Part shown: positions 1-64,000 of the stretch, piece by piece
Layout: every line of letters starts with the position of its first letter
Numbering within the stretch: position 1 is the stretch's first letter
Source of the DNA: Mobula hypostoma
Lineage: Eukaryota
Length of the DNA stretch: 64,000 bases
Direction of reading: 5' to 3'
Assembly: GCF_963921235.1 (NCBI RefSeq)
Contig: NC_086107.1
Location: 86,676,001-86,740,000, forward strand
The notes under the pieces: model-generated
Told to the model about the DNA's origin: nothing
The model's input: the letters and a program-made list of their open reading frames with translations, nothing else
The model's database searches: none
Position numbers and translations under genes: made by a program

Positions 1-2090
1 GTGTATTGAGACTGAGGAAGGACAGGCAGATGATAGGGTAAATTGGCAGTCAGTGGAATGAGCAGGTGTAACAAAGGGGCAAAATCTAAAAGGGTGATGA
101 ATACAGCACTGAAGCCATTATATTTGAATGCCCGCAGTATGTAAAATAAGGTAGATGATCTTGTAGTGCAGTTAGAGATTGGCAGGTATGACATCATGGG
201 CATTACTGAGCGGTGGCTGTAAGAAGATCATAACTATGAGCTTCACATCCAGGGATACACATTATATCGAAAGGATGGTAGGTAGGCAAAAGGAGTGGGG
301 TAGCTCTGCTAAAATTAAATCAAATCCTTAGAAAGAGGTGATAAAGGTTTTGGAAGATGTTGAATAGCTATGCACAAAGTGAAGAAACTACAAGGTTAAA
401 AAATATCTTGATGGAAGGCCTCCGAACAGTAGGCAGGATGTGGGATCAAATTTCAAATATGATATAGAAAAGGCATGTGGAAGGGGCATGTACGATAGTC
501 ATGGGGGATTTCAATATAGACATAGATTGGGAAAATCAGGTTGGTGCTGATTTCCCAAGAGAGGAAATGTATAGAATGCCAACAAGATGGCTTTTTAGAG
601 CAGCTGGAAGTTGAAACCTCCAAAGCAGAAGGCAATTCTGGATTGGATGTTGATAAATAAGCCAGATTTCTGAATAGGGAGCTTAAGGTAGGAACTCTTA
701 AGAGGTAGTGATCTTAATATGATTGAATTTTCCTTGCAGTTTCAGAGGGAGACACTAAAATCAGATGTATCAGTACCACAGTGGTGTAAATGGAATTACA
801 GAGACATGAGAGAGGAACTGCTCAACGTTAATTGGAAGGGAAGACTAGCAGGGGTGATGTCAGAACAGCAATGGCTCGAGTTTCTCTGAATGACTCAGAA
901 GGTGCAGAATAAATTAATTCCAAAAAAGTACTCTGATGGGAGGATGAGGCAACCATGGCTTACAACAGAAGACAAAGACAGAATTAAAGCAAAGGAGAGG
1001 GCATAGAGAGAGAGGATTGTGAAGCTTCTAGAAACCAAGAGAAGGCAGCCAAAATGCTTTAATGAGAGAAAAAAATATGAAGTTAAGCTAGCCAATAATA
1101 TAAAGAAATCACACCAAAAGTTGTTTTTTTTCCCAGAAATATAAAGAATAAAGAGCTGATAGTGGAAAATGACACAGGAGAGGATAAAGAAATGTTGGAT
1201 GAACTGAATAAATATTTTGTGTCAGTCTTCACTGTGGAAGACACTATGCTGGAAATTCAAGTGCCAGGAGAAAGAAGTGAAGGTCATTAATATCACAAGC
1301 AGATGATTGGGAAATTGAAAGGTCTGAAGGTAGATAAGTCACCTGGACCTGGTCTACAACCCAGGTTTCTGAAAAAGGGAACTGAAGAGATTATGGAGAT
1401 ATTAGTAATGATCTTTCAAGAATTACTAGATTCTGGAGGACTGGAAATCTTTTTTAAAAAATACTCTGCTCTAATTTTATTCTAAAAATGGAGGGAGGCA
1501 AACGAAAGGAAATTATAGTGCATTTAGCCTGATGAAGATGTTAGAGTCCATTATTAAGGAAGAAGTTTCAGGGTACTTGGAAGGGGAGGCTGGGGGAATG
1601 GAGGCATACCAGACATGAGGGTGGCAGTAATGGATTATTCCAGAGTTGCGGTGGTGGTGGATGGGTTGAGGGTCCAGTGGAAGTTCACAAGAAGGATTCC
1701 AGGACCAAAAGGGTTAATGTACAAAGAGTGTTTGATGGCTGTGGTCCTGTAGCTGGTGGAGTTTAGAATGAGGATCAAGAATATTGAAAGGCTGCGATAG
1801 AGTGGATATGGAGGGGATGTTTCCTATTGAGGGAGGTGGGAGGTCTAGCACAGCCTCAGGATAGAGGGACATCTGTTTAGAACACAAACAAGCAGGAATT
1901 TCCTCAGCCACTGTATTGTACATCTGTGAAATTCTCTGCCACAGTCAGCTGTGGAGGCCAAGTCAATGTTTATATTTAAAGGGGAGTTTGATGGGTTCTT
2001 GGTTCATCATGGGTGTCAAAAGTTATGGGAGGTAGGCAGGGGAATGGGGTTGAGAGGGAGAATAAATCAGCCATGATGCAATGGTGGGTA
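1..2090 (+). mobile_element. Degenerate CR1-type LINE (ORF2 endonuclease/RT fragments and 3' end)
   Basis: Broken ORF2 motifs, e.g. 'GKLKGLKVDKSPGP..LQPRFLK' (1303-1485). CR1 3' tail 'aataaatcagccatgatg' at ~2061. Many stops and frameshifts. Confidence 0.8.
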
Positions 2091-2239
2091 TATTTGAGGT
2101 ATCTATCTACACCTCAAGTATACCCAGTCACATGGCCTCCCCAATGCAAGGGGCAGAGAATTCCAAAGACTGTACACTTAGACATGGAATTCCAGAAATT
2201 TCCACATATTTCCATTTGAAATGAGAGGGCCCTTATTTA

Positions 2240-2745
2240 GCAGCTCAGACTGTGGGGGAAGGGATACTGATCCCACCTACCGACACACTAGTGAACTTAC
2301 ACTGAGGAGAGACCGATCACACGCTCAGATTGTGGGAAGGTGCCCATTCTGATACACACCCTATATGCACTCCAATCAAGTCACACTGAGGAGAGGTCAT
2401 TCACCTGCCCAGACTATGGGAACCGATTCAGTCATCCAACCCCGTGGCACACTACTGGGGAAAAGGTTTAAAAAGGCTGCATGCTGTATACTTAACCACC
2501 ACAGATTTGGAAAGAAGAGGTAAATTCAAAAGTGACTGCCAGTGAATTTACAGCACACCTTGTGTTCAGTCAGGAGATAACTCAGTCCAGTTGGTCCCTG
2601 CCAGTGTTTCTGTTCCACGACAGTCCATTTAAATCCATCCCCACTGTTCACCTCTAATTCTTCCAGTGGTGTTGGGATCCAAATGGTCACCACACAGTGG
2701 GTGGAGTGGATTCCTTTGATGTGGAAGACTCCAGCACTGCTCATA
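2240..2745 (+). pseudogene. Decayed C2H2 zinc-finger gene remnant (last fingers plus 3' UTR), paralogous to the gene at 25815-26921
   Basis: Finger-like pieces 'tcagactgtggg..aaggg' and 'cacactgaggagaggtcattcacctgcccagactatggg'. The end 'gtggcacactactgggggaaaaggtttaaaaaggctgcatgctg' matches the reverse complement of 25800-25855. Confidence 0.65.
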
Positions 2746-3879
2746 AATTTGAAATTGTCAGGGGCCAGAAGTTGCCATAACTAGGGAGAAGATACTTGGG
2801 AAGTTGAAGGTGAGATAGGTCACCTGGGCTACACTTCACTGAAAGAGGTGGCTGAAGAGATTGTGGACGTATCAGGAATGACCTTTCACGAATCAATAGA
2901 TTCTGACATGGTGTCAGAGGACCGTAAAATCACAAATATCACTCCACTCTTCAAGAAATTATAGGCCGGTTATTTTTACCCTAGTGCTATTGGGAAGATG
3001 TTGGAGTCGACCGTTAAGGATGCGGTTTCGGGTTAGTTGGAGGCCTATGATAGAACAGGCCAGAATGGACGACATCGGGTCACGCGTAACCCTGTTGTTA
3101 CATGAAGCGTCTGGAGATAAAATTCCCATTCACTGCTGACGAGCCCAGTAAGCCAATCAGAGAGCTGCCTTATTAACCAATGAACAGAGAGCAGAAAGAA
3201 AAGCGCCGAAAGTAACCGCCAGCTGGTTCCCCGGATGATCGAAAAGTTGAAAATCCCGCCGAAAGTTGTTTACTGATCGGTAGCCTACAAAAGTATGTAT
3301 TTGACTCATTAATTCAGTGAAGATATATATTACAGTAACAGGCGGAGTGTTTTTTAACTCACCAGTTTGAATGTTTCTGATCATTTAGCTTCCAAAAATG
3401 AATGCAGTTTATATTCGCGGTCGAGGTCGGTCTGTGTATAAATATCATCAGTTTAAAATGCAGTCTAAGGTGACTTGGTAACGTGAAAAAAAGGTTTTGT
3501 TGTGAAAGAACTGGAATCCTAGCATCTGAAAACTCTTTTGACCCCGTGAACTTATACGCGACTAAAAATAGGACTGGTTAATAAAGGGGAAACTGCATGT
3601 ATTAAAACCCAAACAATCTCCAAAACAGTAACAACCGAAAACTGGAAACCATGCCCACAATAACCACCTGTACACGGCAGTGGTGTGGGACAACGACACT
3701 TGGATTGTGGGGTAAGAGGTTGCATCTGGCGTTTGCTGCCGATGACCCAAAGGCACAAAACTGCAATTTTTCCGTGTTGGAGTTCGAGACCAAAAGGGAC
3801 ATTTGAACAAAACACCCACAAGGAAAGGTCAGAGGGGAATGGTGCGTCCTCAACACAAAAGGATAACAAACTGGAACTC

Positions 3880-3921
3880 AGAGCCCTTTTCTCTGCCGGA
3901 TTAGTGGCTCTGAAAAGAGCC
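3880..3921 (-). promoter_or_regulatory. Histone 3' stem-loop and histone downstream element (H3)
   Basis: Minus strand GGCTCT-TTTC-AGAGCC at 3906-3921, followed by ACTAA and a purine-rich GAGAAAAGGGCT (~3881-3893). Confidence 0.93.
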
Positions 3922-3950
3922 TTTTGTTGTGCTTGGTGCCGAGGTCGGGT

Positions 3951-4367
<417 letters not shown>

Positions 4368-4431
4368 TCAGCAGTGCGATTACAGCCTGAAATATCAGGA
4401 TTGAAGTGTCAGAGCAGACGCTGGGTCTGGC

Positions 4432-4518
4432 TTTTAAAGAGTTGATGAAGGGCCGCCCAGCTCCCTCTGATTGGTTGGAATGGAGATGTCCATCATAGGG
4501 TCCCAGCGATGCGATTGG
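4432..4518 (-). promoter_or_regulatory. H3 promoter (TATA-like box and two CCAAT boxes)
   Basis: Minus strand TTTAAAA at 4432-4438; CCAAT at 4470-4474 and 4514-4518. Confidence 0.7.
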
Positions 4519-4940
4519 ATGTCTTTGCTTAATCAGTTTGAAGCTGGCCGACGTGGGGAAGGGGTGAGGAATACAGGCGTTAGTTGTGCCCAAATATGGA
4601 AACCGGTGACGGACGATCATAATTCAACCAATCTAACTGCAGAGATTTGAGGCTCGTTCAATTTCAAATCGCCCGCCAATTTCTAGAGCAACCGGGGCTA
4701 GTTTCTTATAATTAATAGAATCACGAATCATCCAATTTCAATTCAATTTAAACAATCATTTTATTTCCCTCAGATATCTGAATCTGAATGTTTGCACATG
4801 TACTGAATAGCTTCTCGAGGTGAGTGAATTCAGTCCTGCCAGAAACGGGAGCTGAGGCAGAAAATTGAAAGAGATTTTAATTTACTGTATGTAATAGTTT
4901 GAGGAAAAACATAGCCACCAAAGTACCACACGAAATCTGC

Positions 4941-4982
4941 ACAGCTCTTTCCTGGAAGATGTGGGTGGCTCTTAGAAGAGCC
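4941..4982 (-). promoter_or_regulatory. Histone 3' stem-loop and histone downstream element (H1)
   Basis: Minus strand GGCTCT-TCTA-AGAGCC at 4967-4982, then ACCCA. A textbook U7-pairing AAAGAGCTGT lies at 4941-4950. Confidence 0.93.
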
Positions 4983-5015
4983 GTTGGTTTCAGGTTTATA
5001 AGAGCAATTTCTTAT

Positions 5016-5639
5016 TTACTTTTTTTTGGCCGCTGTCTTGGCTTTCACAGATTTTGCCTTCGGCTTGGGTTTTGCCGACTTCTTGGCCACCTTGGGGGCT
5101 GCGACTTTCTTCGGACTCTTGGGTTTCTGCGCGGTCTTCTTGGTCGCTGTTTTCTTAGCTGCCGCTTTTTTAACCACAGTTTTCTTAACCCCTTTGGTCT
5201 TGGCGGGAGATTTCTTGGCACCTGTTTTCCTGGCCACAGATTTCTTGGCCACTGCCTTCTTGGTCTTAGGTGCCTTGGCCGCTGGTTTCTTCGCTTTTTT
5301 CACGACTTTCCCGGTATGTTCTTTTTTAGCGGCCCTCAAGGAGCCGGAGGCACCTGCGCCCTTAGTGTGAACCAGGGTGCCTTTATCCACTTTCCTTTTA
5401 ATGGTCAACCTGATCTGACCTTTCAGCTTTTGTACATCGACGCCGCTGCTGGCCAAACTCTTCTTTATCGCGGCTACGGACACCCCTCGCTGACTGCGGC
5501 AATCGGCCACAATCTTGTCGATTTGATCGCCCAGTTTGGGACCAGTTGACTTGGTCCGGACGGCCGCCTTCTTCTTCTTGGCAGCCTTGGTTGCAGAGGC
5601 GGGTGCCGCTGGTGGAGCCACTTCTGCGGTCTCGGTCAT
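5016..5639 (-). CDS. H1: Replication-dependent linker histone H1
   Basis: 207-aa intronless ORF with an 'ETA..APPAAP' N-tail, a winged-helix region ending 'TKGAGASGS', and a K/A/P-rich tail with SPAK/SPKK motifs. Stem-loop lies downstream. Confidence 0.96.
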   Translation of the reverse strand: MTETAEVAPPAAPASATKAAKKKKAAVRTKSTGPKLGDQIDKIVADCRSQRGVSVAAIKKSLASSGVDVQKLKGQIRLTIKRKVDKGTLVHTKGAGASGSLRAAKKEHTGKVVKKAKKPAAKAPKTKKAVAKKSVARKTGAKKSPAKTKGVKKTVVKKAAAKKTATKKTAQKPKSPKKVAAPKVAKKSAKPKPKAKSVKAKTAAKKK

Positions 5640-5716
5640 GGTCGGAACCTCTGCACAAATTCTCTCGAACTCTGAAGTGTGTGAGAAATGAAGCGAGAGG
5701 CGGCGGTGCTGAGCAA

Positions 5717-5788
5717 TTTAAAGGCAGCGAGCGGACGGGGCGGAAACATCCTGCAGTCAGCTCCCGGCCGCTCCGTCTCTCTGTGTTT
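5717..5788 (-). promoter_or_regulatory. H1 promoter (TATA-like box, GC box, H1/AC box)
   Basis: TTTAAA at 5717-5722, GC box at 5737-5743, and the H1-specific AAACACA on the minus strand at 5782-5788. Confidence 0.75.
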
Positions 5789-6539
5789 CTCTCTCCCGAA
5801 AAACTCTCTGATTCCGATTAAAATAGGACATCCCCAAGACCCAGACCGCTCTCTGTCTGTGCCCGAGGCCGGATTCTCTGCTGTAAAGAAAGTTTGGTCC
5901 GAATTAAACACAGCAGGTTCTATATCAACCCGTTTCACTGCTGCACTGACCTCATTCTTCCCCGGGATCGGGACATTTTCTCTGTTTCCCGACTGAAATA
6001 TTGAAATCAACTAAAAATTCGCGGTTAATTCCCACTTCAGGACTGAGCTGGGGAGCTGTGCCATCCCGGAGCAGGCAAATTGTTTTATTTTCTCTAGGTG
6101 GGGATGAAAAATCCAGCGATGTGTCCGGACTCACAAACACAGTGATACCAGTCTAAGCCGTCAGGCCTCTTAGCACACTCTCCCTGACACACCGTTCAGA
6201 TCTGTACATTCACAGCACCAACTGTTGGCCCAGTGCACCGTTCCCAGCGCAGGTTTTCCTCTCCGCTCGACCTGCTCTCCGGATTATCGCGTGTTATTTG
6301 TAGATTCCCAGATCAGTAATACCCCGAGGCCGGCGCTCCTCACCACCCTGATCCCTTGGTTTGGGTTGGATTCATCTCCTCTTTACGTGGGCTATATTTT
6401 CATTTCAAAAGGAGACGAAGACCCTTTGCAGTGATCAGCAATATTCTGTATAATTGACCTGCCTACTTTTTTTCTTCAATTTCTCGGTTAATCTCACAAA
6501 TCTGGTCTAGTTCCTTGAACAGGTAACCCAGAGATTTGA

Positions 6540-9520
6540 TGAGTGTATCACAGCCACATCGTATTATATCATCACAAGAAAAGCATCAATGAAACATAAA
6601 TTAGACAAAGTCCTCATGGAACTGCAGTCTAGAAGGTTAGATGACACGGGAATCCAGGGAGAAGTAGAAGTGGATAGATACTCGGCTTGATGTTAGGAGA
6701 CGGGGGTGATGGTCCAAGGTTGTTTACGGGACTGGAGATCAGTGAGGAATGACGAGTCACAGGGATCGGTGCTGGGCCCATTGCTTTTCATCATTCATAT
6801 AAAGGATTTGGATGACAGTGTACAAGACATGGATAGTAAGTTTTAAGATGACACTAAACTAGGCGGTAGAGTCACAGAGCAACACAGCGGAGATACGATG
6901 TCGACATAACGTCCCAACTCCCAGATTAAATTCCCTGACTGACTGATGCTAAACACGTCTTTCACTGCCCAGTCTGGCAGTGACGCCACTTTCAATAAAC
7001 AATGCTCTTGTACTCCTCAATCCCTCTTTCCCGTGACACTCCCGAGTTCCCCACCATTCCATTTATAAACCCTACCTTGGTTTGACTTTTCAAAATACAT
7101 AATCTGAATTGTAATCCATTTGTCAATTCTCAGTTACACTTCAGTAACCGAGCAAGATCTCCCTGTAATCATCTTCACCATCAAAAATCCTCCTTGTTTT
7201 GTGTCCTCCACAAACTTACTAGTCAAACCTTGTGCGTTTGTAATTTAAGGATTTGTATATATATATATATATATAAATATAAAGAATAACCAGGGTGCCA
7301 GCACCGAAACATCACGAGTCACCAGCCTCGATTCATCCCACACACAAAGCCATGCCAACTCCTTCTAATCATATTCTGTCTATCTGGTAGATTCTGTCCT
7401 TCACAATCCCCTCCAGTAAATTCCCCACTCCTCATATCAGACTGAGTGGCCTGTAGTTCCCTGGCTTATCCTTGCTGCACTTTTTAAACAAGTGAATGAC
7501 AACAGCACATTCTAGCTTCAGCAACTTCAGCAGTGGCTAATGATGAAGTAAGTGTCTCCACAAGGGCTCCATAATTTCCTCTCTGTCCTCCCACAAAGTC
7601 CAGGGAAGCACCCTGACAGGCCCTGCTCTTAATGTGCTTAAGGCTGCAAATATCTCTTCCTTGGTGATATGAATGTTCTACAAAAGATCTCCACTTGTTT
7701 CTTTTATCTCTTGAGCCATGATTTTCTCCTTTGTAAACATGGAGGAGAAATATTCATTACAAATCCTATCCACCTCCTGCAGCACAAGATCTCGGCAGCC
7801 ATGCTGATCTCTAAGGAGACCTAACCTCTCCCTAACCACCCCTTTACTTTTAATACAGCTGGGGAACCTTCGGGTAAATTCCTTAACCTTACCTGCCAGA
7901 TCCATCTCAAACCTTCTCTTCGCCCTCTGGTTTCCCTTCTAAGAGTATTCTTAATCTTTTAATAGTTTTCAAATCATTCTCTCAATACTGAACTCCTGGA
8001 TGAAAAGTACCTTTCCTTTTTTCCTTGACCTGAATTTCAATATCTCTCATTAGCCAAGGTTCCCAAAACTCACCATGTTACCTTTCACCCAAACAGGAAC
8101 ATTCTATTCTTGAACACTTGCCGTTCCACTTATAAACACTTCCCACTTGCCATTCATTCCTTTTCTTCATACAGTCTGTCAAATCAACTTCAGCTGGATC
8201 CAAATTCCATGACCCTGCTCCAATTTACAGCCCTAACCTGTGAAGCCGACCTATCCTTTCCCATCACTAACTCTAACTAACAGAGAGACTGAAGAAGGTA
8301 TCAGAAATTACAAAGGAGTCTTGGTCAACTGTGTAAGTCAGCTGATGATTGGTAAATGGTGTTTAATACAGATGAGTGAGGTTTGGTTGTTTGTGAAGTC
8401 ATGAGAGGAGAGCCACATTCTAATCAGTCTGAAAAACAGGCCTCCCCTCTATTGACCCAATCTGCATGTCCCGTTGCTGTGGGAAAGCAGTTAACACAAT
8501 CAAAGATCCCTCCCACCCCTGTTATTCTCTCTTCATCCCACTTCCATCAGGTAAAAGCTAAAAAAGAATTGAGAACACACACAACCAGGCTCAGGAACAA
8601 CTTCTATCCTGTTGTAAGATTCTGGAATGGATCTCTTGTACGTTAAAGACAAACTCTTGATCTCTCAACCTGTCTCAGTATGCCTTCTACCCACAATGTT
8701 ATGCTGTACTAATTAAACTCATACTTGAAGGTTGAACTAAATGAATCTTTTCTCCCTACACAGTGGTGTAATCCCTCCATTCTCTGCACATCCATATGCC
8801 TATCTAAGAGCCTCTCAGATATCTGTATTGTACTCATCACCACCACAAAACCTAACAGTGTATTCCAGGTATCTACCACTTTCCATGTAAAATATTTGCC
8901 CTACACCACACATTTGAACTTTCCATACTCATCTTAAATGTGTATCCACTCACATTAGATATTTCATCTGTGGGAAAATTGGCTGTTTACTCAGTCCATG
9001 CTTCTCATAATCTAATAAACTCTGGCAGATCTCTCTGAAGCTCCTCCTCTCCAGAAAAAAAACACCCAGGTTTGTCTAAATTCCCCTAATATCACATGCC
9101 TTTAATCCAGACAACATCCTGGTAAATGTACCCTGAACCCTCTCCAAAGACTTCAATTCTTTGTTATAATCCAGCCAGCAGAGTTGAATGAAAAGTAGAC
9201 TGTTAGACTCTATCCCAGAGGAGGCCTAGATTTTACAACAGAGGAAGCCTAACTAGACTCTTAAACTCTACTCCAGAGGAGGCCTAACTAGACTTTTAGA
9301 TTCTATTCCAGAGTTGGTCTACACAGTACACCAGAGGAAGCCTAATTAGACTGCTACCTAAAGCTACAACATAACTTCGTGACTCTTGTAGTCACCTCAA
9401 CTAGTAAATCAAGCATGTAATACGCCTTCTTCACCACCCTGTCACTCTGTAGCCACTACCAGTGAGCTATGGACTTGGACTCCCAATATCCCTCTGTACA
9501 TCAACATTGTTAAGGGTTCT
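6540..9520. mobile_element. Cluster of degenerate LINE fragments (CR1 on both strands, short Rex1-like piece)
   Basis: RT-like 'cagggatcggtgctgggcccattgcttttcatc' (~6760, +). Minus-strand ORF2 fragment 'RICNEYFSSMFTKE' (7678-7905). 'HTTRLRNNFYP' at ~8580. Confidence 0.7.
7256..7282. repeat. (TA)n microsatellite
   Basis: Run of tatata visible directly. Confidence 0.85.
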
Positions 9521-9558
9521 GCCAGACAGTGTACCTTCATTGCACTGCACTTTGTCTG

Positions 9559-9985
9559 TGTCACAACTATGGATTCGGCAGCGCAGTAGATACGGCAATT
9601 GCGCTTGTGAATATGCACGCGTCAGCTAATTATTATTTAATTGTGATAGTATTAAACTCAATACTTGTCGTCATAGTGCTTGTCGAGACTTGCGCAGGAC
9701 ATAGCAACTCTCCGCTGCCTGCTTTCATTCCACCTTGCCTGAGAAATTGGACTGTTGAGTCAACTGACTCTGAAGACTAGTGATATTCGTTTTATTCTTA
9801 GTTGTTCTTTTCAGCTGCAGTTTAGGCTTCGTTTTCCATTTGAGAGTTTTAGTTAACAACCCTGTTTGGCCTAGCACTTATTGTTTTCTTTTCCCTTTAA
9901 CACCGTTGGCATTAAGGTCTGCAAACTATGGACCCATTTCAGTGTCTCTCACTCTGCACTTCGCCCATATTTGCACCAGGTGACA
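9559..9985 (+). mobile_element. LTR of a Tf1/sushi-like Ty3/Gypsy retrotransposon (5' LTR followed by PBS and gag start)
   Basis: TGTCAC...GTGACA termini. Followed by GCAAGTCTCGAC (9986-9997) and ATGGACCCAGTGGAG (MDPVE, 10007). Confidence 0.75.
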
Positions 9986-11381
9986 GCAAGTCTCGACCAC
10001 ACAAAGATGGACCCAGTGGAGAGACCTTGGCCATGAGATTCATTGGTCAGAGTGATTCATCGAGGCAACAATGTTCCATTGGAATTCCTATGTATGAACT
10101 CTTGTTTCTGTCTGCAGCGTGATAGACGGATCTTGCCAAGTAATGGACCCAGCAAAGTTTGAACAGTGACGTATTGACATTGGTGGCTTGAGGAGAGGGT
10201 GCCTTTTATTCTCAATGCCTGTCCTGACTCTACATTGTGAGAGTCCCGAGTCTACGTACCGAGCTTCTCTAGTCTACATTGAGTTTCTCTGGTATCCATT
10301 CCAAGCTTTTCAAGTCCCAAGCACCCAGGCTCCCAGCTTTGTGGTCCCGTGACTCAGATCTGCATAACAAATGAACACTTCAAGCAAGCTTATCAATTGA
10401 TTCAACAAATCATTATTGAAGTCAATAGTCTAAATTGTGGAAGAGCCCTACTCCCAAAGCTGATCCTTGACTGGAGTATGCAAATACGCAGGTAAAGTAA
10501 CCCTATATAAAAGAGTATTTTTAACCTCTTGATGAAAGTCATGGTACAAACTGGGAAAATTGGACTTTAATGTAGCAAATTAAATAGATCTACAGAGAGC
10601 TAGCTAGCTTTGCGATGGAAGAAACCTGTCTATACTGCATTGATCAGTAAAACTGAGAGTATATCCTAATTGCCTGGAAAAATTGTGAAAAACACTGGGA
10701 ACAAGATTTAAAAAGGTTCCTTCTCTAAGTTTCAAGTTTCATGTTTTCAAGGTTTCCCAAGGACTTTTCTCGATGTTCCCAAGGTTTTTATTTTTCCTAT
10801 TGTTTCCAAGGCTCATTCAGTGTGTTTAGGATTTTTCAATGTCCTTCCCAACTCGCGGATTCCCAAGCCTCCCTCTCAGCCCACCTGAGGTTTCTTGATC
10901 TCACTAGACGTTCCCTAGTCTCTCAGTCTGTTGGGGTTCCCAGGTCTCTCACTCTTTCTGGATCCCCAAGTCTCCCTCCCTCTCGAGTTCCCCAAGTATC
11001 TCGAGTCATCCTTAGATCTCGAGTTTTCAGGTCTTCCTGGGCCATCAGGTGCCAGGTATGGGGGGGTGGGGGTGGTCCTTTAGTGACTTCAGGCCTGTGC
11101 AGGGCATCAGAGAGCATTTGGGCTCTGAGGTTTTTAAAACACCTGAAATGGTTAATTGTTGCTTAACAGTTATTAATGGATATAGAGTTTCTTGTGTTTT
11201 TCATAAGCCACTCGCTCTTTGTAATGCGGTTTCTTGGTGCTTTCTGTTTAAGTTTAAGTTTATTTTGATAAATTCAGATTCTGTGTTAGTTTTATTTCTG
11301 AAGCAGATGCCAGATTAGCTCCAATCTGAGAGTTCTCATTGAGAATGATTTGTCTCACAGTGTCACTTGGTCGAGACTTGC

Positions 11382-12641
11382 TGTCACCCGATGCGAATAT
11401 GTGAGAGACACTGAAGTGGGTCCATAGGTCACAGACTTTAATGCCAACGGTGTTAAAGGGAAAAGAAAGCAATAAATGCTCAGGCAAACCGGGCCATAAC
11501 CTAAAACTCTCAAATGGAAAATGAAGGCTACACTGCGGCTGAAAAGAACAAGTCAAGTCAAGTCACTTTTTATTGTCATTTCGACCATAACTGCTGGTAC
11601 AGTACACAGTAAAAACCAGACAACTTTTTTCAGGACCATAGTGCTACATGAAACAATACAAAAACTATACTGAAATATGCAAGACAACACAAAAACTACA
11701 CTAGCCTACAGACCTACCCAGGATTGCATAAAGTGCACAAAACAATGCAGGCATTAGAATAAATAATAAACAGGACAATAGGCACAGTAGAGGGCAGTAG
11801 GTTGGTGTCAGTCCAGGCTCTGGCTATTGAGCAGTCTGATGGGGGAAGAAACTGTTACATAGTCTGGTTGTGAGAGCCCGAAAGCTTCGGTGTCTTTTGC
11901 CAGATGGCAAGAGGGAGAAGAGTTTGTATGAGGGGTGTGTGGGGTCCTTCATAATGCTGATTGCTTTATGGATGCAGTGTGTGGTGTAAATGTCTGTAAT
12001 GGCGGGAAGAGAGACCCCGATGATCTTCTCAGCTGACCTCACTATCCGCTGCAGGGTCTTGCCATCCGAGATGGTGCAATTTCCGAACCAGGCAGTGATG
12101 CAGCTGCTCAGGATGCTCTCAATACAACCTCTGTTGAATGTGGTGAGGATGGAGGGTGGGAGATGGACTTTTCTCAGCCTTCGCAGAAAGTAGAGACACT
12201 GCTGGGCTTTCTTTGCTATGGGGCTGGTGTTGAGGGACCAGGTGAGATTCTCTGCCAAGTGAGCACCAAGAAATTTGGTGCTCTTAACGATCTCTACAGA
12301 GGAGTCGCCGATGTTCAGCAGAGAGTGGTCGCTGCATGTCCTCCTGAAGTCAACAACCATCTCTTTTGTTGTGTTCACATTCAGAGACAGGTTGTTGGCA
12401 ACTAAGAATAAAATGAATATCACTAGTCTTTAGAGTCAGTTGACTCGACACTCCAATTTCTCAGGCAAAGTGGAATGAAAGCAGGCAACGAAGCGTTGCT
12501 GTGTCCTGTCCAAGTCTCGACAAGCACTACAACAAGTATGGAGTTAAATACTATCACAGTTAAATAATAATTAGCTGACATGCGCATTTTCAAAAGCACA
12601 ATTGCCGTATCTACTGTGCTGCCGAATCCGTGGTTGTGACA
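11382..12641 (-). mobile_element. Second copy of the same LTR, inverted and split by a LINE insertion
   Basis: 11382-11551 and 12399-12641 are the reverse complement (with substitutions) of 9559-9985. The same PBS-like 12-mer follows at 11370-11381. Confidence 0.8.
11552..12398 (-). mobile_element. 5'-truncated Rex1/Babar-like (CR1-group) LINE inserted in the LTR
   Basis: Open RT C-terminal frame 'NNLSLNVNTTKEMVVDFRR...KKAQQCLYFLRRLRK...CITAWFGNC...NSFFP' (11824-12400). Minus-strand tail AATAAAAAGT(GACTT)n. Confidence 0.85.
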
Positions 12642-13540
12642 TTCTGTGGATGTAATAATATATTCTGCATTCTGTTTTCCTTTTCCCTTTTGTACTACCT
12701 CAACGTACTTAAGTTTTGAAGTACTCTGTCTGGATGGTATGCAAAGAAAGCTTTTTTCTGTATCTCAGTACACATGACAGTGGCAGTGAACAGTTGTGGA
12801 CTGGGGGATGGGGGAGTGTTGCAGGACAGATGTTGTAGACCTAGGAGTATGTGTACATAATTGCCTAAGAGTGTCATCACCGATTAACAGAACTCTGAAA
12901 ACTTGCATCCTTCTTCAGTTTCACTGTGTGTATTTGTGCAGGAAGAGAACAGCTATCCCCCTGTCACCACACTTTTCTTAAGTCTGAACAGAGAAATGCC
13001 ATTTTTATGCAGAAATTGTCTCTTTGGATACAGATATTGATCAAATAGAGACTGTACACTTCTGAATTCCATCATTTTCCTGTTTGTATCAATCATAATG
13101 CATATTTCAAGAGTTAATAAGCAATTAAATCTGCATGTTATTTGCCAATAATACTAGAGGATCAATAAAATAACTTTCCACGAACTGCAGTTTGTCCAAC
13201 AATCTTTTGTTTGCATCTTTATCTTGACATTCTTGGTGACCTTGGTTCTGATGCTTGAATGGGAAGGCTGCACAAAGTGACGACCAGCTCTCAAAGATTT
13301 GGTTCAGCCTCTGACTGCCTGCACTTCCTTCTGACAGCACACCAGCTCCAGTGAAATGGAGGTGTGCTCGGACGCAGTGCTACAGGGTCAACCGATATAT
13401 TCTGTATTCTGTCTTTAAAAAATTTCTTTTATGATCACAAGACGGTGCTGGACATTACGAACTTAAAGTACTGTAGGTCTACCCCATCAGTGAGTTGCTT
13501 GTCGGCAGGAAAAGTGAAGGAGCTGGACTTGGTGGGACTT

Positions 13541-13633
13541 GGGTCCTGACGAAGGGTCTCGGCCCGAAACAACGATTGTACCTCTTCCTAGAGATGCTGC
13601 TTGGCCCCCTGCATTCACCAGCAACTTTTATGT
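13541..13633 (+). mobile_element. Short Penelope-tail-type retroposon insertion with a 9-bp TSD
   Basis: 'gtcctgacgaagggtctcggcccgaaac...gatgctgc'. Flanked by GTGGGACTT at 13532-13540 and 13634-13642. Confidence 0.7.
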
Positions 13634-14009
13634 GTGGGACTTAGTGTGAGTTGTGCTGCTGACCGTATCAGAGGGGTGATGGAGAGATTTGGTGCACCAG
13701 GGTGTGGTGCTGTCTTGCAATAAATGAATCTCTTAGTCACTTTTCTGGCGATCGCAAGAGCCCTTTAGACATTGTTAATGTGGAATGCTGCAAGACAAAT
13801 TTGTTCTTTGGTTTACTGGTGAGTAACGGGGGAACAGTGAGGGCTTGGTCATACTGAGGACCGGGCCTCAAGCCGCAGTGTTGCCTGTTCATAGTGACTC
13901 CGGGGGAGGTGTCAGAGTTGGGTACTCCACCGGAATGCTGGAGGCAATGTGGCACAGTGTCCATGCTGGAGTCAGAGTGGCTCCAACCCACCATTGTTCG
14001 CTCAGCAGA

Positions 14010-14765
14010 AGACAAGTGTGAGGTGGTTCATTTTTGTAGGTCAAATATGATGGCAGAATATAGTATTAACGCTTGGCAGTGTGGAGGATCAGAGGGATCT
14101 TGGGGTCGGAGTCCATAGGACACTCAAAGCTGCTGTGCAGGTTGACTCTGTGGTTAAGAAGGCACACGGTGCATTGGCCTTCATCAACCATGGGATTGAG
14201 CTCAAGAACCGGGAGGTAATGTTACAGCTTTATAGGGCCCCGGTCAGACCCCAATTGGAGTACGGTGCTCAGTTCTGGTCACCTAGCTACAGGAAGGATG
14301 TGGAAACTGTAGGAAGGGTGCAGAGGAGGATGTTGCCTGGATTGGGGAGCATGCCTTATGAGAATAGGTTGAGTGAACTTGGCCTTTTCTCCTTGGAATG
14401 TTGGAGGGTGAGAGGTGACCTGATAGAGGTGTATAGGATGATGAGAGGCATTGATTGTGTGGATAGTCAGAGGCCTTTTCCCAGGGCTGAAAAGGCTAAC
14501 ATGAGAGGGCACAGTTTTAAGGTGCTTGGAAGCAGGTACAGAGGAGATGTCAGGGGTAAGATTTTTACGCAGAGAGTGGTGAGTGCGTGGATTGGGCTGT
14601 TGGCAACAGTGGTGGAGGCAGAATCAATAGGGTCTTTTAGGAGACTCCTGGATAGGTACATGGAGCTTAGAAAAATTGAGGGCTGTGGGTAACCCTGGGT
14701 AATTTCTAAGTAAGTACATGTTCAGCACAGTATTGTGCTGTAGGTTTTCGATGTCCTATGTTCTA
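14010..14765 (+). mobile_element. CR1 LINE 3' fragment (RT C-terminus)
   Basis: 203-aa frame 'QRDLGVGVH...VRPQLEYGAQFWSP...RGDLIEVY...FTQRVVSAW'. Ends in a (ctatgtt)-like tail. Confidence 0.9.
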
Positions 14766-15629
14766 AAATTCATGGATTATATTTTACTGAAATCTTATAT
14801 ATGCTATGTGGCGTGTGCTGTGTGTGATTGTTAATACTATGTTTTGCACCTTGGCCCCCAAAGTAACTCTGTTTTGTTTGGCTGTTTTCATGTGTATGGT
14901 TGAATTACAATTAAACTTGAACATGAATCTTAACCTTGCCCTGCTGAAACTTCCACAAAAATGACTTTACAGATGGGCCAGATGGTGAAGTATTTGGTAT
15001 ACTGGCCTTCAAGCAGTGAAGACAATTAGTATAGGAGCTGGAATGTGATGTTCTTTTTAGACAAGATATTGGTGAGTCCACACCCCAAATATTGTGTGCT
15101 GCTTTGGTCACCCCATTGTAGAAGAGATGTAATTAAGTTACAAAGAGTGTAAAGAAGCTGTAGAACAATAATGGTGGCAATCGAGGGCTACGTTACAGAG
15201 AGAGGTTGGGCAGGCTAGACCTTCTATCCTTGGTGAGTAGTAAACTGGGAATTGACATTACAATGACATATATAATCATGAGGAGATGAGTGCATGCAGT
15301 CTTCTACCCAGTAATAGAGAATCAAAAAGCCAAAGGGTATAGATTACACTCACCACAGGCCTTCAGTCAGACAGGAAACCATCTACTACCACTGTCTAGC
15401 TTCTCCCACAAAGCTGATATCTAATCCAATTTACTACCTCTTTGAATGCCGATTGACTAAACCTTCCTGACCAACCTTCCCTGCAGGACCTTGTCAAATA
15501 CTTGCTAAAATCCATGTAGACAACATCCAATGTCTTGTCTTCATCAACTTTCCTGATAACTTCCTCAAAAAACACTCTAGGATTGGTTTGACATGACCTA
15601 CCACACACAAAGCCATGCTGACTACATTA

Positions 15630-17520
15630 TGACATGCACCCAACCATGCCAGCCTCAGGGGTTTACATGCTCTAACTCTCCCGAATATCGATAGCTGGCA
15701 TTGGCCCTTTAAATATTCAGGGCCCGGCCCTGCTTTGGTGCCCAGATTTTAATATTTAAAGAGAATCTGAATTGCGTTTCAGTGCTCAATCATCAATGCA
15801 ACTTTGAATTCTTGTCTAGCATCTGGTTTAGAACCCTGTCTTTGTTTCAGTCTGGTATTATGTCTCAATTCTAGTATCGTATACTGCTGTACAGCCCGGC
15901 CTTACTGCATTTCATTTCCACTTCCCGACCTCAGATAATGACCAGCCTGTCTCCTGCTCAGAGTCCTGTTAAGTCCATGTAGAGCAGTCGTATGAGACTC
16001 TCCGCCGACGAGCGGTCCCGGCATTGGAGCTGAGGTTGCTGCTGTTGCTGCAGGGAAGCAGGTCACCTGCAGGTCGAACGTTCAAAGCTGCAGTCATCAC
16101 AGCTAAGACAATTCAGTGTTGCAAAGACCGTAACAGAAGTCACCACTACTCCCAACCCTACTGATTCTGGTTTCATGCTGAAGGCGGAGATTTCCTTAGG
16201 GTAAGAACTGATGAGGGGTGAATGCCTTTGCGGACTCTGGGGCAGCCGATAATTCCCTGGACTTGAGGACCATCCATCAGCTCATTGTACTTCTGCAGGA
16301 GTTGAGCCAGCGCATGCCCGCAATAGCTCTGGACAGTCAACTTCCTGATTCCGGGCAGATCCTGCAGCAGACATCAGCTTTGCGGACGAGGATAGAGGAA
16401 CGTGCAGCCAACATTTCTTTCTATATCATCGATTCTCCTCACACTCCCCTGATCCTCCGGCACCATTGGCTTTCGCAGCAAAACCCAGCTGTGAACTGGA
16501 AGTAAGGGAGGATCATTGCATGGTCCAGTCAATGCAAGATGGTACGTTTTCAGTTTGGTGTTCTGACTCCCAGACTCTCTCGAGACCAGCAGCCGACGTG
16601 CAGGCAGGCTTTTGTAACCTGAACCCAGTCCTGCCTCCAAGGGCAGTCAATCTGACTCCAGCCAACAGAACAGTGCGAGTCCAACCCTGTCTAGTTGGGA
16701 TGTACTGGAACTAGAGTGAGAGTGTCTCTAGTTTAGGAGCAAGCTAAGGAGGTGAGCAAGCAGTCTGGAGCTCTAGCAGCCAAACCTAAGGGATCCAGTT
16801 ACCAGGTACTCTGTGAGGAAAAAGCTCCAAAATATAGACACTTGGAGCTGAGTCCCAGGAGCACAAAGACCATCTGTAGCACCTCAGTGCCATTATCTGA
16901 GGATACAGATAGTGAATTGGACTCTCTATTTCAACGGAGACTCCGGTGAACCTATGGAGGAGACTGAGGTCTGCCTTATCTTCCCTGCTACCTAAGGAGA
17001 TGTCTTTGGAAGGAGGTTCTGGGGTAGTTGCAACATCCAAACTGGTTGAAATCCATTCCATCTACAAGGATTTGCAAGAGGTCTTCGGTAAGGGAGAAGC
17101 CTTGACTCGTGCACTACACCAACCCTATGACTGTGCTATAGACACGGTACTTGTCCTCCACGGGGTTGATTATACGTGCTCTCAGGCCCGGAGACATGCA
17201 CTATGGAGGAGTACATAAAGGAGGCGGAAGAGTACATACGGGAGGCTCTTGCCATGGGAATCATTTGGTCCTACACCTCACCAGGGGGCGCAGACTTTGT
17301 ACAGAAAAAGGACGGGAACCTGTGGCCGTGCATTGATTAGAGAGGGCTGAATCCCTCTGTGACTCATCCTCCATAACCACCTCTCCCTGACCCCGGGCAC
17401 TTTCCCTCCACTCACTGACAGCGCTACACCTCTTCCCTCTCCACCTGTCAGGGACTGAATGAGCACATCGAGGTGAGGCTGAGATTCGTACACGCCACTG
17501 TTTCTGCGGCTCCAGCCACA
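15630..17520 (+). mobile_element. Degenerate Tf1/sushi-like Ty3/Gypsy internal region (protease and start of RT)
   Basis: Aspartic protease 'AFADSGAADN...PLILRHHWLSQQNPAVNW' (16218-16505). 'HQPYDCAID' at ~17118. '[11 protein letters not shown]...[16 protein letters not shown]' at ~17234-17352. Boundaries are approximate. Confidence 0.8.
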
Positions 17521-17798
17521 GTCTGAGAAGAGTGATACGTCCATATTCGAATGCATTTTCACACACAAAAAAAAAACAAATTCACAGGGACTGTCCTGGT
17601 ACAATTAATTCACGTTCTGTATAGACAAATCCGCAATGAGATGAAATAGCTGGTCGTGCAGGGAATCGGTATTCACACAGAAATTTGTTATTGATTTACG
17701 TTGAGGACTATTGATTAATTTTATTTTCGCTTGGTGGGCTTTTCAAATAGCTGGGAAGTGACAGTTACTTTCCGCGCTATTCTTGCTGCCGTCTGATG

Positions 17799-17910
17799 AT
17801 TGGAGAATTGGACAGCTCGCTGATTGGGTTTTTCCACACCACCAGTCGGAGAAAGCGCTGTACCACCAATCGTAAGTGTCATTCCGCAATCATCCTAGAA
17901 GCTATAAAAA
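17799..17910 (+). promoter_or_regulatory. H2A promoter (CCAAT boxes and TATA)
   Basis: Inverted CCAAT (ATTGG) at ~17799 and ~17823, CCAAT at 17866-17870, TATAAAAA at 17903-17910. Confidence 0.8.
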
Positions 17911-17947
17911 CAGTGAATGCGGAAGAATCGGTTCACTTTTTGTGTAG

Positions 17948-18352
<405 letters not shown>

Positions 18353-18382
18353 ATCTGCGAAACATTTGTCTGGCAACACAAA

Positions 18383-18423
18383 GGCTCTTTTCAGAGCCAC
18401 TCACGGTGTCTGTGGAAGGGCTG
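18383..18423 (+). promoter_or_regulatory. Histone 3' stem-loop and histone downstream element (H2A)
   Basis: GGCTCT-TTTC-AGAGCC at 18383-18398, then ACTCA, then GGAAGGGCTG at ~18414-18423. Confidence 0.93.
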
Positions 18424-19293
18424 AGCTGGGGAGTTCGTCCAGAGTAGCTGGAGCAGACAAGTCTCTCCAGCCACATTTTGACTCTTACCTGAAATAAACC
18501 AACTTCTCTCTGTGCCCGGACTCCCTCCCAGTTCTGAGTTCCTTTATCCTCCCGTATTTTACCAGAACTGAGGATATTCTCTCGCGTTCGCCCCTGTGCT
18601 TCCCAGAGCGGTGAATCCAACGAGCGGACCGACTGTCTAATGAACAGATGACATACTCCAGACTAACCTCAGACCCCAGAATATGAAAAACCCGCCAAGA
18701 TTATAATTTTATCCATTAGTTCTAACAACTGCAGACTTGTAAACAGGATTTCACATTCCTAAGGTTCCCCCTTCATTTATAATAAAGACCGTGTGTGAAT
18801 TCCTCACACGGGCGATTATTTGATTTTAATTTTCACTGATTTCCGATGGGAATAAACGCCGATTCACAGAACGCGGTAGGGTCAGTGTTTTATGTACAAC
18901 GCATCCGATTATAGACGGGTCACAACTGCAGTCGAAGCAGACACCGTAGTGTTAGTTCTGTGAAAGGACCATGAGTGAAACTATTGTCATCTCGAGTTAA
19001 AATCCGATTCAGGGCTTTTGCAAAGAGGGGTACTACAGTTAATATATCGCATTCAAAACAATTAAATATCAACGACAGCAAAGATCTTTACTGGCTGTAA
19101 AACTTTGTGTAAGTGAGACACAAAATGGCGAATAAAAAAGGGGAAGTGAGAGGGCAAAATGGCCGTGAGCTGGGATTATGACACCGGAATTCTACGGAGC
19201 AGTGGAAAATTTACTTTTCATACACAGAAATAAAATCACCTCCGACAGTAAAAACCTCCGAAGACAAGCTCGTTGCAGTCGAATGACGAAGCA

Positions 19294-19335
19294 TTAACTC
19301 TTCCGTGGAAACTGTGAGTGGCTCTTAAAAGAGCC
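19294..19335 (-). promoter_or_regulatory. Histone 3' stem-loop and histone downstream element (H2B)
   Basis: Minus strand GGCTCT-TTTA-AGAGCC at 19320-19335, then ACTCA, then GGAAGAGTT. Confidence 0.92.
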
Positions 19336-19354
19336 GTTGTTTTCGTTTGTTTAG

Positions 19355-19738
19355 TCANNNNNNNNNNNNNNNNNNNNNNNNNNNNNNNNNNNNNNNNNNN
19401 NNNNNNNNNNNNNNNNNNNNNNNNNNNNNNNNNNNNNNNNNNNNNNNNNNNNNNNNNNNNNNNNNNNNNNNNNNNNNNNNNNNNNNNNTCGACCGCTTGT
19501 TGTAATGGGCCAGACGGGAAGCCTCGCCCGCGATGCGCTCGAAAATATCGTTCACGAACGAGTTCATGATGGTCATGGCCTTGGAGGAGATGCCGGTGTC
19601 GGGGTGAACCTGCTTCATCACCTTGTAGACGTAGATGGAGTAGGTCTCCCTCCTCGACCTCCTGCGCTTCTTGGTGCCCTTGGCTTTGGACACGGCTTTC
19701 TTGGCGCCTTTCTTGGGAGCTTTGGGCTGATCAGGCAT
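19355..19738 (-). CDS. H2B: Replication-dependent histone H2B (3' part falls in an N gap; stop position uncertain)
   Basis: ATG at 19738: [14 protein letters not shown]...[23 protein letters not shown]...RLAHYNKRS, then Ns. Stem-loop lies just beyond the gap. Confidence 0.95.
19358..19488. other. Assembly gap / unresolved bases (131 N)
   Basis: Run of n seen directly. Confidence 0.99.
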
Positions 19739-19790
19739 TTCTTCAGTCAGTAACCGACCCAGAAATAACCAAAAGCGATTGGACTTCCAA

Positions 19791-19903
19791 TTAAATAAGC
19801 CGTGTGCCCCCGCCCTATGCAAAGGAGGAATCGGGATAATTAGGTTCTCATTGGTCGGTCCGGACGAATGAAAATTAAGATTCCCACCTAACGCTTTGAT
19901 TGG
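19791..19903 (-). promoter_or_regulatory. H2B promoter (TATA-like box, octamer variant, two CCAAT boxes)
   Basis: Minus strand TATTTAA (~19791-19797), CTTTGCAT (19817-19824; 7/8 match to octamer ATTTGCAT), CCAAT at 19850-19854 and 19899-19903. Confidence 0.75.
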
Positions 19904-20059
19904 ACAACATAAAGGACATTACACAGCCCTCGCTGTGTGAAAACTTACAAGGCAAGATAGAGTTACCAGGACTCTGCAATGGTTTATTAGGTTAACGTGA
20001 GATGACAAAAAGCTGGTTATCCAATATTGGTGACATTAGTTGAGTGTTAGGACACTTCA

Positions 20060-21070
20060 TTGGTAAGGTCTTCAGTTTTGGGTGGATGGAAACTGAATGG
20101 GCACAAAATCTCGGGTTGTTTAATGTGGAATATGGTCCCCTTTGTCACACCTGTATGGTTTTTCCCTTTGCCTGTGGTTAATTTCACCCGTCAAGAAAAG
20201 ATCAAGATGAAGAATGATAGTTATATCGGCGGCACAGGAAGTTCCACGTAGAGAATCACGTCTGAGATGTTTGCTATCATTTTACCCTCGCAATGGGGCG
20301 AAGTACGTCCCGATTTTGGGCTTTAATTCGTTCTCGGTTTTGACATCTACATAAACAGGTATTTTGAATTGTAGGCCAGATATTATTATTGAGATTGGAC
20401 AACATCTGTTCAGGCTGCAGTGTCTAGGCCTGTGTATATATTTCTTATGGGTCCCTGCTCATGTTGGAGTTGAAGGAACCAAGCAACCACTTACATTTAA
20501 GGCTATAAATGTAATGGTGCCTTTGCATAAAGGGGAGATGAAAGCCATGATTAAAAAAGTCAATATGATCACTGTGGCAACCCTGATGAAAAGAAAGGGC
20601 AACCTTTATGTGAAACTCAGAGGATGGTAAGAACTTACGTGGGAGATGGGTATAAAGGGAGGAAGAATTTATACTTACACATTTATCTATTGAACATACT
20701 AGTTTGAATAATTCTTTGTTCAGAATTAATACGCACGATACGTGCGTTTGTTGGGAGCAGACTGGTCAAGAAACGATGCAACATAAATTGTTTAAATGCA
20801 GTTCCTATAGGTGTAAAGGAAACATATAATTGCTAAATTGAGATCTTTGGGGCAGACAGTTTAACATGGAAAGTTTGATAGGATATCATTGCCATCATAA
20901 TGTATATCATGTATCAAAAAACCATTTGAGTTTTTGATATTAATTGAGGTTTTTTTGGGGGGGGTGGAACTTGGTGGGTGTACTTCCTCTTTGCTCCACA
21001 CTCCACCTCAGTAGGTGGCAGTAATGCACCTTATGTTGGTCTGCCAACCACCAATAAACGTCACAAGAGA
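20060..21070 (+). mobile_element. Degenerate RNase-H-containing LINE (Nimb/I-like) 3' fragment
   Basis: RNase H motif 'FLWVPAHVGVEG' (~20443). 3' tail 'gtaggtggcagtaatgcacc...aataaacgtcacaagagaa'. Confidence 0.65.
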
Positions 21071-21099
21071 ACAGTTTACAGAACTTTGTTCCTTAAAAT

Positions 21100-22150
21100 C
21101 CCATCGCATCTATTTGATTGAAACAATTTGAAGAGTTAACAATGTATACTGATGTGGATAGCTTGAGAGGAGAATTTCATGTGAGATATATAGTGGAGTA
21201 AAGGGAACTACTGAGGCATGAGAGAGAGAGGAGCTGGCCAAAGTTGATTGAAAGGTGACACTAGCAGGGATAACAACAGTACAGCAATGGCTGGAATCTT
21301 CAGAAGGCACAGAAAAGATAGAGGTATCCCATAGATAGAGGGATTCTAATAGGAGGATGGGGCAACCATGTCTGACACCTGTGGTCAAAGACAATATAAA
21401 AGCAAAAAAAAGGGCATATAATCTCGCAAAAGTTTGTGGGAAGTTAAAGGATTGGGAAGTTTTTAATAACCAACAGAAGGGAACTTAAAAAAAAGTCCTA
21501 AGGAAAGAAGAGATGAAATATGCAGGTAATATCAAAGAGGATATCAAAAGTATTTTTAGATGCATAAAGATTGAAAGAGGTGAAAATGGATATCAAGCAC
21601 CTAGAAAATTACATTGGAGAGGCAAGATGGGGAAAAAAGAAATGGTAGACAAATTTAATGAGTATTTTGCATCACCGTCAAAGATACATGCAGAACGCCA
21701 GAATTTTTAGTCTGTCAGGGGGAGAAGTGAGTGTAGTTCCGAATACTAAGGAAATGATGTTTGGGAAGCTGAATGGTCTGAAGGCAAGACACCTGGACCA
21801 GATGAACTACAGCACAGAGTCTGAAAGAAGGAGCTGAAGACATTGTGGAAGCATTAGTAGAGATCTTTCAAGTCTCACTAGGTTCTGGAATAATTTGGGA
21901 GAACTGCAAATGTTACTCCACACTTTAAGAAAGGAGAGAGGCAGGAGAAAGGATATTATAGGCCAATTAGTATGACTTCAAGTCATTGGGCCTACTTAAA
22001 GCAGAGCTTGATGGGTTCTTGTCAAAAGGTGTGAAAAGTTCAGGGTAGGTGGTGGGAGATGGGGGTGACAAGGATAATAAATCAGTCATGATGCATGGCA
22101 GAACAAACTTGCTGGGCCAAATGGCCCACTTGTGGCTTATGTTCTTATGG
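21100..22150 (+). mobile_element. Degenerate CR1 LINE fragment
   Basis: 'KEMVDKFNEYFAS' (21513-21710), 'gcaaatgttactccacactttaagaaagga', CR1 3' tail at ~22075-22150. Confidence 0.8.
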
Positions 22151-22659
22151 GTAGAGTTGCATTTGTTCTTTACCTGGAGGTTAGTGAGCACTTTCCTTGG
22201 AAATGGTAGTTAACAACAGTAGAAATTGCTAGGGCTCTACCATTCTCTGCTGAAATATACCTAATGACCTGGTCTTGATAGCTGTCTATTGCAATCAATT
22301 CCAGATTCACCACCCTCTGGTTACAGAAATTCCTCTTCATCTCTGTTCTAAATGGGTGTCCTTTTCTGAACTTTAACCTTTGCTCCTAGACTCCACTGTC
22401 ATTCATTCTTTGGGGCACCCCTCTGTTTTCATGGATGTTTGCAAAGAACAACAATTTCACGATATATATTGTATACATTTCTCTGACACTAAATGTACCT
22501 ATTGAAGAAACAGCATTCTGACATTAGTATCATCGTTTCTTAGATGGAATATAGTGTTTGGAGTATGGTGTTAGTTTTGGCCACCCTGCTGTAGGACAGG
22601 CACCATTAAGCGGCAATGAGATTAGAGGAGATTGTGAGGACATTGAGAATTTTCTGAGA

Positions 22660-23600
22660 TCCATGTGGATCCTCCTATCCTTACCTACCACCCATTAGCC
22701 TCTGCATCCAACCTATATCATCTGCTGCAACTTCCGCCACCTCCAAAGGGATCCAACCACTGAATATATCTTTACTTTCCTCCCCAACTCCTATGCATTC
22801 TGCAAGGATCGTCCCCTCTGCCATTCCCTTGTCCATTCATTCCTCCTCACTAATCTCCCTCCAGGCACTTACCCCTGCAAGCAGCCTTAGTGTTAAACCT
22901 GCCCATTCACCTCCTCCCTCACCTTCACTGACGGCCCCTAGCAGTTCTTCAAGGTGAGGCAACATTTCACCTGTGAATCTGCGGGAGTCCTCGATATTGT
23001 GTCCGGTGCTCCCAATGCAGCCTCCTCTACATTAGTGAGACCTATCGTAAATTGGGAGACCGCTTCATCAAGTGCAACTTCCCGGTAGCCAAAAACATTT
23101 TAATTCTGATTCCCATTCTATCATGTTGGTCCAGGGCCTCCTCTTTTGCTCAGTTGAGGCCTCCCTTGGGGTGGAGGAGCAACATCTCATATTCCATCTG
23201 GGTAGCCTCCAACCTGATGGCATGAACATCGATTTCTCCTTCCACTAAAAATATTTATCCCTACCCCTCCCCTCTTCCTCTAATCCCCACTCTGGCCCTT
23301 TACCTCCTCTCTCCTATCACTTCCCTCTGGATCCCCTCCTCCTTCTCTTTCCTCTATAGTCCTCTCTCCTCTCCTATCAGGAGTCTTCTTCTCCATCCCT
23401 TTACCTTTCCCACCCACCAGGTTTTACCCATCACCTTCCAGCCAACCTTCTTCCCCTCCTTCCACCTTTTTATTCTGGTATCTTCCTGCTTCCTTTTCAG
23501 ATCTGAAGGGTTTTGGCCCAAAATGTCAGCTGCTTATTCATTGCTATAGACGTTGTATGAGCTGATGAGTTTCCCCGCATTTTGTGTGTCCTGCTTTTGA
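22660..23600 (+). mobile_element. Penelope-like element 3' fragment (GIY-YIG region and tail)
   Basis: 'ctcctctacattagtgagacc...aaattgggagaccgcttc' (LLYI.ET...LGDRF, GIY-YIG-like), a pyrimidine-rich spacer, and tail 'gaagggttttggcccaaaatgtc'. Confidence 0.7.
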
Positions 23601-25814
23601 GGATGTTGACGTGTCCTGAAGGAGTAATTTATGGAGACAGGCTCAGCAGGTTCGACAATTTTCCTTGGAATGTCAGAGAATGCGTGGTGATATTATAGAG
23701 ATGTACAAAATGATGAGGGGCTGAGATGGGGTCCAAGAGCACAGCCTTTATGCCAGGGTTGGGAAATGAAGAACTGGAGGGCATCAGTTTCTGATGAGAG
23801 GGGAGAGATTTAATAGGAACCTGAAGGGCAACTTTTCCACCCAGAAGGGTGGTCAGTGTATGGAATGATCTGCCAGTAGAATTGGCTGCGACAGATATAT
23901 TAACATTAAGAAAGTACTTGGACAGATAGATGGAAAGGAAAGGTTTTAAAGGATATGGGCCATATGCTGGGAAATAGGACAAGCTGATGGGAGCCTTAGT
24001 CACTGTAGACCATTTGAGCTGAAGAGCTTGTTTTCCTGCTGTGTGAATTCGACTTTAAAACACGTAGACCCCATTTGATGATGTTACAGTTTTCTAAATG
24101 ATTTCATAGATTAGATTCCAGCATTTTGCCAACAACAGAAGGAAGTTAACAGTACTACAGCTACCTTCTTTTTTTCCTCCACCCTTCTTCAACAATACAG
24201 TCATATTTGAGGTTTTCCATTCCACTGAGATCTTCCTGGAATAGAATGATTTTTGACAAACTTCAGCTAATGTCTCCACTTTGTCTCCAAACCTTCGGCT
24301 GCAGATCATTGAGATCATGTGATGTTTGCTTTAGTTTTTCCTCGTGTTGGTGATTGTTCAATCCCTTTTCTCCTCCTCCTCCTCTCTTCTGCTGAGCATC
24401 GAATATCCTGGAATACTGAGTTCATAGTCTCTGACACCTGACAGATTGTGGTGTTTACATCCAAGGTTCTTTTAAAAGTCAGGCATGAATCATAAAATCA
24501 ATTGCTTCACAATTGTTTTATTCAAAATTGATAAAACAGGAACAGAACAGTGACAGTGGTCCACTGCTTGAAGAACAGAGAGAAACTAAAGATGGTGTCT
24601 AGCATAAAACAGCTACTTTTACACCCAGAGGTAAGGAAAATTCCATTTAAATCTATAGATAATAATAAACCAGTTAGAAATCACTTAGTTAATACCTCAG
24701 TAAAAATTAACCAACGAGAAAACACTTACTCAATGAAGTATAAAGAAGCTTCAGAACTATACCTTGTGTAGCCAGGAGAGGCATATTAAACTGTTGTGCA
24801 TATAAAGGCAGCTTAAAATATAAGCAGATAATTAATTGTTAAACTGCAAAGAAAATGACAATTAAAATTAGATAGTTGGATCCAACAGACTCTCAGCACC
24901 TGTGTGCTCAATTCACAGAGATAGCATATTCTGAAGCTCAGAGGTTTCTGGGTAAGAATGGTGCCATTGAAAGTGTTTACAAGCATTACTTTCTCTCTAC
25001 CAAATGGCACCAACTCAATCAATATGAAGAGAGCACTTAGTAGCCAGTTTAACACAGCAGATCTCAAGCAATATACTTGATGTCAGCAGGAATTGTGTGT
25101 GGCTCAGCAGTCAAAGTCAACCTAATTTTTTCTGCCAATCAGCTTCCAAATGTTGCTACTCAATCACTGTCACATTTCGCCCCCCCACCCCCACAGCTCC
25201 TCATCACATGCTCCTACCTCTACCACTGTCCAGAGCCCCAATCCCTGCCCTGTGCTGACCTGCCTCTGGTTTCTGATGCTGCTCCGCTGAACATCCAACA
25301 TATGGTTCTGCATTCTGCTTTCAGAATTTAGAGGACAGTAGTGTATTCTAACAACCCAGCTGTGTGAGACACAGCTCTAGAGCAGTGAAAATAACCCATA
25401 ACATTGAAATGAGCAGGGAATGAGGAGGTTAACTACCAATGTCATTCTCCCGCAGCCCAGAGATTTGAAAGACGAAGAACACATCAGACACAACTGCAGT
25501 CAGCTTGTCTTCTTCAGTCAGCAGGAAATTTTGCAGGAATTTCAAGGGAAACTCCTTCACCCACAGAGTGGTGACTGTTTGGAACCCATCATCACAGGGA
25601 GAACAAGAGGTGTACAGCAGGGATGGATTTAAAATGACTGTCATGGAATAGAAACACTGGCAGAGATCAGCTGGGCTGAGTTGACACCTTACTCTACACT
25701 GGGTGACCACTAGGTACCTGAGACAACAGTTTGAAATAGAACTGCTGTACTTGTCTCAGATCCAGATTAAACTGTAGTCCCATTCAAGGTGAACATATCC
25801 AGCATGCAGCTTAG

Positions 25815-26921
25815 TTAAACTTTTTCCCCAGTGTGAACTCGGTAGTGCGCCACAAGGTTGCATGACTGAGTGAATCTCTTCCCACATTCAGAGCAGGTGA
25901 ACGGTCTCTCCCCAGTGTGAAGTCGGTAGTGTGCCACAAGGGTAGATGACTGAGAGAATCCCTTCCCACATTCAGAGCAGGTGAACGGCCTTTCACCAGT
26001 GTGAACTCGGTAGTGCACCTCAAGGGTGGATGACTGAGTGAATCCCTTCCCACATTCAGAGCAGGTGAAAGGTCTCTCCCCAGTGTGCACTCGGTAGTGA
26101 GCCACAAGGTGGGATGACTGAGTGAATCCCTTCCCACATTCAGAGCAGGTGAATGGCCTCTCCCCAGTGTGAACTCGCTGATGTAGCTTCAGTTGAGATG
26201 TCTGACTGAATCCCTTCCCACAGTCTAAACAAGTGAACAGTTTCTCCCCAGTGTGAATTGACTGGTGTGCCAGTAGATGAGATGACCGAGAGAATCCCTT
26301 CCCACAGTCTGAGCAGGTGAACGGCCTCTCCCCAGTATGAACTCGCTGGTGTACCTTCAGTTGAAATGACCGAGGAAATCCCTTCCCACAGTCTGAGCAG
26401 ATGAACGGCCTCTCCCCAGTGTGAACTGACTGGTGTGTCTGTAGGTGAGATGAGTGACTGAATCCCTTCCCACACACGGAACAGATGAATGGCTTCTCTC
26501 CCGTATGGACTCGCTGGTGTGTCTGTAGGTGGTATGACCGAGTAAATCCCTTCCCACATTCAGAACAGGTGAAAGGCGTTTCCCCAGTGTGAACTCGCTG
26601 GTGTGTCTTCAGGTGGGATAACTGAGTGAATCCTTTCCCACATTCACAGCAGATGAATGGCCTCTCTCCAGTGTGAACTGACTGGTGTGCCAGTAGGTGA
26701 GATGATCGACTGAATCCCTTCCCACATTCAGAGCAGGTGAACGGCCTCTCCCCAGTGTGAATTGACTGGTGTGCCAGGAGGTGAGATGACCGAGAGAATC
26801 CCTTCCCACAGTCTGAGCAGTTGAATGGTCTCTCCCCAGTGTGAACTTGCTGGTGTACTCTCAGTTGAGACAACTGAGTGAATCCCTTCCCACACTCGGA
26901 GCAGGAAAACTGCATCTCCAT
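25815..26921 (-). CDS. C2H2 (Kruppel-type) zinc-finger protein with 13 tandem fingers and no recognisable effector domain
   Basis: 13 repeats of F-x-C-x2-C-GKxF-x5-L-x2-H-x3-H with TGE(R/K)P-type linkers. First in-frame ATG at 26921 (368 aa). The frame is closed upstream by a TGA. Confidence 0.9.
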
Positions 26922-27608
26922 AATACGAACTGACTGGTGTGTCTCTAGATGGAATGACTGAGGGAATCCCTTCACATATTCAGAGCATATATACAGCTTC
27001 TTTTGAGTTTGGACTCACTTGTGTGTCAGCAGTTCAGATGACCGAGCAAACCTCTCCTACAGATGGAGCAGGTGAATGGCCTGCAGGTCAAAGCTGTGAA
27101 TATCCTGAAGGATCTTCGGCTTATATGACAGAATGAATCGTTTACCACAGACAGAAGAGGTGAACCATCTCACTACGGTATGAACGTGTTGATGTATCTT
27201 CAGGCTGGATGACTGATTAGATCCCTCCCAAGCACAGCGCAGGTGAATGGCCTCTCCCCGTTGTGAATTCACTGGTGTATCTGTGGGTCGGCTGAGTGAG
27301 AATTGCTCCCCACACGTGTGAGAAAAGGAGAATGATATCTCCCTGTGATCAATTCATAAAGTCAGATGTCACACGTACTGAATCCCTCACACAACTGATG
27401 CAGTTGAAGACCTGATCTCTGCTGGTGTGCTCTCAGCACCTGGTTCTTGTAGATTTCACTGAATTACAACAGAAGACTTCATTTCAGAGTCAAAGCACGT
27501 TTACATCCTCATCTCCAAGGATCAACAACAGATATATTGGTGTTACAAGGGAAATATCTGTGGTTGTGCGTGAGATTCCCGTGCACAAATTCTTTGCCGT
27601 TTCTAACC
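26922..27608 (-). other. 5' part of the ZNF exon containing degenerate, out-of-frame fingers; candidate splice acceptor at 27608/27609
   Basis: Broken fingers ('PFTCSIC', 'ELLTHK*V', 'FTSSVCGKRF'). Minus strand 'ctttttacag|gttagaaac'. Confidence 0.6.
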
Positions 27609-28419
27609 TGTAAAAAGATTTACAAAAGACATCGATGGGTGAAGGACAGCATTTCAGATGAGATCATTGTTGTCTTGATGATGAGCTCTGCCATCACACT
27701 GTTACAGCGAGGTTCAACCCAAGTCAGAAGAACGACTCCTCCCCTAACTCGACCCGGATCAGGCATCTGGACTGATCATCAAATTCTCTATTTTTCTGTG
27801 TGGATCATAATGAACCATTTCTGCCCACAATCAATCTGTGCTTAGCTCAGATTGTCTCTCTCCATCAGTATTATTTCAAGTTCTGGTCATGCCCTACAGC
27901 GCTACAAAGAGCTCATGATGTTACATGGCTGATCCCGGAGACCTTTCAATTATTCTGACACACCCCAGGTGATTGATGGTAGTAAAGTCATCGATGGCAA
28001 TGCCAATTAATATGAAGGGGAGGGCAGTAGCCTTCCTCATTGGATTGTGGCATTTTTGTGATGTGAAAGCCACAGGCCACTTGTTACCCAGGACAAAGGA
28101 TTTTTCATCAGCATCAGAATCAGGTTTATTATCACCAGCATGTGTCGTGAAATTTGATAACTTTATCTACCCAGAGAGAATGGCAGAAGACATATTCTCA
28201 CAGGTAGAAAAGTCCAGAACAAGAGGAGGTAGAACAAAGGTGAGGTTTTCAAGAACTCAATTATTTGTTCTTTTTTCGTATGCATTTTCATGAAGGGGTT
28301 ATTTTTCGCATTGACATTTTCATTGACTGAAAGGTAGACTCTTCATCCGAGAATAACTCGGGACTATATTGTTGTTCTGAGTTCCTAATACTTGGATTTA
28401 GAGAGCTGGAGCTCGGCAG

Positions 28420-28930
28420 TGGCTGAGAGTTCCATCCTCTGGTGCTTCTAAACTACGGACTGGCGGGAAAGCGGTGGCAGTGTCATCTATGGCTGCCTCT
28501 TTACCCAGAAACCCCCACGAAGCAGAGACCCATCTATCCGCCACAGTCCCAGCGATGCGCTGCAAAATGGCGCCAGCAGCTTCGCTCATCAGCAGAAAGC
28601 TCCCCGGCGTCCGGGTACGGGACGTGGGGCTGGGAGGGGGAAAGGACCGGGAATATCATGGGTTTGCGGTGCATGGTATGTCCGAAGCTGGCAACAATTA
28701 TCCCCCAGTCGCGGTGCGAAAACCGGTACCGACGCATCTCCACGGGAACCTCATTCCTACCTGCAGCCGATGCTCCAGAGCCTTTTGTCCACGGAGCGCA
28801 TGCGCGATATTCCGGAACATCACCGACCTTGACGCCTGCGCATTTGATCGCTGGGTCACTGACGGCGACTTCTGAGGGTCGGAGGTTTCTGGGTAAACAG
28901 GATGCCATTAACAGTGTCGGCAAATACCGG
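28420..28930. promoter_or_regulatory. CpG-rich island, probable ZNF promoter/first exon with a YY1-like motif
   Basis: High CpG density relative to flanks. AAAATGGCG at 28564-28572 (YY1 core). Candidate donor G|GTAAAG on the minus strand at 28505/28504. Confidence 0.6.
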
Positions 28931-28931
28931 T

Positions 28932-29064
28932 AAACAACAGGAATTCTGCAGATGCTGGAAATTCAAGCAACATACATCAAAGTTGCTGGTGAACGCAGCA
29001 GGCCAAGCAGCATCTATAGGAAGAGGCGCAGTCGACGTTTCAGGCCGAGACCCTTCGTCAGGAC
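28932..29064 (-). mobile_element. Young Penelope-tail-type short retroposon with a 9-bp TSD
   Basis: Same family as 13541-13633. AATACCGGT duplicated at 28923-28931 and 29065-29073. Confidence 0.8.
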
Positions 29065-29419
29065 AATACCGGTTCCCATACTATGCCTCAAAAACAGTTA
29101 ATGTGTTTATGAAGAAAATTGAGCAGCTACTTTAACTCAACAAGCTCCTACATACAATAAACTCAACATCAACAGGCATTTCGGGTATCAACTGTCAAAA
29201 TCCCTCCGATTTACAAAAACAGATATAAAACACAACAGACTCTACAGATATTGGAAATACAGAGCAACACACACGAAGTGCTGGAGGAACTCAGCAGGTC
29301 AGGCAGCAACCTAAGCTGAGGAATAAATAGAAAAAGGATTTGGCCCAAAATGTCGACAGTTTATTCCTCTCTATAGATGCTGCCCGACCAGCTGAATTCC
29401 TCCAGCATTTGAAGAATAA

Positions 29420-32070
29420 ACATTTTTTTCAGTCAATCAGTTTTCAAATGTTGTTGATCTTTTATTTGTAGCCACATCCTCCTGGTCTGATTCCCTCCTC
29501 CTCCTTCCTGTAAACTCTAGCCCCCACCCCGTTCTGGAGCCCCGAAGCCCTGACTTATGCTGGCTCTTCTTTGGTTTCTGACCCTGCTGCATCGAAGATT
29601 TACCTACCATTCTGGTCTCATAATTTAGTGGAGAGTACTGTATTTAAACAACCCAGCCGTGTGAAGCACAGCCCTTTGAAATCAGTAAAAATGACCCACA
29701 ATGTTGAAAAAAACAGGGGAAAAGGAGCTTAACCACCCATGATATTCTTCTTTGGCTGAGAGCCCTGAATGTATGGGTCAAAACCCCAGTGAGCTCATCA
29801 TCTGATTCATTCTGGTGAAAAACATGCAGGAAATTCAAGGGAAACCTCTTCACCCACAGAGTTAATGACCAGTAGTGACCTGTCATCACGGAGGTGAGAG
29901 GTGAACTGTCATAATGGGGGGGGGGGCATTGGGAACAAGGGTGCAAGACACAGACACTGAAGTACTAGGGACAGGACTAGGATACAGGGTGACAGCAAGG
30001 TCATGGACACCAAAACCGGGAACCCGGAACAGGACTGGACAAGAGAGCTAGGAGCCCGGGCTTGGACTATGAGCCAAAGACTGGACAAGGACCCAGTACC
30101 TAGGTCTTGCCTCTGGCTCGGACCCCAGAACTAGGCAAGGACGAGGCTTGGCTGGCAGGCAGGATGAGGCTGGAGTCTAAAGGCTTGAGGCTAGAGGCTA
30201 GAGACTCAAGGCGAAGCTTGGCAGGAGGCTGGAGTCTAAAGACTCGAGGCGAGGCTCGGCAGGAGGCTGGAGTCTTCAGGCTTGAGGCTAGAGACTCGAG
30301 GCGAAGCTTGGCAGGAGGCAGGAGGCTGGAGTCTTCAGGCTAGAGGCTAGAGACTTGAGGCGAGGCTTGGCAGGAGGCTGGAGACTTGAGGCTAGAGACT
30401 TGAGGCGAGGCTTGGCAGGAGGCTAGAGGCTATAGACTTGAGGCGAGGCTTGGCAGGAGGAGGGAGGCTCCTCCTGGGCAGGGCCCAGTACTCCTGGGCA
30501 GGCCGCGGATCACCACGCGACGGAGGCAAGGGACAGGAAGGGACAGAACCAGCTGCAGGGTAATGGCAAGACAGCCTGACTTACCCGGCAGAGGCAAGGG
30601 ACAGGAATGGAGCTAGGTACGGGGTGGATCCAGGACCAGACTGAAGGCGAGGCGAGGCGAGAGTTACCAGCAAGACCAGGCAAGGCTTCAGGCGAGGAAA
30701 CAGAAGGCAGAGGAAGGGATACAAGGAGTAAGGAAGAGAACAATCCAGCAGCCACGCCCTGGTCTCTGGAGGTATTTATGCAGCCAGCCCCAACGAGCAT
30801 CAGCTGCCTCAATTAGAGCTCAACAAGAACAGAAACAGGGTAGACAGGAAAAGCTGGTGCAAGGGTCGATGGACCGTAGCCTGAACCGGAATATGGACTT
30901 CATGGACCGGACCATGACATGAACAGCAGGAATGGATTTTTAAAGGGAATATGGAACAGAAACAGAAACAGTGACAAGCTGGACTGACTGGCCTCTCTAC
31001 TGTACATCGGGTGTATGACAGACAGGAAGCACCTAAGAGACAGGATTTGAAACAGAACTGGTCCACAATATTAAACACCAGGTTAATTTAAGGCTGACAG
31101 CAACGGAACAAACCCCTCCAATGGTCAGTGACCAGGGTTCAGTCCTGGGTGTGATGAGCAGCCTCAAGAACTGCAGAATCTGCCATTGACAACCGGTCAG
31201 GAACTTGCTACTGGATTCACTCACTGTGATGGTCACAAATGTTAACATACACCTTATTTGAACTTCCTCCCCGATTTGAAGTTGCTGGTGGGATCATTGT
31301 GTAAATCTTTTTGCTGACTCAGAACAGAAATGTGACCTCAATTATTTCAAAGTCCCTGAAGCATCATAAGGTGGTATTACTGAATGAATCCCTTCCCATA
31401 TTTGGAACAGGTGTACAGCTACTCCCCTGCATGATCTGGCTGGTGTTTCCTTCACTCGAGTAACTGAATGAATCCTTTCCCACACTTGGAATAGATGAAT
31501 GGCCTCTCCCCAGTGTGAACTCTCTGGTGTTTCTACAGGTGCAGTAGCCTAGTGAATCCCATACAAAATGAGAGCTAGTGAATGACATCTCACTGTTACC
31601 AACTCTACAGCAATTTATCAGGTCACATCACTGAAGTGCACACATATTCTGGTTCTCTTTGCTGCGACTGGTGTGATGTCTTCTCAAGGATCTCCTCCTC
31701 CACATTCATGGATCAGTGGCATTCAAGTGCTGGTGAACTGACAGAGCAGAAATGACATGCTGTTGTGTTTCAGATACCTATACACAAAATCCTTTGCTTT
31801 ATCTACCCTATAGAAAGTGTGCAAAGGACGTCAATGCATGAAAGACAACATCTCATCAAGATAATTTTAGTTTTTATGGTGACCTCTGATATCACACTTT
31901 TACAGCGAGGTCCAACACAATTTGGAGGAAGAACACTTCATCTTCTAAGTGGACATAGTTCAGGCATCAGGACACAACATCAAATTCTCTGTATCAGAAT
32001 GGATTATTTCTGCTCTTCATCAATCTGTGATGGCTCAGTTTGCCTCTCTCCATCAGTAGGGAAGGAGCAG
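29420..32070 (-). pseudogene. Decayed paralogue of the ZNF gene (3' UTR, finger remnants, exon 5' end and intron)
   Basis: Finger remnants at 31370-31560. 31765-32060 aligns by eye with 27568-27870. 29620-29900 and 30920-31090 align with 25330-25790. Confidence 0.75.
29907..30919 (-). mobile_element. Solo LTR (Gypsy-like) with internal tandem repeats and a 5-bp TSD
   Basis: TGTCAT...ATGACA termini. TGAAC duplicated at 29902-29906 and 30920-30924. Minus-strand ATAAATA at ~30773. Repeats 'gaggcgaggcttggcaggaggct' at 30140-30460. Confidence 0.8.
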
Positions 32071-33475
32071 GACTGTGACTGCAATCCTCCTTGTTGGTTT
32101 AAACTGCTTGCATCTTCCTGTGTCCGCATCGGAGTTACCGGAGCTGTCAGTGGAAGGATTGACGGGATAAACAGATCAAATAAAATGATTCCAACTCTCT
32201 GAAAGGACAAGGAACAATACAGCAGCAGGAACATTGGGTCCACCACGTTGTGCTGAGCATATTGTCAATCTAAGCCAATTCCATCTGCCTGTGCATGGTG
32301 TTATAAGGATCTACCCCTTAGTAATAATGATCTGAGAGAGACAGAGAATCTGCATTTAATGACAAGTAACCTTTATTGTCTCAACTAAAATGTAAGTGGG
32401 TTCACAAACTAACCATGTACACACCCAATAAAATTCCCTGACCCACCATGCACAGTCAATGAAGAGAAAAGGTATTTCGCAGGAAAGGAGTCCATGCTGG
32501 CCAGGCATTCCGCATGGTCCCAGTCTCCACGTGTCTGTGTGATGGTTGCTCTCTGGGTGCTGTTACTAATTTGGAGCTCCTGCCTCCTACAGTTGAGCTG
32601 TTGGATCTCCATCCCATTGGCTCAAGGTCACCTGTTTACTGGCTCTGGACCAGGGCTACAATCCACATTGTTCTATGTTTTCTACCCCCCCCAGCCTCGT
32701 GCCTTTGTGCCTTTCAACTCTGAGTGGGTCAAACTAGTTAAATTAGGTGACCCAGTCATTCAATCTAATGAGATTACAGGTTGCTTCTCCTGTAAACCTG
32801 TCACTTTACATAATAAATGGCTACTCATCTAAGAATGCTCTCCGGTTTAGCCAGTCATTAGCTGAAGCTCCTTGTGTCCACATTCCATTGCTCTGATTGG
32901 ATTATCCCAAAGCAAGAATCAATTCAGAGTTCACAAATTTGGGGGAAACAAAGACAATTGGATTGGCTACTTCCACTGTCCTTGATTCATCTGAATACAC
33001 TGATTTGTAGGCTGTAGTTCTTTCTGGCCAGCAATGGGCTATATTCATCCAATACCCGCTGTCTAAATGCCTCTGAAACACTGCTGATCCTCCTTCCACC
33101 AATTCACTTAGAAGCCCACTGCAGGCAACTATCGGACTCTGTGTAAATAAAATTTGACACTACACATCGCCTTTAAACTTTACCAACTCTGGCAGTAAAT
33201 ATATACACTTTAATTTGAACGTTACTACACTGGGTACAAAGCTACTCCCCTACCAAAACCTCCCATAATCTTCTATATTTCTAGTAGTTCACCTGTCAGC
33301 CTCTGATGCTCCAGAGGAAACATATCATATTTGTCCAAGCACGATGGATGGCTAATACATTACAAACCAGTCGGCATCCTGGACAACTTCATCTGCACCC
33401 TATCCAAAGGCTCCAAATTCTTACTGCAAAGTGGCCATCAGACATACACTCACTTCCTGGCACTGTAGATGCTAT

Positions 33476-34870
33476 GTGATTGAAATCATCACCAGCTCTG
33501 GGATTTCATTTTGTGTTGCAGGTGCCTCATTTGGGATTACGTGGATTGTTAAACTCTCTTTGTATTCATTACTTTCATTCAATTTGGGGTTATTGAATTA
33601 GAAAGGGGTTTTCAATGTCTTGCATTGTAATTGTTTTTGTGGGTTATTGCTGCATCTTGACACTGGGGCTGTCTGATTGGTCCTGAATTCCTACGTGCTC
33701 CAAGATGTACTTCAGGGTGGGTATGCCAACTTCTCTTTGCTTTGTCATTATGAATCCTTGTCTGGTGAAACTCCAGTCAAGTTCTTCTGTGTATCCTGAT
33801 TTCAATTCATCAAGTTTGCATAAATTCTTGTTAGCTTAGCTGGTAATTTCGGTAATAAATTATTTGTTTCATTTGAATTTCCGGTATATGGGATTCCTGC
33901 GAGAGAATGAGAGAGAGATTGTGTTTTAATATTTTAATTATATTTCTGTAATTTTTTAATCTATGTTGTTTGATTAAGCATTTTTGTTTGCTTAAATTAT
34001 TAATTATGGGTTATATGTAAGTTTGGTAATGGTCTTAATGATACACTAAGAGTTCATTTAGTTTGTGCAATTTTACAAGAAAGCATTCAAGAACAGCTCC
34101 TAACTGAAGCACAGCTTACATTTAAGTGAGCAGTGGAAATCGTTGTTTCAATTGAAACCACAGACAAAGATGCAAGTGAGTTGCAGTCAGGAATGAAAGT
34201 GACCATGAACAAAATTATCATCTAAACTTAAACCTGCCTGGATGAACAAATTGTGTTACCATTGTGGTAGGGGCTCGCATACACCAAATTAATGTAGATT
34301 TAAAGGAACTTGCAGAAAATGCAACAAACAAGGACACAAACAAAGAGCATATCGGGTAGACAAAAATAAGCACAGAGAAGAGAAAAGGATAAAAAGTCAA
34401 GTTGCAGTTTCGAAGAGAGCACTAATCTGCACGCTGTTGATAAATCTGATGACGAGCGTCACATGGAACTATGTAGCCTTGAAATTTACATTGTGTGAAT
34501 TAATAATAGACAAGAAATATGGCTTATGCCAGAAATGAACAGCAAATTAATTACCTGTTTCAGTCATTCCACAAAATGAGTTTGAATGCCATTTCAAAGA
34601 TACTAAACTGAAGCTTACGGATATTCAGCTAAGAGCTTATATTGGAGGAAAGATGACTCCTGTGGGAATGACATTCGTGACAGTGAAATACAGCAACCAC
34701 TTGATCTTGCATGTGGTAAAAACAGGAGGACCAGCATTGTGGGGACATGATTGGCTGAGACAACTACAATTTGATTGGAGATCCATTCACCAATTGTTAA
34801 CACATCGACTGCAATGAAACCAACTGAAAGGGATTTAAGGAATGTACTGGATGATGCCACAACTGTCTCC
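33476..34870 (+). mobile_element. Degenerate Ty3/Gypsy gag-protease fragment
   Basis: Protease C-terminal motif 'GGPALWGHDWLRQLQFDW' (~34727-34780) after an A-rich gag-like stretch. Boundaries are approximate. Confidence 0.55.
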
Positions 34871-37126
34871 ATGCTGAACACCATGAACCATTGCCCAACT
34901 GAGGGCAAACAGGTGTTGGTGCCAGCCTCTGTGCCTCTCTCCTGTATGCAGATTCATCACCCCCTCTGATACAGTCCACAGCAGTGGTGTCATCAGCAAA
35001 CTTGTGCAGTATATGGTGTTGGAGCTGTACTTAGCCACATAGTTGTGAGTCTTCTCTGTCCCACTTACCAAATTGATTTCACACAACGCTCTTCTCACGT
35101 TGCCAGCTGGTTTCCCTGGGCGCTCATTTCCTCCCACATCCCAAAGATGCGTGCGTTGGTGGTGAACTGACCTTTCCCATAGTTACGTAAAGAGAATGGG
35201 ATTATATTGCTGCAGAGTGGGGGACAGCCTCCTGTTTGCACATGGGTGTTGCGGAGGCTGACCCAGCTCGCTTGGGTAGCAGCCTGGCCTGGATGCGTCC
35301 TCTCCTCACTAGCACTGAGCAGACACATCAGTCCCGGTAACACTTTGATCACTGGATCTCTGCCTCGAATGACACCGTGTCTGGGCGGATCGGTCTGATC
35401 TTCCTCTGTGTCTGTCGACAGTTCCAATCTTGGCCAAGTCTGGGGAGAGGGTGGGGGACTGGGGAGGATGGGAGGAAGAGCTGCAGGTGGCGGAGGGAAG
35501 AGAGAAGGGGGAAGGAAGGCAGAGAGTAAAGTGGAGGGGGAAGGGTAGGGTAGGGGGAGTCAGAAAGGGATATGAGAGTAGGAAGGGTATGAGGGAGGGA
35601 GGGAGGGCTTAAGGATAGTGGGGAAGGGTGGAGTGTGGGGAGTGAGAGGCTGGAGGCAAGGAACAGGATGGGTGAGTGGGTAAAGTAGGGAAGGGGGAAG
35701 AAGTAGGCTGAATGGTTGAAGTGGTGGGGGGGTTAGCAGTTGAGGGTATTGGGGTTGGGGAGAAGGAAAAATACAGAGCTGATGGGTGAGCAGTGGCAAA
35801 GGGTAGGGTCTGGGTGAGGAGTGGGAGGGAGGTTGGCGGAAATGAGGGACGAATTGTTTGGGTGGGGGTGATAAGGCAGGAAGAGAGTTTGTGGGAGAGG
35901 CAGGGAGGGAGATGTGGGGGGGGTGTGGGGGTTAGGAGGGATGGAGTGTCCAGCCCAGGGATAGGATGCAGGTTGTCGGGGAAGTTGACTATGGTGTAGA
36001 GTGAGGTCCAGTGACAGAGGACAAACGTTGGACAGGGCAGGGACTGTGAAGCTTCGTGCTCAGGTCCCTATGTCTCTCCCTTCCACTGTCCTGTAATCTG
36101 CATCACTATAACTTTCCCCCCCACCCCTCCTCCCCTGAGAACCTGGTTTATGGTGGGCGGGGTGAGAAGGAAAGACTGAAGGCAGAAACTGACTCACAGC
36201 AGCACACCTTTGCATAGCGACCTTGATGGTAACCCTCTGCCCATAACCTCAGCCTATCCATCCTCTATTCCCGCCACCTCCTTCTCCCCCACATCCCTTC
36301 CCTTCCTTCCCTCACCCTCTTCCCTTGCATCCACCTTCCCTCCTCCACGTCTCAGCCCCTACCCCTCATTCCCCACCTGCCCCTGGATCTGACTCTCCCA
36401 GTGGGAGACACATGGCAGCGAACGTTAGCTCATGGGGTACTACAGCGTGATTGGTCACCCGATGGGGTTGCAGTCTAGGATTGGCTGCGTTAGGTGTGGA
36501 GCCCCAAACAGACACCGTTATGGTCTCACATTCTGATTGCCTGTTCATCCACTGAGAACCCACATCTACAGCAACCAAACTCCTAGATCCCTTTCCCAGC
36601 ACTACACATTTCTACCTCCTCCTGCCTCACTGAATGTGTGTCCTCTATTCTACCCCACTTGCCTCAGTCCCTTCCCACCTACAGCCGTGATGCTTCACAT
36701 GCTCTCAATCTCAACAATTTTCAATTCTCTGGCCCTAACCACTTCATTTTCACCATGGATGTCCAGACCTTATACACTTCTCTCCCCCATCAACAAGGTC
36801 TTAAAGTCCTCCACTTCTTTCTCAAAAAAAGAACCAAGCAGTTTCCCTCCACCACCACCCTCTTCTGTCTGGCAGAATTGGTCCTCATCCTCAACAGTTT
36901 CTCCTTCAGCTCCTTGCACTTCCTCCTGACCTCAGCCCCAGCTATACCTGCCTTTCTCATTCGTTATGTAGATCAGTCCATGTCCCAAGGCTCCCCTGGG
37001 TAATGCTCTCCAACTCTTCCTCCACTTTATTCAGGGCTGCATTGGTGTTGCTTCATGTACCCATGCTGAGCTCGTCAATTTCACCAACTTTGCCTTCCTG
37101 TCCTTAAATTCACTTGGTCCAATTCT

Positions 37127-38202
37127 TCTTATTTATTTTTAAATCTTTTTATTAATTATTTGTAAGGGGTTTCTTCTTTTATGTTACTGTGTATAGTAAT
37201 TAAAATAGCTTCTTTGTTATGTTAAATGCTGAGAAAGTCTCCAGCTAGCACTTTGCTTGGGTTATAACAGATAGCAGATGTACTATGAACCAATGGGTGT
37301 CCATGTTATTCTGTTTTGGGGTGATATGCTGTCTCATATGACTGGGAACCAGGGGGTTTTGGCAGGGAGTTGGTGGAGAGACCGTGAGGACGACGGATGT
37401 GCGGGAAAGCTCAGGCTGATCACTCCGGGTGGTCCCGAGCTGCGAGTCGACGGGGTCAGAGAGGTCCCGAAGAGGTCCCCGAGCTCCAACGTGTGCACAA
37501 AGAAATTGAACTTTGATAAGTCTGGCACCTTTTCCGTTCCTTTTTTGTATTGAACTTCTATTAATCTCATAGACTTAGTAATATCTATAAAGTGTAATTG
37601 GTAAAACGTACATTGTGTGCAGTTGTACAGCAACTGACGTAACCCAGAGACCAGGTGGGTGGCGGACGGGATTTCCCCGAGATAAATAAGAGGCAATATA
37701 GCTGAGCATTACATATTATTGAAAATCAACAAAAAATACATTAAAGTAGTCAAATCAACATATGAATATGTACAATAAGAGTTAAACTATCAAATAAATT
37801 GAATAACCAGCCTAAACAGTATACCGGTAATAATAAGAAAAAACAAAATGTTAAAACTATTTTTTTTGGAAAAAGAAAGAAGGAAAAAAGAACCCCTACT
37901 AACTAAAACAAAAAAAACCTACTAACCGAAAAAAAACAAGAAAAAAGACCCATTGGGAGCACAACCCCGGAGCTATACGCCATACCAGCTTCCATAAAAG
38001 AAAAAACATCAATGTGCCAACCAAATCCAATTACACAAGAATCATAAGGGGACCATCTTAATTAACTCAAATCAAATGATAGCAGTGGGCAAAAGAACCC
38101 CACCTTTTCTCAAAGTCAAATCGAGGATCAAAAGTTTGACTTCTAATTTTCTCCGAACTAAGACATAACATCACCTGAGAGAACCATTGTAACAAAGTGG
38201 GA
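37127..38202 (-). mobile_element. 5'-truncated L1-clade LINE 3' end with an 11-bp TSD
   Basis: ORF2 C-terminus 'PPTLLQWFSQVMLCLSSEKIR...FEKRWGSF'. T-rich 3' UTR. GGTCCAATTCT duplicated at 37116-37126 and 38203-38213. Confidence 0.75.
37161..37713. mobile_element. Solo LTR nested in the L1 tail
   Basis: TGTAA...TTACA termini. TATT duplicated at 37157-37160 and 37714-37717. Confidence 0.7.
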
Positions 38203-39579
38203 GGTCCAATTCTGACAGCTCTATGCCCTTTCCTGATCTCTCCATCTTTGTCTCTGGAGACAAACCGTTCACAGACATCTTTTATAAACCTACCAATTCC
38301 TACAGCCATCTTGACTTTATCCCTTCCAATCTGGTCTTCTGTAAAAAATGCAATTCCCTTTTCTCAATTCCTTGATCTTCTCTACATCTGTTCTTAGAAT
38401 GTGCCTTTCCTATCTAGAACATCACAAATATGCTCTTTTTTCCTCAAAGAATGAGGTTTCTCGTCCTCTACCGTTCATTTGGCCCTCAGCAACATCTCCT
38501 CCATTTCCTGGACATCTCTCTCCCTGCCAATTTAACTGGGATAGAGTTCTTCTTGTCCTCACCTACCATCCCATGAGCCTGCTCATCGAACAAGATTCTC
38601 TGGAACTTCCACCATCTTCAACAGAATCCTATCACCAAACACATCTTTACCTTCCCCCATCTCCCTGTCTTCAGCAGGGATCGCTTCCTTCATGATCCAT
38701 TTGTCATTTCGTCCATCTCCACTAATCTCACTCCTAGCACATATCCCTGCAAGTGACAGAAATGCTACACCTGCCCACTTACCTCTATTCAGGGCCCGAA
38801 ACACCCCTTCCAGGTGAGGCAATACTTCACTGGTGAATCTCTTAGAGGGTCATCTATTGTGTCCAGAGCTCCCAAAGTGGCTTCCTCTGTACAGTACTGG
38901 TGAGACCCAACATAAATTGGGGGACCATTTCGTTGAACACCCCAGCTCCACCTGCCAAAAGCAGAATTTTCTGGTTGCCAGCCATTTAAATCCCTATCTT
39001 CATTCCCATTCTAACATGTCAGTCCATTGCCATTATCAGGTCATCCTCAGGGTGGAGGAGCAACACCTCATATTCTGTCAAGGTAACCTCCAGCCTGATG
39101 GCATGAACATCAATTTCTCCTTCCAGTAATTTATTTCTCCCCTTCTCTCTTCTTCTAATTCTCACTGTGTCCTCTTACCCCTCCTCACCCCTCCCCATGG
39201 GTCACCTCCTCCTTCCCTTTCTTCCACGGTTCCCTCTCCCCTCCTATCAGATTCCTTCCTCTTCAGCCCTTTACTTTTCCTGCCCACCTGGATTCACCTA
39301 TCACCTTCTAGGTCGGCCTCCTTCCCCTACCTTTTTATTCTGGCACCTTCCCCCTTCCTTTCCATTCCTGATGAATGGTCTCAGCCCGAAATGCTGCCTC
39401 ACCTGCTGAGTTCCTCCAACATTCGTGTGCGTTGCTTTGGAGTACCAACAGCTACAGAATCTCTTGTGTTTCCGATCGTCCGCGCTCTCTGATTGGATGG
39501 ACTGGTGGGAGTGCCAGGTGTTGCTGACTGGACAGGTAAGTAACGTCGGATTGGCCGCTGGTGGTTGCCGGGGTGATGG

Positions 39580-39598
39580 TGACCACGAGGTGGCGCCC
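39580..39598 (+). promoter_or_regulatory. CTCF-like motif inside a small CpG-rich patch with two CCAAT boxes
   Basis: TGACCACGAGGTGGCGCCC resembles the CTCF core CCASYAGRKGGCRS. ATTGG at ~39492 and ~39550. Confidence 0.55.
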
Positions 39599-41052
39599 TA
39601 GGGCAGGAGGTGACGCTTCCACAGTTTGTCCGGGTCGGGTGTGTTGGCGGCGATACCCCTCCTCCAGTCTGTCCCCTCACCAGCCCTTCACCACAACCCC
39701 ACACCCTCCACCTTCCCACCCCGTCTGTAAGATTCTTCCTGCATCAAAAGGCTACAGAAACTTAACTGAGCAAAAATTATAGTCATAGAGGTAGAACACA
39801 GAAACAGGCCCTTCAGCCCATCTAGTCCATGTCGTCATTTAAACTACCTACCCCCATCGACCTGCAACGGGACCATCGCCCCCTGTACCCACACCATCTG
39901 TGCATCTGTCCCAAAAAGAGCAGACAAGGGCACTCAACTCAATTTGAAATACTAACTACCAAGTCAGATGTGTACAGGAATTCATTTGTCCCCCGCACAA
40001 TTAAAGCATAGAATAATCTTAATCCTAACACAGTCACACAACCAAACCCAATTAAATTTAAGGCAGCTTTTCTTCTTCAGAAGTCTCCTTCCTGAGCTCA
40101 CCCTCCGCCACCTCCAGTTTAAATTCCATGCAGAATATTTTGAAAGATCAAGAACCAAGAACTAAAACTTCTCTTAAATATTGAAATCGCGCTCGCATGC
40201 ACCGACCCTCTGAGTGAAGAAGTTTCCCCTCAAGTTCCTCCTAAACTTTTCACCTTTCACCTTTAATCCATGACCTCTAGTTGTAGTCCCACCCAACCTC
40301 AGTGGAAAAAGCCTGCTTGCATTTACCCTATCGATACCTCTCATAATGTTGTACACCTTTATCAAATCTCCCAGCAATATCCGACGTTCCAAGGAATCGT
40401 CATAGTCATACTTTAGTCATACTTTATTGATCCCGAGGGAAATTGGTTTTCGTTACAGTTGCATCATAAATAATTAAATAGTAATAAAACCATAAATAAT
40501 TAAATAGTAATATGTAAATTATGCCAGGAAATCAGTCCAGGACCAGCCTATTGACTCGGTGTCTGACCCTCCAAGGGAGGAGTTGTAAAGTCCTAACCTA
40601 TTCAATCTTTTCATATAACTCAGGTCCTCCAGATTTGAAAATTTTGTAAAAATCTGTGGAAAAAATCAGCATGTACGCCAGCGACTTTAGCGGAGTTGGA
40701 AGGCACAAGCGTATTGAGTTACAAATTCAGATAAATACTTTAAAACACGAACACGCTGATTTAAAATAAAACGCAAAACAAGCCAAAAGAGCAGTATGAA
40801 AAAGATAATAAATGAGCAAAATAAAATCTCTACATTAACGGCGAAGTGTATCAGTAGTAAAAGGCTCTATTCAGTTGCAAAGTGAAATGAGGCGAGTCCG
40901 GGCGGTGCGGTGATCCTCAATCACCGTTAACACCGAAAAGCCGCCAACTCTGACCGGTCACCAGAAACAGCGACACCTCAGGAGCCCTAAAGAACTGCAA
41001 AGTGATACTGACTCGATAGAGACCCCTAGTGGCCGGGAGATGATGACAATAA

Positions 41053-41520
41053 AGCTCATTTATACTTCTGCGTCAAATGGATGCCGTAACCTACGCAAGT
41101 AGTATACGCGCATTGTGAGCATTTATACTTGTGCGTTGGTGTGTCTGCGTCGCTCTGCAATTCGGGCACGTCACACATGCACACACACCTGCCTGTGCAA
41201 GGCTTTATGGTCGTGGTAGTCTTTCTGGGTAAACAACTTTAAAGCGAGCGTCTTTTATCGTAAAAGCGAAATGTGTCCTCCATAATTTCGGAGGCCTGTA
41301 AAGCTTTATGGAAAGCATTGCAGCCAGAGTTCCTTCCCTCCCCTTCAGTCACCGTAGGAGGAGATGCGATGCTACCAAGCGGACCAATCACAGTTGTTGA
41401 GGTCTGCGTTGCCGCAACATGTAGTTACATTTTGGGAGAGGTGCGCGTCAGGCTATGGCGTAGGGTTCGTGGCGACACCATACCTACGGTGTCGATTTGA
41501 CGCAGAAGTATAAATCAGCC
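41053..41520 (+). mobile_element. PIF/Harbinger internal-deletion derivative (MITE)
   Basis: ~26-bp TIRs (AGCTCATTTATACTTCTGCGTCAAAT / ATTTGACGCAGAAGTATAAATCAGCC), flanked by TAA and TTA. Internal 'VSSIISEACKALWKALQPEFLP' resembles Harbinger DDE transposase. Confidence 0.8.
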
Positions 41521-41559
41521 TTAATGTGGTAATTGGTCTGGCAGCCATGGCCCTGCAGC

Positions 41560-43702
41560 CGTCATTTACAGTCAAAAAAAGTCAAAACAGCAAAAATCGG
41601 ATGGCTTATAGACACTGTTGTCAGTGGACATGGAAGACCATGATGATCGTGACGTTGCAAGAACAATAACATGCAAAGAAAATGCAAATCATCATAAAGT
41701 AAAGCCTTTGTTGAACTCAGATCTGGTTCTGTACACTAGTGGCTCCTCAATTATTGAGGGAGGAATTTGAATGGATGATTGGGCTGCTGCCACAGAAAAT
41801 GAAATGACAGCCTCAGGAAATATGGCACAACAGGCAGAAATGAAAGCTTTAATTGAAGCCTGTAAACTAGCAGAAGAAAGAGCAGCTGATACCGACACGA
41901 ATTCTCAATAGGCTTTTGGAGTTGTCCATGGCTCTGGAAATTTATGAAGACAGAGGATTTCTTACAGCCATGGAACTGCAATCAAGAATAGTGAACTAGG
42001 ACAATAACTCATGGAATTCATGCAACTACCATCAGAAGTTGCAGTATTAAAATGTAAACATAATTCCACAATGACCACAATGGAAGGCCATGGAAATGCA
42101 TTTGCAAACAAAAACTGCAAAATGGGTAGTGAAAGAAGGAATAATGAAAATCGAAGAAATGGAGGAAAACCTGATAACTGAAACCAAGTTAAACACTGTC
42201 ACAGATGAACATGTAAGATATTCAAGAAATGCAAGATCAGTGCTCAAATGAAGAAAAGTGTTGCTGGATGGAAAATGGTGGGTTATTAGATAACAATTGA
42301 GTATGGAGATATGGTTCTAGTCATAGACTGGTAGCTCCAGCTGAGTTGCTTCCTTACCTGGCACAGCAGATACACTCCTTAGGACAGATTGGAGTGCAAT
42401 AGATGGTCGACAAATTCTCCCAGGGGTGGTGGAATCCAAAGTTCAGGATACAAGCTTGACAAGCAGTTGAGAGAGGCATGACACGCGAGAAAACCACACA
42501 GCCATTTCTCTGATTAAGGACAATATCCCTAGATGGAGAATGCCATTCCACATTGACTCCGAGCAAGGAACACTGAATGGTCTTTTCATTGTCCACATCA
42601 TCCAGAGTCATCATGACATGTTGAGAGAATTAATGGACTCATCAAGCAATGGCGGACTAAGTAGCATGAGGAAGGCTTCCATGACCTACAGCTGTTCCTT
42701 TGCTTTTATGCAACAACAGGGCAACCCCAGACAAGGAAACAAAATTGAGTCCGTTTGAAGTGGTGATGGGATGACATATGACACTACGGGTGCTCTCGAT
42801 CTCAGAGATGCTGATATACATGTTATGTCAGTTAATTTAGCTGATTATTGTGCAAAACTAACACAAGCTACTCAGTCTGCTTTTCAACAGGTTTTTGCTG
42901 CTTGGAGTGGTCCATCGGAAGGAGGACACACTTTGATTCCTGGCAGGTGTGTCCTGGTCAAGAAACCACAAAAGGAACCTCTGGGAGATCGGTGGGAAGG
43001 TCCTTTCAAGCGCTGTTAATTACCAATTCAGCAGTTACGGTAGAAGATAAAAATAAGTGGATACATGCCAGCAACTGCAAGCCAGCTGAAGTGACTCCAG
43101 GTTAAGACAAGTACTGTGGGAAGACTTCAAGTACAAATATAATTATTGGACATTATTATCATATTCCCCATTTTCTTGTTTGTTTAAAAGAAATTACTCT
43201 GAATGTTCAGATGTAATTATGGCAGGGTCCCTTATAAAATCAAAAGTGTGTCAAGGGAGGTGACTGTAGGAAACCACTTTTTAAAAAAATACTTCTTATA
43301 AGATTTGTACTTTAATATACGCGTGCATTTTTCACCCTCATTGGCAGGAAATGGTATAGCAGCTAAACTAACAGCTTATCACTTTTATCATTTTTTGTTG
43401 ACTAAGCATTAGCATATTACCCACATGATGTAATAGTTTTAATTATGTAGCCTATTAACTAATTCATTCCTATCTAAGGAATTTTCCTTTTCTTATAATA
43501 AAAGTGACAGGTTTTTCAGAAGCACCATATTTATTCCTCTGTCTTACACCCCTTAGCATAGTTTTTCAGCTCTTTATTTAGTTTGCTTAGTATTTGTATG
43601 TTTGTTTGTACTCTAAAATAAACTGAAATCTTGAAATTAAGACTGCTTGCCATTTTTGAACAGCGGACGAACCCTAAGGATCAGAAAACAAAAGATTCGA
43701 CA
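41560..43702 (+). mobile_element. Endogenous retrovirus remnant (RNase H, integrase, PPT, 3' LTR)
   Basis: 'AQQAEMKALIEACKLAE' (41825), 'SQ*AFGVVH', 'QLPSEVAVLKCK', 'IDSEQGT', 'GDRWEGPF', 'KWIHASNCK'. AAGGGAGG (43253-43260) precedes TGTAGG (43265). AATAAA at ~43617. LTR end is approximate. Confidence 0.8.
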
Positions 43703-43704
43703 GT

Positions 43705-45835
43705 GGACTGTCCTACCAAAGTGTAACACCTCTCAGTTGTCTGCATTAAATTCCATCTACCATTTTTCAGACCATTTTTACATGCTGGGCAAGTGGCCAA
43801 ATGGTTAAGGCGTTCGTCTAGTGATCTGAAGGTCACTAGTTCGAGCCTCAGCTGTGGCAGCGTGTTTGTGTCCTTGAGCAAGGCACTTAATCACATATTG
43901 CTCTAGTGTCTGTGCACGGAGTGGCGCCCCACACAGACTTCCAATCTGCGCCTTGTAAGGCATGAAAATGCCCGACACAGGCCTCTCATGGTCTGAGTCG
44001 ACGTTCCCTCCCTTTCCAGCTGGTCCAGATCCTGCTACAAGTCATGATAGTCTTCCTCGCTGTCCACTACATCCCCAATCTTGGTGTCATCCACAAATTT
44101 GCTAATCCACTCTCTGGCTTCTCTCACAAAGCCAATATCTAATCCAATTTACTACCTCATCTTGAATGCTAAGTGACTGAACCTTCTTGACCAACCAGCC
44201 ATGCAAGAACTTGTTAAATCCCTTATATCCATGTCGACAACATCCACAGCCTTCCCTCCATCAGCTGCCCTGGTTACTCCATCAGAAATCTTTAAGTTTG
44301 GTTGAACATGACATACCAAGCATAAAGGCATGCTGACTATCCTTAATCAATCTATGTCTATCTATCTCATTATGTAGTTCTTAAACAGTGGAATAGCACT
44401 GGTTGTCCTCCAATCCTCCGGCATCTCATCTGTCACTAAGGATGATTTAAATCTCTGCTAGGGCCACAGCAATATCTGCACCTACCTCCCACAGAGACCA
44501 AGGGAACACCTTGTCAGGCCCTAGGGATTTATCCACCCTAATTTGCCTCAAGACAGCAAACACCTCCTCCTCTGTAATCTGTATAGAGTTCATGAAGTTG
44601 ATGCTACTTTGCCTTGCTTTTTCAACTCTATGTTTGTCTCCTGAGTAAATCATCATCATCATCAGGTGCCATGCCCAGTTTGAGCTTTGACTGCCATGGC
44701 CACACACTCCTGTTTCGCCTGAGTAAATACTGATACAAAAAATCCATTCAAAATCTTCCTCCATCTCTTTTATCTCAATACATGGATTACTATTTTGATC
44801 TTCCAGAGGACCAGTACGCCTAACCCTAATGCAATCCTTTTGCTCTTAACATATCTGTAGAACTTCACCTTATTTGCTAAGGCAACTTCATGCTTTCTTT
44901 TAGCTGTCCTGATTTCTTTCGTGTTCCCTTGCATTTCTTATACTCCACAAACACCTCATTTGTTCCTACCTGCTACACACATCATTTTTTTTTCTGAACT
45001 GGGAGCTTAATATCTCATGAAAACCAAGATTCCTTACATCTGTTATCTTTTACCTTTTATTCTGGCAGCACATACAAGTTTGTATTCTCAAAATTTCACT
45101 TTTGAAGGCCTCCCACTTACCAAGTATACCTTTCCCGGAAAACAGTCTGTCCCAATCTGCACTTGCCATATCCTTAATGATACCATCAAACTTGGCCTTT
45201 CTCCAATGTATAATCTTAACCCGCAGATCAGACCTATCTTTTTCCATATTTACTTTGAAATGAATGGCATTGTGAGCACTAGTTACCAAGTGTTCACCCA
45301 CGCAAATTTCTGTCACCTGCCCTGTCTCATTCCCTAAGAGCAGATGAAGTATTGCACACTCTCTTGTTGGGACTTCCACATACTGAGTAAGGAAGTTTTC
45401 CCGAACACATTTGACAACCTGTCTTATCTAGTCCTTTTACAATATGGGAGTTCCAGTCAATATGTGGAAAGTTAAAATCACCTACTAAAACAAACTTACG
45501 TTTTGTGCAACAGTCTGCGATATCCCCACAAATTTGTTCTACTGAATCCCTCGGACTGTTAGGTGGTCTGTAATACATTTCTGATTTCTCAGATCTACCC
45601 ATAGCACCTCACTAGACGAGTTCTCCAATCTGTCCCAATTAACTACTGCCGTGACATTTTCCTTGACTAGTATTGCCACCCTTCCTCCTTTAACCCCTCA
45701 TGCTCTGTCACATCTAAAACGATGGAACCCTGGTATATTGAGATGCAGTCCTGCTCCTCCTGCAACCAAGTCTCACTAACGACTACAATATCGTAATTCC
45801 AGGTGTTGATCCGTGCCCTGAGCTTATCTGCCATT
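43705..45835 (-). mobile_element. Degenerate CR1 LINE (endonuclease and RT fragments)
   Basis: 'YYRPPNS...LVGDFNFPHIDW' (45327-45602), 'VLRQIRVDKSLGPD' (44447-44764). Confidence 0.85.
43787..44013 (+). mobile_element. tRNA-derived SINE
   Basis: A box TGGCCAAATGG and B box GTTCGAGCC, then 'tgtgtccttgagcaaggcacttaa'. Inserted into a CR1. Confidence 0.8.
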
Positions 45836-45844
45836 CCTACAATA

Positions 45845-46380
45845 CTTTGGGCCCCTGATCTATGGAAGGAAGTGCGGGCATTGGAGAGGGTTCAAAGAAG
45901 GTTTATGAAAATGATCCTGGGATCGAAAGGTCTGTTATATGAAGAATGGTTTGAGCCTGTATTCACTGAAATTCAGAAGAATGAGAGGTGACCTAATTGA
46001 AACCTGTCAAATCTTGAAAGGCCTCGAGAGAGCGGATGTGGAGAAGATGTTTCCGATGGTGGGAGGGTCTAAGACAGGAGAATACAGCCAGAGAATAGAG
46101 GACTGTCCTTTCAGAACGGAGATGAGGAGGGACTTCCTCTGACAGAGAGTGATAAATCTGTGGAATTCATTGCCACAGGCGGCTGTGGAGGCCAAGTTTT
46201 TAGGTACAGTATATTTAAGGCAGAGGTTGATAGATTCTTGATTGGCATGGGCATGAAAGGGATATGGAGAGAAGGCAGGAAATTAGGGCTGAGAGAGAAA
46301 TGGATCAGCCATGATAAAATGGCGCAGATATGGGCCAAATGGCCTAACTCTGCTCCTATATTCGATGATCTTACGGTCTT
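45845..46380 (+). mobile_element. CR1 LINE 3' fragment
   Basis: 'ALERVQRRF', 'RRMRGDLIET', 'FKAEVDRFLI' and the CR1 tail. Confidence 0.85.
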
Positions 46381-47359
46381 CTTGCATTGAAATACATGCA
46401 GGTCAGATCATAGTTGCACCATTATACAGCTTTTGATTCCTGACTGTCTGAGGTCCTAACAACATCAATCTCCACAACCTCTCCACTATGTGTTCCAACA
46501 CTCTGCTTCCCATTCCCCTGCAACTTTAGTTTAAACACCCCCATGCAGCACCAGCAAACCTCACCATGAGGGTATTAGATCCACTCCAGTTCAGGTGCAT
46601 TGAGAACTAATAAAATAATGGAGAAATTACACTAATATTTGATGTCCACGTTGTTGGCAGAAAATGCTGAGACCCCACTCTCTCACTCCCTTTTATATAC
46701 TGTGTACAGTTTGTTGTGATCTACATCTACCTGATCTTTCATTGATCCTGTTACAGTTATTATTTTACAGATTTGCTGAATATCCCGACAGGAAAATGAT
46801 TCTCAGTGTAGTTTGCAGAGACATATTTGTACACTGAAATTAAAATTTACTTTGAAATTTAAACTTTGAAGCCATCTCTTTGATACAGGTCGATATACAT
46901 TGGGAACTAATAAATAAATAGACTAGATTAGATTCAACTTTATTGTCATTGTGCCGAGTACAGATACAAAGCCAATGAAATGCAGTTAGCATCCAACCAG
47001 GAATGCAAAGAATAGTGTTATTTACAAAATAACTGTAAATAAAAAGTAAATGCTACAGCACACAAATATAAAAGTACTGAGACAGTACAATATGGGTGCA
47101 ACACTGCTTAGCGCTGTGCTGTGAGTTTCAGCAGGGTCACAGCCTCAGGGAAGAAGCTCTTCCTGTGCCTGCTGGTGCGGGAGCGGAGGCTCCTGTAGAA
47201 TGAAGAAATTTTTAAAATATTTAATGTCCATGTTATTAGGAGAATTCAAGAACCCATTTCTCTCTCTCAAACTCTTTTATATAGTATATATATTTATAGA
47301 AGTATATATACATTGGATATTGCTGGGAGGGCGTAGCAGTAATGTACTTGGAGCGGTGT

Positions 47360-48135
47360 GTCTCAGGGGGAGATCTGTACACTGACCGGTGTCTCTCAGG
47401 GACAGATCTATACACTGACCAGTGTCCCTCTGTCCCTCTCTCTCAGGGGGAGATCCGTACACTGACCAGTGTCTCTCAGACCCTCTCTCTCAGGGGGAGA
47501 TCTGTACACTGACTAGTGTCTCTCTGTCCCTCTCTCTCAGGGAGAAATCTGTACACTGACCAGTATCTCTCAGGGGGAGATCTGTACACTGACCAGTGTC
47601 CCTTTGTACCTCTCACTCTGGGGGAAGATCTGTACACTGACCAGTGTCTCTCAGTCCCTCTCTCTCAGGGGGAGATCTGTACACTGACCAGTATCTCTCA
47701 GTCCCTCTCTCTCAGGGGGAGATCTGTACACTGACCAGTGTCTCTCAGCCACTCTCTGATGGGGAGATCTGTACACTGACCGGTTTCTCTCAGTTTCCCC
47801 CTCTCTCAGGGGGAGATCTGTACACTGACCATTGTCTCTCTGTCCCTCTCTCTCAGGGGGAGATTTGTACACTGACCAGTGTCTCTCAGCCCCTCTCTGA
47901 TGGGGAGATCTGTACGCTGACCAGTGTCTCTCAGGGGGAGATCTGTACACTGACCAGTGTCTCTCAGCCCCTCTCTGATGGGGAGATCTGTACGCTGACC
48001 AGTGTCTCTCAGGGGGAGATCTGTACACTGACCATTGTCTCTCTGTCCCTCTCTGATGGGGAGATCTGTACGCTGACCAATGTCTCTCGGGGATCTAAGT
48101 TCACTGACCAGTGTCTCTGGGTTCCTCTCTCTCGG
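47360..48135. repeat. Minisatellite, ~31-46-bp unit (ctctctcagggggagatctgtacactgaccagtgtctctcagtcc)
   Basis: Tandem copies read directly. Same family recurs at 53120-53410 and 54220-54690. Confidence 0.95.
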
Positions 48136-48299
48136 GGGCGGGGGGGGGCAGAGTGAAGAAAAGAGTAGGGGAGGGATTTTATTTTTTACTGGAAGGAGAA
48201 ATCAACATTCATGCCATTGGATTTGCAGCTAACCAGAGAGAATATGAGGTGTTGCTCCTTCACCCTCAGGGTGACTTCAAGATGTGGCTATGCAGTGAA

Positions 48300-49300
48300 T
48301 GTACCCCAGTGACTGGGTGTGTAGGGACAGTGTACCTGTTGACTAAGTGCATGGTGGATATTGTACCCCTGTAACTGTGTGTGTGGAGGACACTGTACCT
48401 CTAACTGTGTGTGTGTGGAGGACACTGTACCCCTGTAACTGTGTGTGTGGAGGACACTTTACCCCTGTAACTGTGTGTGTGGAGGACACTGTACCTTTAA
48501 CTGTGTGTGTGGAGGACACTGTACCCCTGTAACTGTGTGTGTGGTGGACACTGTACCCCTGTAACTGTGTGTGTGGAGGACACTTTACCCCTGTAACTGT
48601 GTGTGTGGAGGACACTGTACCTCTGTAACTGTGTGTGTAGAGGACACTGTACCTCTGTAACTGTGTGTGTGGAGGACACTGTACCTTTAACTGTGTGTGT
48701 GGAGGACACTGTACCCCTGTAACTGTGTGTGTGGTGGACACTGTACCCCTGTAACTGTGTGTGTGGAGGACACTGTACCTTTAACTGTGTGTGTGGAGGA
48801 CACTGTACCCCTGTAACTGGGTGTGTGGAGGACACTTTACCCCTGTAACTATGTGTGTGGAGGACACTGTACCCCTGTAACTGTGTGTGTGGTGGACACT
48901 GTACCCCTGTAACTGTGTGTGTGGAGGACACTGTACCCCTGTAACTGGGTGTGTGGAGGACACTTTACTCCTGTAACTGTGTGTGTGGAGGACACTGTAC
49001 CCCTGTAACTGTGTGTGTGGTGGACACTGTACCCCTGTAACTGTGTGTGTGGTGGACACTGTACCCCTGTAACTGTGTGTGTGGAGGGCACTGTACCCCT
49101 GTAACTGTATGTGTGGAGGACACTGTACCCCTGTAACTGGGTGTGTGGAGGACACTTTACCCCTGTAACTATGTGTGTGGAGGACACTGTACCCCTGTAA
49201 CTGTGTGTGTGGTGGACACTGTACCCCTGTAACTGTATGTGTGGAGGACACTGTACCTCTGTAACTGTGTGTGTGGAGGACACTTTACCCCTGTAACTGT
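48300..49300. repeat. Minisatellite, 32-bp unit (ctgtaactgtgtgtgtggaggacactgtaccc), about 30 copies
   Basis: Highly homogeneous tandem array seen directly. It produces the repetitive THTVTGVQCPP pseudo-ORFs. Confidence 0.97.
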
Positions 49301-49819
49301 GAGGGGTCATGGAAGAGGGGTGAAGTTAAAATGATGCTAAATGGTGACTCCTTTACAACCAGCTCTATTTCTATTTTGGATATCTCCTTTCTCTCCTTTT
49401 CAAGATCCTTTTGAAGACCCTGACCTGGTGTTACCTCCTGACTTCAGTTCTTTGCGGGAGTTGAACCTGCTCTCAGGACATTACGACCGGGCGCTCTTTG
49501 ATATCCCAACAACGCAGTCTGGAAGGCAAGCGCACCTTCAGGGTTCCAGATTTCGTGGCTCTGGGGACATGTTGATTCTAGGCCAGTGACCATGACTGAA
49601 GCGTCGTGGGAGAATATGAAACATCGGGAGCAACGGGTTAGCTGCCGGGGGTTGTTTCTCGATAGCTGCACCTTTTTGTGTTTCTGGAGAGCTCGGAAAA
49701 AGTGACACAACAGACATTTAACATCATAAATCAGCAAGTTCTTTGTTATGTCTCCCTCTTGCTGTGAAACTGGTACACCCCTTTTTCCCTGATTAGGTAT
49801 GTTGAATTTCTCTGCGGCT

Positions 49820-50080
49820 GTCCATCGATTTTCGATGATGACTGAGGCCTGGGCAAGGTTGTATGGAAGACCGGCAGTTGCCCATGCTGCGTCTCCTCTC
49901 TCCATGCCACCAATGTTGACCAAGGGAAGGGCACTAGGACCCATACAGCTTGGCACCGGTCACAGAGCAATGTGTGGTTAAGTGCATTGCTCAAGGACAC
50001 AACACACTGCCTCAGTTGAGGCTCGAACTAGCGACCTTCAGATCACTAGACCAACGCCTTAACCAGTTGGCCACGTGCCA
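49820..50080 (-). mobile_element. tRNA-derived SINE sharing its head with 43787-44013
   Basis: Reverse complement reads 'tggcacgtggccaactggttaaggcgttggtctagtgatctgaaggtcgctagttcgagcctc...tgtgtccttgagcaa'. The body then differs from the other copy. Confidence 0.75.
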
Positions 50081-50419
50081 CAGATATGTTGAAATACCGG
50101 GTGAACGAGTAGTTTTTGGAGTTCTACAAGTCTGTGTCTTTGCTGCACATTTGAGTGCTCAGTGGAGGACACTGATGCTTTTTGCCGGTGGGGTTGTGGG
50201 GGGATGGGGGGTTATCATTGCCTTACTGCTGCTTGTGTGTAGGAGGGGGAGCTGGGGGGACTTAGGGATTCTGACGTTTTAACTGACAGTCATTCTTTGG
50301 GGTACTCTTCTGTTTTCATGGATGTTTGCGAAGAAAAAGAATTTCAGGATGTATATTGTATCCATTTCTCTGACATTGAATGTACCTATTGAACCCAGTT
50401 TTTGGGATAGTGGGGCAAT

Positions 50420-50805
50420 AATGTTCCCCAGTGACTGGGAGGTTGAGGGACAGTGTTCCCCAGTGACTGGGTGTGTGAGGAGACAGTGTAACCCAGTGAC
50501 TGGGAGTGTGATGCACAGTGTTCCCCAGTGACTGGGAGGTTGAGGGACAGTGTTCCCCAGTGACTGGGTGTGTGGGGACAATGTACCCAGTGACTGGGAG
50601 TGTGGGGACAGTGCACCCCAGTGACCGGGTGAGTAGGGGACAGTATTCCCCAGTGACTGGAAGTGTGGGGACAGTGTATCCCAGTGACTGGGTGTGTGGG
50701 ACAGTGTATCCCAGTGACTGGGAGTGTGGGGACAGTGTACCCCAGTGCCTGGGTGAGTAGGGGCAGTGTTCCCCAGTGACTGGGGTGGGACAGTGTACCC
50801 AGTGT
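50420..50805. repeat. Minisatellite, ~31-33-bp unit (ccagtgactgggagtgtggggacagtgtacc)
   Basis: About 12 diverged tandem copies seen directly. Confidence 0.92.
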
Positions 50806-50928
50806 ATCTGTATGTCGCATTTTACGTTTCTGTGTTGAGCTGAGGCTGGTCCCAGTGGACTGACAGGTTCATTTCCCCAGGACCACTGTGTGCAGAGCTG
50901 TGTGTTTTTCTGTTGAGGTGAGGGGGTC

Positions 50929-51076
50929 CTACAGATCGATGGGTTCAGTGCCCCAGTTTCTCCTTTCCCTGGAGAAATGTGCCATTGCCCTTTCGTTCCA
51001 CTCAGGAGGCTGCCGGTCACCGCAATCTTTCTTCATGCACTGAAGTCTCTGTAAACGGTGCTCATCTCTGTTGGAA
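50929..51076 (-). CDS. Candidate cytoplasmic-tail exon of the Ig-superfamily receptor
   Basis: Acceptor 'ctctgctttctgtcccacag|' joins in phase 2. Reads (S)SNRDEHRLQRLQCMKKDCGDRQPPEWNERAMAHFSRERRNWGTEPIDL*. No Tyr. Confidence 0.4.
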
Positions 51077-51264
51077 CTGTGGGACAGAAAGCAGAGGTGA
51101 TGGGGTCCGTACTGAAACTTTGTCCTTCTGCATCCTATGTAGCCCCTCTGTCCAACCCCAATTTCAATATCACCCCACTCCTGCCCCCTCCCTCTGTCCC
51201 CCAGTCACCAGTCTCATGGACTGAGTGTCAGACCCACTTTGCTTCAGTGCCTGAAGACATTTAC

Positions 51265-51397
51265 CTTCGTTCAGCTCCGTTCCCCCATGTGACCCAGCAA
51301 ATCGTGGGGACAGCGGAGATCAGGAAAATCACCAACACTATGAGTCTGATAATCAGGAACGATCTCTGAGACGTGGCCGCCAGTGTTGAATCAGGCG
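51265..51397 (-). CDS. Transmembrane exon of an Ig-superfamily receptor
   Basis: Acceptor 'cttttctcctccctggtgcag|' and donor AG|GTAAAT. In phase 1 with the Ig exon: SPDSTLAATSQRS-FLIIRLIVLVIFLISAVPTICWVTW-GNGAER. Confidence 0.7.
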
Positions 51398-53119
51398 CTG
51401 CACCAGGGAGGAGAAAAGATTCCGTGATTAATCCCATCCTAATCTCCCAGTGACACAGGATCGACAGATCCATCATCTCACCTCAGGCCACAGAAAGTTC
51501 TGTCACCCCCAAAACTGTATCTTCCCCCTCCAATCACCCTCACTTCCCCTCCAGTCCCCACTGACTTCACTTCCATTCATTCCCCACCCTCCAATAACCC
51601 CTCATCTCCTTCAAATCATCCCCCATTCATCCCTTGCATCCCCATCTGATCCTTCCTCAAATATCTTTCCATCCTTTCTAACCACCCCCTCTCACATCTC
51701 TTCCCTCCACCCCCACCTCGCCTCTACAATATCCCATAGGTCTAATCCTGGAAGGTCCCATTGGTACATTAAAGGAAGATACCAGACAGATTTGCAATGA
51801 GGATTGAAGAAACTGTCAAGGACTTAAACAAATCTTCATGGAGCACATTACAGGAAGGACGTGATTACAATGGAGACAGTGCGGAAGAGATTCACCAGTA
51901 TGTGGCCTGGACTGGAGACTTTAGTTATGAGGAGAGATGGGATAGGCTGGGCTCATTTTCCCTGGAGTGAAGAAAAGCTGAGGGGTGCCTGACAGGTAGA
52001 AGAATATAACTGTATAAGTTCATAATTAGATTGGGGAGAGAGAATTCTCTTCCCGTGGTAAGGCAACATAACAGTAGGTAAGTTGAAGTTGAGAGAAAGG
52101 AGTTTTAATGGTGATTTGAAGGTTAAGCTCTTTCCAAGACAGTGGTTGATATCTGGAAGGTCTTGCCAGAGGAGGTGCTGGGATCAGATACAAACACGGT
52201 GTTTCAGAGCCATTTGGACACACTCTGAAACAGGCAGCTTACGGGAGAGGGGAACCTAATGTGGACAAGTGGGGTTAGTGTGGGTGGGCAAAGAGGCTGG
52301 TTTGGACACGGTGGGCTGGAAAGGTTGTTTCTAAGCTCTGTGAATCTGTATCTAGAAGTAGACCAGTCAATGTGATAGATCTGGATTCTCAGAAGGTTTT
52401 CAATCAGGGCCCACACAGCATCACAACAACAAGGTTAGTGCTCATGGACATGAAGATAAAGTAACTGCAGATGCTGGAAATCCGAGCTTAAAGCAGAGGA
52501 TAGCAAAGGGTCTGTGACCTGAGCCGTGACCTCTGTTCCTCGGCCCAGGGGTGTAGCCTGACCTGACCTGTGTTATTGTTCAGCACGTGAAGCGGGCGAA
52601 AGTGCTGCTCCCTGAGGTTACGGTGGGTTTCACTGGAACAATGTGGGAGCACAAACTGGACGGGAGTGAGATCGGAGGATTTGGAGGGAGGAGGGGTCAC
52701 CCAGTGCACTGACACAGGAGTTATGGAGTTATAGAGTCATACAGCATGGAAAAAGGCCCTTCAGCCCATCTCATCCATGGCAAATATGTTGCCCAGTGAG
52801 TGCTCAGGGATTCCATCTGCCTTTGTTTGAACCACAGCCCTCTGAATCTCTCCTATCCATCGACTTATGTACATGGCTTTTAAATTTGCAAATGTGACTG
52901 CCTCAACCACTGTTTCTGGCAGCTCATTCCAAATAACTGTCTGGGATCTTCCTCCCAAGGGATATCTGTTCAAAGACTAACGTCCCACAGTTGCTGTACA
53001 GGAAGTGTATCACTCAGTCCCTCTGTCTCAGTGCGATATCCAGACAAAGACCGCAGTCTCTACTCCCCGTCTATGGAGGCATACTTATACACTGACAGGT
53101 GATCATCTCTGTTCAGGAT

Positions 53120-53410
53120 ACCAGTGTCGCTGAGTCCCTCTCTCTCAGGGGGAGATCTGTACCCTGACTGGAGTTTCTCAGTCCCTCTCTCTTTCAGGGG
53201 AAATCTGTACATTGACCAATGCCTCTCAGTCTCTCTCATTTAGGCAGAGATCTGTGCACTGAACGGTGTCTCTCAGTCCCTCGCACTCAGGGGAATACTG
53301 GTACAGTGACCAGTGTCTCTCATTCCCTCTCTCTCTCTCTCTCAGGGGAAATCTGTACACTGACCCATGTCTCTCAGTCCCTCTGTCTCGGGAATATTTG
53401 TACACTGAAC
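53120..53410. repeat. Diverged copy of the 47.4-kb minisatellite family
   Basis: 'ctctctcagggggagatctgtac..tgac' units. Confidence 0.85.
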
Positions 53411-53424
53411 AGTTTAACCCAGAT

Positions 53425-54215
53425 AAATGTGAGGTGTTGCTCCTTGGTAGGGCAAATGTAAGAAGATAGTACACTGTTAATAAGAAGACCCTTAACAGTT
53501 TTTTCTGAGCCGAGAGACCTTGGGGTCCAAGTTCATTGCTCCTTGAAAATGGCTAGAGAGATCAAAAGGTTGGTTAGGAAGGCTTATTGAATGCTTGCTT
53601 TTATTAGTTGAGGCACTGAGTTCAAAAGTCAAGGGGTTACGTTGCAACTTTATAAAACTCTGGTTAGGCCACGTCTGGATTATTCTATACAAATGTGGTC
53701 ACCCCACTAGAGGAAGGAAGTTGAGGCTTTGGAGGGTGAAGAGTTTTACCAGAATGCTCCCTGGTTTAGAAGGCATGTGCTGTCATGACAGGCTGGACAA
53801 ACTTGGGTTGTTTTCTCTGGAGTGTCGGAGGCTGAGGGGAGATCAGATAGAGTGTATAAGATTATGAGAGGCACAGATACAGTAGACAGGGAGTATCTGT
53901 TTCCTAGGGTAGATATGTCTAATACCAGAGGGCAAGCAATGAGGGTGAGCTGGGTTAGGTTCAAAGGGGATGTGAGGGGTAAGTTTTTTACTCAGAGAGT
54001 GGTGGATGCCTGGAATGTATTGCCTGGGACGGTGGAAGAGGCTTTTAATAGATGTTTAGATGGGGCACATGGATGTGAGTAAGATTGAGGGATATGGACA
54101 TTGTGTAAGTGGGAAGGATTAGTTAATGGGTGTTTTTGATTTGATTTTTAGTTGGTTTGGCACAACACTGTGAGTGAAGGGCCTTTTTCTGTGCTGTACT
54201 GTTCTATGTTCTATA
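53425..54215 (+). mobile_element. CR1 LINE 3' fragment
   Basis: 'DRLDKLGLFSLECRRLRGD', 'RGKFFTQRVVDAWN', (ttctatg) tail. Confidence 0.85.
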
Positions 54216-54219
54216 TTCT

Positions 54220-54690
54220 CAGTTCCTCTCCCTCATGGGAAGATCTGCACACTGACCAGTGAGTTTTTCCCTCTCTCTCTCTCAGGGGTAAATCTGCAAC
54301 ACTGACCAGTGTCTCTTGTCCCTCTTTCTCAGGGGGAGATCTGTACACTGACCGGTGTCTCTCAGACCCTCTCTCTCAGTGGGAGATCTGTACACTGACC
54401 GGTGTCTCTCAGTCCCTCTCTCACCGGGGGAGATATATACACTGACCGGTGTCTCTTAGTCTCTCTCAGGGGGAGATCTGTACACTCACCGGTGTCTCTC
54501 AGTCTCTCTCTCTCTCAGGAGGAGATCTGTACACTGACTGGTGTCTCTCAGTCTCTCTCAGGAGGAGATCTGTACACTGACTGGTGTCTCTCAGTCTCTC
54601 TCAGGAGGAGATCTGTACACTGACTGGGGTCTCTTGTCCCTCTTTCTCAGGGAGTGATCTGTACACTGACTGGTGACTCTTGTTGTCTCT
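54220..54690. repeat. Minisatellite of the 47.4-kb family
   Basis: About 11 tandem units of 'ctctctcaggrggagatctgtacactgacyggtg'. Confidence 0.92.
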
Positions 54691-54806
54691 CTACTGCATA
54701 TACTGAATACTAAAATTGAACACAGAGCACAGGGATGGTACAAGCTGAAGCTGTCTACAGTGACCCCTCACACTCCCTGAGTTAGATTGCTTCCTCGGAC
54801 ACTCAC

Positions 54807-55094
54807 ACGGCACGTTGCGTTTACAGACGTCCTGCAGTGGGATCCGTGCTGTGTCCTTACTGACAGTGTTCCTGGCCTCACACGTGTACACAACATCTTT
54901 AACCTCTGCTGTGTAATGAACCTCTACCGTCTCTCCGTGTTTCCAAGCGCGATAGTTGCTGTTGTCTCCCACAGCTGCTTCTTCTCTCCACCACCTGAAT
55001 GTGGGGGAGTCGCCTGAGGTCACAGAGCAGGTTAGGATGACGTCACTGATCCCGGGGATGCACTGGAACTTGATGTTTGCTCCGGACACAGGCT
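54807..55094 (-). CDS. Ig C2-like domain exon (CD2/SLAM/CEACAM-like second domain)
   Basis: 288-bp phase 1-1 exon (ccacag|AG CCT GTG ... CCG T|gtgagt): EPVSGANIKFQC...VILTCSV...TFRWW...VYTCEARNTVS...QDVC. Has the B-strand Cys, C-strand Trp and Y-x-C motif plus an extra Cys pair. Confidence 0.85.
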
Positions 55095-56309
55095 CTGTGG
55101 TTGGGAAAGCAAGATGAAAGATGAATAAAGGAGATCCTTGATCCCCAAATCCCCCATTCCGTCTCCAACAGTTCCGAGTAAACTTTCAGCCATCCCAGCT
55201 CATTTCCACCCACCAGTTTAACCCTTCCCTCACCCTTCAGTTCAGCCAAATGCTGCTGGAGAAAGTTCCCACCTGTGTGCACCCTCTTTCCCAACCACTA
55301 CCCACACTCATTTACAATCTCTCCGCTGTTCCGTTTATGGCACAGTACCCCGGGATTTCTTGCCCGTTCCACATCTCTTGTCTCTCCTGTGAGTGGTCAT
55401 GGTATCTCTTCTACAGCTAAGTGTGATCCAGCCCAGCCCTGTCCTGCATCTGGTCCAACAGAAGTCAGAGCCCAAGTCATTTGGTAGGTTTAAAGCAGGT
55501 TTTTTGATTAGTAAGGCTGTCAAAGGTTACGGGGAAATGGCAAGAGGATGGGGTTAAGAGGGATGATAAATCAGCCATGATGGAATAGCAGTGCAGAAGT
55601 GGTGGGCTGAATAGCCTTATTCTGCTGCTCTGTCTATTGGTCTAATTTCATCATCCAGATCTTTGACATATAACATAAAAAGAATTGTAACACCCTGAGA
55701 AAAGACTCACTGCTAACGTAATGGCCTTTCTGTGGAAGCAGTGTTTGGGTTATGGTTAGAGATAACGGGTGCTTTGGAATGTAAGCTGGGTTGTTTGTTC
55801 AGCAGGAGAGGAAGAAGGAAGACGCTGGAGAGAATCGGTCATAGGATTCGACCCGGTGGGGGACCATGATTCAATGGAACAAAGTGTCGCAGTCAATTGG
55901 TGAATATGACTTTTGGAAGAGTTGAGATCCAACTGGTGCATATTTGACTGTTAAATTATGATGGACCCTTTTTGTTTTTTCTTTACTAACCCTTTAACTA
56001 AGATTCATAAATATAGTTCCTTTAATCGTATGCCATGTGCTGTCTGTTATTTCGTAGCACTGAGTTGTAACAGGGTAGCAAATTACACAACATCCACACA
56101 AACCGGGGTTTGGGGTGCAAGAGTTGTCTGAATCTGATGAGTTTGATGAGACTGGAGTGTGTATTCCTGAGACTTATGCAGTCAAGGAAACCAGAGGGGT
56201 TTCAGAAGCAGCCCCAACATCACGAGTCACCAGCAGCCAACCTGCAAAGGCCCCCTTTATACAACTCTTTGTCTTCTGCGAGTCAGCCAAACTTCTAATA
56301 GACTAGTAT

Positions 56310-59300
56310 CTTTCTGTAATACCATGGACTCTGATCATGTTCAGCAGCCTCGTGTGTGGCACCTTGTCAAAGGCCTTCTGAAAATCCAAGTAAACAACAT
56401 CCACTGACTCTCCTTTATCTATCCTACCTGCTAGTTCCTCAAAGAATTACAACAGATTTGTGAGGCAAGATTTCCCCATAAGGAAACCATGGTGATTTCA
56501 GCCTATTTTATCACACGTCTCCAAGTAGCCTGGAACTTCATCTTTAATAATGGACTCCAACATCTTCCCAACCATTAAAGGCAGAATAAGTGGCTTATAA
56601 TTTTCTGTTGTTCACCTTCCTCCCTTCTTAAAGAGTTTAAACACAAGTAATTCTGCAGATGCTAGAAATCCAAGACAACACACAAAAACATGCTGGAGGA
56701 ACTAAGCAGGTCAGGCAGCATCTGTGGAAATTAATAAATAGTTAACGTTTCAGGCCTAGACCCTTCATCAGGACTAGAAAGGAAGGGGAAAGACATCTGA
56801 ATAAAAATGTGGGGGGAGGGGAAGTAGGACTAGCTGCACGGTGATTGGTGAAGCCTTGTTGGTGGGAAAAGTAAAGGCCCGGAGGGGAAGGTATCTGATA
56901 GGAGAGCAGAGTGGCCCATAGGAGAAAGGAAGAAGGAGAGGCACCAGGGAGAGGTGACAGGCAGGTGAGAAAGAGGCAAGAGGCCAGAGTGGGGAATAGA
57001 AGGTGAGGGAAGGGGGAAGGAAAAACATTTTTTACATTATCAGGGTGGAGGAACAACACTTAATATTCCATCTGGGTGGACTCCAAACTGAGGGCATGAA
57101 TACTTATTTCTCCTTTTGGTAATAAAAATTCCTCGCGCTCCCCTTTTCTTGTATTCACTTCCACAGATGCTACCTGACCTGCTGAGTCCTCTAGCATTTT
57201 GTGTGTGTTGCTTAAAGAGTTTAAGATTGTTTATTGTCATCTCCTGTACACAAATGTAAGGAAAATAAAATAATTGTGTCTGGATCTGATGCAAAACACA
57301 AAAGATAAAGAACACAATAATAATAAAAACATACAATTAATACCAATCCATAAGATTACCTACTGTATACATTGACTGTAGGTCCATAAAGTGACTGATG
57401 GGAAATAATAGAATAGTGGTGGAGTTAGTGTGTGGAGGTGCTGATCAGACTTACTGCTTGGGGAAAGTAACTGGTCTGGTGGTCCTGGCGTGGGTGCTAC
57501 TGTACATAGCCTCCCCCCTGATGCTAGTAGGACAAACAGTCCATGAGCAAGGTGGGTGGGACCCTTCATGATGTTACTGGCCCTTGCTGGGCTCCTTTCT
57601 GTATATACGCTATGTCTTTGATGGCAGGTAATCTGTTGCTGTTGACGCGTTGGGCAGTGTTTACTACTCATTATAGAGTTATCCTCCCCATCGCAGTGCA
57701 GTTTCCATGCCGAGCAGTCATGCGGCATGTCAGGATGCTCTCTACTGCGCATCTTTAGAATGACATAAGTATTGATGTGCAAAATTTAGTGACATTTCTG
57801 ATTTTCCAATCTGCTGGAAACCTTTCAGGCTCTAGTGATTCTTCAAAGATCACTAATAATGCCTCCGCATTCTTCAGAGCTACCTCTTTCAGAATCCTGG
57901 GGTGTAGACCACCTGGTCCAGGTGACTTACTTACCGACAGACCTTTCAGTTTCCCAAGCACCTTTTCCCTAATAATAGTGACTACACTCACTTCTGCCCC
58001 TTCACATTCCCCAATTTCTCCTAAACTGCTGATGCCTTCCACAGCAAAGACTGACGCAAAATACTTATTCAATTTGTCCACCATTTCTTTGTCCCCAATT
58101 ACTACCTCCCCAGCATCATTTTCCAGTGGTCCGATATCCACTCTTCGCTTCTTTTACTCTAAGTTTTGGTATCCTCTTTTATATTATTGGCGAGCTTACC
58201 TGTACATTTCATCTTTACTCTCCTAACTGTTTTTTAAATTGCCTTCTGTCGGTTTTTAAAAGCTTTCCAATCACCTAACTTCCCACTCATTTTTGCAATA
58301 TTATATGCCCCACGTTTCACTCTTATGCTGACTTTGACCTCCCTTGTCAACATGGTTGCCTCATCTCCCTTTAGAATGCTTCTTCATCTTTGGGATGAAT
58401 GTGTACTATGCCTTCTGAATTACATCCAGAAACTTCCAGTCAATTTTGGCCAGCTCCTCTGTCATGTCTCTATAATGTATTTTATTTCACTATAATACAT
58501 CTGATTTTAGCTTCTCTCTCTCTGTCAAATTGTAGGTGAATTCTATCTTATTATGATCACAACTCTGAAGGGTTCCTTCACCTAAAGCTCCCAAATTAAT
58601 TCTGCTTTATTGCACCAATCCAAAATGTCCTTTTCTCTAGTGATCTCATGCACTAAAAAGCCAAATCATCGGCATTCTATAAATTCCCTCACTTGGGTTC
58701 CCGCAACAACCTGATTATTCCAATCTACCTGCATTTTGAGGTCCCCCAGGACTATCATAACATTGCCCTTTTTATATGCCTTTTCTGTCTCCTATTGTAA
58801 TTTGTAGCCCACATCCCGTCTCCTGTTTAGAGGCCCTTGCAGTTTCATAACTCTACCCACAAGGATTCTACATCTTCTGATCCAATGTCACTTCTTTCTA
58901 AGGATTTGACTTCATTTTGTATGAACAGAGGCACCCCACTCCCTCTGCCTACCTGTCTGTTCTTAAGATATAATGTGTATCCATATTTTGGATGTTAAAC
59001 TCCCAAATGTCATCTTGCTTCAGCCACAACTCAGTGAAGCCCAGAATATCGTACAGGGCAATTTGTAACTGAGCTACGACATTATTTTCCTTACTCCATA
59101 TACTGTGTACCTTTAAATATAACACTTTCAGTCCTTTACTTAGCACCCTTTACAATTTGTCTTCATGTTAACGGAAGTTAAAAACTTTCTAAACATTTTG
59201 TCTTTTCCTTTATTCTGGAAACTTCTGTAACCTCTGCTCTCCTTTAACTTTAACCTCACTTTTCCAAATTGTTAAACCCAACTATTTAAATTTAAGCCCT

Positions 59301-60430
59301 ATCCACAGCCCTAGTGATAAGAATCGCTGTGACCCTGGTCCCAGCATGGCTGTGGTGGAGCCCATCCCATCGGAGGAGCTCCCTCCTTCCCCAATACAGG
59401 AGCCTATGTCCCACAAATTCAAATCCATTTCTTCCACACCAATCTTTGAGCCTTACGTTTAGCTCTCTGATCTTATTACTCCTGTGCCAATTTGCACATG
59501 ACTCAGGTAACAATCGAGGGATATTTATCCTTTTGTTTCTGTATTTTAATTTAGCCTCCAGCTGCTCAAATTCCCTCAGCAGAACCTCTTTCCTTGTTCT
59601 TCATACATCATTGGTACACACACGGACCATGTCAGCTAGATCTTTCCCTTCCCACTCCAAATTCCTCTGCAGGTCAGATTAGATGTCCTGAACCCAGGCA
59701 CCAGGCAAACAACACAGCCTTCAGGACTCTCGATTTTTGCAGCGGAGAATTATGAATTCTCATTCCCTCCCCCCTCTTGAATGGCCCCTACACCTCAGTG
59801 CCACGATTTGATTACTCACCCTTCCTACAGCCCCACCCTCATCCTCACAAGGAGCAACATTTGTGGCAAGTTCACGGGCATTCGTCTTGTATACCTCTGC
59901 ATGCTTTACTTCCAGTCACACACTCTTGTCCTTCGCTACTGACTGAATTTGAAGTACTTAATGTAATGGGTGCGATTGCCTTATGAACGAGAGTGCGTCT
60001 CCCCCTCCTTGGTGTATCACAACATTTGAAGCTCAGATTCCAGTCACCATCTCTGCGCCTGAGTTCCTCAAGCAGCCAACACTTGCTGCAGATGTGGTCA
60101 CCAGGAAATACAGTGCAGTCCACCAGCTCCCACATCATACAGCTACAACACATCATCAGGAACCACAATGGGGTCCACCAGCTCCCAAATTATGCAGGTG
60201 CAGCCCATCACCTACTCCTGCATTCCTACTTTATTTAATCAGTTGTAATTTCTATTGTTTTAGCTATACAAATTAGTACTGTATATAATGAAAAATCTTT
60301 GCCTGTTCTTACCTGATACTCACTTCTGCCTCCACTCTTAAAGCCTCAGTCCTCCACTCTAACACTGCCCACTCCCACAATGGCTGGTCTGCTTCAACCT
60401 CACTTCTTTTTATTGGCTCAAGTAAAATGA
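56310..60430 (-). mobile_element. Long CR1 LINE with ORF1 (zinc-finger and esterase-like) and broken ORF2, carrying nested Penelope-tail and Rex1-like inserts
   Basis: ORF1 'CCSCMMWE...HICSKCWLLEEL' (59872-60168) and 'LNVRLKDWC...WDGLH' (59292-59513). ORF2 'LKVLYL...GFTELWL' (58949-59146) and 'LNKYFASVF...KSPGPGGLHPRILKE' (57755-58141). Confidence 0.85.
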
Positions 60431-62211
60431 GACTTACTGAGTCACCCTCTTCCTTCAGGCTGTAGATTACAGAGCTCCCCTGTGAACCCTGTGGAATAAG
60501 GAGCGTGAACATGTCTCATCTTGCTCTGTGGTGCCAACCCTGTATTGGAAGATGATCTTGACTGAGAGTGTGGCTCATCAGTACGTCACCTCTTGGAGTT
60601 TCTGTCTTACATCTTGATTGCAGAAGGAGACATGTCTACATAGACATTGTGGTCCTGCATGTATATATTGTACGTTTGCAACCTCATCCTTTAAACTCAG
60701 CAGGAATTTCTCACACTACCTTTCAAGTAGATAGAGAGGGCAGCCAGTGCCTTTTTTCCCAGGGTGGCAATGGCTAATACCAGAGGGCATCATTTTAAGG
60801 CAATTGTAGAGAAATTTGGTGGCGATGTCAGAGGTAAGTTTCTTAAATGGAGAGTGAAATGCACTGTTGGGGGTGGTAGAGACTGATACATTAGGGGCAT
60901 TTAAATGATAGGCACATGGATGAAAGAAAAATGCAGGATTATGGGCTATGTTGGAAGGAAGGCTTAGATTGATCGTGAGTAGGTAAAATATCGGCACAAC
61001 ATCATGAGCTGACGAGCCCATAGTGTGCTGTATATTTCTATGTTCTAGGTTCCATAACCCACCAAGACCATTTCCTACTCCCTCAAAACATGCCAAGCCA
61101 CCACTATTTTACTCCCTTTATATTTAACGTTTATTTGCACACAACTTGACCTCAGCAGCATCCTTCATCATGCCCTGTGTTATAACTCTGTGGTCCTGGT
61201 TAGAATTCTATTAATCTTAAAGTTATACAGTAAGAAGAAGTCCCTTCAGCCCAACTCTTCCATGTTGACCAAGGTCTCTACTTGAGTAAGTCCCATTTGC
61301 CTACATAAGGCTCATATCCCTCTAAACCATGTAACTATCCAAATATATCTCAAATGTTGTAATTGTACCCAACTCAACCTCTGCCTCAGGCCACTTGTTC
61401 AAAATAACCACCATCCTCTGTATGAAAAATACACCATCCTGGAGACTCACTGGTGTTCACAGAAACTCCTCTCTGTCTCACTAACTATCATCTCTCCTGC
61501 CAATACTGTTCTCCTGGACAAACCCCCACCCTCCCTGGTGCCCTGCATTAAAGTCGGTCATTGTGTCACAGATCTGCATGGTCCTCAGGAGAACATTCTT
61601 ATTTCCTCCATCACACGTGGGAAGTTTCATCTCCTGGGTACCAGATCAGGACATTATTGATGAGACAGTGAAGGATAAATCCAATAGGCAATCCGGAAAG
61701 GTGGGAATGTAAGGCTTGTTCACACAGGCAGTGACCATACTGAATCTCACTGAGGAGTTTGAAGGGAGATGGATAAACACTGTGGAAATATATCTGTAAC
61801 CCTGAAGTCTTTATGAATTTATAACTTTTGTAAAATATCATGTGACAAAATGGACCCAGCGTGATCCCAGAATGCTTTGCTGATTGCTGGTTTGGAGGGA
61901 GGCTTACAAGTGTGTGTGTGTGTTTGTTTGTTTTATGGCAGGGGAAAAGTTTTGACAACAGAGAAAAATAGGACATGGCGGTTATGGGGGAAGAAGCCTC
62001 TAAAGACAAATGGACTGGCTGAAGAACAAACGCCAAAAATCACAGATATTTGCATATAATGGAAGAATGTTATGAAATGGAACAAACTAATTACTGTGCA
62101 TAGTAAAAAGTATAAAAGTGGTTTGATTGAGCTGTAAGATTGAAGCTATTTTCCAGACAATATAGTCTGGACTAGGCTTCCCTTGCAAGTAAACAATAAA
62201 ATGCGCCTATA

Positions 62212-62455
62212 AGGTGGTAGGGTAGTGTAGTGGTTAGCACAACGCTTTACAGTACCAGTGACCTAGGTTCAATTCCTGCTGCTGCCTGTACACTCTCCCT
62301 ATGACCGTGTTGGTTTCATCCAGGTTCTCTGGTTTCTTCCCAGGGTCTGGACTTACCAGATAGTAGGTTAATTGATCATTATAATTGGTCTGATGATTAG
62401 TCTACGATTAAATAGGTGGGTTGCTGGGCAGCATGGCTCAATGGTCCAGAAGGGC
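62212..62455 (+). mobile_element. tRNA-derived V-SINE-like element
   Basis: A box 'tagtgtagtggttag', B box 'ggttcaattcc', V-domain-like 'gtgttggtttcatccaggttctctggtttcttccca', CR1-like tail. Confidence 0.7.
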
Positions 62456-63349
62456 AATTATCAGTGACATAAGCACCAACATGCACAACTGATGCTGTTT
62501 AAAAACTGCTCACTCTAAAAATGTTGTAGTATCTAATAACCATGTGACTAATGCTAATTTAAAGAAAAACTGTTCAACAACAGGGTCCTGTTCCAATTAA
62601 GCAGCGTAGTGTCGCAAATAAATGAAAGGAATCCCGGCTATTTTCTTGATTAGTTTTTGTTCTTTAAGAATTGTCTCAAATAACTGGCTGTCCCAATTAA
62701 CTGATGGCCCAATTAACCTGAATTTGGATTCACCAAAGTCTCGTACAACTTCAACATAACATCCCAACTCCTGTACTAAATGCCCGATTTATGAAGGCCA
62801 ATATGCCAAAAGCTCTGTATACCCCTGTGATGTAACATTCAAGGAATTATGGATCTATATTCTCAGATCTCTTTGCGCTACCACACACTATGGTGTAAGT
62901 CCAGTGTAAGACCTACCCTGGTTTGTCCTCCTGAAAGACAACACCTCACATTTGTCTGCATTAAATTTCATTTGCCATTTTCAGCCTATTTTCCCAACTG
63001 GTAAATCCCACTGCAAGCTTTGATAGTCTTCCTCGCTGTTCACTATGCTTCCAGTAATGGTGTCATCCACATATTTGCTGATCTGGTTAACCACATTTTC
63101 ATTCTAAATCACTAATATACGCTCAGTTTATTAGGTACCTCTTGTACCTCATAAAGTAGGCACTGAGTGTATGTTCGTAGTCTTCTGCTGCTGCAGCCCA
63201 TCTATTTCAAGGTTTGAAGTGTTGTGTTTTCAGAGATGCTCTTCTGTAGAGCACTGTTGTAATGTGTGTTTATTTGAGTAACAGAAGATCAGCCGTTTCT
63301 GAGATACTCAGACACTCCATCTGGCACCAACAATCATTCCATTGCCTAT

Positions 63350-63975
63350 AAGACATACGAGCAGAATTAGGCCATCTAGCCCATTGAGTCTGTTCCGCCA
63401 TTCAATCATGGCTGATCCTTTTTCCTTTCTCCTCCTCAACCCCAATTCCGGGCCTTCTCCCTGTAATCTTTGATGCCATGTCCAATCAAGAACCTATCAA
63501 TCTCTGCCTTAAATACTCCCAACGATCTGGCCTCCACAGCTGCATGTGGCAACAAATTCCACAAATTCACCACCCTTTGGCTAATGAAATTTCTCCGCAT
63601 CTCTGTTTTGAAAGGGCACCCCTCTATCCTGAGCCTGTATCCTCTTGTCCTAGACTCTCCCACCATGGGAAACATCCTTTCCACATCAACTCTGACTAGG
63701 CCTTTCAACATTTAAAAGGTTTCAATGAGATCCCCGCTCATCCTTCTGAATTCCAGTGAGTACAGACTCAGAGCCATCAGAAGTTCCTCGTATGATAACC
63801 CTATCATCCCTGGAATCATCCTTGTGAACCTCCTCTGGACCCTCACCAATGCCAGCATATCTTTTCTAAGATGAGGGCCCCAGAACTGTTCACGATACTC
63901 AAAGTGAGGCCTCACCAGTGACTTATAAACCCTCAGCATCACATCCTACCTCTTGTATTCTAGACCCCTTGAGAC
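63350..63975 (-). mobile_element. CR1 LINE 3' fragment
   Basis: 'YKSLVRPHFEY...RVQRRFTRMIPGM', 'QRVVNLWNLLP' and the CR1 tail. Confidence 0.9.
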
Positions 63976-64000
63976 CTCTAGACATGAGAGAGGTCTGGAG

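Follow-up and report, generated by a model that had tools for sequence, protein, structure and literature searches.

The window analyzed here, a stretch of 64,000 nucleotides from Mobula hypostoma, contains the last three coding exons of an expressed V-C2-TM receptor gene of the CD2/SLAM family. Taken as a whole, this gene is best explained as a SLAM receptor of the ITSM format that would have been converted to signaling through an adaptor of the FcR-gamma/CD3-zeta type, a reading to which we assign a probability of about one half.

The three exons lie on the minus strand (Ig-C2, 55094-54807; TM, 51397-51265; tail, 51076-50929) and are joined in RNA of the same species, represented by Logan contigs of Mobula hypostoma from four runs. 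Canonical splice sites were read directly from the sequence at all three exons. The structure of this part of the gene is as follows:

54807-55094, minus strand: Ig C2/I-set exon, phase 1-1, with four cysteines making two disulfides (splice sites, translation, RNA contigs)
51398-54806, minus strand: intron separating the C2 exon from the TM exon, with GT..AG boundaries on this strand (RNA joint 51397/54807, four of four runs)
51265-51397, minus strand: stalk and transmembrane exon, ending in phase 2 (splice sites, RNA, AF2 helix 230-266 of P0151)
51077-51264, minus strand: short, G-run-rich intron between the TM and tail exons (RNA joint 51076/51265)
50422-50928, minus strand: 3' UTR, reaching at least this far (RNA contigs 50422-51076)

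The C2 exon, which is matched by Pfam Ig_3 and I-set, starts at ccacag/AG and ends at CCGT/gtgagt, and the RNA contigs stop or join precisely at its boundary (54807..55094). The TM exon is bounded by gtgcag/CG and CGAAG/gtaaat, and the tail exon opens at 51076 (cccacag/TT) and closes with the stop codon TAG at 50931-50929. An earlier note, made from the letters alone, had proposed that the C2 exon splices in phase 1-1 to the TM exon, and this was borne out by the splice sites, the translations and RNA in four of four runs. Both joints that it proposed are present in the RNA contigs, 54807-51397 in all four runs and 51265-51076 in two of the four, with zero mismatches, and a single contig of 879 nt covers the C2, TM and tail exons. 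From its three candidate tails, the 48-residue one entered through the acceptor at 51076 is the one found in RNA; use of the acceptor at 51048, retention of the intron (the read-through tail, ERR followed by a stop) and skipping of the TM exon had 0 contigs in the four Logan runs. The minisatellites that had been noticed in the C2-TM intron were recovered by tandem-repeat analysis, with units of about 43-47 nt (53120-53413 and 54225-54683), beside LINE-like debris. A further minisatellite of 32 nt occupies the 3' UTR (50422-50804) and is also present in the homologous Pristis intron. AATAAA is absent from the minus strand between 53600 and 48183. A histone cluster lies in the window, 30 kb downstream of the gene.

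The gene had been taken to be unassembled, which is not the case: the spliced 188-residue product corresponds residue for residue to positions 132-319 of RefSeq XP_062917564.1 (P0151) of Mobula hypostoma, a V-C2-TM protein of 319 residues automatically named "hemicentin-1-like". The leader and V exons of the gene fall outside the window; tblastn with eleven relatives and motif scans found none of them within the 9 kb upstream that the window covers. A paralogue in Mobula birostris spans 37.7 kb, and the adjacent accession number of the paralogue XP_062917563.1 suggests a tandem gene.

Sequence matches and the predicted fold assign XP_062917564.1 to the CD2/SLAM family, in line with the earlier proposal of a CD2/SLAM-like receptor in a cartilaginous fish. 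A phmmer search over both domains returned CD2 (1hnf, E = 3e-6), SLAMF6 (2if7, E = 1e-5) and CD48 (2dru, 2ptt, 2edo). Ranks 1-5 and 7 in Foldseek were occupied by CD48, CD2, NTB-A and CD58, with TM-scores by target of 0.76-0.83 and with CEACAM1 close behind. The first domain matches Pfam V-set (E = 2.7e-7), and Receptor_2B4 scores 20.0 bits, just below its 21-bit cutoff. This V-set domain lacks the canonical intradomain disulfide, there being no cysteine before residue 142, and the membrane-proximal C2 domain contains C142, C153, C202 and C221, all encoded by 55094-54807; C153, C202 and C221 are nearly invariant in an alignment of 41 sequences. A hemicentin identity was rejected, given the 319 residues and the V-C2-TM layout. 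Hemicentin is a secreted matrix protein of very large size whose Ig modules number in the dozens, and the automatic name arose because of generic I-set similarity to giant multi-Ig proteins. The RefSeq name is therefore wrong, and one from the SLAM/CD2 family is called for.

In the SLAM family the ITSM is confined to the signaling members, CD48, SLAMF8 and SLAMF9 being without it. Its pattern, TxYxx[VI], does not occur in the translated tail of the ray protein. Alignment with Pristis (sawfish) DNA reveals the nucleotide-level route by which the motif was lost, and this route is what is new here. The ancestral state was deduced from two ITSM-bearing Pristis genes, which represent one outgroup species. 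The features that bear on the loss are these:

51261-51264, minus strand: derived 5' splice site AAG/GTAAAT, used in RNA; Pristis has AAG GGATAT, which is coding
51240-51264, minus strand: stretch that formerly closed the TM exon and now belongs to the intron, encoding ..SSGTE in relatives and 91-93% identical to Pristis
50989-51076, minus strand: portion of the tail exon homologous to the ITSM exon of relatives, 88 nt versus 89 nt in both Pristis genes
51033-51074, minus strand: remnant of the ITSM, readable in the +1 frame (..STVYRDF.., followed by TGA), from nucleotide alignments
50992-51015, minus strand: RQPPEWNE box, with the ancestral frame regained, conserved across the ray SLAM-like family
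50929-50988, minus strand: former intron, now the last 19 codons and the stop; RNA contigs run through it continuously, with no joint

A point change created the new donor together with an in-frame stop, the T of the donor also making the TAA (51263-51261) behind the read-through tail. The old donor is lost, its position now reading CA (51241-51240) where Pristis has GC. The splice therefore leads into the ITSM exon in phase 2 and no longer in phase 1, so that the motif is translated as unrelated residues. In a shuffle test against the ITSM segment of relatives, the +1 frame gave P = 0.0065 and the translated frame P = 0.37. The tyrosine codon of the relic lies at 51053-51051, and a deletion of 1 nt just past it, within 51050-51046, returns the old frame, so that the RQPPEGNE-type box is kept. 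The next donor, GT in the old tail exon, is GC here (50988-50987), and the message reads 19 codons into the former intron until it meets a stop. The 55 residues that follow the TM segment contain 0 tyrosines, and the RNA holds no alternative tail exon. The earlier description of the tail as tyrosine free thus stands for the expressed tail; that it is also free of motifs does not, given the retained box. No remnant of a second ITSM exon was found in the window by tblastn and blastn.

Two other accounts of the loss were discarded. A frameshift inside the TM exon, in which GTELNE in the +1 frame is taken as the ancestral GTE, is contradicted by the Pristis DNA alignment: the true frame WGNGA corresponds to the ancestral RRRRA frame, the real ..SSGTE codons are now intronic, and the phase change comes from the new donor. 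An "18-nt insertion" carrying the donor is suggested by P0033 alone, but the second Pristis gene shows these 18 nt to be ancestral coding sequence lost in P0033.

The second change concerns the predicted TM helix, where a valine has been replaced by an arginine that is conserved throughout the clade:

51345-51347, minus strand: AGA codon for the TM arginine, R244 of XP_062917564.1; GTT (Val) in the aligned column of both Pristis relatives

R244 is preceded by 5 hydrophobic residues and followed by 19-20, and it falls inside the AF2 helix 230-266, for which pLDDT is about 90 over the TM segment. The NxxR motif of known FcR-gamma partners is absent, the residues being S-F-L-I-I-R with leucine at position -3 in all clade members.

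The clade in question comprises sequences of Mobula and Hemitrygon and received 100/100 support in the tree. The arginine and the tyrosine-free tail are found in P0151, P0205, P0004, P0154, P0163, P0206 and P0207, that is, in every clade member with a TM segment. Orthologous records are XP_072127448.1 and XP_072128117.1 in Mobula birostris and XP_072889564.1 and XP_072889589-91 in Hemitrygon akajei, and XP_062922454.1 is an example of a motif-bearing Mobula gene. The conservation of the arginine among paralogues, on which the earlier proposal depended, was thus observed, and relatives with ITSM tails were found as well. A search with the TM-plus-tail region returned only P0151 and P0004, and the peptide of the ITSM relic also terminates the paralogue model P0152. 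Membership in a paired-receptor family, which the earlier note had suggested, found no support for the clade of the window: among the proteins retrieved, no near-identical counterpart with tyrosine motifs was found, and even the closest relative with an ITSM has an identity of no more than about 45-48%.

A pair of this kind, P0183 (SLAMF9-like, with a TM arginine and a truncated tail) and P0208 (with a TM lysine and two tyrosine motifs) of Mobula hypostoma, is seen in a sister ray clade. This clade shares with that of the window the family, the arginine in the identical alignment column and the loss of the ITSM. It differs in that the tail of P0183, like that of P0195, is cut just before the ITSM exon, and in that P0183 has a partner of >90% identity that keeps the motifs, making a classical pair, whereas none of the retrieved proteins is such a partner for the clade of the window. 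The tree requires two gains of the TM arginine. Since these provide two independent contrasts only, there is no power to establish a statistical association between the arginine and ITSM loss.

By analogy, the ray receptor may plausibly couple to an adaptor of the FcR-gamma or CD3-zeta type. The combination of an arginine with an aspartate pair (RDD) is the assembly principle of receptors coupled to FcR-gamma/CD3-zeta; CD89 and NK receptors engage gamma/zeta dimers through an arginine near the top of the TM segment, and it is enough that the basic residue be correctly placed (PMC13107469). FcR-gamma is also bound by macaque KIR that have a TM arginine (PMC8102735). In the ray, the arginine, which lies five residues in from the helix's outer end, would dock on the paired aspartates of such a dimer, and the signal would pass through the ITAM of the partner and not through SAP-family proteins bound to an ITSM.

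The protein could instead be a signaling-poor SLAM member of the CD48/SLAMF8/SLAMF9 kind, acting mainly as a surface ligand or decoy, with its arginine partnerless at the outer interface. R244 may indeed snorkel there, given that the 19-20 hydrophobic residues after it suffice by themselves to span the bilayer. The length of this hydrophobic run, the missing NxxR, the many relatives with short tyrosine-free tails and no TM charge (P0030, P0174-P0184) and the want of a near-identical ITSM-bearing partner are all in keeping with this explanation. We consider it less likely than adaptor coupling. Two lineages of paralogues, in three species, retain the arginine, which replaces valine or glycine in a segment that relatives have as hydrophobic, and the same column has independently become arginine in a second ITSM-less clade. 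Moreover, positive charges on the outer side are disfavored under the positive-inside rule (PMC13107469).

A gene in decay that is still transcribed is much less probable. The shifted phase, the 1-nt deletion and the inactive donor would then simply be damage, and a leaderless protein would never reach the membrane. There are three lesions relative to relatives, the RefSeq models of the gene in both Mobula species (P0151, P0205) have no signal peptide, the RNA is of low depth (word depth of 3-9 in the Logan contigs), and the intron at 51077..51264 is 78-79% identical to Pristis, above the conservation of the exons that flank it. However, the first lesion is compensated exactly by the second, and in both Mobula and Hemitrygon the frame stays open in all clade models with a TM segment and a tail. 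Conservation of the C2 domain among clade members is 84-97%, splicing is clean, and normal leaders are present in the paralogues P0004 and P0207. It is similarly doubtful that the 55-residue tail, which may signal by itself, does so without tyrosine through the RQPPEGNE-type box or a class-II-like C-terminus while the arginine serves assembly with another membrane partner: nearly all family members have the box, whose frame was regained through the 1-nt deletion, but no known function was found for it, the final 19 codons derive from intron sequence, and the Hemitrygon models end differently (P0154) or earlier (P0163, P0206, P0207).

Conversion to adaptor coupling may also have happened more than once. 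We propose tentatively, at somewhat below even odds, that Myliobatiformes at least twice made ITSM-bearing SLAM receptors ITAM-adaptor-coupled through an arginine at the same position, the motif being erased with unusual precision in the present gene by a splice-phase shift and a compensating 1-nt deletion, with the downstream box kept. If so, adaptor-coupled SLAM signaling would be of old date among jawed vertebrates and would have recurred there, and a natural experiment on the role of the conserved box would be at hand. The earlier interpretation is, as a whole, partly supported.

SLAM receptors are regarded as self-signaling, through ITSMs and SAP-family adaptors. The locus provides a nucleotide-level account of how such a receptor is rewired (new donor, compensating deletion, intron read-through and TM arginine), and both RNA and conservation in two families of rays support this account. 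If the adaptor coupling is real, SLAM would be one more immune-receptor family from which activating forms have repeatedly arisen, here among the most ancient jawed vertebrates alive today. In the literature searched, no paper dealing with the shark and ray SLAM family was found, despite its large expansion in automatic annotation, and nothing specific on ITAM adaptors in cartilaginous fish.

With the mammalian SLAM/CD2 proteins (SLAMF1-9, CD48, CD2, CD58), the ray protein shares a disulfide-less V domain followed by a C2 domain with two disulfides. They are its best sequence and fold matches, and in its relatives TxYxx[VI] switch motifs occur singly, each in an exon of its own. It differs from the mammalian proteins in that its ITSM is silenced through a change of reading phase, in the arginine of its TM helix, and in belonging to a large ray-specific expansion that has automatic names only. 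We know of no TM-helix arginine among the mammalian SLAM/CD2 members.

The receptors coupled to FcR-gamma/CD3-zeta (CD89, GPVI, NKp46, OSCAR, LILRA and macaque activating KIR) have in common with the ray protein a tail without tyrosine motifs and a TM arginine, which in the ray may likewise lie within the outer third of the helix. The ray protein, however, is of a different Ig family, has no NxxR and has a longer hydrophobic run after the arginine; its tail is of 55 residues with a conserved box, and its association is a predicted one.

SLAM members with an activating-type TM segment are already known in Xenopus, where CD2/SLAM proteins with FcR-gamma-type TM segments exist (PMC4536121; PMC2413239). 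No report of motif loss by frame change in the frog proteins was found in the literature searched. According to what PMC4536121 relates of Guselnikov et al. (2011), the frog NxxR members likewise combine a SLAM ectodomain with an activating-type TM segment whose arginine lies near the outer end, within an expanded family that also holds ITSM-bearing members. The frog TM segments are described there as the conserved NxxR type common to LRC and FCRL receptors, whereas that of the ray, which aligns with the Pristis TM exon, is the family's own, with valine changed to arginine and no asparagine.

Direct reading of the minus strand gave canonical splice sites for all three exons of the spliced Ig-superfamily receptor described in the earlier note, and translations identical to those proposed there:

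55094-54807, minus strand: Ig exon of phase 1-1, with ..ccacag before it and gtgagt after it
51397-51265, minus strand: hydrophobic (transmembrane, TM) exon, with ..gtgcag before it and gtaaat after it
starting at 51076, minus strand: tail exon, after ..cccacag

In Pfam, the Ig exon scores above threshold for both Ig_3 and I-set. Splicing was explored with RNA-type Logan contigs from four runs of the same species, aligned to positions 50250-56150 of the window. The joint 51397|54807 was seen in all four runs and 51076|51265 in two, both with GT..AG on the minus strand and zero mismatches, and an 879-nt contig (X19, record 16) unites 55020-54807, 51397-51265 and 51076-50545 in a single piece. 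Three candidate tails had been put forward; the one using the 51076 acceptor is present in RNA, while no contig in this region supported the 51048 acceptor, intron retention (the read-through candidate) or skipping of the TM exon. Because the open frame stops at TAG 50931-50929, the actual tail is the 48-residue option, which contains no tyrosine, as had been claimed. Contigs reaching the 5' end of the Ig exon extend up to 333 bases beyond it into sequence absent from the window, which shows that an upstream exon exists.

Contrary to what had been supposed, the gene is not hidden. Residues 132-319 of P0151, the Mobula hypostoma protein XP_062917564.1, are identical to the 188-residue spliced product, and the gene is therefore already in RefSeq under the misleading name "hemicentin-1-like". 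No leader or V exon was found within the window; the M. birostris paralogue extends over 37.7 kb. The RefSeq models P0151 and P0205, from the two Mobula species, have N-termini, encoded outside the window, that lack a hydrophobic signal peptide; the P0205 model is flagged as partial. A normal leader, MDTRQLL..LWLILSVPVSG, is present in the paralogues P0004 and P0207.

Exhaustive profile searching from the Ig exon, along with a word-based search, brought up a family of V-C2-TM proteins from rays and sharks, automatically named SLAM family member 5/8/9-like, CD48 antigen-like or Ly-9-like. The proposed CD2/SLAM-like identity holds for the whole P0151 protein, which matches CD2, CD48 and SLAMF6 in sequence across both domains. 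Its AlphaFold2 model (mean pLDDT 78; Ig domains >90) has CD48, CD2, NTB-A and CD58 as top Foldseek matches (TM-score by target 0.76-0.83). Moreover, it has no cysteine in the V domain and four in C2, a pattern that is a hallmark of the CD2/SLAM family.

In a maximum-likelihood tree built from 35 ectodomains, the window protein falls in a clade with support of 100/100, together with P0004 (M. birostris), P0152 (M. hypostoma, with an accession number adjacent to that of P0151) and P0154 and P0163 (Hemitrygon akajei); the M. birostris orthologue P0205 and the isoforms P0206 and P0207 group with it. The TM arginine is conserved among these paralogues: all members having a TM segment carry it in one alignment column (..LIIRLIV.., ..LLIRAVL.., ..LTIRLIV.., ..LLIRSVL..), and all have a tyrosine-free tail of the type SSNRD.H.LQ ... 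RQPPE.N. In the relatives whose tails hold one or two SLAM switch motifs (ITSMs, TxYxx[VI]), this column is Val or Gly. In the AlphaFold2 model, the arginine (R244) lies within a single continuous helix, 230-266. A box RQPP[EK]GN[EK] (50992-51015 in the window) is shared by almost every ray SLAM-like tail, whether or not the tail carries ITSMs; we know of no function for the box.

How the ITSM was lost was explored by locating the exons of two ITSM-bearing sawfish (Pristis) genes, L001 (protein P0033) and L002 (P0023), and aligning their TM-to-tail region with the window, this one species being the DNA-level outgroup. Where the P0023 gene reads ..GAA AGG GAT ATG TCT TCA GGC ACT GAA G|GCAAGT (coding and donor), the window reads ..GAA CGA AG|GTAAAT GTCTTCAGGCACTGAAG CAAAGT. 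With a G-to-T change, the window gains an in-frame TAA as well as a good donor 23 nt upstream of the old one, whose position is CA in the window. The new donor (GTAAAT) is the one in use in RNA, and the TM exon ends in phase 2 instead of the former phase 1. Up to its old donor, the tail exon has 88 nt in the window versus 89 nt in both sawfish genes, and the base that is missing belongs to the five that follow the old Tyr codon (51053-51051). The new phase and this deletion together put the ITSM out of frame, and, because of the in-frame TAA, a transcript spliced at the old donor could not recover it. The RQPPEWNE box that follows is read in the ancestral frame, the deletion compensating for the change of phase. 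The donor past this box is GC in the window and GT in both sawfish genes; RNA reads through it, so that 19 codons of former intron, recognizably homologous to the sawfish intron, are translated. A search of the window for traces of the exon carrying the second Tyr motif found none. The TM arginine codon is AGA, versus GTT in both sawfish genes. To yield the annotated proteins, both sawfish models must use a GC-AG intron following the TM exon (..CTGAAG|GCAAGT; L001:20285-20296, L002:14494-14505).

The +1 frame of the tail exon reads ..PTEMSTVYRDFSA, then stop, and the same peptide terminates the RefSeq model of the neighbouring paralogue P0152, a model that skips the TM exon. Against the ITSM segment of nine relatives, this frame beats 99.3% of shuffles (P = 0.0065), whereas the translated frame is at chance level (P = 0.37). 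Since the arrangement ..GTE[GD]|P..xTxY.. is found in most relatives and SLAM receptors in general carry ITSMs, we infer that the change was toward loss of the ITSM, not gain.

The members of a second clade resemble classical paired receptors. In P0183 and P0195, the same TM column holds an arginine and the tail ends just before the ITSM exon. P0208, whose identity to P0183 exceeds 90%, retains two Tyr motifs and has a TM lysine. P0193 has a TM Glu; P0185 has an uncharged TM segment and retains one Tyr motif. The embedded arginine requires two gains on the tree, and two events carry no statistical power.

The short, G-run-rich intron 51077-51264 is 78-79% identical to sawfish L001:20291-20468 and L002:14500-14677. 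In the coding exons on either side of it, devil ray and sawfish share only 62-67% identity, which points either to constraint on the intron or to rapid evolution of the coding sequence. A 32-nt minisatellite in the 3' UTR (50422-50804) recurs 1.1 kb further on (48300-49301) and is found in the same relative place in a sawfish intron (L002 about 15085-15445) at about 75-85% identity; the tandem array is old and conserved. A minisatellite family with ..GGGGGAGATCTGTACACTGACC.. (units of about 33, 47 and 78 nt) has three copies round the gene (47343-48118, 53120-53413, 54225-54683) and a word depth in the thousands in RNA contig sets. Elsewhere, the window holds a replication-type histone cluster at 3954-5717 and 17948-19918 (stop-to-stop ORFs) and two further readings:

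3954-4367, minus strand: H3
5019-5717, minus strand: H1
17948-18349, plus strand: H2A
about 19489-19918, minus strand: H2B, entering the masked N stretch 19358-19488
11827-12429, minus strand: ORF matching Pfam ALKBH8_N (E = 4e-18)
25935-26048, minus strand: C2H2 zinc-finger-like reading, a chance tblastn match

An arginine near the top of the TM helix docks on the aspartate pair of FcR-gamma or zeta dimers in CD89, NK receptors and TCR-alpha (PMC13107469), and macaque KIR with a TM arginine use FcR-gamma, not DAP12 (PMC8102735). The expanded CD2/SLAM family of Xenopus includes FcR-gamma-type NxxR TM segments (PMC4536121), and such segments of FcR-like proteins bind FcR-gamma (PMC2413239). Given these precedents, we prefer the reading that a SLAM-family receptor was converted to putative adaptor coupling, in which the TM arginine would dock on the aspartate pair of an FcR-gamma or zeta dimer. 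Against adaptor coupling, the NxxR motif is absent from the ray TM segment, and the 19-20 hydrophobic residues past the arginine would alone cross the bilayer; a ligand- or decoy-type SLAM member is a possible but less favored alternative. Also against it, the gene models of both Mobula species lack a signal peptide and RNA depth is low; that the gene is decaying, though still transcribed, seems improbable. Signaling autonomous to its own tail is equally improbable, although the 55-residue tail retains the conserved box, a further point against adaptor coupling.

The gene model was already known, as an automatic, misnamed prediction only, and so was the family. New are the ray clade itself, the origin of the arginine in situ, within the TM exon native to the family, and the silencing of the ITSM, which the nucleotide alignment resolves into three steps. 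Activating-type TM segments were already known in frog SLAM relatives; the ray segment differs from that of Xenopus in being without NxxR.
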